Made by a program: the position numbers and the translations under genes. The notes under the pieces were generated by a model. That model was not told where the DNA came from. It worked only from the letters and a program-made list of their open reading frames with translations, and made no database searches. A stretch of DNA of 64,000 bases from Mobula hypostoma. Taxonomy: Eukaryota. Positions 1 to 64,000 of this stretch are shown piece by piece. The stretch lies in contig NC_086108.1 in NCBI RefSeq assembly GCF_963921235.1, positions 49,292,001 through 49,356,000 of the forward strand. Reading direction: 5' to 3'. How positions within the stretch are numbered: the first letter of the stretch is position 1; the number at the start of each line of letters is the position of its first letter.

Positions 1-598
1 ATTGCATATATTTGGTTGGAGAAAGTATGTGAACCTTTGCTTGTACAGCAATAACTTCAACCAAATGTTTCTGGTAACTGTTGATCAGTCCTGCACATCA
101 GCTTGGAGGAATTTTAGGCAATTCCTCCTTATAAAACTGCTTCAACTCCGGAATGTTGGTGGGCTTCCTTCCATGAACTGCTTGCTTCACGTCCTTCCAC
201 AACGTTTCTATGGGATTAAGATCAGGACTTTGACTCGGCCATTCCAAAATGTGAAATTTCTTCTGCTTTAACCATTCTTTGGTAGACTGACTTGAGTGTT
301 TAGGGCCATTGTCTTGCTGCATGATCCACTTTCTCTTGAGCTTCAATTCACAGATGGATACCCTGACATTTTCCTGTAGAATTTGCTGGTACAAGTCAGA
401 ATTTATAATTCCATCAATGATAGCAAACCATCCTGGTCCCGAGGCAGCAAAGCAGGCTCAAACCATGGCACTACCACCACCACGTTTCACAAATGGGTTG
501 AGATTCTTATGCTGGAATGCATCTGATTACATTTTAGGTCACATTTATGCTGAAATAGAGAAAATTCTAAAGGGGTCACAAACTTTCTAGCACCACTG
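1..598 (-). mobile_element. Tc1/mariner DNA transposon (family 'B'), internally deleted, cut off by the window start
   Basis: Minus-strand ORF 98-394 has Tc1 motifs ([20 protein letters not shown]). Ends in ...ctagcaccactg followed by TA at 599-600. Transposase sequence jumps directly to the TIR near 520. Confidence 0.9.
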
Positions 599-600
599 TA

Positions 601-1730
601 TATGTGCCTAAAACTTTTGCACAGTACTCTATATCCATGAGATTCATTTTCTTGTGGGCATTAACTGTAAATCCAAGAAACACGAGAGATTCAGTGAAGG
701 ACTGCACCCAGCAGGACAAACAACCAATATGTAAGAGACAACAAACTGCAAATACTGAAGAAAAAATAAACAAGCAATAAACACCAAGAATGTGAGATGA
801 AGAGGCCTTCAAAGTGAGACCATAGTTTGTGGGACCACAGTGATGGGGCGAGTGAAGTTGTCACCTCTGTTTCAAGAGCCTGATGCTTGAGAGGTAATAA
901 CTGTTCCTGAACCTAGTGCTGTGGGTTTTGAGGCTCTTGTACAGCCTTCCTGAACGCAGCAGCAAGAAGAGAGCATGGCCTGTATAGTGGGGATGGATGC
1001 TGCTTTCCTGCAACAGTGCTCCATATAGATGTGCTCAATGGTGGGGAGGGCTGTACCTGTGATGGACTAGGCTGAATCTACTACGTTTTGTAGGATTTTT
1101 TTCTGTTTCACTAAAGAACATTGATGTTTCCATACCAGGCCGTGATACAACCAGTCAATATACACTTCACCATACGTCTATCGAAGTTTGTTAAAGATTT
1201 AGATGACATGCCAAATGCCTAATAATTTAGAGGCATTGCTGTGGTTTCTTCATAATGGCATGTATGTGCTGGACCCAGGACAGATCCTCTGAGATTATCA
1301 CACCGAGGAACTTGAAGTTGCTGACACGCTCCATTTTTGATCCCCGATGAAACTAGGTCACAGGAGTCTGGTTTCCTACTCCTGAAGTCAATAATCAGCT
1401 CCTTGGTAACAGTGAGTGAGAGGTGGTTGTTGTGGCATCACTCAGCCAGATTTTCATTATCCCTCCTCTATAATATGTCACCGCTTTCTGATTTGGCCAA
1501 TGACATTGGTGTCACCAGCAAACTTGAATATGGTATTCAAGCTGTTCTAAGCCTCACAGTCATAAGTATAAAGCGAGTAGAGCAGGGGCTACACACACTG
1601 TTTTGTGGTGCACCTATGCTGATGAAGGTTGTAGAGGAAATGATGCCAATCTGAATTAATTGGGGTCTGCAAGTGAGGGAATCAGGGTATTGAGACCAAG
1701 GTCTTGAAGTTTATTGATTAGTTCCGAGGG
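601..1730 (-). mobile_element. Rex1/Babar-like LINE 3' fragment, decayed
   Basis: Resembles the Rex1-type RT C-terminus and 3' UTR pieces at 24975-26095 and 27110-27590 (shared ctcctgaagtcaataatc and tttccataccagg segments). Confidence 0.6.
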
Positions 1731-4580
1731 GATAACTTGTTGATTGCAGAGCTGTGGACAATGAAGAGCTTGCCACAACTATCCAAGACTCTGGTACTTT
1801 GCAGATGATGCGCTGTGGATTGGTGACTGAGTGACAATCGGTATGATATGACATGTCCAGCTTTATGTGAACAGGCCTTGACCACATCTAATGCACTCAG
1901 TATTATCAAGTGGAGTGAACTAAATTGGTTGAAAACTGGCTTTTCTGGTGGTAAGAGGTCCTGGGAGGCAGCTCAACAGGAATATTTTCTTGTGCATGTG
2001 GCTAAATGTGATTGAGAGTGCTTTAGCTTTGTCTTTAGTACTTGCCTTGTGGGCCATGTCTTCATTCATGATGGAGATGTTCCTGGAACTGTACTTCTCT
2101 TTCAACTAGTTATGAAAGGGCTATAGAAATGTGATCTGGCCCATTAATATGAGATTTCTTTGTTGTTAAATATTGGAGGCTTTATTTTAAGCGTGCTTGT
2201 AGTCCCTATATTGTAGCTTCAGCAGATTGACACCTCATTTTCAGCGTGCCTTTTTGCTCCTCTTTGAACTGGAACTGAACCCATTGACACAGTAATTGTA
2301 GAGCAAGGGACATTGCGAGTTGTGTAGTTACAATTTGTAGTGGTGTACATTTTTGCCACTAATAGTCTACAATGTTTCATAGGAGCCTAAGCTGCTAAAT
2401 CTATTGGTCTGAACAAGAGATTTTGCAGTGGGCCATTTCTACCTATGCTGATATGAAGAAATACACCCAGTAAGGGTAGATTGGCAATGGCAAGGTCATG
2501 TAGGTATCACTATTGTTGACTTGCTCACTAACTTCCAACTAGCACTGTTACAAATGTGTCCTTTGGGGCTTGGCAAACATTCACTGATGGTGCTAATTTG
2601 AAATGCAACCCCCCCCCCCGAGAATATCCTTTGTTCTTACTCTATTTTGTGCTGCTTGTAAGTATTTTAACCACTGAATCATCAATGGACAGTGGTGGTA
2701 TCAGGCCATTTCTTTACCCATGTTTGATTTGTTTCCATAGGACCTTGTAGCATTTGAATTCAGTGTTCAGGAAGACAGTGTAGAATTATCAGCATCTCTC
2801 TCGACCAAAATTGTGAGCAAAAATTAAAAAAAAATAGTTCTGTTCTGAAAGAGGGATTAAGAAATGACCTAATAAAACTTTCCTAAGGTTGGTTTTGATG
2901 GAGAGATCCTTTAAATAGAATTAAAGTCATTGGCAAAAGAAGTAGTAACAATGATAATTTTCACTCCCATGTACTTGTACATATGAAAATAAGCATGGAC
3001 TTGACTCTGAAAATTTGAACTATGGAAAAAGAGACAAATGCAAGATAGTTTTGTCATTTATAGTATGTTGTTTCTGGCAAGATTGGTGCTCTTCTATGAT
3101 AATGTCTTGGCAATGAGAATTGTCTAATGATGGTAGAGTTTGTTTACCTGATGAGAATCTAACTAACTGTGTTGACTAGAGCATCAAGCTTGCCTTGATT
3201 ATCATCAAATGGGATTTTAATTTTGTGCCTCAAATGGAAAGATGGTGGAAAGCTGATAGAAAGGGTGCTAGGCGTGTGCCTAATGCAGAACTTGATGCAC
3301 AGCAGCGGCATGGTTCTAAGCATGTCAGCACTTAAGGAAATGGCACAATTGCAGTCAGCCACATAGCCTCTTGTGCTTTAAGTTTTTATAATTGAAGGGA
3401 AGAAAGTGTGCATCGAATGAAGAGCTAGGATAAATTGGAGTTATATGTAGATGCAGAGACAGAAACTGAATTACAGAGAAGTATTGTGAAAGTGGAGAGG
3501 ATGGTGTCAAAGCAGAGGATAAGGAGTGAGGCTGGGCCTTTGCTGTTGGGTGACATCCAGGACTTCAATTTGCCTTCTGAATTAGAGCTTCATGAATAAC
3601 TGAGCTTAATTCCAGGAATAAATGACATATTGAGAAGGCTTATGATTGGGTATCAGTTTTTTGCCAATTTTGACAAATAGTGGAGTTGTAAAACTTGTCC
3701 AGCAATGTTTAGCAATTGAAAATTGGGATAGGTGTTGGATTTCTACTGCTCTAATGATAACACAAGTAATATACCTGTCGTGAAAAGTATTTATTTTTAG
3801 TCTCAGGCAAGTAATTGATATTTACTGTTTAACCTGATGTTCTTCAGAGCAAAATTTGTACATTGGTGTCTTTGAATCCTGTGTATTAAAGGATAACTTC
3901 AAAGGAAGGTAACCATGTCTGTTTTGCTTTTTCATTCCCATCCCCCTACAACCTCCAGCCCCAGACTGTGATACATATCACAGTTCACCTGCTTGCTCTG
4001 ATCTTCAATAAACAAAATGTTATTGAAATCTTTTTGAAGTGACTGCTTAATGTTTTCTGAAGTTCTTTAGAAACTGGTTGGGTGGGGTGTCAGTGTCACA
4101 TTTGGGAGTTGATAATTGAATGAAATGTAACTATAGAAATTAGTTCCTTGAAGGAATTATGCACACATTGTACTTTATATGAAATCAACTATATGATTGA
4201 GCTGATAAATGACCTTTGGATTTGAACAAGGATATTTCTTGCTAACACACCTTCTAGCATTCAAAGAACCCAATGTTATAGTTCTATTTAATTTATATTT
4301 AGGAATATTAAACTATATAACAGCAGAATGCATACCTTATCACAAAACAAGGGTACTTTTTCATTGCTACTTTTTCTCCTTCTCTCTATCTTGGCGTTTC
4401 TCCCACTTTCTGCACTCCCAGTGCTATAGATACCAGGTACTCTGACAAAATTTCCCTTTCTTCACACAGAGGACGGAATCACAAATTTTGGGAGGGTATT
4501 TGATCTTGTGGGAACACAGATGATGAACTTGAAGTGGTGCAGAACATTTGAGACTGGAAAGTAGCAGATCTCTTTAAGTA

Positions 4581-5353
4581 CAGTAGATTCTGGTTAATCA
4601 GGACACATCGGTACCAGTACCTTTTGGCCCAATTGCCCAAGTTTCCTGAAAATAGTTGAAAGATAAAGACGAATTACCATTTAACTGAGTAAAAATTTAT
4701 GTATTTAAATGAAATACAGAAGAAACTATAACACTACCAATACCTCTATAGCACTGTGTAACTGTACTAGGTCCCAATAGTTATTGACAGAGGGTATTCT
4801 CTTGCCATATTCTTTTCATTGACTGTAAATGAACAAAATCGACGCAGACATCCAGTACAAATGATGGACTGCCTTCATACAATGTTTTAGATAATTGCAT
4901 CCTCCAATCTTCAGTTTCACTGCAGCGTTCAAGATGATTGTCAATACCTTCATAATTCCTAACTTGGAAGTACTGAAATCATTTCACTTTCACTGAAGTC
5001 TGCTTCTGGTATCTTCAAGCCTGAATGCTTGAAACTATGGTGAGTGAAACAGTTCTGAATTGTCCTACTGCCTCATTTCTCACCAGCAATCAGTAATAAA
5101 AATTTTGAAAACAAGCACATACAACTGACGCTATTTAAAAATGATCATTCTAAGCATGGAGTAGTAACTAACAGCCACACAATTGAACGTGACTGACGTG
5201 AGTTAGAAACTGTTCGGCAACATTCACATGGCCCCAATTAAGTGGCATTATGCTCTAAAAAGGCTATTTCTTGGCATAGTTTTTGTTCTTTGAGTTGTCT
5301 CAAATAAATGGCAGCCACGATTAACCAATGGCCAAATTAACCAGAATCCACTG
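4581..5353. mobile_element. Non-autonomous TcMar/Tigger-pogo-like DNA transposon
   Basis: TIRs CAGTAGATTCTGGTTAAT ... ATTAACCAGAATCCACTG, flanked by TA at 4579-4580 and 5354-5355. No intact ORF. Confidence 0.8.
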
Positions 5354-5450
5354 TACATAATTTTTAAACATGACTAGTTGATTATAACACTTACTTCAAA
5401 TGCAGAGGCTCTGTAATATGTTTTGTCAAAGTTCTTACTGACTAATATAG

Positions 5451-8400
5451 AAGAGTATAAAAGGAGATCAGTTTTCTTTGGCGATTTGATCGAGGAATGA
5501 CTGCACAGAAGCGTGGATGTCAGTGAGTTAGACTGGCAGGAAGAGTTTTTAAAGGAGAGTTTTAAAAGCTTTATAGAGCGGGTGACAGAGTAGAGGTAGA
5601 CAGAGTAGGAGGGCTTTGGCTCAATGGGGCTTCGGCGATAATGGGTGTCAGATATGGGAAGTCTGGGAGACTCCCAACCTCCTAGATGGCCACATCTGTG
5701 CCAGGTGCGTCAAGATGCAGCTCCTTAGGGACCGCATTAGGGAACTGGAGATGCAGCTCGATGACCTTTGTCTGGTCAGGGAAGGTGAGGAGGTGATAGA
5801 GAGGAGCTATAGGCAAGTAGTTACACCGGGGCCTCGGGAGACAGATAAATGGGTAACAGTCAGGAGAGGGAAGGGCAAGGGTCAGATACTAGAGAGTACC
5901 CCTGTGGCTGTCCCCCTTAACGATAAGCACTCCTGTTTGAGTATTGTTGGGGGTATGGCCTACCTGGGGGAAGCAACAGTGACTGCGCCTCTGGTACAGA
6001 GTCTGGCCCTGTGGATCAGAAGGATAGGGAAAGGAAGAAAGCAGCAGTAATAGGGGACTCCATAGTTAGGGAGTCAGACAAGAGATTCTGTGGATGCAGG
6101 AAAGAAATGTGAATGATAGTTTGCCTCCCAGGTGCCAGGGTCCAGGATGTTTTTGATTGCGTCCACGATATCCTGGAGTGGGAAAGTGAACAGCCAGAAG
6201 TCATGGTACATATTGGTACCAATGACATAGCTAGGAAAAGGGAGGAGGTCCTGAAAACAGATTACAGGGAGTTAGGAAGAAAGTTGAGAAGCAGGACCTC
6301 AAAGGTAGTAGTCTTAGGATTGCTGCCTGTGCTACGCGGCAGTGAGTATAGGAATAGAATGAGGTGGGTGATAAATACGTGGCTGAGGGATGGAGCAGGG
6401 GATGGAGATTCAGATTTCTGGATCATTGCAACCTGTACAAAAAGGACGGGTTGTACTTGAATCCGAGGGAGACCAATATCCTGGCAGGGAGGTTTGCTAA
6501 GGCTGCTGGGGAGAGTTTAAACTAGAATTGCTGGGGAGCGGGAACCAAACAGAAGAGACGGAGGAAGGGGCTGTTGGCTCACAAATAGTGAAAGCTTGGA
6601 GACAGTACGAGAGGAAGGATAGGCAGGTGATGGAGAAGGGATGTCCTCAGACTGATGGTTTGAGATGTGTCTATTTTAATGCAAGGGGTATCATGAACAA
6701 AGCAGATGAGCTAAGACCATGGATCAGTACTAGGAGCTATGATGTTGTGGCCATTACAGAGACTTGGATAGCTCAGGGGCAGGAATGGTTACTCAGAGTG
6801 CCAGGCTTTAAATGTTTCAGAAAGGACAGGGAGGGAGGCAAAAGAGGTGGGGGCCTAGCACTGCTGATCAGAGGTGGTATCACGGCTGCAGAAAAGCAGG
6901 AGACATCTACTGAGGCTACGTCCACACTAGACCGGATAAATCCATAACTGAAGCTTTTTCTCTTTGTTTTGACCCTCTGTCCACACTGAAACGGCGTTTT
7001 CCTCCGGAGCTTTTCTAAAACATTCTCCAGAGTGTGTAAATCTGAAAACACTGGTTGGGTGGTGTAGCGTGTACGGGGTAACCGGAGCTTTTTAAAAACA
7101 CTGTCATGACGTGCTGGAACAGATGGTGGCGGCAGCATGGCATTTACCTCCTGCCGCGAGGTAATGTTGTTTATAGCGGTCGAGGATGTTGTATTTGGTT
7201 TGGCACGACTCCCAGTCCACGTTCTCCACTGCTTTGCTGACCTTGTAGTTGTTTGTAACTCGCAGAAGCAGCTCGACTTCATCGTCTGTCCAAACGAAGA
7301 AGTCCGGTCTGCTTTTTCCAGTGGAGGTTTTCTTTGCATTCCACGAAGACATTGTTGAAAACTTACTTTTGCTGTTGTTGTAGGTACTCTAGTTTTTGTC
7401 CGATGGAAGTAGCACAACGCCACCGCAGAAACAGAAATAGTATACCGTTTCCTCTTCGCTTGTTTTCTGTAGCTGTGTCCTGTGCATGCCCAGTAGGAGG
7501 ATATTCGCTCAAATACCCGTTTTAATGTGGATGGAGGTATTTTCAAAAACACCTGGTGTGGACGCCTATCGTTTTTACACGAAACCGACGTTTTCAAAAT
7601 TATCCGGTCTAGTGTGGATGTAGCCTGAGTCTCTGTGGGTGGAAGTTACAAACAAGAAGGGGTCAATAACTACTGGGTGTTTTTTTTTATAGACCACCCA
7701 TGAGTAACAGGGACATTGAAGAGCAGATAGGGAGACAGATTCTGGGGAGGTAATAATAACAATTTCCCAAATATTGATTGGCATCTTCCTTGAGCGAGGG
7801 GTTTAGATGGGGTGGAGTTTGTTAGGTGTGTTCAGGAAGGTTTCCTGACACAATATGTAGATAAGTCTACAAAAGGAGAGGCTGTACTTGATCTGGTATT
7901 GGGAAATGAACCTGATCAGGTGTCAGGTCTCTCAATGGGAGAATATTTTGGAGATGGTGATCACAAATTCTATCTCCTTTACCATAGCATTGGAGAGGGA
8001 TAGGAACAGATGTTAGGAAAGCATTTAATTGGAGTAAGCAGAAATATGAAGCTATCAGGCAGGAACTTGAAAGCATAAATTGGGAACAGATGTTCTAAGG
8101 GAAATGTATGGCAGAAATGTGGCAAATGTTCAGGGGTGTTTGTGGGACAGTCTGCATAGGTAGATTCCAGTGAGACAGGGAAAGGATGGTAGGGTACAGG
8201 AACTGTGGTGTACAAAGGCTGTTGTAAGTCTTGTCGAGAAGAAAAGAAAAGAAAAGCTTACGAAAGGTTCAAGAAACTAGGTAAAGATAGAGATCTAGAA
8301 GATTATAAGGCTAGCAGGAAGGAGCTTAAGAATGAAATTAGGAGAGCCAGAAGGGGCCATGAGAAGGCCTTGGCAAGCAGGATTAAGGAAAACCCCAAGG

Positions 8401-10083
8401 TTTTCTACAAGTATGTGGAGAGCAAGAGGATAAGACATGAGAGAATAGGACCAATCAAATGTGACAGTAGAAAAGTGCGTATGGAACCAGAGGAGATAGC
8501 AGAGGTACTTAATGAATACTTTGCTTCAGTATTCACTATGGAAAAGGATCTTGGCGATTGTAGGGATGACTTACAGCGGATTGAAAGCTTGAGCATATGG
8601 ACATTAAGAAAGAGTATGTGCTGGAGCTTTTGGAAAGCATCAAGTTGGATAAGCCTCCGGGACCGGATGAGATGTATCCCAGGCTACTATGGGAGGCAAG
8701 GAAGGGACCGCTGAGCCTCTGGCAATGACCTTTGCATCTTTGCCAGAGTAGTTGGTAAGTTGATGGAAAAGATTCTGAGAGGCAGGATTCATGAACATTT
8801 GGAGAGGCATAATACGATTAGGAATAGTCAGCATAGCTGTCAAAGGCAGCTCATGTCTTACGAGCCTGATTGAATTTTTTTGAGGATGTGACTAAATAAT
8901 TGATAAAAGTAGAGCAGTAGATGTAGTGTATATGGATTTCAGCAAGGCATTTGATAAGGTATCCCATACAAGGCTTATTGAGAGAATAAGGAGGTATGGG
9001 ATCCAAGGGAACCTTGCTTTGTGGATCCTGAACTGGTTTGCTTACAGAAGGCCAAGAGTGGTTGTAGATGGGTCATATTCTGCATGGAGGTCGGTGACCA
9101 GTGGAGTATCTCAGGGATCTGTTCTGGGACCCCTACTCTTAGTGATTTTTATAAATGACCCGGATGAGGAGGTGGAAGGATGTGTTAGTAATGTTGCTGA
9201 GCAAAGGTTGGGTGTGTTGTGGATAGTGTGGAGAGCTGTCGGAGGTTTCAGTGGGACATTGATAGGATGCAAAACTGGGCTGAGAAGTGGCAGATGAAGT
9301 TCAACCCGGATAAGTGTGAGGTGGTACATTTTGGTAGGTCAAGTATCATGGCAGAATATAGTATTAATGGTAAGACTCTTGGCAGTGTGAAGAATCAGAG
9401 GGATCTTGGGGTCCTAGTCTATAGACCACTCAAAGCTGCTGTGCAGGTTGACTCTGTAGTTAAGATGGCCTACGGTGCATTGGCCTTCATCAACGGTGGG
9501 ATTGAGTTTAAGAGCCGACAGGTAATGTTACAGCCATAGTAGGACCCTGGTCAGACCCCACTTGGAGTACTGCTCTCGGTTCTGGTCACCTCACTACAGG
9601 AAGGATGTGGAAACCATAGAAAGGGTGCAGAGGAGATTTACAGAGATGTTGCCTGGATTTGGGAACATGCCTTATTAGAATAGATTGAGTGAACTCGGCC
9701 TTTTCTCCTTGGAACGGTGGAGGATAAGAGGTGACCTGATAGAGGTGTATAAGATGATCAGAGGCATTGATCATGTGGATAGTCAGAGGCTTTTTCCCAG
9801 GGCTGAAATGGCTAACACAAGAGGACACAGTTTTAAGATGCTTGGAAGGAGGTACAGAGGAGATTTCAGGTGTAAGTTTTTTACACAGAGAGTGGTGAGT
9901 GCGTGGAATGGGTTGCCAGCAACGGTGGTGGAGGCAGATACGATAGGGTCTTTTAAGAGACTCATGGAGTTTAGAAAAATAGAGGGTTATGGGTAACCCT
10001 ATGTCATTTCTAAAGTAAGTACATGTTCAGCACAGCATTGTGGGCCGAAGGGCCTGTATTGTGCTATTGGTTTTCTGTTTCTA
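5451..10083 (+). mobile_element. Near-full-length decayed CR1-clade LINE (ORF1 with SGNH esterase; ORF2 APE endonuclease + RT)
   Basis: ORF1 pieces: CARCVKMQLLRDRIRELE, GDSIVR, VHIGTNDI. ORF2 pieces: YFNARGIMNK, VAITETW, YMDFSKAFDKV, GVSQGSVLGPLL, KWQMKFNPDKC. CR1-type 3' tail gggccgaagggcctgtattgtgct...ttcta. Many stops and frameshifts. Confidence 0.9.
6914..7625 (-). mobile_element. Non-autonomous PIF/Harbinger-like element with a Myb/SANT-like fragment, inserted in the CR1
   Basis: TIRs GGCTACGTCCACACTAGACCGGATAA / TTATCCGGTCTAGTGTGGATGTAGCC with 3-bp TSD TGA (6911-6913, 7626-7628). Removing it restores CR1 'STESLWVEV'. ORF 7104-7352 has WTDDEVELLL...VDWESCQTKY. Confidence 0.85.
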
Positions 10084-11911
10084 AGCTGCATCTGTGGTTC
10101 TTGCATTACATAGCAGAAGGTGGTCATTTTATGATCTATGACAATTAAATACAATTTTACAAGTTTCAGCAAGGAAGTGCTTGCATTCCCACACAGGGGA
10201 AGTGCTTAATACTATCTATTGCTTCTCCACTAGTGGGCACTTTTAGTCAGTAAAGATTGGAAATAAACTATCTGCTCAGCAAGTAAAATATGCCATGGAT
10301 AAGATGATGTCATCTTGGGAGGTGGGAACACCAATTTACCCCAGAAAGAAAGGAGTAGTTATATTTATGATCTTGGAACATTTTCAGGTGCTCTCTGGCA
10401 AAAGAAGTATTTTTTGAGTGTGTTCGTGATTGTATTGTGAAAACATAGTTGTTAGTTTGTGTGGAGACTCGTGATTTAGAGAGTAAATTATTTAATACGC
10501 ATTAATTGTGGTTTTAGAATGAACCATGTACTTTGTTATCATATAACTAGGCAAGAGAGTATTTGTGAGATACACCAGTTATCATTCCAGGCTAAATCAC
10601 TGGCTATAAAACTTAGAAAGTGCATTGCCTCTTGTGCGAACACGTAGAGAAAATGGGAAACTACATGTTGGATAACCTCTTATTTCACCCCAGTCATTCT
10701 AACAAGACTAAATTTCTAAACAGCGGGATTCTTCTACTTGAAAAAAAATCTGTGCAATGAAAGAATAATACATAAAGGAATAGAAAAGTTATTAAATGTA
10801 TATCCATGCATTCTTATCGGTAACTAGCATCGTCCTTAGTTTCTTTTCATCAGGAAATGGTGGATTGCAGAGATGTAGTAACATGTCCCAGATTCTTCCA
10901 GCGCAAGACCTTATCAGAGTTTACTGTACTTCATTGGTAATTAAAGCAGCAATCAAGAAACATTCGCACAGGCACATTGGTGTAGGTTCTTCTTCGTTCA
11001 ATGTTACTATCAGAATTACCTGAGTACACCTCCAAATCTCCATAATTGTAGTTGCCAAGCTGCACTTTATTTGTCAATTAATTGTATTAGAGTTTTAGAC
11101 TCATAGTTTTAAAGATGTAACTTCCAGGTAGAATTTTATGTGCTTGTAAATCACTTTTTAAAATTTCAGCATTTTGTATTTCCATAGTTAATTCATTTGT
11201 TTTTGAGTGATTACCAGTGCATTGGAAAGTAAACATGGATTATTTGTTTTTTTAATGCAACTCTGGAGCTTTAGTCACAGAAGCTTGCTCCTTATCATCC
11301 TTTTTTTTTTAGCAGAGTACTTGGTTTTACAACTGAAAAATGAAGTTGTAAATACTGGGTAGATTTTGCGGTCCTTTTTCAGAAACTTGGTATATTTGAG
11401 CTGGCAGAAGAGCTAAGAATAATGATAAAGACATCTGTGTTATGGCATAGGAATGCATGTCATCACGGATCACACTGTTGTTACTGCAGTTTATCCATTC
11501 TAGCCAAAGCTGTAAACTCCCACCACCTCAAACTTCCTGACGACTTCAGCAGCTGTTATGCTCAAGTGAATATTCACTTTTTTTTTGAACAGTTGTTTAT
11601 ATAGATTGTTCAAAGTGGTTTGCTTTTTAAAATTTCTACTAGTTGAGAGCAAAGCTTTATGGCTGGATTATAGGTGTACTGATGTTCCTGATAGCAGATT
11701 TGTAAATGTAATTTTGTGTATTTCCTTCCTTTCTCACAGAGTTTGAAGCCTGTAAATCCTTTGCAGATTCTATTGGACTATACATTTATACTTTTGTTTT
11801 CAGTCCTTTTGGAGAAAAGATATTAGCCCACACACAATTAAGCATATTTATTATGTTGCTAATGACCTGAAGTTTCTGTCCACGTTCTCAGATTCCTATC
11901 TCCTGCAGATA

Positions 11912-13347
11912 CAGTTGCAAGAAAAAGTTTGAACCCTTTGCAATTCCCTGGTTTTCTGCATTAATTACTCATAAAATCTGGTCTGATCGTCATCTAAGTC
12001 TCAATAATAGACAAAAACAATCTGCTTCAGCTAATATCACACAAACAATTGTACTTTTAATGTCTTTATTGTATAATTGTTTAATTATTCACAGTCCCGG
12101 TCGGCAAAAGTACGTGAACCCTTGTATTTAATAACTGGTAGAACTTCCTTTAGCAGCAATAACCATCACCAAAAGTTTCCTGGGGTTGCAGATCAGACTT
12201 GCACAAAGACGAGGAGGAATTTTAGACCATTCCTCCATACAAAACTGTTCCAACTCATCAATATTTCTGAGATACCTTACATGAACAGTCCTCTTCAGGT
12301 CCCTCCACAACATCTCAATTAGGTTAAGGTCTGGACTCTGACTTGGGTATTCCAAAACACAAGTTTTCTTTTTTTTAAACCACTGCTTTGTTGTGGTTTG
12401 GATCATCGTCATGATGCTCCTTCCACCATGCTTCACAGTTAGGGTGAGATGATGATGTTAGTGTATAATGCTCCTTTTCTTCCAAACATAGTGGTGTGCC
12501 TATCTGCCAAAAAGTTCAACTTTTACCTCATCTGTCTTCAGAACAATGTCCCAGAAGCATTGTGAAACATCCAGGTAGACTTTTGCAAACTTGAGGCCTG
12601 CTGCAATTTATTTTTGAGAGTAGAGGTTTCCTCCATGATGTCCTTCTATGAACACCATTCTTGTTCGGTGTTTTTCTTTTAGTTGACTTAAGAACAGAGC
12701 GAATTTTAAAGATATCTGCAGGTCTTTTGCTGTTACCCTTGGGTTCTTTTTCCACCTCCTTCAGCATTTCACATTGTGCTCTTGATGTGATCTTTGCCAG
12801 ATGTCCACTTCTAGGGAGAGTAGCAACAGTACTGAGTTTCCTCTGCTTGTAGACTATTTCTCTTACTGTGGACTGATGAGCACCCAGGTCTTTAGAAATG
12901 CTATTGTAGTCTTTTCCAGCTTCATGCATCTCTATAATTCTTTTTCTAAGGTCCTCTGAAAGTTGTTTTGATTGAGACAGGGTGCACATAAACAGATCTT
13001 TAATGAGAAGAGCAGGCTCTGTCAGTAACCTGACTTTGTGTATCTCTTTTATAGACACCTATAGAACTCACACCTCCAATCTCATCTTGTTGATTGGAAC
13101 ACCTGACTTCAAATAACTTTTGTAGAAGGCATTACCCCAGAGGTTCACATATTTTTTGAACCAAAACTGTGAATGTTTAAGTGGGGTACTCAGTATTGAT
13201 GTGAAGTAGTACAATTTTTTGTGTGTTACTAGTTTAAGCAGATTGTGTCTGTCTATTATTGTGATTTAAATGAAGAACAGACCACATTTTATGAGTAATT
13301 AATGCAGAAAACCAGGAAATTGTAAAAGGTTCACAAACTTGCAACTG
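11912..13347 (-). mobile_element. Tc1 transposon (family 'A'), decayed, with long TIRs
   Basis: CAGTTGCAAG...CTTGCAACTG ends with TA on both sides and TIRs of about 200 bp. Transposase remnants: paired-like HTH (LSEDLRKRIIEMHEAGK), [19 protein letters not shown]. Confidence 0.9.
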
Positions 13348-16300
13348 TATGCATTGCTATAAGAATTTATCCCTTGTCATAGTGATCAGTTAGGCACAGG
13401 GAGAATCAAAATTTACTGATAAGGATCAGTTCACAAGTACATGAATTTACACAACCAGATACCAGTGTACACACCTACTACGTTTTTCTGACTTTCCATG
13501 AACAGCCAAAGAATAGAAAAGGTTATACCCAGGAAAGGAGTTTTCCCGATCAAACTTCCACATGTCCGACCTGGGGTTATTTATGTCAGTGATCTGTGGT
13601 GGAGCACAAACTGATATATCAGATTTAAGCACTGAGCCAGAATAAGAAGATCAAGGTGTTGAGGCCAAGGGTGAACTGGCATTTGGCTTACTACTCTGTA
13701 GTTTTACTCTCCTCAGCGCAGAACTGGCTCCACTTGTTTGCAAAATTTGTTTTTTTTGCCCAGTGGTTGTTTGATGATCTTTGCTGTGTGGGTTTTTGTA
13801 ATAGGATCTGTTGTGTTTCTTCATTTTGTGGCTGCCTGCAAGGAGACAAATCTCAAGGTTGTATATGATATACATATGTTGATAGTAAATGAGAGTATGA
13901 AGCTAGTTTTATACACCCCAGTCTTGGAAAAAATTACTCTGCTGAGCCCTGTATTAATATTGAACCATTTGATCATATTGCTTCTCAGACTTCGAAACTC
14001 AGTAGATCCAGTCTGCTTCATCTTTCCTTGTGCAAAATCTCTTGTTTCAAGGCCAATCTGCTAAACCTTTGTTACACTCCCTTCATTGCAAGTACAGGTA
14101 GGGATGCCTGTTCACAGTATCCCCAAGACCTTACACAATTGGAGCAAGATATATTTTTGCTCTTCATTTCAATTTGTACCCCAGTGAATCTCTGAACACC
14201 AACACTTTCCATTCTCTCACCATTTAAGAATTACTCTACTGTTTCTAATCTACCTGCCATTGGAAAACCTTCTAAAACCATTTTGTGGGTGAGAGTTATG
14301 GTGATATACTGTGGGTGAGCACACTTTGGTGCAGCGCCACAGAGTGCATGTAGCGATAGCGTTAGAATACGGGGTCGCAGCAGCAGGGTCGTGTGTTTGG
14401 AGAATGGGTAGGTGGAGAGGGATAGGGAAAGCAGAGTATATTTGAGTATATTTGGCAGGAGAAACCAATCGAAGCTGGATACTCTCTACAGTATTCTACA
14501 AGTTAGGAACTTCAATCTTAAGCAATATTTTGCAGTTTTACAAAGAGAAGTGTTTATGTTTTTGTGATAGTGAGAGTTAGAAGCTGCCTGAATAACATTT
14601 TGGGGCAGTACACAGAATAGGTTCTTTGCTGGGCTAGCAAAGCTTGCACTGTAACTTTTAATTGGATTCTGGTCATTTCAAAGTCATTGGACCTCTTGGG
14701 ACTTGGCATTGTCATGTCAAAGGTGCTGATTTGCATCCATGTAGATAAATTTCATTGACTTCGACTAGAATGGAACTATAGAAATTAACTTGATTGTTCA
14801 GTTTGCAGAGTGTCTAAAATCACTTGGGACAACTTGCATGGACTGTGAAACTAGCTTGTAGATGTAATGTCAAAAATTGTTTGGGCAAGCTGAATTTGCA
14901 CTTCAAACACATTCTAAGAATAATAATAAGAAATGAAGTACAAAGGAGAAGTTTTATGAAGTGCATTTATGGAATTTACCAAACTCCTGATTTGTTCAGT
15001 ATGGAGGTAATAAGCACCCCAAGCACTTGACTTTTAATGAATAACCATTCACTATGCTGGCATTCTTCTAATGTGTTTGCAGTTGCTATACACTACCCAG
15101 TATCATTCTTATTCAAGACCGATCAGAAGCAACACTGTAACTTGGTCAAGTCTATTGTATAGGTTAGCTTTATTAAATGTACTGTTTTGTAGTATACAAG
15201 ACTTAGTCTCCCAAAAGACATAATAAGATTGTTAGTGCCCATAAATCACTGGAGGATTGATTAAATAAATGTAAAAGATGCAAGTTATTTTTAACCAAAT
15301 TTGTTCTGCTCTTTTGGTGTTCAAACACCACAGAAAAAGCAAGGCAGTTTATATTTTTCCAAGTATATCCTTTTGGATTGGGATGAATTGTTTTAATTTG
15401 CTGTTTATTTCCACAGTGTTGTCTGAACTTCTGGCTGTGTTCATGTAAACAATCACATAATGCCCAAGTTTGTTCAGTTTTACCAACAATCCTGAATGTA
15501 GTTCAATCATGAATTTCAGTTCATTGCTTAAGTAGTAAAATTGTATGAATAATTTAGGAATAATTGTGAAAATGTATCTTCAGATATGATTTGATTCACT
15601 CCAGCTGATGTCAAGTAATGACCGAGCAAAGGCAGTGGAAGCAGACAGCAGCATCCCAAGACCCCAAAGATCTGTGATCTGGAATTGGGTGCACTTGTAG
15701 CCAAGCTTTTCATTAAAGTTATACTGCTGCTTGCTGCCGCAAAATGAGGAAAGTTTCCCAGATATTATCCAATTCAAGGAAAGCAAGGACAGTCCAATCC
15801 TGTAAATTACTACTCTCTATCATCAGCAAAGTAATAGCTGTCAGTGATGGTGCTATCAAGCATCTTCTATGTTTCGGCAGCCTCTATCCAGCTGGGTAAA
15901 AGTCATCCCTCTGTGCAAATGGATGGAGTCCCTGTATATGCACACCAACAACCGGCTGCTAGAGGATTGGACTACCAGGATTTATTCTGTTTACTCTGGC
16001 CCAGCTAGAGATGGAAGGAAGAGGGCTTCTCCTTGAGGCTATGATGGGATGTGGTCAAAGCTCTGTCTGTTAGATGTACATGAGGAGTAGTTGAAGAGGT
16101 GGATCCTGAGATCTGGTGACTTGTTAGAGAGGTGACCAACTTGGAATTCATCTATGTTCACGTTTGATGACCAGGCCATAAGCAGATATCGAAAAGGAAG
16201 AAGAGCATCCTGAGAGACCTGCAGCTTAAGAGGCTGTAAGGAACATACGGCAGACCAGATGACCCTGCATCACCTCCACTGCCTACGAAGGATAATCTCT

Positions 16301-16404
16301 ATCTTTTAAGAAACTGGCGTCTGGTCTTGGCCATTGAAAAATTACAACTTTTAGCATGGTGTGGATTATGAATACCTTTTCTGTTTTAGTGAGTGTCCAA
16401 GAAG

Positions 16405-16630
16405 GTTGCAGATGTTGAAGCAAAAAGAAAAACTTCTGGACAATCTCAGTGGGTCAAGGGGGTAGGGGTGGGAGAAAGGAAATGTTAAAGTTTCAGGTCA
16501 AGAGCTTGCATCAGGAGACCTGATCGCCAAGACCTTGCATCGGGGACTTCAACCCAAAATATTGGCAGTTCATTTTCTCCCACAGATGCTGCTTGACTTA
16601 CTGACTCCCTCCAGAAGATTTGATTTTTCT
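16405..16630. mobile_element. Degenerate inverted pair of Penelope-like terminal sequences
   Basis: Left part resembles the minus-strand PLE terminus. Right part (cagatgctgcttgacttactgactccctccag) resembles the plus-strand terminus. Hammerhead core is decayed. Confidence 0.45.
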
Positions 16631-18884
16631 TTCACAATCATTAAACGTTGTTTATTAGTATGTTTGTTTGTTGTACACACGTCACAGCTTTTTTATCCAA
16701 GTGCAGCAAGGAAATGGGAAATCAACCTTGGTGAGATCACATCTGTGCACAATTTTGGACGCCTTTCCTCAAGGGATATACTTACCTTGGATTGAATATT
16801 GTATTGATTCTTGATTTGAGAGGTTTCTCTCTTCCTTCCATCCAGTCGATCTTCACAATGCATTGCTTCATGAAGGCTAATCATATTGTCAAGGATGCCC
16901 ATCTCTGTGGCCTTTCCTTTTTCTGTCTTGTACCTTACAAGAGCTTGAAAGTCTTGACATCTGATAGCAGTGGAGAAGAACTGTTCTATCAGATTTTCAA
17001 ACCAATTGCTCATTCACATCCCCTTCCTGGTGGTGCAGCTAAGTTCTTGGACTTTTAACTTTTGGTTATTTTATTATTATCACTTTAGAATGTCTTTGTG
17101 CTGTACTTCAGCCAGCTTTACAATCGTTACAGCATTCTGATCTTTAAGAACTTTCGCTGTACTTAGTGTTTAATTATTACTATGTGTAATACATGAGCTT
17201 CGTGAGAGCAAGGAATTCATTTTCAGATAAACTTACCTGAATATGAATCTAAACATTAAGAGCAAGCAAGTTGGTGTTCTGGAGTTTCAAAGAATGAGAT
17301 ATAGATCTGAAATGTAATCAGGCAGATTAAAAACAGAAAATTTTAGAAACATCCCGCAGGTCAGTCAGCAGTTACGGTAGAAGAAACAATTAACACTTCA
17401 TGAATATTGTATTTCTTATGTTCTAAATCAGTGCCTTGGAAGGGCATGAAGTACCAGACCAGATAGGTAGGGCAAAACAAGTTGGAGCCTGTCCTTTTAA
17501 GTACATGTATTTTTAAACAGTGCAGTGTTTTAATTACTGTCAAACATCCTCTGGCATTGAGTGTTTACTCCTCAGTGTGGATTCTCATTGACTTACCAAA
17601 AATGAAAGTAAGCTCATTTTATTTTTCTGGAAATCCCAGTCTGCTGTACTCTGTACGTCTTTTGACACATCTCTCATTAAGATAATCCTGAAAATAAAAC
17701 TTCTATTTCCTCAGCCCTAATATCTTCCCTTGAGGCTCAGCATTAACTTTAGTTGATAATACTTAGAATTTCTGAAGCGTTCTGAATTGCTCAGGAGCTG
17801 TGTATCATTGCTGCTATCATGGATTCAGAGAATCATTAAGAACAACTGTTAATTATGAGACTTGGTCTTCACTGCAGCTGAGGGCTTGTGATCACAATGT
17901 TTCTATGATTCACTATTGAACATATTCCTCAAGATGGCAACAGCCCAGCAACCGAAATACCAAGCAGAAATGTGAATACTGCAATATAAGAAGATAAAGG
18001 TATTTACACAGGATGCTCCTGTATGCTGCTAAGTCGGCACGGATTATCTGTAAAGTATGTTTATTGTAATTTGCAGGTCTGGTTACATTCAAAAAACCTT
18101 TCCAACCATTAACAGTTTATTCACTTTATGATACTTTGCAGGTTTTCTCTTCTCAGACCTGGTTGTATCAATTTGATTGTATCTCTTTACTCCAGATCTG
18201 TCAAAAGACTATGTCCTTGATTTACATCAGTGATGTCCTGATTGACATGCACAGGTGCTTTGTCATGAATGACATTTCATGATATTTAAGATTTAACCCA
18301 GCAGTTCTCAACCCAAAATGTGTGACCTACTTGAGGGTAGGATGGCCAAATATAATAGGCCTTGAATAATATTAAGGCAATTTAGTCAAGAAGTTTCCAA
18401 AAAAATGTAGCATAAAAAAACCTTACCCAGGAACGTGGTTGTCCCAGTTACATGAAGGATGTATGTGATGTCATCTGGCATGTTATCAGCAGCCAGTGCA
18501 TTTGTTGCATTCTTTTTATCTTGATGACCCAATGTATTGGTGATCTTCCATTCTTTCTCCGTTTCACATCTGGTGACCTTTCCTTTGACCTTTTGCCTTG
18601 TCAAGACATCTCAAAGGAAAATCAGTCACAGTCTGGCAGTGGTACATGGCAGTTAACAGTAGTAATGAGTCACCAGCTCATTGAAATGAAATTTACCGTT
18701 TGCTGCTAATCTTTTAAACCTGTTCTTCCAATAATACGGTGTTTTCCTATTTAAGTTCGTCCAACTCCTACCTCAGTTGTAGATGTTTATAATCACTGGC
18801 ATTTGTCATGAAATGTGTTGTTTGTTGCAGCAGCAGTGCATTGAAATACATAACTAAAAAAATTAATTCACCATAGGCAATATA

Positions 18885-20439
18885 TAATGCCTATGAAAAG
18901 TATTCAACCCCCTTGGAAGTTTGCATGTTTTATAACATTGAATCATTGAATCACAGTTTTTTAATGACACTGATCGACAGAAAAGATTCTTTCCTATCAA
19001 AATGAAAGCAAATTTCTACTAATTGGTCTACATTTACAACAATTATTAAACACAATTGCATAATTACTCATCCCCTTCAAGTTAGTATTTAGAAGATGCA
19101 CCTTTGGCAGCAATTATGGCCTTGAGTCTGTGTGGATATATCTTTATCAGCTTTGCACATCTGGCCACTGCAATTTTTCCCCATTCTCCTTTACAAAACT
19201 ACTCAAGCTCTGTCAGATTGCATGGGCATTGTGAGGGATCAGCTCTTTTCAAGTCCAGGCACAAACTCTCAATTGGATTGAGGTCTGGACTCTGACTTGG
19301 CCACTCCAGGACATTTATTTTGTTGTTTTAAAGCCATTTCTGTGTAGCTTTGGCTTTATGCTTGGGATCATTGTCTTGCTGGAAAACACTTTCTCCCAAG
19401 TTGCAGTTCACTTGCAGACTGCATCAGATTTTCCTCCAGGATTTCCCTGTGTTTTGCTATATTCATTTTACCTTCTACCTTCCCAAGCCTTCCAGGGCCT
19501 GCTGCATTGAAACATCCCCACAGCATGATGCAGCCACCTATGCTTCATGGATGATGTGCAGTGTTTGTCTATGGCTAAAAAGCTCAATTTTGGTTTCATC
19601 AGATCATAGAACCTTCTTCCAGCTCACTTCAGAGTCACCTACATGCCTTTTGGCGAACTCTAGATGAGATTTCATGTAAATTTTATTTCAACAGTGACTT
19701 CCTCTTTGCCACTCTGCCATAAAGCTGTGACTAGTGAAGCACCCAGGCAGTAGAAGTTGTTTGTGCAGTCTCTCCCATCTCAACCACTGAAGCTTGTAAC
19801 TCCTCCAGAGTTGTCTCTTGGTGGCCTCCCTCTCTAGTCCCTTTCTTGCATGGTCACTCAGTTTTTGAGGACAGCCTGCTGTAGGCAGACTTATAGCTGT
19901 GCCATTTTTTTCCCCAATTTCTTGGTGATTCACTTAACTGTACTCCAAGAGATATTCAGTGACTTGGAAATTTTCTTGTATCCATCTCCTGACTTGTGCT
20001 TTTCAATGACCTTTTTGCAGAGTTGCTTGGAGTGTTCTTTTGTCTTCATGGTGTAGTTTTTGCCAGGATACTGACTCACCAGCAGTTGGACCTTTCTGAT
20101 ACAGGTGTATTTTTACTACAATCAATTGAAACACCTTTACCTTCACACAGGTGATCTCCATTAAACTAATATTGTGATTTTTTAAAACCAATTGGCTGCA
20201 CCAGTGATGATATGGTGTGTCATATTAAAAGGGGTGAATACTAATGCAATAAATTATTTTGTGTTTTATATTTGCAATGAATTTAGATCACTTTGTAGAG
20301 ATCTGTTTTTACTTGAACACGAAAGAGTCTTTTTCAGTTGTCCAGTGTCAACAAAAAAGCCAAATTAAATCCACTGATTCAATGTTGCAAAACAAAACAT
20401 GAAAATTTCCAAGGGGGTGAATACTTCTTATAGGCACTG
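18885..20439 (-). mobile_element. Tc1 transposon (family 'C'), decayed
   Basis: Ends (t)aatgcctatgaaaagtattca ... tgaatacttcttataggcactg|TA. Transposase start near 20049 (MKTKEHSKQL). [12 protein letters not shown] encoded around 19270-19305 on the minus strand. Confidence 0.85.
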
Positions 20440-22309
20440 TATTTTGAAAAAAAAAATTTCATAAGTAGTGCAAAAAAAGAGCAAAAATATAGTGAGGTGG
20501 TGTTCATGTGTTTATTGTTCATCCAGAAATGTGATGGTGAAGGCGAAGAAGCTGTTCCTGACATGTTGAGTGTGTATCTTCAGGCTCCTGTACATCCTCT
20601 TCCATGGTATTAATGAGAAAAGGGCATATCCTGGGTGATGAGAGACCTTAATGATGAATGTCACTTTCTTTAGGTTCGCCTTTTGAAGGTGTCTTTGATG
20701 CTGGGGAGGCTAGTGTCCATGATGGAACTGGCGGAGTTTACAAATTTCTGCAGCTTCTGTTCTGCTCCTGTCCAGTGGCCCTCCGTGCCAGGCGGTGATA
20801 CAACCACATAGAATGCTCTCCACGGTACACCAGCAGAAATTGGCGAGAATCTTTGGTGACATACCATCTCCCCAAACTCCTAATGAAATGTAACCCTTGT
20901 CGTGCCTTTGTAATTGCAGCGATTTGTTGGATGTTGTTACGACACCACTCAACCAGCTGATCTTTCTCACTCCTTTACGTCTCATCGCCACCATCTCAAA
21001 TTCTGCCAACAATAGTTGTGTTGCCAGCAAACGTATAAATGGATTTTGAGCAGTGCTTAGCCACACAGCCTTGGGTGTAGAGAGATTACACCAGTGGGCA
21101 TGCATCCTTGAGGTACGCCGGTGTTGATTGTCAGCCAGGAAGAGATGTTACTCCAATCTGCACTGACCATGGTCTCCCAGTGATTAGAACTGAGGGCACA
21201 ATTGTGTTGAATGCTGTGCTGTAGTCAATAAACAGCAGCCTGACATAGGTATCACTATAGTCTAGGTGATCCAAGGCCTAGTGGAGAGCTAGTGACACTG
21301 AATCGGCTGTAGACCTATTGTGGAGATAGGGAACTTGCAGCAGGTCCAGGTCCTTGCTTAGGCAAGAGTCAATTCTGGCCATGGCCAACCTCTCAAAGCT
21401 CTTCATTACAGTAGATGTGAATGCAACTGGGCGATTATCATTGAGGCAGCTCATCCTGCACTTTTTGGACACTGGTATAATCATCACCTTTTGGAAGCAG
21501 GTGGGAACCTCTGCTTGCACCACGTACCTTTTTTCGGTAGTCTTTACTGGTACCTTTGTTCTTGAGACAAGCTTCCTTAAAGTTGCCATTAAAGAACTTC
21601 ATTCAAAGTTCTCTTTTACGAGAAAACATACTGGAGGTACGAAGACATGATCCATTGTCGCTGATCTTGGTACATGAAGACCGAGAAGAACACCCGATAG
21701 CATGGAGGTTCTGGCCCAGGCAAGCAAGAAGTATGCACGAGGATTTTTGGTAGTGTGGTTCTCTCTGATAATTCTTTGAAAAGTCATATTGAAATTGACA
21801 CCATCTATGAACCCCTAAGAGCCAAAGAAATGCGAGGCAATAGAATTCAAAGGGCAACTAGAGGGGTAGCCAATCAGGACCAAGGCAAGTGAACGGAGAT
21901 CAATATAAATGCCAGAGAGAAACACCTGCAGCTGTGCAGAGGATGTTACTTTGGTGATGAAAGTCTGCAAGCTAGTTGCCAAGCTCAGTGAACGCTGCAC
22001 CATCAAACTGGTATGATTGTTGCCCCTTTGAAGCAAGTGGGATCCTCCGACTGCAGCAGTGAGAGATTGAAGATATTCTTGCACACTCATGCCAGTCGGT
22101 TGATACAGGCTTTCAGTGCCTTACCAGGTACACCATCAGAGCCTGGCACCTTGTGAGGGTTCACGCTCTTGAATGTTGTTCTGACTTCGGGCTCTGAGAT
22201 AGAAATCACAGGGTTGCTGGATGCTGCAGGGATTTGCACAAGTGTAGTTTTATTCTCCCCTTCAAAGCGTACATAAAAGGTGTTGAGCTTATCCGGAGTG
22301 AAGCATCAA

Positions 22310-22475
22310 GGAAGGAGGAAGTTTCTGGTGTCGTCTTCCTTTCCAATCCTGAAGAAGGGTCTCGGCTCGAAATGTTGACTGTTTATTAATTTCCATGGAT
22401 GCTGACTGACCTGAGTTCCTCCAGCATTTTGTGTGTGTTGCTCTGGATTTCCAGTATCTGCAGACCTTCTCATGT
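22310..22475 (+). mobile_element. Solo Penelope-like terminal fragment with hammerhead-like core
   Basis: aatc-CTGAAGA-agggtctcggctc-GAAA-tgtt-gact at 22345-22380, followed by the PLE terminal sequence (gatgctg...gagttcctccagcattttgtgtgtgttgct...atctgcaga). Confidence 0.75.
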
Positions 22476-23381
22476 TTATGATTTATTGCCATTCATGATG
22501 TTAGGTTTTGCCTTATAGGACGTAGTGGCTTGAAACCCTGTCAGAGCAGACATACATCTGATTCCTTCTATAACTTCAGTCAGAATTTTTTTTTTTTGTC
22601 CTTAAAATGGCCTTTTGTAAGTCGTACCTAGATTGCTTGTTTAATTTTGGATCACCAGTCTTGAATGCCAGAGATCTAGCCTTCAGCAGACCATGGATCT
22701 CCTCATTAGTCCATTGGTTTTGGTTGGGTATATTGGGTATGTTCTCAAAGACACACACTCATCCATATAGGCCTTGTTGATGTCAGTGACAACTTTGGTG
22801 TTTTCGTTCAGATTTGAAGATGAATCCCTGAATGTTGACCGATCCACCAACTTAAAGCAGTAGTGCAAGCGCTGCATCACCTCCCTTGACTGTACCTTCT
22901 CGGTATTCACCACTGGTGCTGCAGTCTTTAGTTTGCTGCCTGTACGCTGGAAGTAGAAGTACAGCCACCTGATCAGACTTCCTAAAGTGTGTGCATGGGG
23001 TGCTATGGTAAGCATTCTTGATGGTGGGATAACAATAGTCACGTGTGGTTCCACATGTGATATGTTAGCGGTGGTAGTTCAAAGATTTCTACAAGCTGGC
23101 CTGGTTGAAATTCTCCACAATGATAGGGGAAAGCATCAGAATGCAACGTTCGTGACTGTTGATTACGGTGCTTAGCTCCTACAGATGCTCTCTGACATTT
23201 GGCCTGAGGTGGAATGTACATCACCAGAAGATGATGATGAAAAACTCCCTCAGCAGATAAAATGGATGACACTTGACTGCTAGATGTTTCAGGTTAGGTG
23301 AGCAGTACTGAGACAGAACCACCATGTCTTTGTACCACGATGAGTTAACCATAAATCATACTCCACCTTCTACGCCTTTAA

Positions 23382-24213
23382 GTATAGAAGGATGTGGAAG
23401 CCTTAGAAAGGGTACAGAGGAGATTTACAAGGATGTTGCCTGGATTGGGGAGCATGCCTTATGAGAATAGGTTGAGTGAACTCGGCCTTTTCTCCTTGGA
23501 GCAACAGAGTATGAGAGGTGACCTGATAGAGGTGTATAAGATGATGAGAGGCATTGATCATGTGGATAGTCAGAGGCTTTTTCCCAGGGCTGAAATGGTT
23601 GCCACAAGAGGACACAGGTTTAAGTGCTGGGGAGTAGGTACAGAGGAGATGTCAGGGGTATCCCTGATGTTGGGGAAGTCCAGAACAAGGGGTCACAGTT
23701 TGAGGATAAAGGGGAAGCCTTTTAGGACCGAGATTAGGAAAAACTTCTTCACACAGAGAGTGGTGAATCTGTGGAATTCTCTGCCACAGGAAACAGTTGA
23801 GGCCAGTTCATTGGCTATATTTAAGAGGGAGTTAGATATGGCCCTTGTGGCTACGGGGATCAGGGGGTATGGAGGGAAGGCTGGGGCGGGGTTCTGAGTT
23901 GGATGATCAGCCATGATCATAATAAATGGCGGTGCAGGCTCGAAGGGCCGAATGGCCTACTCCTGCACCTATTTTCTATGTTTCTATGTAAGTTTTTTTA
24001 CTCAGAGAGTGGTGAGTGTGTGGAATGGGCTGCCGGCAACGGTGGTGGAGGCAGATACGATGGGGTCTTTGAAGAGACTTTTGTATAGGTACATGGAGCT
24101 TAGTAAAATAGAGGGCTATAGGTAAGCCTGGTAATTTCTAAGCTAGGGAAATGTTTGGCACAACTTTGTGGGCCAAAAGGCCTGTATTGTGCTGTAGGTT
24201 TTCTATGTTTCTA
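23382..24213 (+). mobile_element. CR1 3' fragment containing a second CR1-family 3' fragment (about 23660-23987)
   Basis: ALERVQRRFTRMLPG...; the FFTQRVV..WN.LP motif and the (ttctatg)n tail each occur twice, from two different subfamilies. Confidence 0.85.
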
Positions 24214-24974
24214 AAAGTCTGAGCTGTCCTGTCTTGGTGGAGAATGATGATGTCATTGGGCTGCAGTGCTGCATCCAAAATGGTGCCAGTGAGCCATGTT
24301 TCCATAAGGTAGAATGCACAGCAGTTCCTGATGTCCTTCTGAGTTCTTCAATTTTATTTTCCAGGGACTCTACATTCACCAGCAGAATAGCCAAGAGTGA
24401 GGGTCTAAAGCCTTTGCATGTCAATCTTACCTGGAGACTTCCTCAGCATCCACACTTCTGTTTTCTTAAAGGGGAACTGTACTCGCAACCCAAATCTGCT
24501 GTCCAGGGTTCACAATTTTGAGGATCAATAGATTTTTTTTAAAGCATCTTAAAACAATGTTGTTTATTGTGGTTTCCATGTCTGTGCCTGTGGATTTCAG
24601 CTGCAGTAGTCCTAACTGGAAATATATGATGATTCCCATTGGAGCTGCATGCAAAGAATCACCACTTATCGGTGCCTCCTTGAAGCTATATTTCCTTGTT
24701 TAAGACTCCCCACTTTGTGAATCTGGACATCGCTCATATGATTGTATGTCCTTCAATAAAGATCACCCTCAGTTTTCTAAATTCCAAAAATGCAGATACA
24801 ATCTGTTCAGCCTGTCTTGGTAGGGCAACCCACCCTCTTATCCCAGGAATTAGCCTCATCAATTTCTTTTGGACTACCTCAAATACAAGTATATTCTTTC
24901 TCAAGACCAAAGCAGTCTGTAGCACTCCATGTTTGACCTACCAACATGCTGCAAACTTGATGCATCTGATTGAA

Positions 24975-26095
24975 AAGTTGAAAGTAAATTTATTATCAAA
25001 GTGCACTTTGAGATTCATTTTCTTGTATTTACAGGGAAAAAAGAAATATAATAGAATTTATGAAAAACTACACATAAACAAAAACTGACAAACTGAAAAA
25101 GAAGACAAACTGCAGATTTAAAAATATAATAATGAGAACATAAATTGTGAAGCATCTTTGAAAGTGCGTCTGTAGGTCTGTGGGCACATGGCCAAGTGGT
25201 TAAGGCATTGGACTAGTGACCTGAAGGTCGTGAGTTCGAGCCCCAGCCGAGGGAACGTGTTGTGTCCTTGAGCAAGGCACTTAACCACACATTGCTCTGT
25301 GATGACACTGGTGCCAAGCTGTATGAGTCCTAATGCCCTTCCCTTGGACAACATTGGTGTCGTGGAGAGGGGAGACTTGCAGCATGGGCAAATGCTGGTC
25401 TTCCATACAACCTTGCCCAGGCCTGCGCCCTGGAAACCTTCCAAGACGCAAATCCATGGTCTTACGAGACTAACGGATGCCTTTATTTAGGTCATAGAAT
25501 CAGTTCAGAGTAGTGGTAAATGAAGTTGCCCACATCTGTTAAGGAGCCTGCTAGTTATAGTGTAATAACTTTCTGAACCTGGTGGTGTGCTGTACCTCCT
25601 GCTGGTTGTAGTGAGAAAAGGAGAAGATCTGAATGGTGGGGTCTTTGATAATGGTTGCTGATTCCTTGTGACCTGTTCCATGTAAATGTATTCGATGGTG
25701 GCGAGGGCTGTGCTTGTGATGGACTAGGCTGTGTCCACCATTTTCTATATCCTTCTTCATTCCTGGCATTGGTGTTTCCATACCAGGCTGGGATGCAACC
25801 AGTTAGGATACTCTCCACTGTAAATCTATAGAAGTTTGTCAAATTCTGGTGACTGGCCTGAATCTAAACAAAATTTGAAGAAAGTAGAGGCACTCTCAAG
25901 TCTTTTTGTGATGACACTTTTGCGCTGCACCTAGGACCTATCCTCTGATATGTTAATGCCAAGGAATTTAAAGTTACTGACCCTCTCCACCTTTGTTCCC
26001 CTAGTGAGGACTGACTCATGGATCTTTGGCTTCTTCCTCCTGTAGTCAATAATCAGCTTTTTGGTTTTGCTGACATTAAGTCAGAGGTTGTAGTT
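24975..26095 (-). mobile_element. Rex1/Babar-like 3' fragment
   Basis: MTNFYRFTVESILTGCIPAWYGN on the minus strand, plus the shared 3' UTR. Confidence 0.7.
25179..25487 (+). mobile_element. tRNA-derived SINE with a CORE-like segment
   Basis: A box TGGCCAAGTGG and B box GAGTTCGAGCCC, then gtgtccttgagcaaggcacttaacc (CORE-like). Flanking taggtc repeats at 25173-25178 and 25488-25493. Confidence 0.8.
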
Positions 26096-27109
26096 GTTGA
26101 TTCTTTCACCCATTGTGCCTTTAACTGTTGTCCAAGAGCAGCTCCTACCTGAGTGTCAGTTTTAAGTGCCCCTCATAATTTCTTATCCTTCTGTGACCTT
26201 ACCTCTAATCCTTGTATCTCTGGTGTCATTCAGCTCTAGAATGGCTCCCAGTGTTTCTGTACTGTTCTCGTTCTATCCTTTCAATCATCCTTTGCAATTG
26301 GTGCCTTTGGCTGCCAGGTCTCTTTCTCTTATCCCTCTTTGAAAGCTGTCCGTGGAACTTTGATCAAGCTTTTGTGTCATTTCAAGACTTGGTTCCGTAT
26401 TTTATTTGTTCTCCTGAAATACGTTGAGATAACTTCTAACTTTAAAGGGGCATGTAAATTGCATTTTAAATTAAAATGGCAGTGGATTTGCTTAAGATAA
26501 TTCCTGTTTGGCCAACTTAATAGAGGTCTTTGAAGTGACAGATATGTTTGAAGATTGTGGAATTGATAAATTGCATTATACTTTAAAAGTGTGCTTGAGA
26601 AAGTGCAATGAAACTTTAATTCACTGGATTACAATTTGAATGAGTATGAATAGAAAATTAACTGCAAGACTGAAGGCAAAGTACACTATTTGAATGGCTG
26701 GTGTTTATTTTGGAGGAAAACAAGCATTGTTAGGTAACTCTTGATATAAATTACCTGAATGGGAATATAGGGCACACTTTAAATGCAAATTTTAGACATT
26801 TAGTAAACAATGAAGCTGATAACCAAATTAAAAAAGGGATGTAGACTGGTGGATTCATACAGAATATTGAATAGGACAGTGCAAGAAAAGGCCCTTCAGC
26901 CCATTAATGTATCTGTTGAATTTAATGCCAATTTAAGCTAATCCTTTCTCTTCTGCCTGCCCTTTCCCTGCATATTAATATCCTATTTAACTTCCTCTTC
27001 AACATAACTGTCATCCTTGTTTCCACCAAGACTCCTGGCATGCATTCCAGGTACTTGGCTACTCTTCTGTGTTTAAAACATTTGCCCCTCCTACATTTAA
27101 ACTAATGGG

Positions 27110-27590
27110 ATTGAGTTCAAAGTAAATTTATTATCAAAGTACATAGATGGCACCATATACAGCCCTGAGATTTTTCTTGCAGGTATACTCAATAAATCCA
27201 ATAATCATAATACGTCTTTACCTATGATGGACTGGGTTCTATCCACTACATTTTGTAGGATTTTCCTTTCAAGGGCAATGGCCATGATGCTACTAGTCAA
27301 TATACTCTGCACCATACACCTATAGAAGTTTGTCAAAAGTTTTAGATGTCATGCCAAATCTTCGCAAATTTCTAAGGAAGTGGAGGCAAAGCTGTGCTTT
27401 CTTTGTAATTGTACTTATGTGCTGGGCCCAGGATAGGTCTTTTGAAATGATAACACAGAGGAATTTAAATTTGCTGACCCTCTCTACCTTTAATTCCCTA
27501 ATGAGGACTGGCTCATGAACCTCTGGTTTCCTCCTCCTGAAGTCAGTAATCATCTTCTTAGTCTTGCTGACGTTGAGTGAGAGAGCTGTG
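27110..27590 (-). mobile_element. Rex1/Babar-like 3' fragment
   Basis: ITDFRRRK...VERVSKFKFLCVIISKDLSWAQH...LRRFGM. Confidence 0.75.
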
Positions 27591-28139
27591 GTTCCATTGA
27601 GATAGTGCTCTGACCTAGTTTTTTAAGTTCCTGCGGATGGGTTTGGGTCAGAGAGGGGACTTGGGTCAGGTTTAGGGTTTGGGGCAATGATGTGGGGAGT
27701 TAGAGGTCAAATCGGGCCTCCGCTACATACTTGAAGACCAGCGATATGGATCGGTGATGAAAGACATACAGGATCAAGACCTCTGCTCCGTGCTGACAAG
27801 GCCTGTGTTATAATCATGAAACAAAATATATCCAGAGTCCAGTCCTGCACTCTAAAGGCCAGCAATGTGGACAATTGGGATGAAGGTCATATGTTGTTGG
27901 GCTGTCTCAGGTCTGTGTCTATCCACATGAGCAGGAGGCACAAGGTCTGGTCAGTAGGCACACTTAGAGTTCAAGCCACAATATCCTGTTGTTGGTTAAT
28001 CTGGGGATCGATTCCGAAGATCAAAGCCCGAAGGTCAATCAGAAGTTACAGCCTAATAGCCGAAGCATGGAGCTAAAATGAGGAAGTTCTTTGCACCATT
28101 AGGTTGGAATCTTTGCGTGTAAACAATGGAAGTATGCCA

Positions 28140-28330
28140 GCTGGTGTTTGCACCAAACTTCGAGGTGAGTGGCCCCAGGTTCAACTGCTTTTACCCTTTC
28201 CATTTGTGCTGAGTGAGCACTGAACTAGCAACTCAGTCTCGTAAAAAAAAACAGACAATAAAGTGATAAACGGCAAGGTCGCCACCCGATGCTTCACAAG
28301 GTGCAGAAAGGAACAACAGCACCACTACAA
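28140..28330 (+). mobile_element. Degenerate SINE related to the copy at 36058
   Basis: Shares gtggccccaggttc..., ctagcaactcag..tcgtaaaaa and ggcaagg with 36058-36235. Confidence 0.5.
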
Positions 28331-29045
28331 GCAGACATCGCAAGTTTCGGTAGAGAGATGGATGAATACATTATGAATTAGACCTGTGGGGGAAAGCATG
28401 TGTGCCATATGAAAAATCCATCCCTGATGTGGTAGATGACTGCAAAATAAACCAGCCATAAAATGAATCTTCGTAGCCTACTCATAATTTCAGCTTTTAA
28501 TTTTTGTATTTCTGCTTGACAAAGCATCCCTATTATACTGCCTTCATAAGTACAATTTTGAGGTTACTTCAAACAATCTTATTGTTTATTTTTTAAATGC
28601 AATTCCTTCCTTGCCCACCTAATCTTTTTTTTGTCTGATGTACTTGTCTATACCCTTGGAGTTTATGTACATGTTGTGCATTTATCTGAAGATTAGTTCC
28701 TCTGTGATATTCTTGTGTAAATTTAAGCTGTCGCAAGTTGAAAATACAACTGGTATGTCTCCAACTTGTCTTTTATTTATATGGATAGAAGCAAAAAGTT
28801 CTATAGTACAAAAGAGTTGGTAGTTCTGGCCAACATTCTTTCCTTACATTGTCAAAAAATTGAATTCCATTCATCTCATTTGTAGAATTGGTGATCGTGT
28901 TGTCACATATTAGCTGCAGATTTAATTTTCAGCTATAAAAATAACAATTGGTTGCAAATTGCATGTGAAGATAGTATCTAAGAGATGATTTTTAATCACC
29001 ATATTAAGGCAGAAAAAGGTAATCAGTTTTTTTTCATTTTTGCAG

Positions 29046-29350
29046 GTAAAGCATTTGATATTACGTATGTAAGACTGAAATTCCACACAAGTCGACCTGA
29101 GAGCTTTGCTATTTATAAGCGTACAAGTGAAGATGGACCTTGGATACCTTACCAGTATTATAGCGGATCTTGTGAAAAAACCTACCACAAAATGAATCGT
29201 GGGTTTATCCGAACTGGAGATGATGAGCAACAGGCACTGTGCACAGATGAATTTAGTGATATATCTCCCCTCACTGGAGGAAATGTAGCCTTTTCTACTC
29301 TGGAAGGGAGGCCTAGTGCTTACAACTTTGACAATAGTCCTGTACTACAG
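29046..29350 (+). CDS. LAMC1: Laminin subunit gamma-1 internal coding exon (LN domain; equivalent to exon 2)
   Basis: Translates to [47 protein letters not shown]...[39 protein letters not shown], as recalled for vertebrate LAMC1 and distinct from LAMC3. Acceptor ttttcatttttgcag and donor CAG|gtaatt. 305 bp, phase 1 in, phase 0 out. Confidence 0.95.
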
Positions 29351-30077
29351 GTAATTAAAAAAAAATATATTTCTTGCATATATAAAATGATTTGTACTAC
29401 TTGATATACTTTAAAAGGTGTGACCTTAAATATAATAATAGAAATGATTGATTAAGAGTTTTACCACCTAATTTTAAGTGCTTTATATTGTGAACATTGT
29501 TTCAATGCCCATTTCCTTGGAGTAAGTTGTTCCGTCCCTCTCTTGAAAGATTTGACCCATGCTGAACCCTGGTTTCACAAGCACCTCAGCAGTTGTGCAG
29601 GCACCAGAGGTGATGCAGATTATTCTGATACAGGTTGCATTCAAAATGCACACAAGTAATCGACAGTGAAACTCATTATTGCTTCATAATAAATTGAAGT
29701 CTTACCGGATTTTGTATCCTTTTTTTTTAAAATCTTTTTATTGAGTAAGTATACAAAAAAGGTAAGCCATATAAACATTAATACAATGTTAAAGTATAAT
29801 AAGATTCCAAAAGATATCAATACCAAAAAGAAAATACTACAAACAATGTAATTTAAGCATAAGAAACCAAGATAACATAATAGTATACTAAATTTTATAT
29901 ATATCAATGGAAAAAAAAAGAAAATAAAACCCCAAAAAAAAAACCCACCGTGCAGCTAACTAAAAGCAAGGCAAAGCAATGGGCTAACTTGAAACCAAAC
30001 AGAGTTAAACTTAAAATCACGTCCTCAATCCCGACCTCCATTAAAAACAGTGGAAAAAAAAACAAGAAGGGTAAATA

Positions 30078-33000
30078 TTACATTAAATGAAAATATCGAA
30101 TAAAAGGTCCCCAAATCTGTTCAAATTTAAATGAAGAATCATAAAGGTTACTTCTAATTTTCTCCAAATTCAAACATAAAATCGTCTGAGAGAACCAAAA
30201 AAAGGTAGTTGGAGCATTAAGCTCTTTCCAATGTTGTAAAATTCATCTTTTCGCCATTAAAGTAAGAAATGCAATCATTCTACGGGCTGAAGGGGAAAGA
30301 TTACTAGAAATTTTAGGTAGTCCAAAGATAGCAGTAATAGGGTGAGGAGAGATATCTATATTTAATACCTTAGAAATAATATTGAAAATATCTCTCCAAA
30401 AAGTTTCCAAAGTAGGGCAAGACCAAAACATATGAGTTAAAGAGGCTATCTGCCCCGAACATCTATCACAGAAAGGATTAATATGCGAGTAAAAACGCGC
30501 TAACTTATCTTTGGACATATGTGCTCTATGAACCACTTTAAATTGAATTAGGGAATGTTTAGCACAAATAGAGGAAGTATTAACTAATTGTAAAATCTGC
30601 CCCCAATCATCCACAGAAATGGTAAGCCCCAATTCCTGTTCCCAATCTACCCTAATCTTATCAAATGGAGCTTTCCTAAGTTTCATAATAATATTATAAA
30701 TCATAGCCGATGCACCTTTCTGACATGGATTAAGGTTAATTATCGAATCTAAAATATATGTAGGAGGAAGCATTGGAAAGGAAGAAAGTATAGTACTTAG
30801 GAAATTTCTAACTTGTAAATATCTAAAAAAATGTATTCTTGATAAGTTATATTTATTGGATAGTTGTTCAAAAGACATAAGGGAACCATCTAAAAATAAA
30901 TCCAAAAACCGTAAAATACCCTTAGTCTTCCAAGTTTGAAAAGCGCGATCCGTAAAAGAGGGAGGAAAAAATATGTTACCTAAAATAGGAATCGCTAACC
31001 CGAATTGATTAAGATCAAAAAATTTTCTGAATTGAAACCAAATGCGCAAAGCATATTTAACTATTGGGTTAGAGACCTGCTTAAGACGTTTCGAATCAAA
31101 AGGGAGAGAGGAGCCTAAAATAGAACCAAGTGTATAACCCTGAACTGATTGTAATTCCAATGCTACCCATTTAGGAATAGATAGTATGTCCTGGTCAAGT
31201 AACCAAAATTTCATATGTCGAATATTAATAGCCCAATAATAGAATCTAAAGTTAGGTAATGCTAAACCTCCATCTCTCTTAGCTTTCTGTAAATGTATTT
31301 TACCCAGTCTCGGATTCTTATTCTGCCAAATAAATGAAGAAATTTTAGAGTCAACTTTATCAAAAAAAGATTTAGGAACGAAAATTGGTAATGCCTGAAA
31401 CACATATAAAAATTTTGGCAAAAAGAACATCTTAACTGCATTAATACGACCAATCAAAGTTAAATATAAGGGAAACCATTTAGATGAAAGTTGAGTAATA
31501 TGGTCAATTAATGGTAAAAAGTTAGTCTTAAATAAATCTTTGTATTTACAAGTAATTTTAATCCCAAGATATGAAAAGTAATTATTAATCAATTTAAATG
31601 GAAATTTATAATATAAGGGAAGATGTTTATTAATCGGAAAAAGTTCACTCTTACTAAGATTTAATTTATAACCTGAGAAAAGACCAAATTGTGCTAATAA
31701 CTCTAAAACAGCAGGAATGGATCTCTCAGGATTAGAAATATATAAAAGTAAATCATCAGCATAGAGTGATAATTTATGGGACTTTAATCCCCGAGTTATC
31801 CCAGTAATATTTGAAGATTTTCGAATAGCAATTGCAAGAGGTTCTAATGCAATATCAAATAATAGGGGACTAAGAGGACAGCCTTGTCGAGTACCATGAA
31901 AGAGAGGAAAAAAAGGTGAGTTTAAAGAGTTAGTACGAACCGAGGCTACAGGGGAGTGATATAACAGTTTAATCCAGGATATAAATTTCAAGCTAAAATT
32001 AAACATTTCAAGCACCTTAAATAAATAAGGCCATTCTACTCTATCAAAAGCTTTCTCGGCATCTAAAGAAATAACACACTCAGGAACATTTTGTGAGGGA
32101 GTATAAACGATATTTAACAATGTACGAATATTATAAAAAGAGTAACGACCTTTAATAAAACCCGTTTGGTCTTTCGAAATAATAGAAGGAAGTACTTTTT
32201 CTAGTCTATTTGCTAATAACTTAGAAAAAACTTTAGAATCAACATTTAATAAAGATATTGGTCTATAAGATGCACATTGAGCAGGGTCTTTATCCTTCTT
32301 TAGTATTAGAGAAATTGATGCTCTATTAAAAGATTCAGGAAGTTTACCAAGTTTCAAAGAAGCCTCAAAAACCCTACAGAGCCAAGGAATCAATAAAGAA
32401 GCAAAACATTTATAAAATTCAACGGTAAACCCATCAGGGCCAGGAGCTTTCCCCAGATTCATAGAAAAAATAACATTCTTAATCTCATCCATTGTAATGG
32501 AAGTATCTAATAAAGAAGACATATCCTGTGAAATCTGAGGGAAGTTTAACTTATCTAAAAAATCATTCATATATTTAGAATCTCGAGGAGACTCTGATTG
32601 ATATAAAGAAGAATAAAAATCACAAAAGGTTTGATTAATCCCCACATGATCCAGTATCAATCGATCATTTTGGTTATAAATCTGATTGATTTGAGATTTA
32701 ACATAATTAGATTTCAATTGATTAGCCAGCAGCTTGCCAATTTTGTCACTGTGAACATAAAAGTCACTTCTTGTTTTCTTTAATTGGTTTACAATCGAGG
32801 ACGAGAGTAATAAACTGTGTTCCATTTGAAGTTCAGTTCTTTGTTTGTATAACTCCTCAGAAGGAGCCATAACATATTTCTTATCAATTTCTTTGATCTT
32901 GTCCACAATTGCCATCTCCTCCTGCTTCTGTTTCTTCCTCAAAGCAACAGAATACGAAATAATCTGACCCCGAATATAGGCTTTAAAAGTGTCCCAAAGA

Positions 33001-33854
33001 GTGTTAACCGAAATATCTTCTGTATGGTTAATTGTAAAAAAAAGCTCAATCTGTTCATTCATAAAATTAACAAAGTCCGAGTCCTGAAGCAACAGCGAAT
33101 TAAAACGCCATTGTCTATTATTTGGTATATTGGCCATAATTTTAATAGAAAGCTTAAGTGGAGCATGATCCGAAATGGTTATAGAATCATAATCACATTT
33201 AATCACTGAAGGAATAAGACGAGAATCAATGAAAAAATAATCAATTCTTGAATAGGAATGATGAACATGTGAAAAGAAGGAAAAATCTTTTTCCTGAGGA
33301 TGCAGAAAACGCCAAATGTCCGTCGACCCAGAATCAGAAAGGAAAAAATTAATCAGATTTGCAGATTTATTAGGTAAAGTCCGTAAAGGAGCCGAACGGT
33401 CCAAAGCTGGAGACAAACAGGTATTAAGATCTCCGCCCCAAATCAATGAAAACTCGTTCAAATTCGGAAACTGATCAAACAATGATTTATAAAATTCCGG
33501 ACAATCCATATTAGGAGCATAAACATTAACCAAAACTACTTTTTTATTAAATAGTAAACCACTAACCAATAAAAATCTACCATTCGGATCAGAGATAATA
33601 TCCTGTTGTATAAAAGTAACTGAGGAATCTATAAAAATAGAGACGCCTCGAATCTTAGCATTGGAGTTCGAATGAAATTGTTGTCCCTTCCAGAATTTGA
33701 AAAAACGTAGTCTGTCCCCCCTCCGTACATGGGTCTCTTGTAAAAATAAAATTTGTGCTTTAAGTCTCCGGAACACTTTAAAAACTTTTTTCCTTTTAAT
33801 AGGATGATTAAGACCATTAGTATTCCAGGAGACAAAATTAATAATAGACTCCAT
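30078..33854 (-). pseudogene. L1 ORF2p (APE endonuclease, RT, CCHC) with one premature TGA at 30243-30245
   Basis: SWNTNGLN, FLQETH, SRIDYF, SDHAP, KAPGPDGF, LDAEKAFDRV, GTRQGCPLSPLLF, YADD, CDRC...HMFWSC. The frame continues past the TGA with a typical L1 C-terminus to TAA at 30078-30080. Likely ATG at 33852-33854. Confidence 0.9.
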
Positions 33855-34578
33855 AAATCCTAAAGTCAACCCACAACAAGGAGGATTGACGATAGGCGCG
33901 ACCCACAAACCCGGAGAGGAAACAGAACATACAAAAGATACCGGGAAAAAGGACGCAACCAGTACTTCAATAATGTATATAGCCCAAAGAGAAACAAACT
34001 AAAACGTGAAGCCCCTCCCACCACCTGCCGCCCCAAGACCCCAAGGCAAAATCTAAAGCAGACCCGCCAGAAAGAAGCAAGCCCTAAAACTACCCCCATG
34101 ACTTCCGGTATACGCTCCCTAAAAAAAAAGGTATAAATATGAAAAGGATCAGCTAATTGTAAAACAGTAAAAAAGTAAATAAAAAAAAAGTTAGCTCAAT
34201 TAAAATACCCACAGAACAGAACAAAAGCCGGAAAATATATATTAAAAAAAAACCACAATAAACCTCAAACCCATGAATAGACACAGCAACAAGAAAAAAT
34301 AGGATTATTGACATAAAGTGGTTATAAAAAGCAAGACAGAATAAAATTTAAAAAAAAACTACAAAATTTAAGGCCACACAGGAAATACGTAAGATGACAA
34401 AAGGGAAGTAACCACCCAGAATCCCCTGGGAAAAGAAAGAAATGACGCAGTTAAAAAGAAAGTTTAGCGACCATATTAAGAAATCAAAAATAAACTTTTC
34501 TGCCCAGATAGGGCACGAAAAAGTTAAAACCAACCAATTCACAGCCTCCGATCAACGGAGATCATTAAAAAAAGGCAA

Positions 34579-35478
34579 TTAAGATGTTGAAGATGAAAGT
34601 TGATCCAGATAACTCTGGGCATCCGATGGAGAATCAAAAAAACGAAGGGCTCCATCTGACATGCGAATCCTTAGACGTGCAGGGTACAGCAGCGCTGGTC
34701 TTAAATCCATCTTATAGAATTCCGACATCACGGATCTGTAACGAACCCGTTGGTCCCAGATTGGTTTACTGAAATCTTCCACGAATCGGAACTTAAGATC
34801 CGAAAAATCAATGAAACCTTTAGATCGAGCGAATCGAAACAGTCTCTCCTTGTCTTGAAAATAATGAAAACGTAAAATAACATGCCTAGGTCTATCTGAC
34901 CTAGACGAATATGATGGGATTCTGTGAACACGATCCAGAAGCGGTGGTTGGTCAGGAAATACAGTAGGGAATGCATCTTTTAAAAGTTGAGAAAAATATT
35001 TCATGGGGTTGTTGGATTCCACGGCTTCCCTCACCCCGATCATTCGTAAATTCTGCCGTCGCATTCTAGATTCCAAGTCAGAGTTTTTAAAAGTCAAAAA
35101 GTCAAGTTTCTTCTTCATTACATTAATTGTTTCTTCGATTTTCCCCATCTTAAGCTCACTTTGTTGCGCGAATTTTTGAAGATCAGATATAGCCGACTGA
35201 TGTTCCGCAATAAATGTTTGCATCTTATCCATTGAATCGGCAATTTTCTGGAAATTAGTTGAGATTTCGGTCTGAATCAGGTCTTTAACAGAGCCTGCAA
35301 TTTCCGTACGAATCATCTCCCTAACAGAGGTTGAAATTTCCCTCTGAATTAACTCCGATATCGCTTTCAAAGTCACCGGTGATTCAGTCGGAGGGAAATC
35401 CGTAGCTTTCGGTTTAACCGGAAGTTTACCATCCTTGCCGTTTTTCCCGTTCTTAGACATAGCAGATCTAAGTATCAT
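34579..35478 (-). CDS. L1 ORF1p (coiled coil + RRM + CTD, Transposase_22-like), intact
   Basis: DLESRMRRQNLRMIGVRE, DRVHR, RPRHVILRFH, LLYPARLRI. The true start may be MSKNG (35460). Confidence 0.92.
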   Translation of the reverse strand: MILRSAMSKNGKNGKDGKLPVKPKATDFPPTESPVTLKAISELIQREISTSVREMIRTEIAGSVKDLIQTEISTNFQKIADSMDKMQTFIAEHQSAISDLQKFAQQSELKMGKIEETINVMKKKLDFLTFKNSDLESRMRRQNLRMIGVREAVESNNPMKYFSQLLKDAFPTVFPDQPPLLDRVHRIPSYSSRSDRPRHVILRFHYFQDKERLFRFARSKGFIDFSDLKFRFVEDFSKPIWDQRVRYRSVMSEFYKMDLRPALLYPARLRIRMSDGALRFFDSPSDAQSYLDQLSSSTS

Positions 35479-36057
35479 CCAATTGTCGGAGAATTCAGTT
35501 TAATTCAAAGTATTGTAAGAATTGATGCCTTAATGGTTAATTAAAGTATAGCTGACCATAGAGAAAAAAAACTCAGAGGTAATGGAGCGAGTCAAGAACG
35601 CGACTTCACTCCATGAGCGCTACCGGAAGTCTCCCTGGATTTTGTATCCTTGTGGAGATTATTCCTCCCCCGGTTCATTCACAGGGTGCATTAACGTTAT
35701 CAGCACAGGATGAGTATGTGATTTTTATGCTTTCAATTTGCTTTGCTTAGAAATTAGTGTTTCTACATATTACTTGGGTTGGGTGGAATGTTAATTATGA
35801 TGCAAATATAAATAATAGGTACAAAGCTACATCAGATTGATGATTTAGATTAGAACAGCACTGCAGATGTTGAAAACATAAAATTAAATAAAAGTTTGGA
35901 GCCATTAAGTATTTCAGTTAACACATTGGAGAGAAACTGAGCTCATGTTTCAGGTTAATGACTTGTGGGCAGCAAGGTCCTTGATCTGAAATCAATTTGT
36001 TGTAATTCAAGAGGAAGACAATTTGACACATGTTTCTGTATGAATTACTGCCTAAAT

Positions 36058-36235
36058 GCCAGCCAGTGGTGTAGTGGCATCTGCTCTGGGCTTTGATGCA
36101 AGTGGTCCTGGGTTCGAATCCGGCCGGCTCCTTGCATGCTTTCCATCCATGCTGGGTTGAGCTCGAGCTAGACTTGTAAAACAACTCAGCCTTGTAAAAA
36201 CACAGATTAAAAAAAGCTAAAGAAATGGCAAGGTG
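36058..36235 (+). mobile_element. tRNA-derived SINE
   Basis: A box TGGTGTAGTGG and B box GGTTCGAATCC, followed by a non-tRNA body. Confidence 0.7.
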
Positions 36236-36449
36236 ATAAAAATGTTTTATCATTAATAACTGGATAATGTCTATATTCATTCATTTTACTTATGTATACT
36301 GTTAGCCTAATTAGTGAAATAGAATTATAACTAGTGTATGTAGAGAGTTATGACATGAGTAGATATTGAAACAGATGTTTCTGACTTTGTAGAAATTGAT
36401 TTACAGGCCCTTTTTGAGAACAGAAGCCTCACAGAATAGCCTGCACTTA

Positions 36450-36605
36450 GAACACAGAACATAGAAACCTATAGCACATTGCAGGCCCTTCAGCCCACAA
36501 TGTGCGAACATGTAACCTACTCTAGAAACTGCCTAGAATTTCCCTGCCATAATAGCCCTCTATTTTTCTAAGCTCCGTGTACCTAACAGTCTCTTAAAAG
36601 ACTCT
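36450..36605 (-). mobile_element. CR1 3' tail fragment
   Basis: Reverse complement of the CR1 tail (catagaaac...gcaggcccttcagcccaca...). Confidence 0.7.
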
Positions 36606-37749
36606 TGATCACTTAATTCAGCTAAATAAGTAAATAAATTTCTCATTATGACACAAGAATATTAAAAATATCCTGAAGATGATGCCTCCTAAATCAGACT
36701 GGAATTTTGGTTAGAACTCTACTTGCTTGTTAGTTCTTGGTGGAGGTGTCAAATTTTCTTTATTTACTGTACGGTCCTGACATTTTAAAATCCCTCTTGA
36801 TCATCTTAAAAGCGGAATGATTCAAGAGATTCAGGAATGTTTAATGTCATTTCCAGTACACAAATGTAAAGGAGCACAAAATAATAGTTAAACTGGATCC
36901 AATGCAGCACAAAATAAATACGACAAGATAAAGAATGTAATAATAAAAAAGCATACGATAAATATAAATACATAAGATAAGCTTAAATGCCTAGACAGTT
37001 AATGCTTCTGGAGGGCAAGGGCACTGACAGGGGGAACACTAGTGAATATTTCAGTTTGTAGGTCTTTGCTTCAATTTTTGTGCATTTCCTCATGTTGTAA
37101 AACATTGAAAACTTCGGTTGTGTGTTGCAAGCCTTTGTTTCATTAATTCTTGTGTGGGGACTATGATGGAATTGTGACCTAATTTACATTTGAAAACCCT
37201 TGGTCAGAAAACACTTGACACACTTTTTAAAAAAACTTGTTGGATGTATTCCGATCTATTCTTTTATTTGTTTCTGTTTGTCTTTGTATCATTGTCCTAG
37301 TTTCCGGACAGGAAATGGCAACTTCCAGCATGGAAAAATAGTGTGGAGCAGATGATGTTAGCACCTACATTTAATGAGCCATGAAATCTCAGGCTATTTT
37401 ACCCAAGTGGAAAATCCTAGTCTCATTTCAGATTACAAGTGGTCCTTGTAGTTCCTGATTCATAAACAGCTCTTAAGACATTGCAGTCATTTTAAAAGAA
37501 CTAACAACATCAGTTAGCTGTGATCACATCGCAGTTCTCACTTTCTTTCGTCATTTGTCTTTGTACTGACACCCACTGCTCCCACTCACTCATTGACCAG
37601 GGTTACAGCTGACTCCCACGGACCCCCCTCCTTCACCTTCCCTGCAGCTTTGCAAGCTACTTTTGTCTCCTTTTCAGGTATAACGGATCACTGACTCGGA
37701 ACCTTAATCATGTTTATCTTTGCATAGATGTAGTTTGACTCACTGAGTA

Positions 37750-39314
37750 CAGGTTTTCCCCCGCCATCCGAAGGTAGAGCGTTCCTATGAAACGGTTCAT
37801 AAGCCGAAATGTTATAAAGCGAAGAAGCAATTACCATATATTTATATGGGACAATTTTGTGAGCGTTCGCAAACCCAAAAATAACCTACCAGATCATGCA
37901 AAATAACACATAAAACCTAAAATAACAGTAACATACAGTAAAAGCCGGAATGATATGATAAATACACAGCCTATATAAAGTAGAAATACTTTTCCACAAT
38001 CATTACTGAACTGTTCTCCGTAGCGAAACTCTCACGCAAGCGCCGTCGGCAGAAAATCTCATGCAAGCGCTGTTGGCAAAAACACGCGCAAGCGCTCTCC
38101 AGTAACCTTTAAGCTATGAAGCTGCCAAATCATACCAAATAACCCGTAAAAATACACAACCGACATAAAGTAGAAATAATGTATGTACAGTGTAGTATCA
38201 CTTACCAGAACTGGTTCAGCGCCGAGCACACTGATGATGGTGTGTTAGGCTGAGTCGTTGGAGTTTGGGTGGTGCAGTGGCCCCCCCACCCTCCAGGCTG
38301 CTGAGCGATACATTGCCGCGAAGAACGCAGGGGTCCAGCAGTAGCCGGGAGGTACACAGCACATCTTTAAGAAAAGAGCAGAAACGAACATGCTAATTAA
38401 TTAGGTGCCGCCCATAATTGTCGGCCCAGATCAGTGCCGATTTCTGATTGCGTCGTCTCTGATCTGGGCCGACAATTACATGTCGGTGGCACCTAATTAA
38501 TTAGCATGTTTATTTCGGCTTTTTTCTTAAAGATGTGCTGTGTGCCTCCCAGTTACCTTTGCATTCTCCGTGAATCGGTATCTATCCTTGGCCTGGGGGT
38601 TGGAGTGGTGGGACACTGGGGTGTCATCTCATCGCCTGTTTCCATTAGAATAGGCAGCTCATCTTGTCCTATGACTGCTCACCTCGAGGTTCGTCATCTG
38701 CTGTGGCTGATGTGGAAGGCTTGCTTGACTGCTGAGCCTCGCGCATTTTTCTATCACACAGTTCTTTAATAAGGACTCAACCCATCTTGCAAATATCTCC
38801 TAAACTGACGTACCCTTTCAAAATTAAAGTCGTACTTTATCATTACTCATTCGGTTTCGATTGTTATCCTTTTTTCTTCCATTGCATCAGCTCTTCATCT
38901 GTCAGTTCTTGGTGATGGGATGCCAAAACCTCTTCAACATCATCTTCGTCAACTTCCACAAGCCAAACTCACGTTGTTCTTACTTCGTTCACCACGATCA
39001 AAACACTTAATTATGTCTAGTTTTACCGTAAGTGTAACACCCTTATGAGCTGTTTCAGGCTTTTCTGATACCATAGAACTCATCTTGCAAACGGCTGCTC
39101 AAGGGCTCGTGTTTAAGCAATACCGGCGAGAATCCGGGGGAGAGCGGCTGCTCGGGGCGCGCTGCCTTTTATCGTGCGCTGATTTTTTCACGCGCTGAAT
39201 TTTTTTTTCGTAACAGTGAAAACACCTTCTGAAAGCGAAAATAGGGTACTAATGTAGGTCTTTCGTAACAGTGAGGTTTCGTAAAGCGAACGTTTGAAAA
39301 GCGGGGGACACCTG
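37750..39314. mobile_element. Non-autonomous Tigger/pogo-like element, inserted in a PLE-terminus remnant
   Basis: CAGGTTTTCCCCCGC ... GCGGGGGACACCTG ends with TA at 37748-37749 and 39315-39316. Repeated subterminal taaagcgaa motifs. The flanks rejoin as ctgagta|tctccaacattttctgt. Confidence 0.8.
38275..38618. repeat. Fold-back (long inverted repeat), hAT-like MITE inside the Tigger-like element
   Basis: Arms at about 38347-38434 and 38459-38550 are near-perfect reverse complements. Outer ends resemble CAGTGG.CCCC(A)ACC. Confidence 0.75.
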
Positions 39315-40514
39315 TATCTCCAACATTTTCTGTGATTGCTTTCATCGTTTCTGTTTAAGGCTGCACTCCTAAAAAGGCAATAATCTGCAGATAGCCAGCA
39401 TAGTGTTAACTTTACTACTTGGTTGTGACCTGTTCAGCATCTGCTTATTAGGGGAGTGTACTTTCTGAGTCAAAGTATGGTGAGGCTCTGTTTTTGTAAA
39501 AAAAAGCGCGCGCAAGATGGGATGAGTGATAACTTAACCCTCAGTACATCAGAGGTATTATAACGCTATTATGGTCTGTAAAAAAAAAAAGAAATCAACC
39601 CAATGTTCATTGGAAAGTACGTTCTCTTCATGAATGAGCCAGGTTTAATTAACTTCTTAAGGTATTATCTTCCTATAAGCATTTGGAAGCTGTTCCTTGA
39701 AGAGTTCAATCATTACAGACACTTGATGAGGTCTTGCGTAATTATGTTTTATTTGTGAACAACAAATTAGCAAACGCCCATTGCAAGGTATGTTTATTGC
39801 TTTTGCTTTAAAGAGATGGAAACCTGCCATCTTCTGCAAGCAATTTAGTTGAGTTGTAAACTGGGAGGCTTATTTACAATAAATATTCTTCATGATACAC
39901 GAAAGCCAGCTGTTACTGCAGGAATGAAAATGTCAGAACAAGTTTAGGACATTGACTTTCTTGTTAATGTAAGGGTCATAGAGGCACATATTTCCATCTT
40001 TAACTGTACTCCCTTTAATAGATTCTGATTTCAGAATATATTTTTCACTAGGTGAAAACAATACAGTATAAATCTGTGATGGATGGTTTTGAATTGTGCT
40101 TTGTGCAAAGTTTCCTTTTATTTCCTTAGTCTATGACACTTTTACAATGATGTTTTCTGCATTGTACAACTTTTTCCACTTTCCCTTACACCCTTGCATT
40201 ATAAGGCTGCAAAATGGGTAACAAAGTAGGGAATACACTTTTGTTTGTGACAGTTTGATGCAAATGAATTTATGAAAAGTACAACTTTGTTGTACTTTTA
40301 TATTTATATTCAAGTACTTTTATACTTACATATTCAATTAAAAAAAAGTAATAGAGTGATTATTCAATCAAAGAAGGAAATATTTATTTAGTGCAGTTCC
40401 TCACCTCTGGACATGCTAAATTCTTCATACTCAGTTTTGTATTTTAAGTGCATATACAGCAGCCAATTTGTGGGGACCAAATTCCCATAAGTAGGAATAT
40501 AATGACTAGAATAT

Positions 40515-40735
40515 AATTTCAAATGCTTTTGAGGCTACCCAGATGGAATATAAGGGGTTGCTTTTCCAACCGGAGGGTTGCCTCATCGTGACAGTAGTTG
40601 AGGCCATGGGCTAGCATGGAATTAAAATGGGTAGCCACTGAAAGATCCCACTTTTTCTGGCAAACGGAGAGTAGGTGCTCGGCAAAGCAGTTTCCCAATC
40701 TGCGATGGGTCTTACCGATATACAGGAGGTTTCTA
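40515..40735 (-). mobile_element. Penelope-like element GIY-YIG endonuclease fragment
   Basis: LLYIGKTHRRLGNCFAEHLLSV...VATHFN, matching the PLE at 49415-50536. Confidence 0.8.
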
Positions 40736-40939
40736 GCTTGGTTGCATGAAGACATAGTTCATTAGAACAGACATTCGGCTGCCAGCCAGAGGATAGGCTA
40801 TTCTAAACCTAGTATTCACTCATTGTGCAGCAGCTGTTTTTGGATTATGCATTCAGATTGCAAGAGGATTGAGTGGATTGAAATTTCAAATAAGCATTAT
40901 TATAGGGGCATGAAGGCAGTGCTACCTGAAATGAACTGT

Positions 40940-42750
40940 TAAGTTAGTTTAAATGATTGTTCATATTATATGTAGTGGTAGACATTTTAGGAGGATCTTT
41001 GAAGAAGAGAAGAATCCACCTATGGATAATCAGTAAAGATGAAGGTGGTAAACGAATGAACATAGAATGATACAAAAATATGTCAGCTGATTTGACTTTA
41101 TTTATTTATTTATAAAAGGAAAGAATGACTAATTAAATAAGGGTGGGGAAAAAGCAATGTACATCTGGCCATAGACGTATAGATAGGAAGAATTCCTATG
41201 AATACTTTATCCAAAAAAAAGGAAGCACTGATAAAGTGAGTGTTGGTGTGTGAAAAATTAGTCTGTAATGTTATTAATGGAAATCAAAAAGATCGGATGA
41301 AGATTGGAGAATTCATGTAATACTGTATGTCAGAAATTAATTGAGAAAAAGTTATGAAAGTTACGGGAGTGATACTGAATAAATTGTTGGAGTTTTGGGG
41401 GTAAGTCTGGGTCCTCATGAATGACATCTTCTCATCTTAAAGTAGGGTTTCTTTAGATGGTAAAATAGCAAACGTGGCTATTTTATTCAAAAAGGAAGAG
41501 AATCAGAAAGCAAAAAAAAAATTGAGTCAGCTGGTTGGCATTTGTCATAGGGGAATGTTTGAAGCTATCATTAAAGACTTTAGTTCAAAATTTTGGTCAA
41601 TGCCCTGGCATAATTCGGCAATCCCAACATAGTTTTGTGAAAGTGCTGAGAATAAAAGGGAATTAGTTGATGCAGTATGCTTAGGTTTTTAAACAGCTTT
41701 TGTTGAGGTAGAGAATAAATTATTATTGTATAACAGGTAACATATGGTGGAGAAAATCTGCAGTTGCTGGAAATTCAAGTTACGCGCACACAATGCTGCA
41801 GGAACTCACCAGGCCAGGCACAGCGTCTGTGGAAAAGAGTACATCCTGACGAAGGATCTCAGCCCAAAATGTTGACTGTACTCTTTTCCATAGGTGCTGC
41901 CTGGCCTGTTGAATTCCTCCAGCATATGTTAGAAGGTTGGCTGGCTAGTGGGAAATAGAACAAGTATTTGTTGGTAATAAGAGGTATGCCCTAGGGATGA
42001 GTACAGTGGTTTCATCATAAGTGACTTGGATGAAGGCATTGAAAGCATGATTGTAAAATCTACTGATGACATAATAAGCATTTTGCCTCAATGGTGAGAG
42101 ACTGCAGAGTGTTAATGGAGAGAAATCTGGTATCCATGCACATAGTTTGCAAACAAAAAAGTACTTTGCACATGATACATGTAATTAGGAAAGGTAACGC
42201 AATTTTATTGTGAATTGTGAAATGAATTGAATACATAAGTTGGGAAGAATTTTACTCATTTACATTGCTGACCTCACAATCTGGAGCACTGTATATAATA
42301 CAGGCCTCCTTAATTGAGGAAGAGTGTAAACCTATTTGGAAGCTGTGCAGAGAAGGTTCGTCATACTGTTAGTGGAATGGCGAGTTGCCTTAAGAGGAAA
42401 AATTGGATAGGCCTGGCTAGAATTTGCTGAAGGTTAGAAAACAGGTGATTTGATTGAAATAGTCTAGAGCACATTGTCAAGTGGAGAGGTTCTTGTGGGA
42501 GATTATGGAGCTGGGGGTCACCTATTTAAGCCATAAATTTATGTTTGAGTTTGGAACCTTTGGTGGTGGAAGCAAAGTCTTTTAACGCTAAGTGGATGTA
42601 GATACATTCTTAATATGCAAAAGAATGGAAGATTAACCTTGGGTATGCAGGAATTTAGTGTTGTGGCTACAATCAAAGCGGTTGTGATTATCATTTTAAA
42701 TGAATATTGGAGGGCTGGGTGACCTATACCAGCTGCTAAATGGTATGTTT
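40940..42750 (+). mobile_element. Highly decayed CR1 LINE
   Basis: Scattered CR1 ORF2 remnants (IANV..LFKK, gtgacttggatgaagg, tgcagagaaggttc) and a degenerate tail. Confidence 0.5.
41753..41925. mobile_element. Inverted pair of PLE termini with a central hammerhead-like core
   Basis: Arm atgctgcaggaactcaccaggccaggc...ggaaaagagtaca pairs with tgtactcttttcc...gcctggcctgttgaattcctccagcat. Between them lies CTGACGA-aggatctcagccc-AAAA-tgtt-gact. Confidence 0.75.
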
Positions 42751-43199
42751 GAAATAACAGGATCTCCTATGAAAGTGACTCTATTGTATTTTCAATTCAA
42801 ATATAACACTTGAAAACAAAATCTGTATGGTTACAGATATGATGCATTGGTTACAGAGGTAGAATATTTTGAATAAAATGGTCCACTGAGGAGGAGCTGA
42901 AGTAAGAGAGGAGCTATGGTATATGAAGACTTCAGTAGCTGGAGTTAGTGTATTTTGTGCATTAACTAGTGTGCTCTATTTGGGGGATGTAAGTACTATG
43001 AAAGATGAGCAGTCCTACTTCCTTCTTCCAGTAATGCAGAGGATGCAGAAGCTTCTAAGATTTGTTGCAAAACCATGCTGTTGGTTCTTCACTTTTCATA
43101 TATAAATACATTTGTTTCAAAATAGTCCATAAATCTCAAGAGTTTGTTCTACATGAGCATTCTGTATTAGAAAAGTTTTTGGAATCAAAATGGCATTTA

Positions 43200-45345
43200 T
43201 ACTATTGGGCTCAGAAGAGAAAGGAGCTGAAGAGGCAAGCTGTAGAAATAGGGGATTTGTTGGTTAGAGGAACAGAAAGCAGGTTCTATGGATGAGAATG
43301 AGATTCTTGGATGGGGTGTTGCCTTCCGGGTGCCAGGGTCAGGGACATCTCAGATTGAATCCACACCATTGTTAAGTGGGAGAGTGAGCAGCCAGAGGTC
43401 ATGGTTCAAGTTGGCACCAATAACATGGATAGGAGGGGGTGACAAGGTCCTGCCAAGTGTATTTAGGGAGTTAGGTGCTAAGGTAAAGGATAGGACCTCC
43501 AGGGTTGTGCTCTCAGGATTGCTACCCATGCTATGTGCTAGTGAATCCAGAAATAGGAAGATCATACAGTTTCACATATGGCTAAGGAGAAGATTCAGTT
43601 GCTTGGCATTCAAGATGAGGTAGTAAATTGGATTAGCTATTGGCTTTGTGGAAGGAGCACAGAGTAGTTGTAGATGATCGCCTCTCTGACTGAAGGGTTG
43701 TGACTAGTAGAGTGCCGGAGGGATTGGTGCTGAGTCCATTGTTGTCTGTCATTTATATCAACAATTGGGGGTATAGCGGACAGTGAGGAAGACGATCAAA
43801 GCTTGCAGTGGGATCTGGACCAGCTGTAAAAATGGGCTGAAAATAGCAGATGGAATGTAATGCAGACATGAGTGAGGTGTTGCACTTTGGGAAGATAAAC
43901 CAGCGTAGGTCTTGCACGGTGAGGGTAAGGCACTGACGAGAGTGGTAGAACAGAGGGATCTGGGAATACAAATCCATAATTCCTTGAAAGTGACAACACA
44001 GGTAGATAGGATCATGAAGAAAGGTTTTGGTACATTGGCCTTTATAAAACAATGTACTGTTATCAAGTAGCACTCACATCAATGGTGATGAAGTGCTTTG
44101 AGAAATTGGTTATGGCTAGAATCAACTCATGCCTAAGCAAGGACCTGGACCCATTGTAATTTGCCTTTCGCCACAATAGGTCTACAGCGGATATGATATC
44201 ATTGGCTCTTCTCATGGCCTCGGATCATTTGGACAATACTAATACTTCCGTTAGGCTCAGCATTTAACACAATCATTTCTACACTTCCAAAACCTGGACC
44301 TCTACCTCCCTCTGCAACTGGATCCTCAACTTGCTGGAAGACCATAGCCTGTGCAGATTGGAAATAACATTTCCGCTTCACTGATGATCAATACTGACGT
44401 TCCTCAAGGATGTGTGCTTAGCTCGCTGTTCTCCCCTCTCTACACCCATGACTGTGTGGCTAGGCACAGCTCAAATGCCATCTATAAATTTGCTGACAAC
44501 ACCCCTATTTTTGGCAGAATTTCAGATGGTGATGAGAAGGCATACAGGATTAAGATAGATCAGCAGGTCGAGTGGTGTCAGTATGATGAAAGAATTGATT
44601 GTGGATTTCAGAAAGGTTAAGGTGAAGAAACACACACTAGTCATTAAGGGATCAGAAATGGAAAGGGTAGGGAATTTCAAGTCCTGGGTCATCATAGAAC
44701 ATAGAAACATAGAAAACCTACAGCACAATATAGGCCCTTCGGCCCACAAAGTTGTGCTGAACATGTCCCTACCTTAGAAATTATTAGACTTCCCCATAGC
44801 CCTCTAATTTTCTAAGCTCCATGTACCTATCCAAACGTCTCTTAAAAGACCCTATCGTATTGTGTGCAGTTTTGGTCCCCTAATCTGAGGAAACGTATAA
44901 AATTCTAAAGGGATTGGACAGGCTAGATTAAGGATTTTATTCCCTAGATTTTATCCCTAGATGTTTGGATTTTATTCCCTAGAATGTAGAAGATTGTGGG
45001 GAGGTTTGATAGAGGTATGAGGTATACAAAGCTATGAGTGGTAAATGCAATCAGGTTTTTTCCACTGAGGTTGGGTGAGTCTTCAACTAGAGGTAATGGG
45101 TTAAGTGTGAAAGGTGACAGGTTTAAGGGAAATATAAGGTGGTGGTGAAAGTGAGGAATGAGCTGCCAGCATAAGTAGAAAATGCGGGTGCGATTTCAAT
45201 GTTTAAGAGAAATTTGGATAAGTACATGGATGTGAGGTGTATGGAGGGCAGGGTGCAGGTTGTTGGGACTAGCCAGATTAATGATTCAGCATGGATGAGA
45301 TGGGCCAAAGGGCCTATTTCTGTGCTGTAGTGTTCTATGACTATG
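43200..45345 (+). mobile_element. Cluster of LINE fragments: CR1 ORF1 esterase, CR1 RT, Rex1-like RT (about 44080-44690) and CR1 tails in both orientations
   Basis: IGDLLVRG; RTSRVVLSGLLP; NTDVPQGCVLSSLFSPLYTHDC...KFADN; CR1 tails at about 44695-44860 (minus) and ending near 45345 (plus). Confidence 0.7.
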
Positions 45346-47899
45346 AATCTATTGGGACCTTGAATATTATTATGAGACAGATTAGAAAGATGGGAGTGGA
45401 TTTGAGTGGATCACCAGACACTCAAGTGTGAAAGACATAGTTCATTTGGAAGTTCTGTATGAAGGGGGTGGATGTATGAGGAAGAGTGTAGCTATGAAAT
45501 AAAACATCACAGTTAATGTTGCAGGAACATGCAGATAGCCATGATTTGGATAATTATTGACTGATTTTTTTTGTGGAAATCTTAAAATACTTAATTTAGA
45601 ATCCCACAGATCAATCTGTATTTTTGCAAAAGGTTGTGAGTTGTAATTGAGAGGTCTTGGGGATTACTTACTTACTATGTACCTTATAGTAAGCTTTTAA
45701 ATTTAAATCTGTTCACTCAGTTATTAGTGCTGGCCTCTCCATAGGAAAAGGAATTGTCAGACTGTATGTGTTCTGCCTCAGCTTTGGACCAGCATAAAAG
45801 TGCACACTGCCTTACAGTGCAGCAAATGCTAATCAGGGAAATGTCCACTCTTCTGTAACTTGAATTATGAAGGGCGAAAGAAAATGACCACCATTCCAAC
45901 CAGAGTCAAATTAAGGCTACATTTTAGTTGCTAAAAGAGATGCTACTTCAGTGCGTACACATGGATTGTGAGTTCCATCTATGATGCAGCTGTTCTTGTT
46001 TTGTCAGAAGCACTCATCAGAGTTGTGATCTAAACAATGGATTGTTAATGATTTTCTTTTCAAGTGGAACGATTCAACGCAATTTGTGGATTGTTAATTT
46101 AGGCCTTATTTTCATGGATTTCATAGGCCCCCTCTGTACCAACACAGGATGTCTTTAATTCTATTGTTGCATTTTAATCTTCTCTGCTTAACTGCAAGCT
46201 CAATCTGCATTGTTTACCACTGAGTAAAATCTGTATGTTATTACCTCCTTGCAATTTCTTGCAGCTTTAAAATCCTCACATTTCTGCCACTCCTGTAATT
46301 CTGGCATCTTGCCCATTTCTGATTTTCATCATTTCCCGCTCGGCATTCTTTGCTATGGCTGGAATTATCAATTGAAACTTCAACACCTCAGTGGCTCCCA
46401 GGTAATTTAACTTGGTTCCTGAAATGTAGCTCTAGATTTTGATAGAATTTCATTTGAATACAAATAAAACAACATGAATAAATCCAGAATAAGTATCCAT
46501 CTTTATGATCTGCATTTTAAAAATATTCAATTAAAATTGTCATGCAGAGCTAACCATGGTGAAGTTAGAAACGTGTATAAATTGAGTTCAAATATCTAAT
46601 TGTGCTCAGGTAAACGTAATGAGAGAGGGTCAAAAATAAGATTTTATACTGTGAATATGATTAACTTAACAGAAGAAAAGGGGCCTAAGTAAAGTAATAG
46701 ATATTAAAGTATTCAAATTATGCAGCAGAGTAATTTGCATATATCCACTCTGATATAATAATACATTCTTCCTTTACTTGTGCTTTATCCTCCACTGGGT
46801 CTCACATACAGTAGCAGCAGAACAAATCTACTGAAATTTTGGGTTTGATATTAGAATGTAATCTGTTCATAAATTCTAGTATAGTTTGAATTGGCATGAT
46901 TGAAAAATGAAAAGTATGTACATATTTTTAGGGTGAAATGTAAAATGTTTGAACACGAACTTTACCGTCTAAACAGTGGGTTTTTGGGGGTATAGGTAAC
47001 ATGAGAATTGAAATTAAATGAATGTAATTGAAATACTACATTGCATATGTGACTCATTCAAAATATGTTAAAATAAGTCATAAAAATAACATCAAAGAAC
47101 AAAATGGGAATTGATTAAATGTAGATTTGAAATCAATATCTCATTCTCTTTCGGGACTAACAGAAGTTTTGAATAAACAGGCAGTTGAAGGAGTTCAAAG
47201 CATCAGAAGTTATGATAACGTTGGGTGGAGGAGATATTGAAATAGAAGAGGAATATCCCTTGATGGGCTGAATATCCTTGAGGCTCATTTGGAAAGAAAA
47301 GGCCAGGGTAATGTTAAAAAGAAACAGGGCATGTAGTCATGATCTCAGCACCATTCCTAGTTACAGATTAAAAGCCTCTAAGGTGTTTTGGTCTTGAGTA
47401 TGAATGAGCCAGCTTATACAGTAGCTATATGTTATCAGTCAAGCAAATTGTTTCTGTCATTTAACTGGTAAATTACGTGCACAGGAATACAGTTCCCATA
47501 AGATAACATTTGGAGTATAATTCATTCTTTCTTTAGCTTAACCCACTGAGTGCCTAAACTTTATTACTTTGAAGTGTGCAAAGTCACTGCACATCAGTCT
47601 TCAAACCACTATCTTGTAAATTCACTCTTATGTAATAATTCACTCTTCTTATTCATACACTCAAGCTTCGTCTTGCACTTGGTTAAACACTGTTGCTGTC
47701 CACACCTTTAGATTTTCTCACACAAAAACAGCATATTTGTGAATCACCATACCATATCTTATACTTTGTACACCAAGACCAAAAAAATTAATTTTTTTGG
47801 TATTAATACTCTCACCAAGATAAATTTTTTAAAAAATCTTCAAACTGTCTATGCATAACAATACCAAAACATTTGAAGAAGTAGCAGCAAAAATTAAAT

Positions 47900-48905
47900 G
47901 TACAAAATGCACAAAGTTATGATGACTATCCTTAATCAGTCCATGTCTACCCGAATACTCATATATCAGGTCCCTCAGAATACCTTCCAATAACTTTCCC
48001 ACTACTGATGTCAGACTCACTGGCCTATAATTTCATGGTTTATGTTTAAAGCCTTTCTTAAATGGCAGAACAACTTTGGCTATCCTCCAAACCCCTGGTA
48101 CCTCTCCTGTCTATGATTTAGGTGTCTCTGCTAGGGCCCCAGCAATTTCTGTACATGCTTCCTGCAGGGTCCAAAGGAACAGCTTGTCAGACCCTGGGCA
48201 TTTACACACCCTTTGCCTCAGAACAGCACCACCTCCTCCTATGTAATCTGCAATCTCCCCCACCTCTTTGCAATTACCATTCTGATCTTCTAGAGGATCA
48301 ATTTTGTTCCTTACAATCCTTTTGTCGTAACAAATCTGTAGAATCCCTTGGGATTCTCCTTTACCTTGTTTGCTAAGGCAACCTCATGCCTTCCCTTAGC
48401 CCTCCTGATTTCTTTCATAAGTATTCTCTTGCACTTCTTATAATCCATAAGCACCTCATTTGTTTGTATCTGCCTATACCTGCAACACACTTCCTTTTTT
48501 ACCTTAACCAGGGCCTCAACAACTCTTGAAAACCAAGAGTCTTGAAAACTCTTGAAAATACATCTATTATCTTTACCTTTTATTATGACAGGCACATATA
48601 TTTCACTTTTGAAGGCCTCCCACTTACCAAGTACACCTTTGGCAGAAAACAGCGTTTCCTAATTCACATTTGTCAGATCCTTTCTGATAACATCAAAATT
48701 GGCCTTACTGTAATTCAGAATCTCAACCTGCGGACTAGACCCATCTTTTTGCATATTTACTTTGAAAATAATAGCATTGTGATCACTAGATGCAAAGTAT
48801 TCACCTTCACAAACTTCTGTCAGCTGCCCTATTCCTAATAGTAGATCAAGTACCGCACACTCTCTTGTTGGGACTTGTATGTACTGATTAAGGAAAATTT
48901 CCTGA
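47900..48905 (-). mobile_element. CR1 ORF2 fragment
   Basis: EIRRAKGRHEVALANKVKENPKGFY; SLTSVVGKLLEGILRD. Confidence 0.75.
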
Positions 48906-49020
48906 ATACATCAGATAAACTCTATGTGGTAGAAACATTGTCGGGGCGTGAGTGGCTGAGACAACTAAAACTTGATTGGAGATCCATTCCCTGCAATAGA
49001 GCCAACTGAAATTGAATTGA

Positions 49021-50536
49021 CGCAACATACATCAAAGTTGCTGGTGAACGCAGCAGGCCAAGCAGCATCTCTAGGAAGAGGTGCAGTCGACGTTTCAGGC
49101 CGAGACCCTTCGTCAGGACTAACTGAAGGAAGAGTGAGTAAGGGATTTGAAAGTTGGAGGGGGAGGGGGAGATCCAAAATGATAGGAGAAGACAGGAGGG
49201 GGAGGGATAGAGCCGAGAGCTGGACAGGTGATAGGCAAAAGGGGATACGAGAGGATCATGGGACAGGAGGTCCGGGAAGAAAGACAAGGGGGGGTGTGAC
49301 CCAGAGGATGGACAAGAGGTTATTCAGAGGGACAGAGGGAGAAAAAGGAGAGTGAGAGAAAGAATGTGTGCATAAAAATAAGTAACAGATGGGGTACGAG
49401 GGGGAGGTGGGGCCTTAGCGGAAGTTAGAGAAGTCGATGTTCATGCCATCAGGTTGGAGGCTACCCAGACGGAATATAAGGTGTTGTTCCTCCAACCTGA
49501 GTGTGGCTTCATCTTTACAGTACAGGAGGCCGTGGATAGACATGTCAGAATGGGAATGGGATGTGGAATTAAAATGTGTGGCCACTGGGAGATCCTGCTT
49601 TCTCTGGCGGACAGAGCGTAGATGTTCAGCAAAGCGGTCTCCCAGTCTGCGTCGGATCTCACCAATATATAAAAGGCCACAACGGGAGCACCGGACGCAG
49701 TATATCACCCCAGTCGACTCACAGGTGAAGTGATGCCTCACCTGGAAGGACTGTTTGGGGCCCTGAATGGTGGTAAGGGAGGAAGTGTAAGGGCATGTGT
49801 AGCACTTGTTCCGCTTACACGGATAAGTGCCAGGAGGGAGATCAGTGGGGAGGGATGGGGGGACGAATGGACAAGGGAGTTGTGTAGGGAGCGATCCCTG
49901 CGGAATGCAGAGGGGAGGGGAGGGAAAGATGTGCTTAGTGGTGGGATCCCATTGGAGGTGGCGGAAGTTACGGAGAATAATATGTTGGACCCGGAGGCTG
50001 GTGGGGTGGTAGGTGAGGACCAGGGGAACCCTATTCCTAGTGGGATGGTGGGAGGATGGAGTGAGAGCAGATGTACGTGAAATGGGGGAGATGCGTTTAA
50101 GAGCAGAGTTGATAGTGGAGGAAGGGAAGCCCCTTTCTTTAAAAAAGGAAGACATCTCCCTCGTCCTAGAATGAAAAGCCTCATCCTGAGAGCAGATGCG
50201 GCGGAGACGGAGGAATTGCGAGAAGGGGATGGCGTTTTTGCAAGAGACAGGGTGAGAAGAGGAATAGTCCAGATAGCTGTGAGAGTCAGTAGGCTTATAG
50301 TAGACATCAGTGGATAAGCTGTCTCCAGAGACAGAGACAGAAAGATCTAGAAAGGGGAGGGAGGTGTGGGAAATGGACCAGGTAAACTTGAGGGCAGGGT
50401 GAAAGTTGGAGGCAAAGTTAATAAAGTCAACAAGTTCTGCATGCGTGCAGGAAGCAGCGCCAATGCAGTCGTCGATGTAGCGAAGGAAAAGTGGGGGACA
50501 GATACCAGAATAGGCACGGAACATAGATTGTTCCAC
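49021..50536 (-). mobile_element. Penelope-like retroelement, 5'-truncated (RT C-terminus + GIY-YIG endonuclease + 3' terminal region)
   Basis: RYIDD, LPFLD, YYKPTDSHSYLDYSSSHP, VIYCVRCSRCGLLYIGE, ATHFN. 12-bp TSD AAATTGAATTGA at 49009-49020 and 50537-50548. Confidence 0.93.
49085..49120 (-). ncRNA. Minimal type I hammerhead ribozyme motif in the PLE 3' region
   Basis: Minus strand reads AGTC-CTGACGA-AGGGTCTCGGCCT-GAAA-CG-TC-GACT. Both catalytic boxes, helix I (AGTC/GACT), helix II and a GUC cleavage triplet are present. Confidence 0.8.
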
Positions 50537-51167
50537 AAATTGAATTGAGAAGGGTACTGGATGATGCCACTGCAGTGTTCAAGGATGGCATTGGAAAGCT
50601 CAAACATATCAAGAGAAAAATAGTGTTAAATTAAAATGCCACGCCCAAGTTTTACAAAACCCATCTAGTTCCTTGATTTAGCTGAGGCCTATCTACAGAC
50701 AGAGATGGAAGAAGAGCCCAAATTGTTTCTCACCGTAAATACTGATCAAAGGCTTCAGTGCTATAATAAGCTTATTTTTAGATTTGCATCTGTACCTGTA
50801 CTCTGGCAGAAATCTATGGACCAAGTGCAGCAAGGTTGCCCAGAAATTTGGTGTTACCTGGATGACATCATTCTTACTGGTAATGATGACAGTGAACATC
50901 TCCAAAATCTCAAAACAGTGTTAAAAAGATTAGGAGATTATGGGCTCAGAGCACACGTGTGAATTCTTTAAACCAAGCATCACTTACTGTTGTCACACCA
51001 TTGATGCTCAAGCATTACACAAGTGTGCTGAGAAAATTCAGATAGTGGTGAATGCCCCAAGGCCAAAGGACCTGTCACAGTTGCTATACTGTTTAGGATT
51101 TCTATATTACTATAACAGTTCCTGCCAAATCTCGTTTGAGGTGGCTTTCAAAAAGGTAAAGGAAATG

Positions 51168-51351
51168 CGGGTTCTTTTTTAACATTTAACATTTAAGAAT
51201 AAATTGGACAGATACATAGATGGGAGGTGTATGGAGGGATATGGTCCGTGTGCAGGTCAGTGGGACTAGGCAGAAAATGGTTTGGCACAGCCAAGAAGGG
51301 CCAAAAGGCCTGTTTCTGTGCTGTAGTTTTTCTATGGTTTCTATGGTTTCT
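51168..51351 (+). mobile_element. Short CR1 3' tail insertion
   Basis: CR1 tail ending in (ctatggtttc)n, flanked by aaatg at 51163-51167 and 51352-51356. Confidence 0.75.
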
Positions 51352-51858
51352 AAATGGTGATGTCAGACACTGTACTCACACATTGTGATCCACATTGTCC
51401 AGTGCGTCTTCCCTGTGACGCCTCGCCTTATGGTACAGATGCAGTCAAGTCACATGTTATGAGTGATGGAAGTGAACGCCCCATAGCCTTTGCATCACAT
51501 TCCCTTACTGCTGCAGAGAAAAAATACGCAGAGTTTGGTCTGGGGTGTAAAATGTTTCAACCAGTACTTGTATGGGAGAGTGTTTACTTTCATTAATGAT
51601 AATCAACGGCTAGTGTCCATTTTCAGTCCCCAGAAAGCTGTACTATTAACAGCAGCAGCACAAATACAGAGATGGGTTATTTTCTTGGAGGTCACAATTA
51701 CTAGATCAAATTCGAGAGGATGGCTAATCATGGAAATGCTGATGTATTATCCCATTTACCCTTGGACACTCCTCTTGACATTTACTCCCTAATGTAAATC
51801 AAAGGACTCCCTATAAAGACAGATGTTCCAGAGGGAAACCAGAAAAGAACCCACACTG

Positions 51859-51973
51859 ACACGAGGAATTCTGCAGATGCTGGAAATTCAAGCAACACAC
51901 ATCAAAGTTGCTGAGTCCTGACGAAGGGTCTCAGCCCGAAACGTCGATTGTACCTCTTCCTAGAGATGCTGCC
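51859..51973. mobile_element. 115-bp PLE-derived mini-insertion carrying a hammerhead motif (+ strand, 51914-51949)
   Basis: TSD AAGAACCCACACTG at 51845-51858 and 51974-51987. Core AGTC-CTGACGA-AGGGTCTCAGCCC-GAAA-CG-TC-GATT. Confidence 0.85.
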
Positions 51974-52660
51974 AAGAACCCACACTGTCTCAGTCTACAT
52001 GGGGCTGGAGTATGCCAGTAGAAATTCCAGTTTCCCCATTTTTACCAGCGCTGGAATGAATTTGCTATTGATATAAGTTGCCTTATGTAGGGATTGAGAG
52101 TTGTACCATTCAGACTGCGAGCTAAATTGTTGGAGGAGCTATGTGCTGGTCATCCAGGGGTGTGGTCAGAATGAAAGCATTAGCTCAGTCTGCTGGCCTG
52201 TGCTAGATGAGCAGATTGAACAACTATTCGAGATGCCAGCACGTACAGACGAAACGTGTCCAGAGCTGTCAGAACCAGTTTCTACGGTCTCAGAGTCAAC
52301 TCCTACAACCACCATGGAGGAGGCCCCAAAATATGAGATTGTTTCACAGCCACATGTCTCACCTGCCAGGCAGAATGACCTCCGGTCAGGAAAGACGTTA
52401 TCCTTCAAGAGTACAAAGTCCTCCACAGCAATCAAATCTTCAGGCCAATTGGACAATTTAAAGTTTACTCTGCTGTGGATGTGTATATAGTAGTTATATT
52501 ATCTCATATATTGAGTATATGGTTGAGTTGCATTCTGCACAGAGTTGGAGTTTATAGCAGAGCAGGGAGGAGTTATGTGTATTTAATATTTGAGTAATAT
52601 TGTGAATATATTGTTTGATTAAAGCATTTGTTGTTCATTTAAATAATTCATTACAAGTTG

Positions 52661-54438
52661 CAGTGCAGCTGGAAAGTTTATGAACCCTGTAGAATTTTCT
52701 CTATCTCTACATAAATTTGACTTAAAATGTGATCAGTTATTCACGCAAGTCCTAAAACTAGATAAAGAGAACCAAATTAAATAAATAACACACAACATTA
52801 TACTTGTTCATTTATTTATTGAGAAAAATGATCCAATATTACATGTATTTGTTGGAAAAAGTATGTGAAGTTCTGGGGTAATGCCTTCTACAAAAGGTAT
52901 TTGGAGTCAGATGTTCTAATCAATGTGATGAGATGGGAGGTGTGGGTTGTAGAGGTACCCTGCCCTATAAAAATAGACTCACAAAGTCAGAGCTTGCTCT
53001 TCTCAAGAAAGATCTGCTAATGTGCACCATGTCTCAATTGAAACAACTTTCAGAGGACATTAGAAGAATTGTAGAGATGCATGAAGCTGAAAAATGCTAT
53101 ATAAGCATTTATAAAGACCTGAGTGTTCATCAGTCCACAGTAAGAAAAACTGTCTACAAATGGAGGAAAGTCAGTACTGTTGCTGCTCTTCCTAGGAGTG
53201 AACATCCTGAAAAGATCACACCAAGAGCTCAATGTACAATGCTGAAGGAGCTGAGAAAGAACCCAAGGGTAACAGCAAAAGACCTGCAGAAATCTCTAGA
53301 ACTTGCTAAAGTCTCTGTTCATGTGTCCACTATAAGAAAAACACTGAACAAAAATGATGTTCATGGAACGACACCACGGAGGAAACCACTGCTCACCAAA
53401 AAAAACATTGGTGCATGCCTGAAGTTTGAAAAAGACCACCTGGATGTTCTACAATGCTTCTAGGACAATGTTCTGTGAAAAGATGAAACAAAAGTTGAAC
53501 TTTATGGTAGAAACATTGCTATGTTTGGAGGAAAGAAGTGCTGCACACCAACACCAAAATCTCATCCCAGCTGTGAAGCATGGTGGAAGGAGCATCATAG
53601 TTTAGGGCTGCTTTGCTGCCTCGGGCTGGACAGCTTGCAATTGTTGGGAACAATGATTTCAAAACTGCATCAAGACATTTTATAGAGAATGTCAGGGTAG
53701 CAGTCTGTCACCTGAAGCTTAATAGAAGTTGGATAATGCAACAAGACAATGATCCGAAAGACAAGAGTAAATCAACAACAGAATGGTTTAAAAAAGAAAA
53801 TTCCAGGATGGCTTGCCATCGTTGATGGAACTATGAATTCTGAATTGTACCAGCAAATTCTATAGGAAAATGTCAGGGTATCCATCTGTGAACTGAAGCT
53901 CAAGAGAAAGTGGGTCATGCAGCAAGACAACGACCCTAAGCACTCAAAGTCAGTCTACCAAAGAATGGTTAAAACAGAAGAAAGTCCATGTTTTGGAATA
54001 GCTGAGTCAAAGTCCTGACCTTAATCCTGTAGAAATGTTGTGGAAGGACCTGAAGCAAGCAGTTCATTCAAGGAAGTCCACCAACATCCCAGAATTGAAG
54101 CAGCTTTGTAAGGAAGAATGGCCTAATATTCCTCCAAGCCGATGTGCAGGACTGATCAAGTTACCAGAAATGTTAGCTTGAAGTTATTGCTGTACAAAGG
54201 GGTCACACCAGTTACTGAAAGCAAAGGTTCATATACTTTTTCCAACAAATATATGTAATGTTGGATCATTTTTCTCAATAAATATATCAACAAGTATAAT
54301 GCTTTTTGTGTTATTTATTTAATTGGGTTCTCTTCATCTGGTTTTAAAACTTATGTGAAGATCCAATCACATTTTAGGTCGTATTTAAGGAGAAATAGAG
54401 AAAATTCTGCAGCATTCACAAATTTTCTAGCACCACTG
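52661..54438 (+). mobile_element. Chimeric Tc1 transposon (family B TIRs, family A interior)
   Basis: TIRs of about 210 bp (cagtgcagctggaaagttt ... ttctagcaccactg). Transposase ORF piece at 52933-53463. The QQDNDPK segment occurs twice. Confidence 0.88.
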
Positions 54439-55075
54439 TGTACATAAAAGTACGTGAATGTCATGCATCATTACGCCACCATGTCATAAGTGTGCACCTC
54501 ACTAAAAGTAAAAATGAAGCATACACATATTCCCCGGGCTCCCATCTTTTTATTTCATTTAGTTGTATGCTTTGGAGTTATAAATCATAGCATATTTCAC
54601 TTCACAAAAGTGAATATAAGAAATGACAATGGCAAAAGTTGACAGGATCTTGCAAAAATAAGTTACTAAGCATAATCAACATAACTTCTCAAATCGGGGG
54701 GGGAGGGATCTATTTTGGAAATGCTTATCAAATGATGTTAACAAAACTTGGTTCTTTGAGAAATTCAGAAGAACTGTTTTTCCTTTGAGGGAATTTTTGG
54801 GCATAGTGTCTGAAGTATGAAGTGCTTGTATGAGGTTGGATCTGCAATAAGGATATAAATATCTAACAGTTAGTGGTATTACATCATAGAAGCAGCAGCA
54901 TAAAAATGTTCTCATGAAATCCAGCCCAAATTTAATGACTTCCAGTTCCTAAAGATAAATCCACATAAAAGCAAGAGTAATAGAAGTTAGCATTTGTTAA
55001 TTTAAGACACAAAGCAGCTTCATTATAAGCTCCATTTAAAGAAGTTCTTTTAAGTTTTACTTCAGTATACAGGAC

Positions 55076-55962
55076 TGATATTTGGACCGCTTGATAGTCT
55101 CTAGTTCTTGTCCACTGGCGATGATTTTTGTTGTGATTGGTTCCTCACTTTACCATCAGCTTGGTTTTCACTGTGCTGATCTCCATGCCATATCTGGTAG
55201 ATGTATTGTCCAGGCAGTTCACAAGGCAGACCAATTCATCCCCTCTTCCTGCCAGCACATCAGTGATAATGGCAAACCTGATTATGATCCGGCCTTACTG
55301 TGCCGATTTGGTCTTCCTGGGCATCTGTCATTTTTTGCACCAGGAAAATGTTGAACAGCATGGGTGAAAGGAGGCAGCTTTGTCAGACACCAAATGATGT
55401 GTGGAACCACTCTTCAAGAAGGATCAAAGCCTGAAGTTCTTGCAAGGACAATCCAAGCAACAGCAACACTGGCTCAACTAAAGCTAATCTGGAGAGACGT
55501 TAACATCACTCTCAGATCCAAGTTGAAACTCCAACGTGCACTTGTGTTCTCCATCTTCTCATATGCATGCGAATTATGGACTAGACAGCAGAACTGCAAC
55601 GGAGATCCAGGCAGCAAAAATGGGATGCTTCAGAAGGCTCCTCAGCATCTCCTATACAGACATTGTCTTAAACCATGAAGTACAAAGAACTATCACCCAG
55701 CACACAAGACACTGCAAAGGATTACTATCCACATTAAAGAAGAGGAAATTGAGATGGTATGGCCACATAACAAGATCAAGTGGACTCTCAAAGATCAGTC
55801 TGCAGGGAATGATGCAAGGGAAATAAAAAGGGGCAGACAGCATTGCAGAGCGGACCAGACACAACTTTGCCATAACCCAAGCACTTGCTCTGAACAGTGA
55901 GAGGTGGAGACTCATTCATACAGCGCCCCTACGAACCAGGCAGTTTGCGGGATCTGTAGCCA
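55076..55962 (+). mobile_element. RTE-clade LINE 3' part with a 5' inversion
   Basis: Plus strand from about 55410: EGSKPEVLAR...LVFSIFSYACE.WT...KLRWYGHITR. Minus strand about 55076-55410: YGMEISTVKTKLM. TSD TATACAGGAC at 55066-55075 and 55963-55972. Confidence 0.8.
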
Positions 55963-55972
55963 TATACAGGAC

Positions 55973-58485
55973 ATAAGGTGTTATATTTGAATGCACACAG
56001 TTTATGGAATAAAGTAGATGATCTTGTCCTGGGGTTAGAAATGGTAGGTATGATGTGCGCATTACTAGTTGTATCTGACAGATCACAGTTGGGAGTTTAA
56101 CGTGCAAGGATAAACATGGTAGTGAAAGAACAGGCAGGTGGACAGAGGGATTGGAGGTTGTATAATAAACCAAATTTGATAAGGAAACTTAAGGTAAAGG
56201 AACCCTTCGGTGAAGCAATTATAACATAGATTTCACCCTGCAGTTTGTGTGTGTGTGAGAGAGAGAGAAAGACTGACTAAAGTCAGATGTATCAATATTA
56301 CAGTAGAGTAAAAGGAATTACAGAGGCATGAGAAAGAAGCTGGCCAAAGTTGATTGGAAGAGGACACCAGCAGGGATGACAGCAGAGCGGGAAATGCTGG
56401 AGTTCCTGGGAGACCTTCAGAAGGTGCAGGAGAGGTTCATCCTAGAAGTCGTATTCTAAAAGGAGGATGTGGCAACCGCAGCTGACAAGGAAAGTAAAAG
56501 GTAGCATAAAAGCAACAAAGAAGACGTATAATACAGCAAAAATAAGTGAGATGCTAGAGGATTGGGAAACTTTTAAAAACCAACAGAAGGTAAATAAAAA
56601 GCAAAAGGAGAGAAAAGATGAAATATGAAGGTAAGCTAGTAATATAAATATGAAGGTAATATGAAAGAGGATATCAAAAGAATTTTTTTCAGATATATAA
56701 AGAGTAAAAGAGGCAAGAGAAGATGTCAGACTGCTGGAAAATGATGCTGGAGAGGTAGTAGTGAAGAGAAAGAAATGGTCAAACTCTAAATATTTTACCT
56801 CAGTCTTCACTGTGGAAGACACCAGCATTATGCCAGAAATTTGAGTGTGTCAGGGGGTAGAAGGACTGTGTCGCTGTTACTGAGAAGGTGCTTGGGAAGC
56901 TGAAAGGTCTGAAGGTGGACAAGTCAGCTAGACCAGGTGGACTACACATTGGTGTTAAAGAGATTGTGTAAGCATTAGTAGGGATTCTTCATGAATCACC
57001 AGATTCTGGAATAGTTCTAAAGGACTAGAAAATTGCAAATGTCATTCCACTCTTTAAGAAGGGAGAGGGGCAAAAGACATGGAATTTTTAGAAACTTAGC
57101 CTGACTTCTATGTTTAGGAAGATGTTGGAGTTCCTTTATTAAGGATCAGGCTTCAGAATACTTGGAGGCACATGATAAAATAGAACAAAGTCAGCATGAT
57201 TTCCTTTTGGGAATATCTTGCCCGATATGTGTTGGAATTCTTTGAGGAAATAACAAGAAGGATAGACAATGGAGAGTCATTGGATGTTGTTTACTTGGAG
57301 TTTCAAAAGGCCTTTGACAGAGTGCCACATATGGCGCTGCTAAACAAGAGCCCATGGTATTATAGGAAAGATACTAGTATGGATAGAAGACTGGCAGGCG
57401 GCAAAATGTGGGAATAAAGGGGGCCTTTTCTGGTTGGTTGCCAGTGACTAGTAGTGTTCTGCAGGGGTCTGTTGGGACTGCTTCTTTTCATGTTATATAT
57501 CAGTGACCTGGATGACAGAATTAATGGCTTTGTGGCAAAGTTTGGGGATGATACAAAGAGGTGGAGTGGCCCATGGTGTTGTGGAAGCAGGGGTCTGCAG
57601 AAGAACTTGGGCAGATTAGACAAATGGGCAAAGATGTGATAATGTAGGGAAGTGTTTGGTTGTGCACTTTAGTAAAAGGAATAAAGTTGTAAACTATTTT
57701 CTAAAATTTAGATATCAGAGGGGCAAAGGGACTTGGGAGTGCTCATGCAGGATTCCCTAAAGGTTAACTTGCAAGTTGAGTCTTTGGCAAAGGAAGGCAA
57801 ATGCAATGTTAGCTTTCATTTCGAGAGGACCAGTACATAAAAGCAAGGATGTAATGAGACTTTATAAGGCATTTATTTGTTAGACCACACTTGGGGTATT
57901 GTGAGCAGTGTTGGGTCTCTTATCTAAGAAATGGGTGGCAGCATAGAGATACATCTCTACCAAAGGAGATGTAAGGTGCTCCTCCCCTTCATGGGCCTGC
58001 CCTTGGGCAAGGTTTAGCACCTGTTTAGCCCCCTGAGCAGGGTAACATGAAGCCATGGGAGCAGGTGGTGGATGGTCATATGAGCATCTGGTGCATATCA
58101 CAAGTCCTGGTTAAGCGACCACTGTGGCCAGGCAGAGAATCTCTGAAGAGTATTGGTAATGGCTAGGTTCACTGGTCTTGGTAAAGGCACGGCCTGGAAG
58201 AAGGCAAAGGCAAACTACTTCTATAGAAAAATTTGCCAAGAACAATCATGGTCTTGGATAAAGAAGTAAGACCATGATCGCCCAGATCATACAACACAGC
58301 ACCTAATGATGATGTAGCTAAGAAAGGATGTGCTGGCATTGGAGAGGGTTCAGAGGAGGTTCACAAGGATGATCCTTGGAATGAAAGGGTTAACATATGA
58401 GAAGGACTTTAATGGCTCTGTGCCTGTGCTGGCTGGAGTTCAGAAAGATGAAGGTGATATTATTGAAACCAATCGAATATTGAAA
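55973..58485 (+). mobile_element. Decayed CR1 ORF2
   Basis: LYLNAHSLWNKVD; VVYLEFQKAFDRVPH; VAKFGDDTK; ALERVQRRFTRMI. Confidence 0.85.
57932..58317 (+). mobile_element. Short non-autonomous retroelement with an RTE-like 3' end, inserted in CR1
   Basis: gaaggcaaaggcaaactac motif resembles RTE/BovB-type 3' ends; (atg)n tail; ctaagaaa repeats at 57924-57931 and 58318-58325. Confidence 0.65.
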
Positions 58486-60056
58486 CTTGTGAGATCCTGT
58501 ACCACACCTCAGGGGTTTGATAGTAATGGAAGAAACAAACTGACTATTTAGTGATCTTTGCTTTCACAAAATGCAGGCTGTTGTGTATTTGCACTGTTTG
58601 TTCCAAGTGACCCAGGGTTGGCCGAATTGCATTTTGTCTTTAAAGCGTATCACATCAATTTCCTAAACATATATATAAATGCCATGCTAACAGAAGGATT
58701 AAAATTGACTTTCATCATTAAAGATTGTAGTATCCTTTTATCTGGTTCAGATTTGTTTCTACAGCATATGACGCTTAGCTTTTAAAAACTTCTCATGAGT
58801 GCTTCCATATTTCTCCCACCCTACGCTTATTTAATTCTTTCAACAAGTCATGCATTTTTTCTTCAGACCTGCTCTACACAATTCTTAACCAAAACTCCAG
58901 CGAATGATTTCTACCTTTTAAGTTCTTCAGGTATTCTGCATTATCACTAGTGTTCAACCTCATTGAGCTGATTTGAAAAATTCTTCAATAAAAATGGTCT
59001 TATTTCACTGCCTTGCATTACCTGTACCACTCATTATCACACCATGACAGTCTATAACTGGATTCAGAGTAGACTTTGATGGCACTGAACGCAAGCTTTC
59101 AGTTCTATAGAGGAAATTCCATTTATTCAGCTGTCCACAAAAGTATATAATACTGGAAATGACATCTGAAAAGAAATGAGTTAGCGTTTTTGGTCAGTGT
59201 ACTTTTATTATACTGGGAAAAAATTACGGGTTGAATGGAAGAAATTACAAAAAGACAGGTTTCTGTTACTTAGGGAGTGCAGAAGTAATTAGGGGTCTAA
59301 AAAGGTGACAGTACACAGTGAAAGTGGTAATTATACAGTTAAATAAAGAGGTTTGGAGGAAGCATACATAGAATTAGCTTATAAATGGAACATTTATCTG
59401 AAATTACTAAATGCTGAGCTGGTTGCCATCGTCAAAAGATGAAATGGTGTTCATCAAACTTCCCAAGTGTCTCCATATTTAACACAATGTTGTTTTTGCA
59501 GCCGTTATAAATCAAAAGGCAAATCAGTTAATTGATGAGTATTTTCAAACCAGAATATACTTCCCTCTATAGCAGTATTCATAAAAGTCTTCATGTATTT
59601 TGTTAATTGCTACTTGAATATATACAGGGAGCCACTGCCAAATAAATTTCTCTTTCGGGAGTTATCTTGAAGCTGGAGAGTTAGGATAAGAATGGAAAGG
59701 AAGAAAAGACAACCTCTTATTTTTGAGAGCTCTGGTCCAAAGTGTGGTTTCATATTTTTGTGACAAGCAGGGAAAGTAGAAAGAGTACAACAATGTGTAA
59801 CAAGTTGGACATTACACACATGAAAAAGGGAAAAAGATGGGAAAGGTGCGTGTAAGATTTTGCTGATCATTTTAGTAGGTAAAGACATTGCTCTAACTAT
59901 TACTTATGACTCAGTATGTTTTTTTTAAAAAGGGTAATCAATGAAAGAAAAATGTAGTAGTTGATTAGTGTTACAATAAGACACATATGAAAGAAACATA
60001 CTCTGAGCAAATTCATGGGAGATTATCTAGAATGGGTTTTATTAGAGTAGCTAGAG

Positions 60057-62352
60057 TAGTGGTCACCAACCTTTTAAAGCCCAAGATCCCCTATCTCAAC
60101 CTAAGTGAAAGGCAAGATCTACCTACTAAATCGTTTAGAGAAAAAACAGCTCAGATTGTACTTCCAATTTGAGGCCTTTTATTTGGGCTAATTGTATTTG
60201 AATTACACAAAATACTTTTGTCAAACTTTCAAATTATTTCAAACAAGAAAACACTGTAACTATCATATCAAACAGGCCATAGCTGTCTGTCTTTCTGTCT
60301 TTATTTAATTTTATTCCAACACGAAAAATAAATGAATAAAAATTAACTGTTGCACTCAGTGTAATGACTGGGGCTGAATACTTCCTGCTAGTTCCTGAAA
60401 CTTGGCTGATAACTACAGACAGCCAGTCTCAGACGGTCTGTGAGGTGTAGGGTTGTCAACTGTCCCGTATTTGCCGGGACATCCCGTATATTGGGCTAAA
60501 TTGGTTTGTCCCATATGGGACTGCCCTTGTCCCGTATTTCCCCCGCTAAGGTAGTGCGTTCCTATGAAATCATTCGTGCCGAAATGGCGTAAAGCGAAGA
60601 AGCAATTACCATTAATTTCTATGGGAAAAATTTTTGAGCGTTCCCAGACCCAAAAAGAATAACCTACCAAATCATACCAAATAACACATAAAACCTAAAA
60701 TAACACTAACATATAGTAAAAGCAGGAATTATATGATAAATACACAGCCTAAATAAAGTAGAAATAATGAAGATTAAGCCAATTCGTGCGGGAAAAAAAT
60801 CGGCACATACGCGCATGCGCAAACAGGTGCCCGTGCAAGGCTTCATGGTCATGGTAGTCTTTCGTGGGGTAAACACAAGTGTCCCGGGATTTGACTGCTA
60901 CTTTTGTCCCTTATTTGGGAGTGAGAAAGTTGGCAATCCTAGTGAGATGTCTGTCAGTAAGTCAGCTCCTGCACTTAGATTTAATAATTTTCATCTGTGA
61001 AAATGCAATTTCACATAGATAAGTTGACCCGAAGTAGGCACTGACTTTTAGTGCTATAAAACCAATGCGCACACCGCGCATTGCTGGGGCCCCATCAGTA
61101 GTAATTGCCACCAATTTATGAATGGGGATGTCATTTTCACAGACATTTTTAAAACTCATTGTAAATATCCTCACCTGTCGTTCTCTCGTTTAATTGCAAA
61201 AGAGTAAGGAAGTCCTCCTTTGTTGTAAAATCCTGGAAGCCATTCTGACAAATACAACAAGCTGAGCTGTTTGCATTACATCCAGGGATTCATTGAACTG
61301 TAGTGAAAAATATTAATGGCCTCTGACAGTGACTCTACCCTCCTTGGCACTGTTGCAGGGCCAAGCGGTATATTATGTATTGCGGTTATGATGTCGTTTT
61401 TGTTTTTAAAGTCATTAAAAACAGTCTCTGCGGTAATGGCCATTGCTTCCTCGAATAAATCGCCATCTGTAGAAGGCTACTTGTGTTTAGCCGAAAGGTG
61501 ACTTACACGAAATGATGCTTCAAATAGCAGCCTTATTTTGAGCAGCATGTTTTGTGAAAAACGATTGCTGGGCCTTCAACTCCGATTTCAGCTCCTCAAC
61601 TTTCCTGGCACGAATTGCGCTCTTTGGGGGGTAGGTGTCTTTAAATTTCTTGTGGTCGGTGTTGTGGTGCCGCTCCAGATTCCCTCTTTTAGTCAGTGCT
61701 TGTGTTTGGTGGCACAACATACATACACACTTGTCTTTCACCAAGGTAAATAGATATTCCTCTTCCCATTCTGGATGGAATTTGTACGTTTTCGCCTTTT
61801 TTCGTGGAGCCTCCACCATGCTATCAGGATATCAGGAGTGATTGCCGATTGTGTTGCCTCTGATCTGGGCCAACATTTACGCGCCGGCGGCACCCTAATT
61901 AATTAGTTGGTTTATTTCGGCTTTTTTTTCTTAAAGATTTGCTGGGTGCATTCCGACTACCGCTGCACCACTGCATGCTTCGCAGCCCGGAGGTTGGGGA
62001 CCACTGCCATATATCGATGTTTGTGACAGTCTGTACTCTAATCTAATTGGTCACTTTGATGCAGCACAAGCTACGCTGAAAACGCGGTGCATGGCGGGGC
62101 AACTACACTCATGTGCACTGGGCAGAAAGAACGGAACTAAAACTCCACAACCTGGAAACAATCTCTCTTTACAAACAGAGTTCAACAGCAAAAGTATTGC
62201 TATATTACCATTATCCTAATTAGTATTACTTACTTTTATAACACTCACATTACAATAGTATTTGTGCATTTATTTTTGATTTTTTTCGGGATCTACTGGG
62301 AAAGTCTCAAAGATCGACTGGTCGATTGTGATCAACGGGTTAGCAACCCCTA
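60057..62352 (-). mobile_element. hAT (Charlie/Buster/SPIN-like) DNA transposon, internally deleted
   Basis: BED-finger N-terminus (FHPEWEEEYLF...CVCMLC...NLERHH), AITTDGAPAM, FGSTYLCEIAFSQMKIIKSK. Ends TAGTGGTCACCAACC / GGTTAGCAACCCCTA with an imperfect 8-bp TSD (agctagag / tgttagag). Confidence 0.85.
60448..60941. mobile_element. hAT (Tip100-like) MITE nested in the hAT transposase
   Basis: TIRs TAGGGTTGTCAAC / GTTGGCAATCCTA. 8-bp TSD gtgaggtg (60440-60447) / gtgagatg (60942-60949). Repeated gtccc subterminal motifs. Confidence 0.85.
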
Positions 62353-63551
62353 TGTTAGAGCTTTCTTGTTAATGACCAACAACTGCATGCATATGTTAAC
62401 AATGAAAAGAAGTCATTATTTCAAAGGGAATTTGAAAGTAATTTACGAAGTATGGAAACACTGTTCATATCCAGATGGAATAATCAATATCTACACAGCA
62501 TGGCCACTCAGACAGGAAGGAAGTCGATGGCCAGTTAACCTATTTATTGGCGGCATTGATTAAGAGTGAAGTGGTTCAAATACCGAGGCAGGGGAAGCTC
62601 CTAGCTTCTCCTTTCATGCTATGTGATCATTCATGTGCCCTTGACCAACCTTTGTGTCTCACTTGCAAGTCAGTTTCGCATCCAGTGCAGCATTGCCTGG
62701 TTTTATAGTTTCAAGTTTTGCAACTGGAATGTGTCTCGATGGTAGTCCTGAAGATATGTTCACTATTTATATCATTTAGGGACTGTAATTTACAGTGTGT
62801 GCAGCTTAACCTAATGTCAGATGTAGGATTAATTTTAGTCTTCCCTAATGCATTGGGTTTTAACCAAGCACTCTGACAGAAAGTTGTCCTTTTGCCAATT
62901 CATAAGTTTCAGAATTAGTTCTGAATGGCTGTAAAAAATTTTTTTGCTACATCAGAATAGTATTTTTAAGTGATACCAATTTTCTCTGAATCTGATTTCA
63001 TATTATAGAAGCAGTACAAGTTTATCTGATAGCATTTGTCATAGATTTGCCACTGTTTATTCTTGTTAAGTTTTCCATGTGTCTTATAGTTATGACCTTT
63101 TCATAATGAATTCCAATGATAATTATAAAGGCCATTAAAATGTTTTGAACCTGCAATGTTTCAAGAGGCTTTTCTAGATAATTACAATTTTACTTCAAAT
63201 TTTCGTTCATTTTTTAACATGAATTGCACTGGTAGAATTTCAGTTCAGTCAAATTCATAGGTGCACGGTTCTATTAACAGTAAAGAGCCAACACCAGATT
63301 TTTAGGCAGGCACTCTCCTTGCAGTAATGTTAAAAGATACCAGAAGTAGATTCTTGATTGGTCTAGGGGCTATTTTCTAGGATAATCTCTGCTCTCTATG
63401 GCAGGTATGGGACCCAGAGTATGTGCTTCTGTTTTGTGAATGGTAGATTTGTTTTTTTTTAGATATATTTATGAAATGTTTCTGCCTTGCATGTTCATGG
63501 ATGAAATTAATGTGAGTCAGATGTTATACTTGGTACAAGCTATCTTCCTTC

Positions 63552-64000
63552 CTTTTTAAACCTTTTTATTAATTTTCAAAATTATAAACTCAATAACAAA
63601 GTTGGTACGAAGAGATTGGAATAATCTTAATTAGCATATACAAAAAGCATTTCAAGTAACATAGATATAATAAACTACCAAACATAATGAAATTAGTCAT
63701 AAAAAAGAAATAAAAAGAAAAAATATATATAAACAAAGAAAAATCCCCAAAAGAAAAAGGAAAAAAAAACAGAACAAAACAGGGCTAGACCAATATCTTG
63801 AATCAGACACGTTCAGTAATGTCGTCAACTCTGCTCCTCTAATCATATAATTTAAGTTTAAAAAAAAGATTCGGAAAGGTCAGATTACATCATACAAAAA
63901 TGTTGCATAAAAGGTTTCCAAGTTTCCAATTTAACCGAAGGGTCAAAAATATCACTTCTAATTTTTTCTAAATTTAAGCTTAATATAGTTTGAGAAAATC
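63552..64000 (-). mobile_element. 3' end of a second, different L1 family; runs off the window
   Basis: Minus strand LNLEKIRSDIFDPSVKLETWKPFMQHFCMM*, homologous to the C-terminus at 30078-30242. T-rich 3' UTR and AATAAA. Confidence 0.8.

What the first reader, a model, noticed from the sequence alone, without database searches (positions are those of the whole stretch)
49021..49420. Intact minimal hammerhead ribozyme about 300 nt downstream of the Penelope-like ORF
Seen: AGUC-CUGACGA-helix II-GAAA-CG-UC/GACU in the sense orientation of the PLE. Helix III is reduced to the palindromic ACGU. Known: PLE termini carry minimal type I hammerheads proposed to cleave as dimers. Inference: a self-cleaving RNA processing signal. 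At least four recognisable copies in 64 kb imply very high genomic abundance.
Basis: partly seen in the sequence, partly recalled or inferred. Interest (0 to 1): 0.7.

Follow-up and report, generated by a model that had tools for sequence, protein, structure and literature searches.

The report
Penelope retrotransposon hammerhead, orphan copy
This is a real copy of the tiny "hammerhead" self-cutting RNA motif already known from Penelope-type jumping genes, sitting at the end of a cut-short copy that is likely inactive, one of tens of thousands in what is likely a shark or ray genome, and the copies' ends suggest they were mostly made from RNA that had not been cut there.

Summary
The motif is real: minus strand 49121-49084, predicted cut 49089/49088, 326 nt after the stop codon. 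It ends a 5'-truncated Penelope-like element (50536-49021, 12-bp target-site duplication) that has no start codon and one hammerhead. The class is published (Cervera 2014; Frangieh 2024), and this scan noted it before in at least 22 other genomes. The genome holds 91,306 copies with intact core boxes. A complete relative (L064) has a hammerhead in each repeat, 3,512 nt apart, the first 138 nt before the ATG. Insertions do not end at the cut: 3' ends lie 57-76 or 101-117 nt beyond it (94 of 96), and 91 of 96 5' ends lie upstream of it. Against this, junctions at the cut are 3.6 times a nearby control, partly through microhomology. No compensatory covariation. One detail is atypical: 38,871 exact copies, this one included, have U where the usual G10.1-C11.1 pair has C (6,605 copies). 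Cleavage is untested. New member of a known kind; low interest.

The parts
49084..49121 (-). Minimal type I hammerhead motif: helix I 5' strand 49121-49117, CUGACGA 49116-49110, extra A 49109, helix II 49108-49097 (G.U, G-C, G-C, U.G; loop CUCG), GAAA-CG-U-C 49096-49089, helix I 3' strand 49088-49084
   Evidence: Sequence; passes descriptor, 0 hits in 5 shuffles
49088..49089 (-). Predicted cleavage bond, after GUC (not tested)
   Evidence: Sequence and hammerhead numbering in PMC4209133
49097..49097 (-). U at position 11.1 instead of the usual C; majority state of the family
   Evidence: 38,871 exact copies with T, 6,605 with C, 275 with A or G
49021..49088 (-). 68-nt tail past the cut; equals the start of the 5' UTR of the next unit; its end falls in the nearer of two 3'-end clusters (inferred reverse-transcription start)
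49021..50536 (-). 5'-truncated Penelope-like insertion, 1,516 bp, 97% identical to the 3' part of complete copy L064
50537..50548 (-). Target-site duplication, upstream copy (12 bp)
49009..49020 (-). Target-site duplication, downstream copy (12 bp)
49415..50536 (-). 3' part of the RT + GIY-YIG ORF (aa 643-1016 of L064); no start codon; YIDD at 50479-50468; about 18 codons (49914-49862) read in another frame than in most relatives
   Evidence: GIY-YIG only weakly by Pfam (E 0.026, below cut-off)
49793..49819 (-). CX4CxxC linker motif between RT and endonuclease (Neptune/Nematis type)
   Evidence: motif definition in PMC8557442
49122..49414 (-). Pyrimidine-rich 3' UTR part of the pseudo-LTR
51859..51973 (.). 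Separate short insertion of the same family: hammerhead piece on + (51914-51972, C at 11.1) joined to an inverted tail piece; 14-bp duplication at 51845-51858 and 51974-51987
41799..41925 (+). Older fold-back copy with broken core (G12 to A)
22335..22480 (+). Older-family terminal copy with decayed core

Best explanation
The motif is the minimal hammerhead in the pseudo-LTR of a Penelope-like retrotransposon, carried here as a likely inactive passenger at the end of a 5'-truncated copy. Shown: the element, its target-site duplication, the layout of a complete relative (repeat-ORF-repeat, a hammerhead in each repeat), the copy numbers and the positions of insertion ends. Inferred: a complete tandem copy is transcribed through both repeats; the element's protein starts reverse transcription inside the RNA about 65 or 102 nt past the second hammerhead, so the cDNA runs through the uncut site and every new copy inherits the motif; most copies stop early, many at the motif's 5' border, often joined to an inverted piece. 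Inferred from published relatives: the hammerhead cuts weakly and only with help (a partner hammerhead pairing through ACGU, or the element's protein), in complete elements, and cutting is not the step that sets the ends of insertions. This copy has no second hammerhead of its own and no start codon, so it would cut only if a host transcript carried it and a partner were supplied.
For: Element bounds and 12-bp duplication. L064: ORF of 1,016 aa, hammerheads 3,512 nt apart, ATG 138 nt after the first cut, stop 323 nt before the second, repeats 96% alike; RVT_1 E 2e-5; 1,469 relatives at E<=1e-20 among 7,995 scored, most listed with RT family PF00078, best named ones from a shark at 68-72% identity. 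Of 96 tail-picked copies (99 rows, 3 dropped as misplaced or duplicate): 3' ends 54 at +57..+76 and 40 at +101..+117; 5' ends 91 upstream of the cut, 2 at it, 3 after it; 35 within -47..-21. Of 30 loci picked on the ORF start, 28 could be mapped: 24 run upstream past the cut, 4 start after it, 0 at it. Monomer fold pairs GACG of the core with CGUC (-12.2 kcal/mol, against -7.7 for helices I+II alone). PMC4209133: single minimal hammerhead inactive, dimers weak. PMC11167929: two internal start sites explain the 30-40 bp tail; cleavage needs protein; catalytic mutants still insert; no RNA reads end at the cut.
Against: Genome-wide, junctions exactly at the cut (783) are 3.6 times the +3 control (218) and above the -8 control (221 with a stricter prefix). 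Of the first 30 read, 4 were mutated whole motifs, 18 inversion joints (about 10 with GA/GAC microhomology by eye), 5 joined unrelated flank, 3 other, so a small share of cut templates is not excluded. Read-through of the site is equally expected from a cut and re-ligated circle. The core boxes are kept between old and young families, which argues that the motif does something. No cleavage or RNA-end data were obtained.
Confidence: 0.65

Rival explanations
1. The hammerheads cut the tandem transcript efficiently in vivo into a 3,512-nt unit that is ligated into a circle; reverse transcription starts inside the circle and runs past the re-formed site, giving more-than-unit copies (the model proposed in Cervera 2014).
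For: 24 of 28 mapped ORF-start copies run upstream past the cut, some by over 1 kb; both hammerheads of L064 are whole; modest excess of junctions at the cut.
Against: A circle does not by itself predict the pile-up of 5' ends at -47..-21 (35 of 96; 2,485 junctions at -32). In the one reconstituted relative, catalytic mutants inserted normally (PMC11167929). Linear tandem transcripts explain the same read-through.
Confidence: 0.2
2. In the youngest subfamilies the motif no longer cuts at all: U11.1 weakened helix II and the sequence is kept for another job (promoter, start site, splice acceptor or protein binding) or merely by recent descent.
For: U11.1 is 38,871 against 6,605 C; U groups are a little less diverged (mean 1.5-2.6 mismatches per 80 nt; n 37, 30, 17) than the C group (3.4; n 20); helix II falls from -5.1 to -2.5 kcal/mol. 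A pyrimidine run and CAG precede helix I; PMC4209133 maps an intron end to helix I in Drosophila.
Against: Only pairing-compatible bases spread (A or G at 11.1: 275 copies). PMC3088659 describes a natural hammerhead with even a U-U mismatch at 10.1-11.1. All other core bases are canonical. No G excess (cap mark) before the -32 junctions: 21 of the first 100. No splice joint at this place among the joints shown (313 not shown).
Confidence: 0.13
3. The motif is a chance match to a short consensus.
For: The loose pattern is at chance level in the window; Rfam finds nothing; folding z-score -0.35.
Against: Full descriptor 8 hits against 0 in 5 shuffles; same place and layout as published PLE hammerheads, including the extra base after A9 and the palindrome (PMC4209133); reversed-pattern controls 0.
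Confidence: 0.02

Closest known systems
Minimal hammerheads (min-HHR) in pLTRs of metazoan Penelope-like elements (Cervera and De la Pena 2014, PMC4209133; read parts 1-2 of 4 of the text, searched supplement file 2; file 1 could not be searched)
   Same: Type I, short helix I, extra base between 9 and 10.1, no loop 3, palindromic 15.2-16.2, one motif per flanking repeat, most copies single and truncated.
   Different: Helix II is 4 bp with two wobbles, not 6-8 bp; U at 11.1 in most copies; about 10 times more copies than the 4,000-9,000 reported for coelacanth and Xenopus (different search methods); no shark or ray name found in the supplement table searched.
PAc, Poseidon element of Anolis carolinensis (Frangieh et al. 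2024, PMC11167929; read parts 1-2 of 4)
   Same: Two preferred 3' ends about 35 nt apart, downstream of the hammerhead; insertions made from RNA that spans the site.
   Different: In PAc the ORF starts inside the hammerhead and the start sites lie in the ORF; here the ATG is 138 nt past the cut and both end clusters lie in the 5' UTR. This element has the Cys linker of the Neptune/Nematis type.
Neptune/Nematis-type EN+ Penelope-like elements (Craig et al. 2021, PMC8557442; passages only)
   Same: Single ORF RT-linker-GIY-YIG, CX2-5CxxC linker, partial tandems, inverted 5'-truncated pieces, 30-40 bp optional tail.
   Different: Clade not fixed by a tree here; 12-14 bp target-site duplications are clear in the two window copies checked.
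Non-LTR retrozymes (Li et al. 2026, 10.64898/2026.07.22.740005; part 1 of 5 and passages)
   Same: Type I hammerheads tied to PLE pLTRs; reported also in the one cartilaginous fish sampled.
   Different: Retrozymes are short head-to-tail tandem units without a protein; this copy is a truncated coding element with one motif.

Membership tests
Minimal PLE hammerhead | Core boxes CUGANGA and GAAA..UH | tested here: met
   CUGACGA, GAAA-CG-UC; descriptor hit
Minimal PLE hammerhead | Helix I closing the core (type I) | tested here: met
   4 Watson-Crick pairs plus one U.G
Minimal PLE hammerhead | Unpaired base between 9 and 10.1; palindromic 15.2-16.2 | tested here: met
   A at 49109; ACGU
Minimal PLE hammerhead | G10.1-C11.1 pair (described as highly conserved, not part of the published descriptor) | tested here: not met
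   U at 11.1; still pairs as G.U or A-U; the C form exists in the same family
Minimal PLE hammerhead | Located in both flanking repeats of a PLE | tested here: met
   L064 has one in each repeat; this truncated copy keeps only the 3' one
Minimal PLE hammerhead | Compensatory changes in the helices | tested here: inconclusive
   253 copies: none two-sided in helix II or III, 2 at the outer helix I pair; copies too closely related; no outgroup loci found
Active hammerhead ribozyme | Site-specific self-cleavage | not testable with these tools
   No assay; only contigs were available for RNA
EN+ Penelope-like element | Single ORF with RT followed by GIY-YIG endonuclease | tested here: met
   L064 1,016 aa; RVT_1 E 2e-5 and GIY-YIG E 0.026, both below Pfam cut-offs; homologues carry PF00078 and some PF01541
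EN+ Penelope-like element | Partial tandem repeats, inverted truncated pieces, optional tail | tested here: met
Neptune/Nematis type | CX2-5CxxC linker | tested here: met
   CKRNKCYTC
Neptune versus Nematis clade | Placement in an RT tree | not tested
   No clade-labelled reference set was at hand
Non-LTR retrozyme | At least two consecutive short tandem units with hammerheads, no coding region | tested here: not met
   Single motif after a coding fragment

The most novel reading that the evidence does not exclude
The most successful recent Penelope lineage in this genome spread to some 40,000 exact copies after trading the conserved G10.1-C11.1 pair for a weaker one, while its insertions run through the cut site and pile up at the motif's 5' border: a natural experiment in which a damped ribozyme goes with more transposition, with the motif serving as a start or end mark for the RNA rather than as its cutter.
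Probability: 0.2. Interest if true: 0.45.

Novelty: new member of a known kind. Interest (0 to 1): 0.22.

Why it matters
As one more copy of a published motif it matters little. The family is useful as test material: the role of hammerheads in Penelope-like elements is described as unclear (PMC8557442), and this genome offers young near-complete elements, two natural alleles at a conserved helix II pair, and tens of thousands of insertion ends that fit internal start of reverse transcription in a second PLE type. If these motifs cut at all, about 90,000 core-intact copies could affect host transcripts, but nothing here shows that they cut.

Tried and rejected
Rfam scan of the window: no hammerhead family at E<=1. 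My first guess, that U11.1 was a private CpG mutation of this copy, was wrong. RNA evidence: no RNA holder listed; four runs laid were contigs only, so no RNA start or end could be read; their loose ends at L064:4735 (-32), 4597-4602 and 4637-4638 match the insertion ends seen in DNA and probably come from transcribed or genomic copies. Cap-mark test at -32: G in 21 of the first 100, A 47, C 32 (counted by hand); many look like inversion microhomology or an older family, so a capped start was not supported. Apparent enrichment of the older subfamily among cut-site junctions also appears in the +3 control, so it was rejected as age bias. Outgroup loci for covariation: none confirmed in metagenome contigs. 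Splice acceptor before helix I: no matching joint among those shown. Papers on shark or ray PLE hammerheads: one search returned a single review in which 'shark' refers to the shape, another returned none; the library lacks most subscription papers and Repbase, and one supplement of PMC4209133 could not be searched, so absence from print is not established.

Full report
Observation. The minus strand at 49121-49084 reads helix I (UAGUC), CUGACGA, one extra A, a 4-pair helix II (GGGU-CUCG-GCCU), GAAA-CG-U-C and GACUG; the predicted cut is between 49089 and 49088. It lies in the sense of a 387-residue open frame ending at 49415; the cut is 326 nt after the stop. Four related copies are in the window; 2 of 4 pass a minimal-hammerhead descriptor, which gave 8 hits in 604 kb (54 arbitrary 10-kb stretches plus the window) and 0 in each of 5 shuffles. 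The loose pattern alone is at chance level, and Rfam reports no hammerhead.

The element. A 12-bp duplication at 50548-50537 and 49020-49009 bounds a 1,516-bp insertion. It starts inside the RT domain, just before YIDD, and ends 68 nt past the cut. It is 97% identical to the 3' part of L064, a complete copy: repeat, 1,016-aa ORF, repeat, with a hammerhead in each repeat, 3,512 nt cut to cut, the ATG 138 nt after the first cut and the stop 323 nt before the second. So the 'tail' after the motif is the 5' UTR of the next unit. Pfam support is weak (RVT_1 E 2e-5; GIY-YIG E 0.026; both below cut-off), but 1,469 of 7,995 scored proteins match at E<=1e-20, the closest named ones from a bamboo shark (68-72%); the host is therefore likely a cartilaginous fish. 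The CX4CxxC linker places it with the Neptune/Nematis type as defined in PMC8557442 (passages); no tree was built. The focal frame lacks residues 1-642, and about 18 codons are read in another frame than in most relatives.

Abundance. Exact 34-nt motif: 38,871 with T at 11.1, 6,605 with C, 275 with A or G. A pattern that fixes the core boxes and frees most of helix II finds 91,306; a tail pattern finds 78,402. All reversed controls are 0. In the arbitrary stretches, 6 of 45 tail-anchored copies were intact, and 41 of 81 among copies picked on an exact tail (this anchor missed some copies, including 3 of the 4 in the window).

The 11.1 base. PMC4209133 lists G10.1-C11.1 as highly conserved. Here the majority, 28 of 29 close relatives and both L064 motifs have U. 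It can pair as G.U (4 pairs, -2.5 kcal/mol) or with the extra A (3 pairs, -2.2), against -5.1 for C. Older families mostly have C, often with G12 changed to A, which fits an ancestral CpG, and U groups are slightly less diverged (small samples). So U is likely derived and fixed in recent masters. PMC3088659 (passage) reports a natural U-U at this pair, so U does not rule out cutting.

Do insertion ends show cutting? Among 96 copies picked on the tail alone (from the first 100 matches on contig C1; 99 rows, 3 dropped), 3' ends form two clusters, 54 at +57..+76 and 40 at +101..+117, with 2 others; 5' ends lie upstream of the cut in 91, at it in 2, after it in 3, with 35 in -47..-21. Among 30 loci picked on the ORF start, 28 mapped: 24 upstream, 4 downstream, 0 at the cut. 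This matches PMC11167929 (text parts 1-2): two internal start sites, uncut RNA as main template, protein-assisted cleavage, no RNA ends at the site. Against my reading: genome-wide junction patterns gave 783 at the cut, 218 at +3, 221 at -8 with a stricter prefix and 2,485 at -32. The first 30 cut-site loci were 4 mutated whole motifs, 18 inversion joints (about 10 with GA/GAC microhomology, by eye), 5 unrelated flanks and 3 others. Scaled for the prefix filter, about 1,400 of at least 78,000 copies (about 2%) could start at the cut; whether any of this is cleavage is open. A cut-and-ligated circle would also give read-through, and I cannot exclude it.

Structure tests. The monomer's best fold pairs GACG of the core with CGUC, not the hammerhead fold (-12.2 against -7.7 kcal/mol; z -0.35); the two-copy fold is also not the active dimer. 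Such programs do not score tertiary contacts. In 253 ungapped copies (pooled from all loci, some picked on the motif itself) there is no two-sided change in helix II or III and 2 at the outer helix I pair. This neither supports nor refutes the structure, since the copies come from few masters; an outgroup search found nothing. RNA runs were guesses and contigs only.

Comparison and verdict. It works like, and by layout belongs to, the minimal PLE hammerheads of Cervera and De la Pena 2014 (text parts 1-2; one supplement searched, one not), with one atypical pair. It is not a retrozyme (part 1, passages). Searches for shark or ray cases gave one irrelevant mention and no paper, within a limited library. 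The scan's own notes hold 76 findings with these words in at least 22 genomes; they are unchecked and gave me the lead on the 5' pile-up, which I confirmed as a cluster but without the cap mark (21 G in 100). Verdict: real, known class, likely inactive in this copy; new member of a known kind; interest 0.22.

Noticed in passing
window 30243-35499, minus strand: L1-type LINE with two long open frames: 306 aa (Transposase_22, E 7e-10) and 1,251 aa stop to stop (endonuclease, RT, zf-RVT); looks young and near intact.
   Followed up: partly
window 40528-40722, minus strand: Fragment of an older Penelope-like endonuclease region, 71% identical to the focal ORF.
   Followed up: no
window 38416-38477: Near-perfect 25-bp inverted repeat; weak mir-2329 match far below the family threshold (38.8 of 90 bits), probably a repeat-derived hairpin.
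   Followed up: no
window 49122-49135 and older copies: A pyrimidine run ending in CAG directly precedes helix I in young and old families; it could be a splice acceptor or an initiator-like start (initiator consensus recalled, not from a call).
   Followed up: partly
L031-L060, stretch before the Cys linker: The two C runs in this part of the ORF vary in length in about half of the young copies read, a frameshift hotspot; L064 also reads another frame there.
   Followed up: partly
G000:C1, first 7 Mb (one search list): Many hammerhead copies come as close minus/plus pairs, i.e. fold-back insertions that would form long hairpins if transcribed.
   Followed up: partly
window 6773-7645, minus strand: 290-aa open frame without a Pfam match at E<=0.001.
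   Followed up: no

What the first reader, a model, noticed from the sequence alone, without database searches (positions are those of the whole stretch)
51845..51987. 115-bp ribozyme-only mobile unit with a perfect 14-bp TSD
Seen: between two AAGAACCCACACTG repeats lie about 55 bp of inverted PLE terminus. This joins directly to the start of helix I of an intact hammerhead (CTGACGA...GAAA-CGTC) plus about 25 bp. There is no coding sequence, and it is the same subfamily as the PLE 2.8 kb upstream. The ribozyme is sense to LAMC1. Inference: either a non-autonomous, retrozyme-like mini-element mobilised by PLE enzymes, or an extreme truncation-inversion product. Either way it places a potential self-cleaving motif in a host intron. 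This is the best candidate for an undescribed system here.
Basis: partly seen in the sequence, partly recalled or inferred. Interest (0 to 1): 0.75.

Follow-up and report, generated by a model that had tools for sequence, protein, structure and literature searches.

The report
One-off twin-primed Penelope insertion stub
This 115-base insert in a laminin intron is real but is a single-copy stub of a very common Penelope-type jumping gene, not a new mini-element family; its two non-overlapping, head-to-head pieces were likely copied from one RNA onto the two cut ends of the target, which makes it a clean example of how such elements probably insert.

Summary
A 115-bp insert (51859-51973) sits between perfect 14-bp repeats, and 10 of 11 paralogous copies of the flanking repeat show the empty site. 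It is two pieces of one Penelope-like element (PLE) joined head to head: 55 bp of tail (inverted) and 60 bp carrying a minimal hammerhead, with 17 nt missing between them. It is not a family. The exact junction occurs once in 3.5 Gb, and the one locus sharing a shorter junction has other ends. 439 loci have this layout, and 45 of 48 junctions examined differ. In 46 sampled two-armed copies one arm always ends at the long tail site and the other never does. That fits two priming events at the two known PLE initiation sites; this locus's non-overlapping arms exclude simple fold-back. 5' ends pile up at the hammerhead's front edge (27 of 100); the cause is unresolved and I saw no cap-G signal. 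Cleavage in LAMC1 pre-mRNA is untested and unlikely as a monomer. The scan has noted this pattern before, here and in other genomes.

The parts
51845..51858 (+). Left copy of the 14-bp target site duplication
   Evidence: Exact repeat; single copy at the paralogous empty site in 10 of 11 loci
51859..51913 (-). Left arm, 55 bp: PLE positions +75..+129, ending at the long initiation site (includes the 30-40 bp tail)
   Evidence: 0 mismatches to other copies; mapping to a long natural copy
51914..51973 (+). Right arm, 60 bp: PLE positions -2..+57, from the first base of hammerhead helix I to an atypical upstream 3' end
   Evidence: 1 mismatch to nearest copies; similar early ends in 3 of 46 sampled two-armed copies and in loci
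51914..51949 (+). Minimal type I hammerhead motif: helix I of 4 bp with one G-U, CUGACGA core, bulged A, helix II, GAAA, palindromic 15.2-16.2, no helix III; predicted cut after 51945
   Evidence: Sequence read against the min-HHR traits in PMC4209133; no Rfam match at gathering score; activity not tested
51974..51987 (+). Right copy of the 14-bp target site duplication
50669..52487 (+). Target: decayed, repeated LTR-retrotransposon pol-like relic (Gypsy-like is my reading of recalled motifs) into which the 115-bp unit inserted
   Evidence: 4148 first-look candidates, 72-78% identity for the best 39 others; translations; no Pfam hit for the one segment scanned
49009..50548 (-). Neighbouring single-armed, 5'-truncated PLE copy with its own 12-bp TSD (49009-49020, 50537-50548); same family, different sub-variant, not the donor
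29047..29350 (+). LAMC1 exon (laminin N-terminal domain) upstream of the host intron; boundaries approximate
   Evidence: Pfam Laminin_N; laminin gamma-1 chains; splice context

Best explanation
The 115-bp unit is a single-copy, two-armed stub of an abundant endonuclease-bearing Penelope-like retrotransposon, likely made when the element's protein cut both target strands 14 bp apart and primed reverse transcription from each cut end on one element RNA. One copy likely started at the usual long site (+129) and stopped after 55 nt. The other likely started unusually far upstream (+57 instead of about +95) and stopped at -2, the front edge of the hammerhead. The two cDNA ends would then be joined blunt and the gaps filled. 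Shown: the structure, the TSD, the single-copy status, the family, the long/not-long pairing rule and the 5'-end pile-up. Inferred: double priming, one RNA template, and why copies stop near -2 (an RNA 5' end there is my preferred cause, about 55%). The stub is predicted to be a dead end.
For: Exact junction 1 match; 18-nt junction 2 matches, the other with different ends. 439 loci with this layout; 45 distinct junctions among the first 48 examined. The family encodes RT followed by GIY-YIG (both hits below Pfam's gathering score). In the position-ordered C1 sample, 46 two-armed copies: 43 long+short, 3 long+early, 0 long+long, 0 short+short; TSDs of 11-19 bp in 42 of 46. Short-junction set: 42 long+short and 2 long+other among 44 pairs from 48 loci (binomial p 4.5e-13 for 42 of 42; one locus is shared with the first set). 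The two end classes, about 35 nt apart, match the two adjacent initiation sites and both-strand extension shown in vitro for an Anolis PLE (PMC11167929). The short arm reaches further 5' than the long arm in 27 of 43 pairs, and here the arms do not overlap at all, so one arm was not copied from the other. The arms' 5' ends are correlated (Spearman 0.53, p 2.7e-4), and the arms agree at two diagnostic sites in 24 of 30 measurable loci against 0.24 for random pairing.
Against: No experiment on this family. The +57 end is atypical (3 of 46 pairs have such early ends), and a later deletion reaching exactly to the TSD could give the same end. Arm agreement could come from two RNAs of one active source, or from conversion between arms; 6 of 30 pairs disagree. 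Against a simple RNA-5'-end cause: no excess G before -2 in the first 30 loci (G 11, A 11, C 8). Also, 4 of 5 near-full-length copies that reach the upstream hammerhead run past it, and only 1 starts at -2. The samples come from the start of one contig.
Confidence: 0.75

Rival explanations
1. It began as an ordinary long+short two-armed stub of about 155 bp and later lost roughly 40 bp from the right arm, up to the TSD.
For: A locus with the same junction has the usual +100 end (L134). The missing stretch would have been partly an inverted repeat of the left arm, and short TGC-like repeats flank it (sequence).
Against: The right TSD copy is intact to the base. Early ends with a long-site partner recur at independent loci (3 of 46; 7 more two-armed loci, counting the duplicate pair L187/L188 once). 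Contigs of a second organism show the same right junction (weak). This changes only the history of one end, not the verdict.
Confidence: 0.1
2. Self-priming or fold-back: one strand is made and folds back on itself, or an antisense RNA self-primes, giving the inverted arm (proposed in PMC3846280).
For: Published proposal based on palindromes at head-to-head junctions (passages). Correlated arm ends and matching arm haplotypes are also expected under it.
Against: In its simple form one arm must be nested in the other. Here the arms share no sequence (-2..+57 against +75..+129), and in 27 of 43 sampled pairs the tail-less arm extends further 5' than the tailed arm. It needs extra template jumps or deletions to fit.
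Confidence: 0.07
3. A non-autonomous, retrozyme-like 115-bp element that is transcribed and remobilised as a unit by PLE enzymes.
For: Own TSD, no coding sequence, a hammerhead motif. Non-autonomous PLE derivatives exist (Chlamys/MRC1 in PMC8557442; animal retrozymes in bioRxiv 10.64898/2026.07.22.740005).
Against: Single copy. No tandem repeat, one minimal hammerhead only, and no unusual folding (z -0.48). Sister loci have heterogeneous junctions. The sense strand lacks both usual initiation sites.
Confidence: 0.03
4. Whatever its origin, the sense hammerhead cuts LAMC1 pre-mRNA, alone or as a dimer with the copy at 22345, and affects the gene.
For: Core nucleotides are intact and sense to the gene; contigs of a second organism suggest the insert is shared.
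Against: No helix III; helix I is 4 bp with a wobble; the hammerhead-shaped fold (-6.3 kcal/mol) is above the predicted minimum (-10.4) for the 39-nt stretch. Single min-HHRs showed no cleavage (PMC4209133), and the PAc motif needed protein (PMC11167929). The 22345 copy is 29.5 kb away, on the other side of an exon, and more decayed (-2.5 kcal/mol). One private change already weakens helix I.
Confidence: 0.05

Closest known systems
Complex insertions of EN+ Penelope-like elements: inverted 5'-truncated copy, one-sided 30-40 bp tail, TSD (PMC8557442 and PMC3846280; passages read)
   Same: Head-to-head arms, tail on one end only, TSD, heavy 5' truncation, hammerhead in the pLTR, parent ORF with RT then GIY-YIG.
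   Different: Extremely short; the arms do not overlap, so it is an inversion with a 17-nt gap and not an inverted repeat; the second arm ends about 40 nt early.
PAc Poseidon element of Anolis carolinensis (PMC11167929; main text read)
   Same: Two adjacent internal initiation sites that define the tail; both target strands cut and extended in vitro; hammerhead cleavage not needed for insertion.
   Different: Another family and host; that paper's main text, as read, does not analyse inverted copies or where 5' ends fall.
Minimal hammerheads of metazoan PLEs (PMC4209133; results and discussion read)
   Same: No helix III, extra base between 9 and 10.1, G10.1-C11.1 pair, palindromic 15.2-16.2, short helix I; mostly single motifs tied to truncated PLEs; opposite-strand pairs noted.
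   Different: Helix II here is about 4 bp; this copy has a wobble in helix I.
L1 twin priming and dual priming (PMC2837659; passages read)
   Same: [quoted passage not shown]
   Different: In L1 it is a minority route with a variable internal priming site and a poly(A) end. In this PLE the second start is usually a fixed site about 35 nt from the first, so arms usually overlap.
Non-LTR retrozymes of animals (PMC7229834, passages; bioRxiv 10.64898/2026.07.22.740005, first fifth read)
   Same: Short, non-coding, type I hammerhead, PLE-related.
   Different: Those are tandem repeats of roughly 150-450 bp with canonical hammerheads, expressed as circles; this is a single, inverted, unique stub with a minimal motif.

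Membership tests
EN+ Penelope-like element insertion | [quoted passage not shown] | tested here: met
   Arms map to the end of a long copy whose ORF hits RVT_1 (E 1.7e-5) then GIY-YIG (E 4.3e-4), both under gathering score
EN+ Penelope-like element insertion | Partial tandem organisation forming pLTRs | tested here: met
   In 5 of 29 near-full-length copies the hammerhead and tail sit directly upstream of the ORF; unit about 3.5 kb. This is a family property; the stub has no tandem part
EN+ Penelope-like element insertion | Inverted 5'-truncated copy with a 30-40 bp tail at one end only | tested here: met
   Tail on the left arm only; 46 of 46 sampled two-armed copies have exactly one long end
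EN+ Penelope-like element insertion | Target site duplication | tested here: met
   14 bp, empty site in 10 of 11 paralogs; family range 11-19 bp
EN+ Penelope-like element insertion | Clade (Neptune, Poseidon, Nematis) by RT phylogeny | not tested
   No tree built; a Cys-containing linker between RT and EN is visible, which suggests Neptune/Nematis by recall only
Minimal PLE hammerhead (min-HHR) | Conserved core, bulged base before helix II, G10.1-C11.1, palindromic 15.2-16.2, 4-5 bp helix I, no helix III | tested here: met
   Read from the sequence against PMC4209133
Minimal PLE hammerhead (min-HHR) | Self-cleavage as a dimer or with protein | not testable with these tools
   Needs an assay
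Non-LTR retrozyme | Tandem repeats with a hammerhead in at least two consecutive units | tested here: not met
   One unit, one hammerhead
Non-LTR retrozyme | Multi-copy family with a shared unit | tested here: not met
Non-LTR retrozyme | Expression as linear and circular RNA | not testable with these tools
   No run on record as RNA held the stretch, which says nothing either way
Non-autonomous PLE or MITE-like mini-element | Many copies with fixed ends and junction but different TSDs | tested here: not met
   Unique junction and ends; 45 of 48 sister junctions distinct
Twin priming (works like) | TSDs around two inverted fragments of one element with an internal deletion | tested here: met
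   17-nt gap (+58..+74) between the inversion points; definition in PMC2837659
Twin priming (works like) | Both arms copied from the same RNA molecule | tested here: inconclusive
   Sister loci: 24 of 30 arm pairs agree at two sites against 0.24 expected; this does not separate one RNA from two RNAs of one source

The most novel reading that the evidence does not exclude
Two-ended priming is the normal route to inverted PLE insertions. An asymmetric enzyme pair primes one RNA at the long and the short site, one from each target strand, and both cDNAs tend to end together at an RNA boundary at the hammerhead's front edge. Rare non-overlapping stubs like this one are direct genomic evidence against fold-back self-priming, and the hammerhead would mark the start of a template rather than a cut site.
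Probability: 0.5. Interest if true: 0.5.

Novelty: new member of a known kind. Interest (0 to 1): 0.24.

Why it matters
The locus itself is one of tens of thousands of PLE scars and opens no new class. Its value is as a test case. How PLEs make head-to-head copies with a one-sided tail is still called open in the papers read (PMC8557442, PMC11167929), and the published proposal is self-priming (PMC3846280). Arms that share no sequence, plus the strict one-long-end rule in sister loci, favour priming from both target ends. That can be tested with the existing in vitro PLE system. A search for 'Penelope' with 'twin priming' returned 3 papers, none on PLE insertion by title (listing only); searches turned up no paper making this case in the parts read. 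Subscription papers and supplements were not seen, so it may be in print.

Tried and rejected
Rfam scan of the window: no match at gathering score. Folding of the 115 nt: not unusual (z -0.48). Family hypothesis: rejected. Recurrent junctions as a sign of a family: five loci sharing one junction differ in outer ends and flanks, and the joint has a 2-nt microhomology. Donor = upstream neighbour: rejected on haplotype. Cap-derived G at the -2 break (a lead from earlier scan notes): not seen in the first 30 of 3,596 loci. Break count at -6 (1,142): my pattern failed to exclude point variants, which are frequent among the listed rows, so I do not use the number. Hammerhead cut site as the main 5' boundary: only 4 of 100 ends at +28..+31 (p about 0.02 uncorrected, and a palindrome there confounds it). 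Expression: no RNA holder listed, which is no evidence either way. Pfam gave no hit for the window's own truncated PLE ORF or for one flank segment. The first junction script had an indexing bug for the inverted arm (set B); it was redone. Positions upstream of -2866 in my first reference were not PLE sequence and were dropped. One two-armed copy with a 392-nt spacer (L096) falls outside the pairing rule used and is not counted.

Full report
Observation. The window has two exact 14-bp repeats at 51845-51858 and 51974-51987 around 115 bp. A shuffle control gives 0.57 matches even with two mismatches. I number the family from the first base of the TCCTGA motif that opens the hammerhead core (0). 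The left 55 bp are positions +75..+129 reversed, and the right 60 bp are -2..+57 in sense (exact matches to other copies). The joint is blunt and 17 nt (+58..+74) are in neither arm. The flanks belong to an old repeated pol-like relic (translations; 'Gypsy-like' is my reading of recalled motifs, not a Pfam result). In 10 of 11 paralogs fetched the flanks are contiguous over one copy of the site, so the duplication arose with the insert. The site is in a ~47-kb LAMC1 intron on the + strand: the upstream exon matches laminin gamma-1 and the next exon is about 12.9 kb past the window. Contigs from a second organism label cover both junctions with 0-2 differences, but only 24-25 letters lie inside the insert, below the tool's 31-letter rule. 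A shared, fixed insertion is therefore suggested, not shown.

Family. The hammerhead core pattern has 57,681 exact matches in the genome and a tail pattern 87,666. A long natural copy encodes RT then GIY-YIG (both hits under gathering score). In 5 of 29 near-full-length copies the hammerhead and tail lie directly upstream of the ORF start, the partial-tandem pLTR layout, with a unit of about 3.5 kb. The neighbour at 49009-50548 is a one-armed, 5'-truncated copy with a 12-bp TSD. It differs from the stub at 6 positions and has another haplotype (each seen in 12 of 93 sampled copies), so it is not the donor.

Is the 115-bp unit a family? No. The 27-nt junction has 1 match in 3.5 Gb. An 18-nt version has 2, and the other locus has the usual short end at +100, another TSD and a more diverged left arm. 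A search for arms ending at +57 (it catches about a third by design) gave 14 matches, and none but this one has the -2/+75 junction. A loose pattern gives 439 loci of the same layout. Among the first 48 by position there are 45 distinct junctions: 24 with inserted bases, 19 with 1-3 nt microhomology and 5 blunt. These are independent events with a shared mechanism.

Mechanism. I sampled copies by position on contig 1 (first 100 matches of each pattern; 125 loci). The 3' ends fall into two classes, about +87..+103 and about +130. Of 46 two-armed insertions, 43 pair a long with a short end, 3 pair a long with an early end (+48, +51, +54), and none pairs like with like; TSDs of 11-19 bp were found in 42. 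The short-junction set gives 42 long+short and 2 long+other among 44 pairs. Frangieh et al. (PMC11167929, main text read) showed in vitro that a PLE protein cuts and extends both target strands, and that it starts at two adjacent internal sites whose spacing is the genomic tail. The simplest reading is that each target end is primed once, one at each site, and the two cDNA ends are joined. This locus belongs to the long+early class. Its arms share no sequence, which is the layout defined for L1 twin priming (PMC2837659, passages). Simple fold-back (PMC3846280, passages) needs one arm nested in the other; it fails here and in the 27 of 43 pairs where the tail-less arm reaches further 5'. The arms' 5' ends are correlated (Spearman 0.53, p 2.7e-4), and arms agree at two diagnostic sites in 24 of 30 measurable loci of 34 tried, against 0.24 by random pairing. 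That fits one RNA but does not exclude two RNAs from one source or later conversion; 6 pairs disagree.

Why the right arm begins at helix I. In the tail-anchored sample, 27 of 100 5' ends fall in +13..-11: 0.015 per base against 0.0035 nearer the tail and 0.0015 far upstream (p 1.2e-6 and 3.7e-16; window chosen after seeing the data). A pattern for breaks at exactly -2 finds 3,596 loci (a few are internal deletions). I favour an RNA 5' end near there, because a structural stall would be expected at the 3' edge of the fold (inference). Against that: no excess G before -2, and 4 of 5 near-full-length copies run through the upstream hammerhead. The predicted cut site has at most a small cluster (4 of 100).

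The ribozyme. The motif has the traits of minimal PLE hammerheads (PMC4209133, results and discussion read). That paper saw no cleavage for a single motif, and the PAc motif needed protein. This copy has a wobble in a 4-bp helix I, and its hammerhead-shaped fold is less stable than the predicted minimum. An effect on LAMC1 is untested and unlikely.

Comparison and verdict. Inverted 5'-truncated copies, one-sided tails and TSDs are described PLE features (PMC8557442, passages; PMC3846280). Retrozymes are tandem, multi-copy and carry canonical hammerheads (PMC7229834, passages; bioRxiv 10.64898/2026.07.22.740005, first fifth); those tests are not met. I reached the two-primer reading and the hot zone before opening the scan's notes. 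Those notes report the same in this and other genomes and are not independent support. No supplements were read; those of PMC11167929 and PMC4209133 may bear on end positions and fish motifs. Verdict: real, ordinary in kind, a one-off; modest value as a clean mechanistic example.

Noticed in passing
loci L176-L189: After the +57 end the next base is A in 11 of 14 matches although the pattern allowed A, C or G; possibly AT-rich targets, unexplained.
   Followed up: no
L187 and L188 (G000:C96, about 0.86 Mb apart): The same PLE insertion with the same flank occurs twice: a local duplication or an assembly duplicate.
   Followed up: no
window 41750-41901 and 22347-22475: Two older, diverged hammerhead-bearing PLE fragments of related families; the one at 41844 is also sense to LAMC1 and lies in the same intron as the finding, closer than the 22345 copy.
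   Followed up: partly
window 30246-33998, minus strand: A 1,251-codon open frame with an endonuclease-like start, and a 306-codon frame at 34582-35499: looks like a young, near-intact L1-type element in the same intron.
   Followed up: no
window 51173-51343: Another short repeat fragment (3' end of a LINE-like family, repeated at 45195 and 24062) interrupts the same pol-like relic, making three nested insertions in 3 kb.
   Followed up: no
L087, L095, L124, L152: Long two-armed copies whose arms stop at similar distances (for example -1058 and -1042), hinting at coordinated synthesis or a shared truncated RNA.
   Followed up: partly
L051 and L071 (G000:C1 near 0.40 and 1.82 Mb): Two loci share the same internal inversion breakpoint (-797 joined to -2620), which may be a rearranged source copy that was itself remobilised.
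   Followed up: no
L214: A near-full-length copy whose 5' pLTR starts at -2, the same base as the finding's right arm.
   Followed up: partly
window 52661-54438: Long terminal inverted repeats about 1.5 kb apart with related copies at 37-600 and 11930-13357; a transposase-like frame at 52882-53460 suggests a Tc1-like DNA transposon.
   Followed up: no
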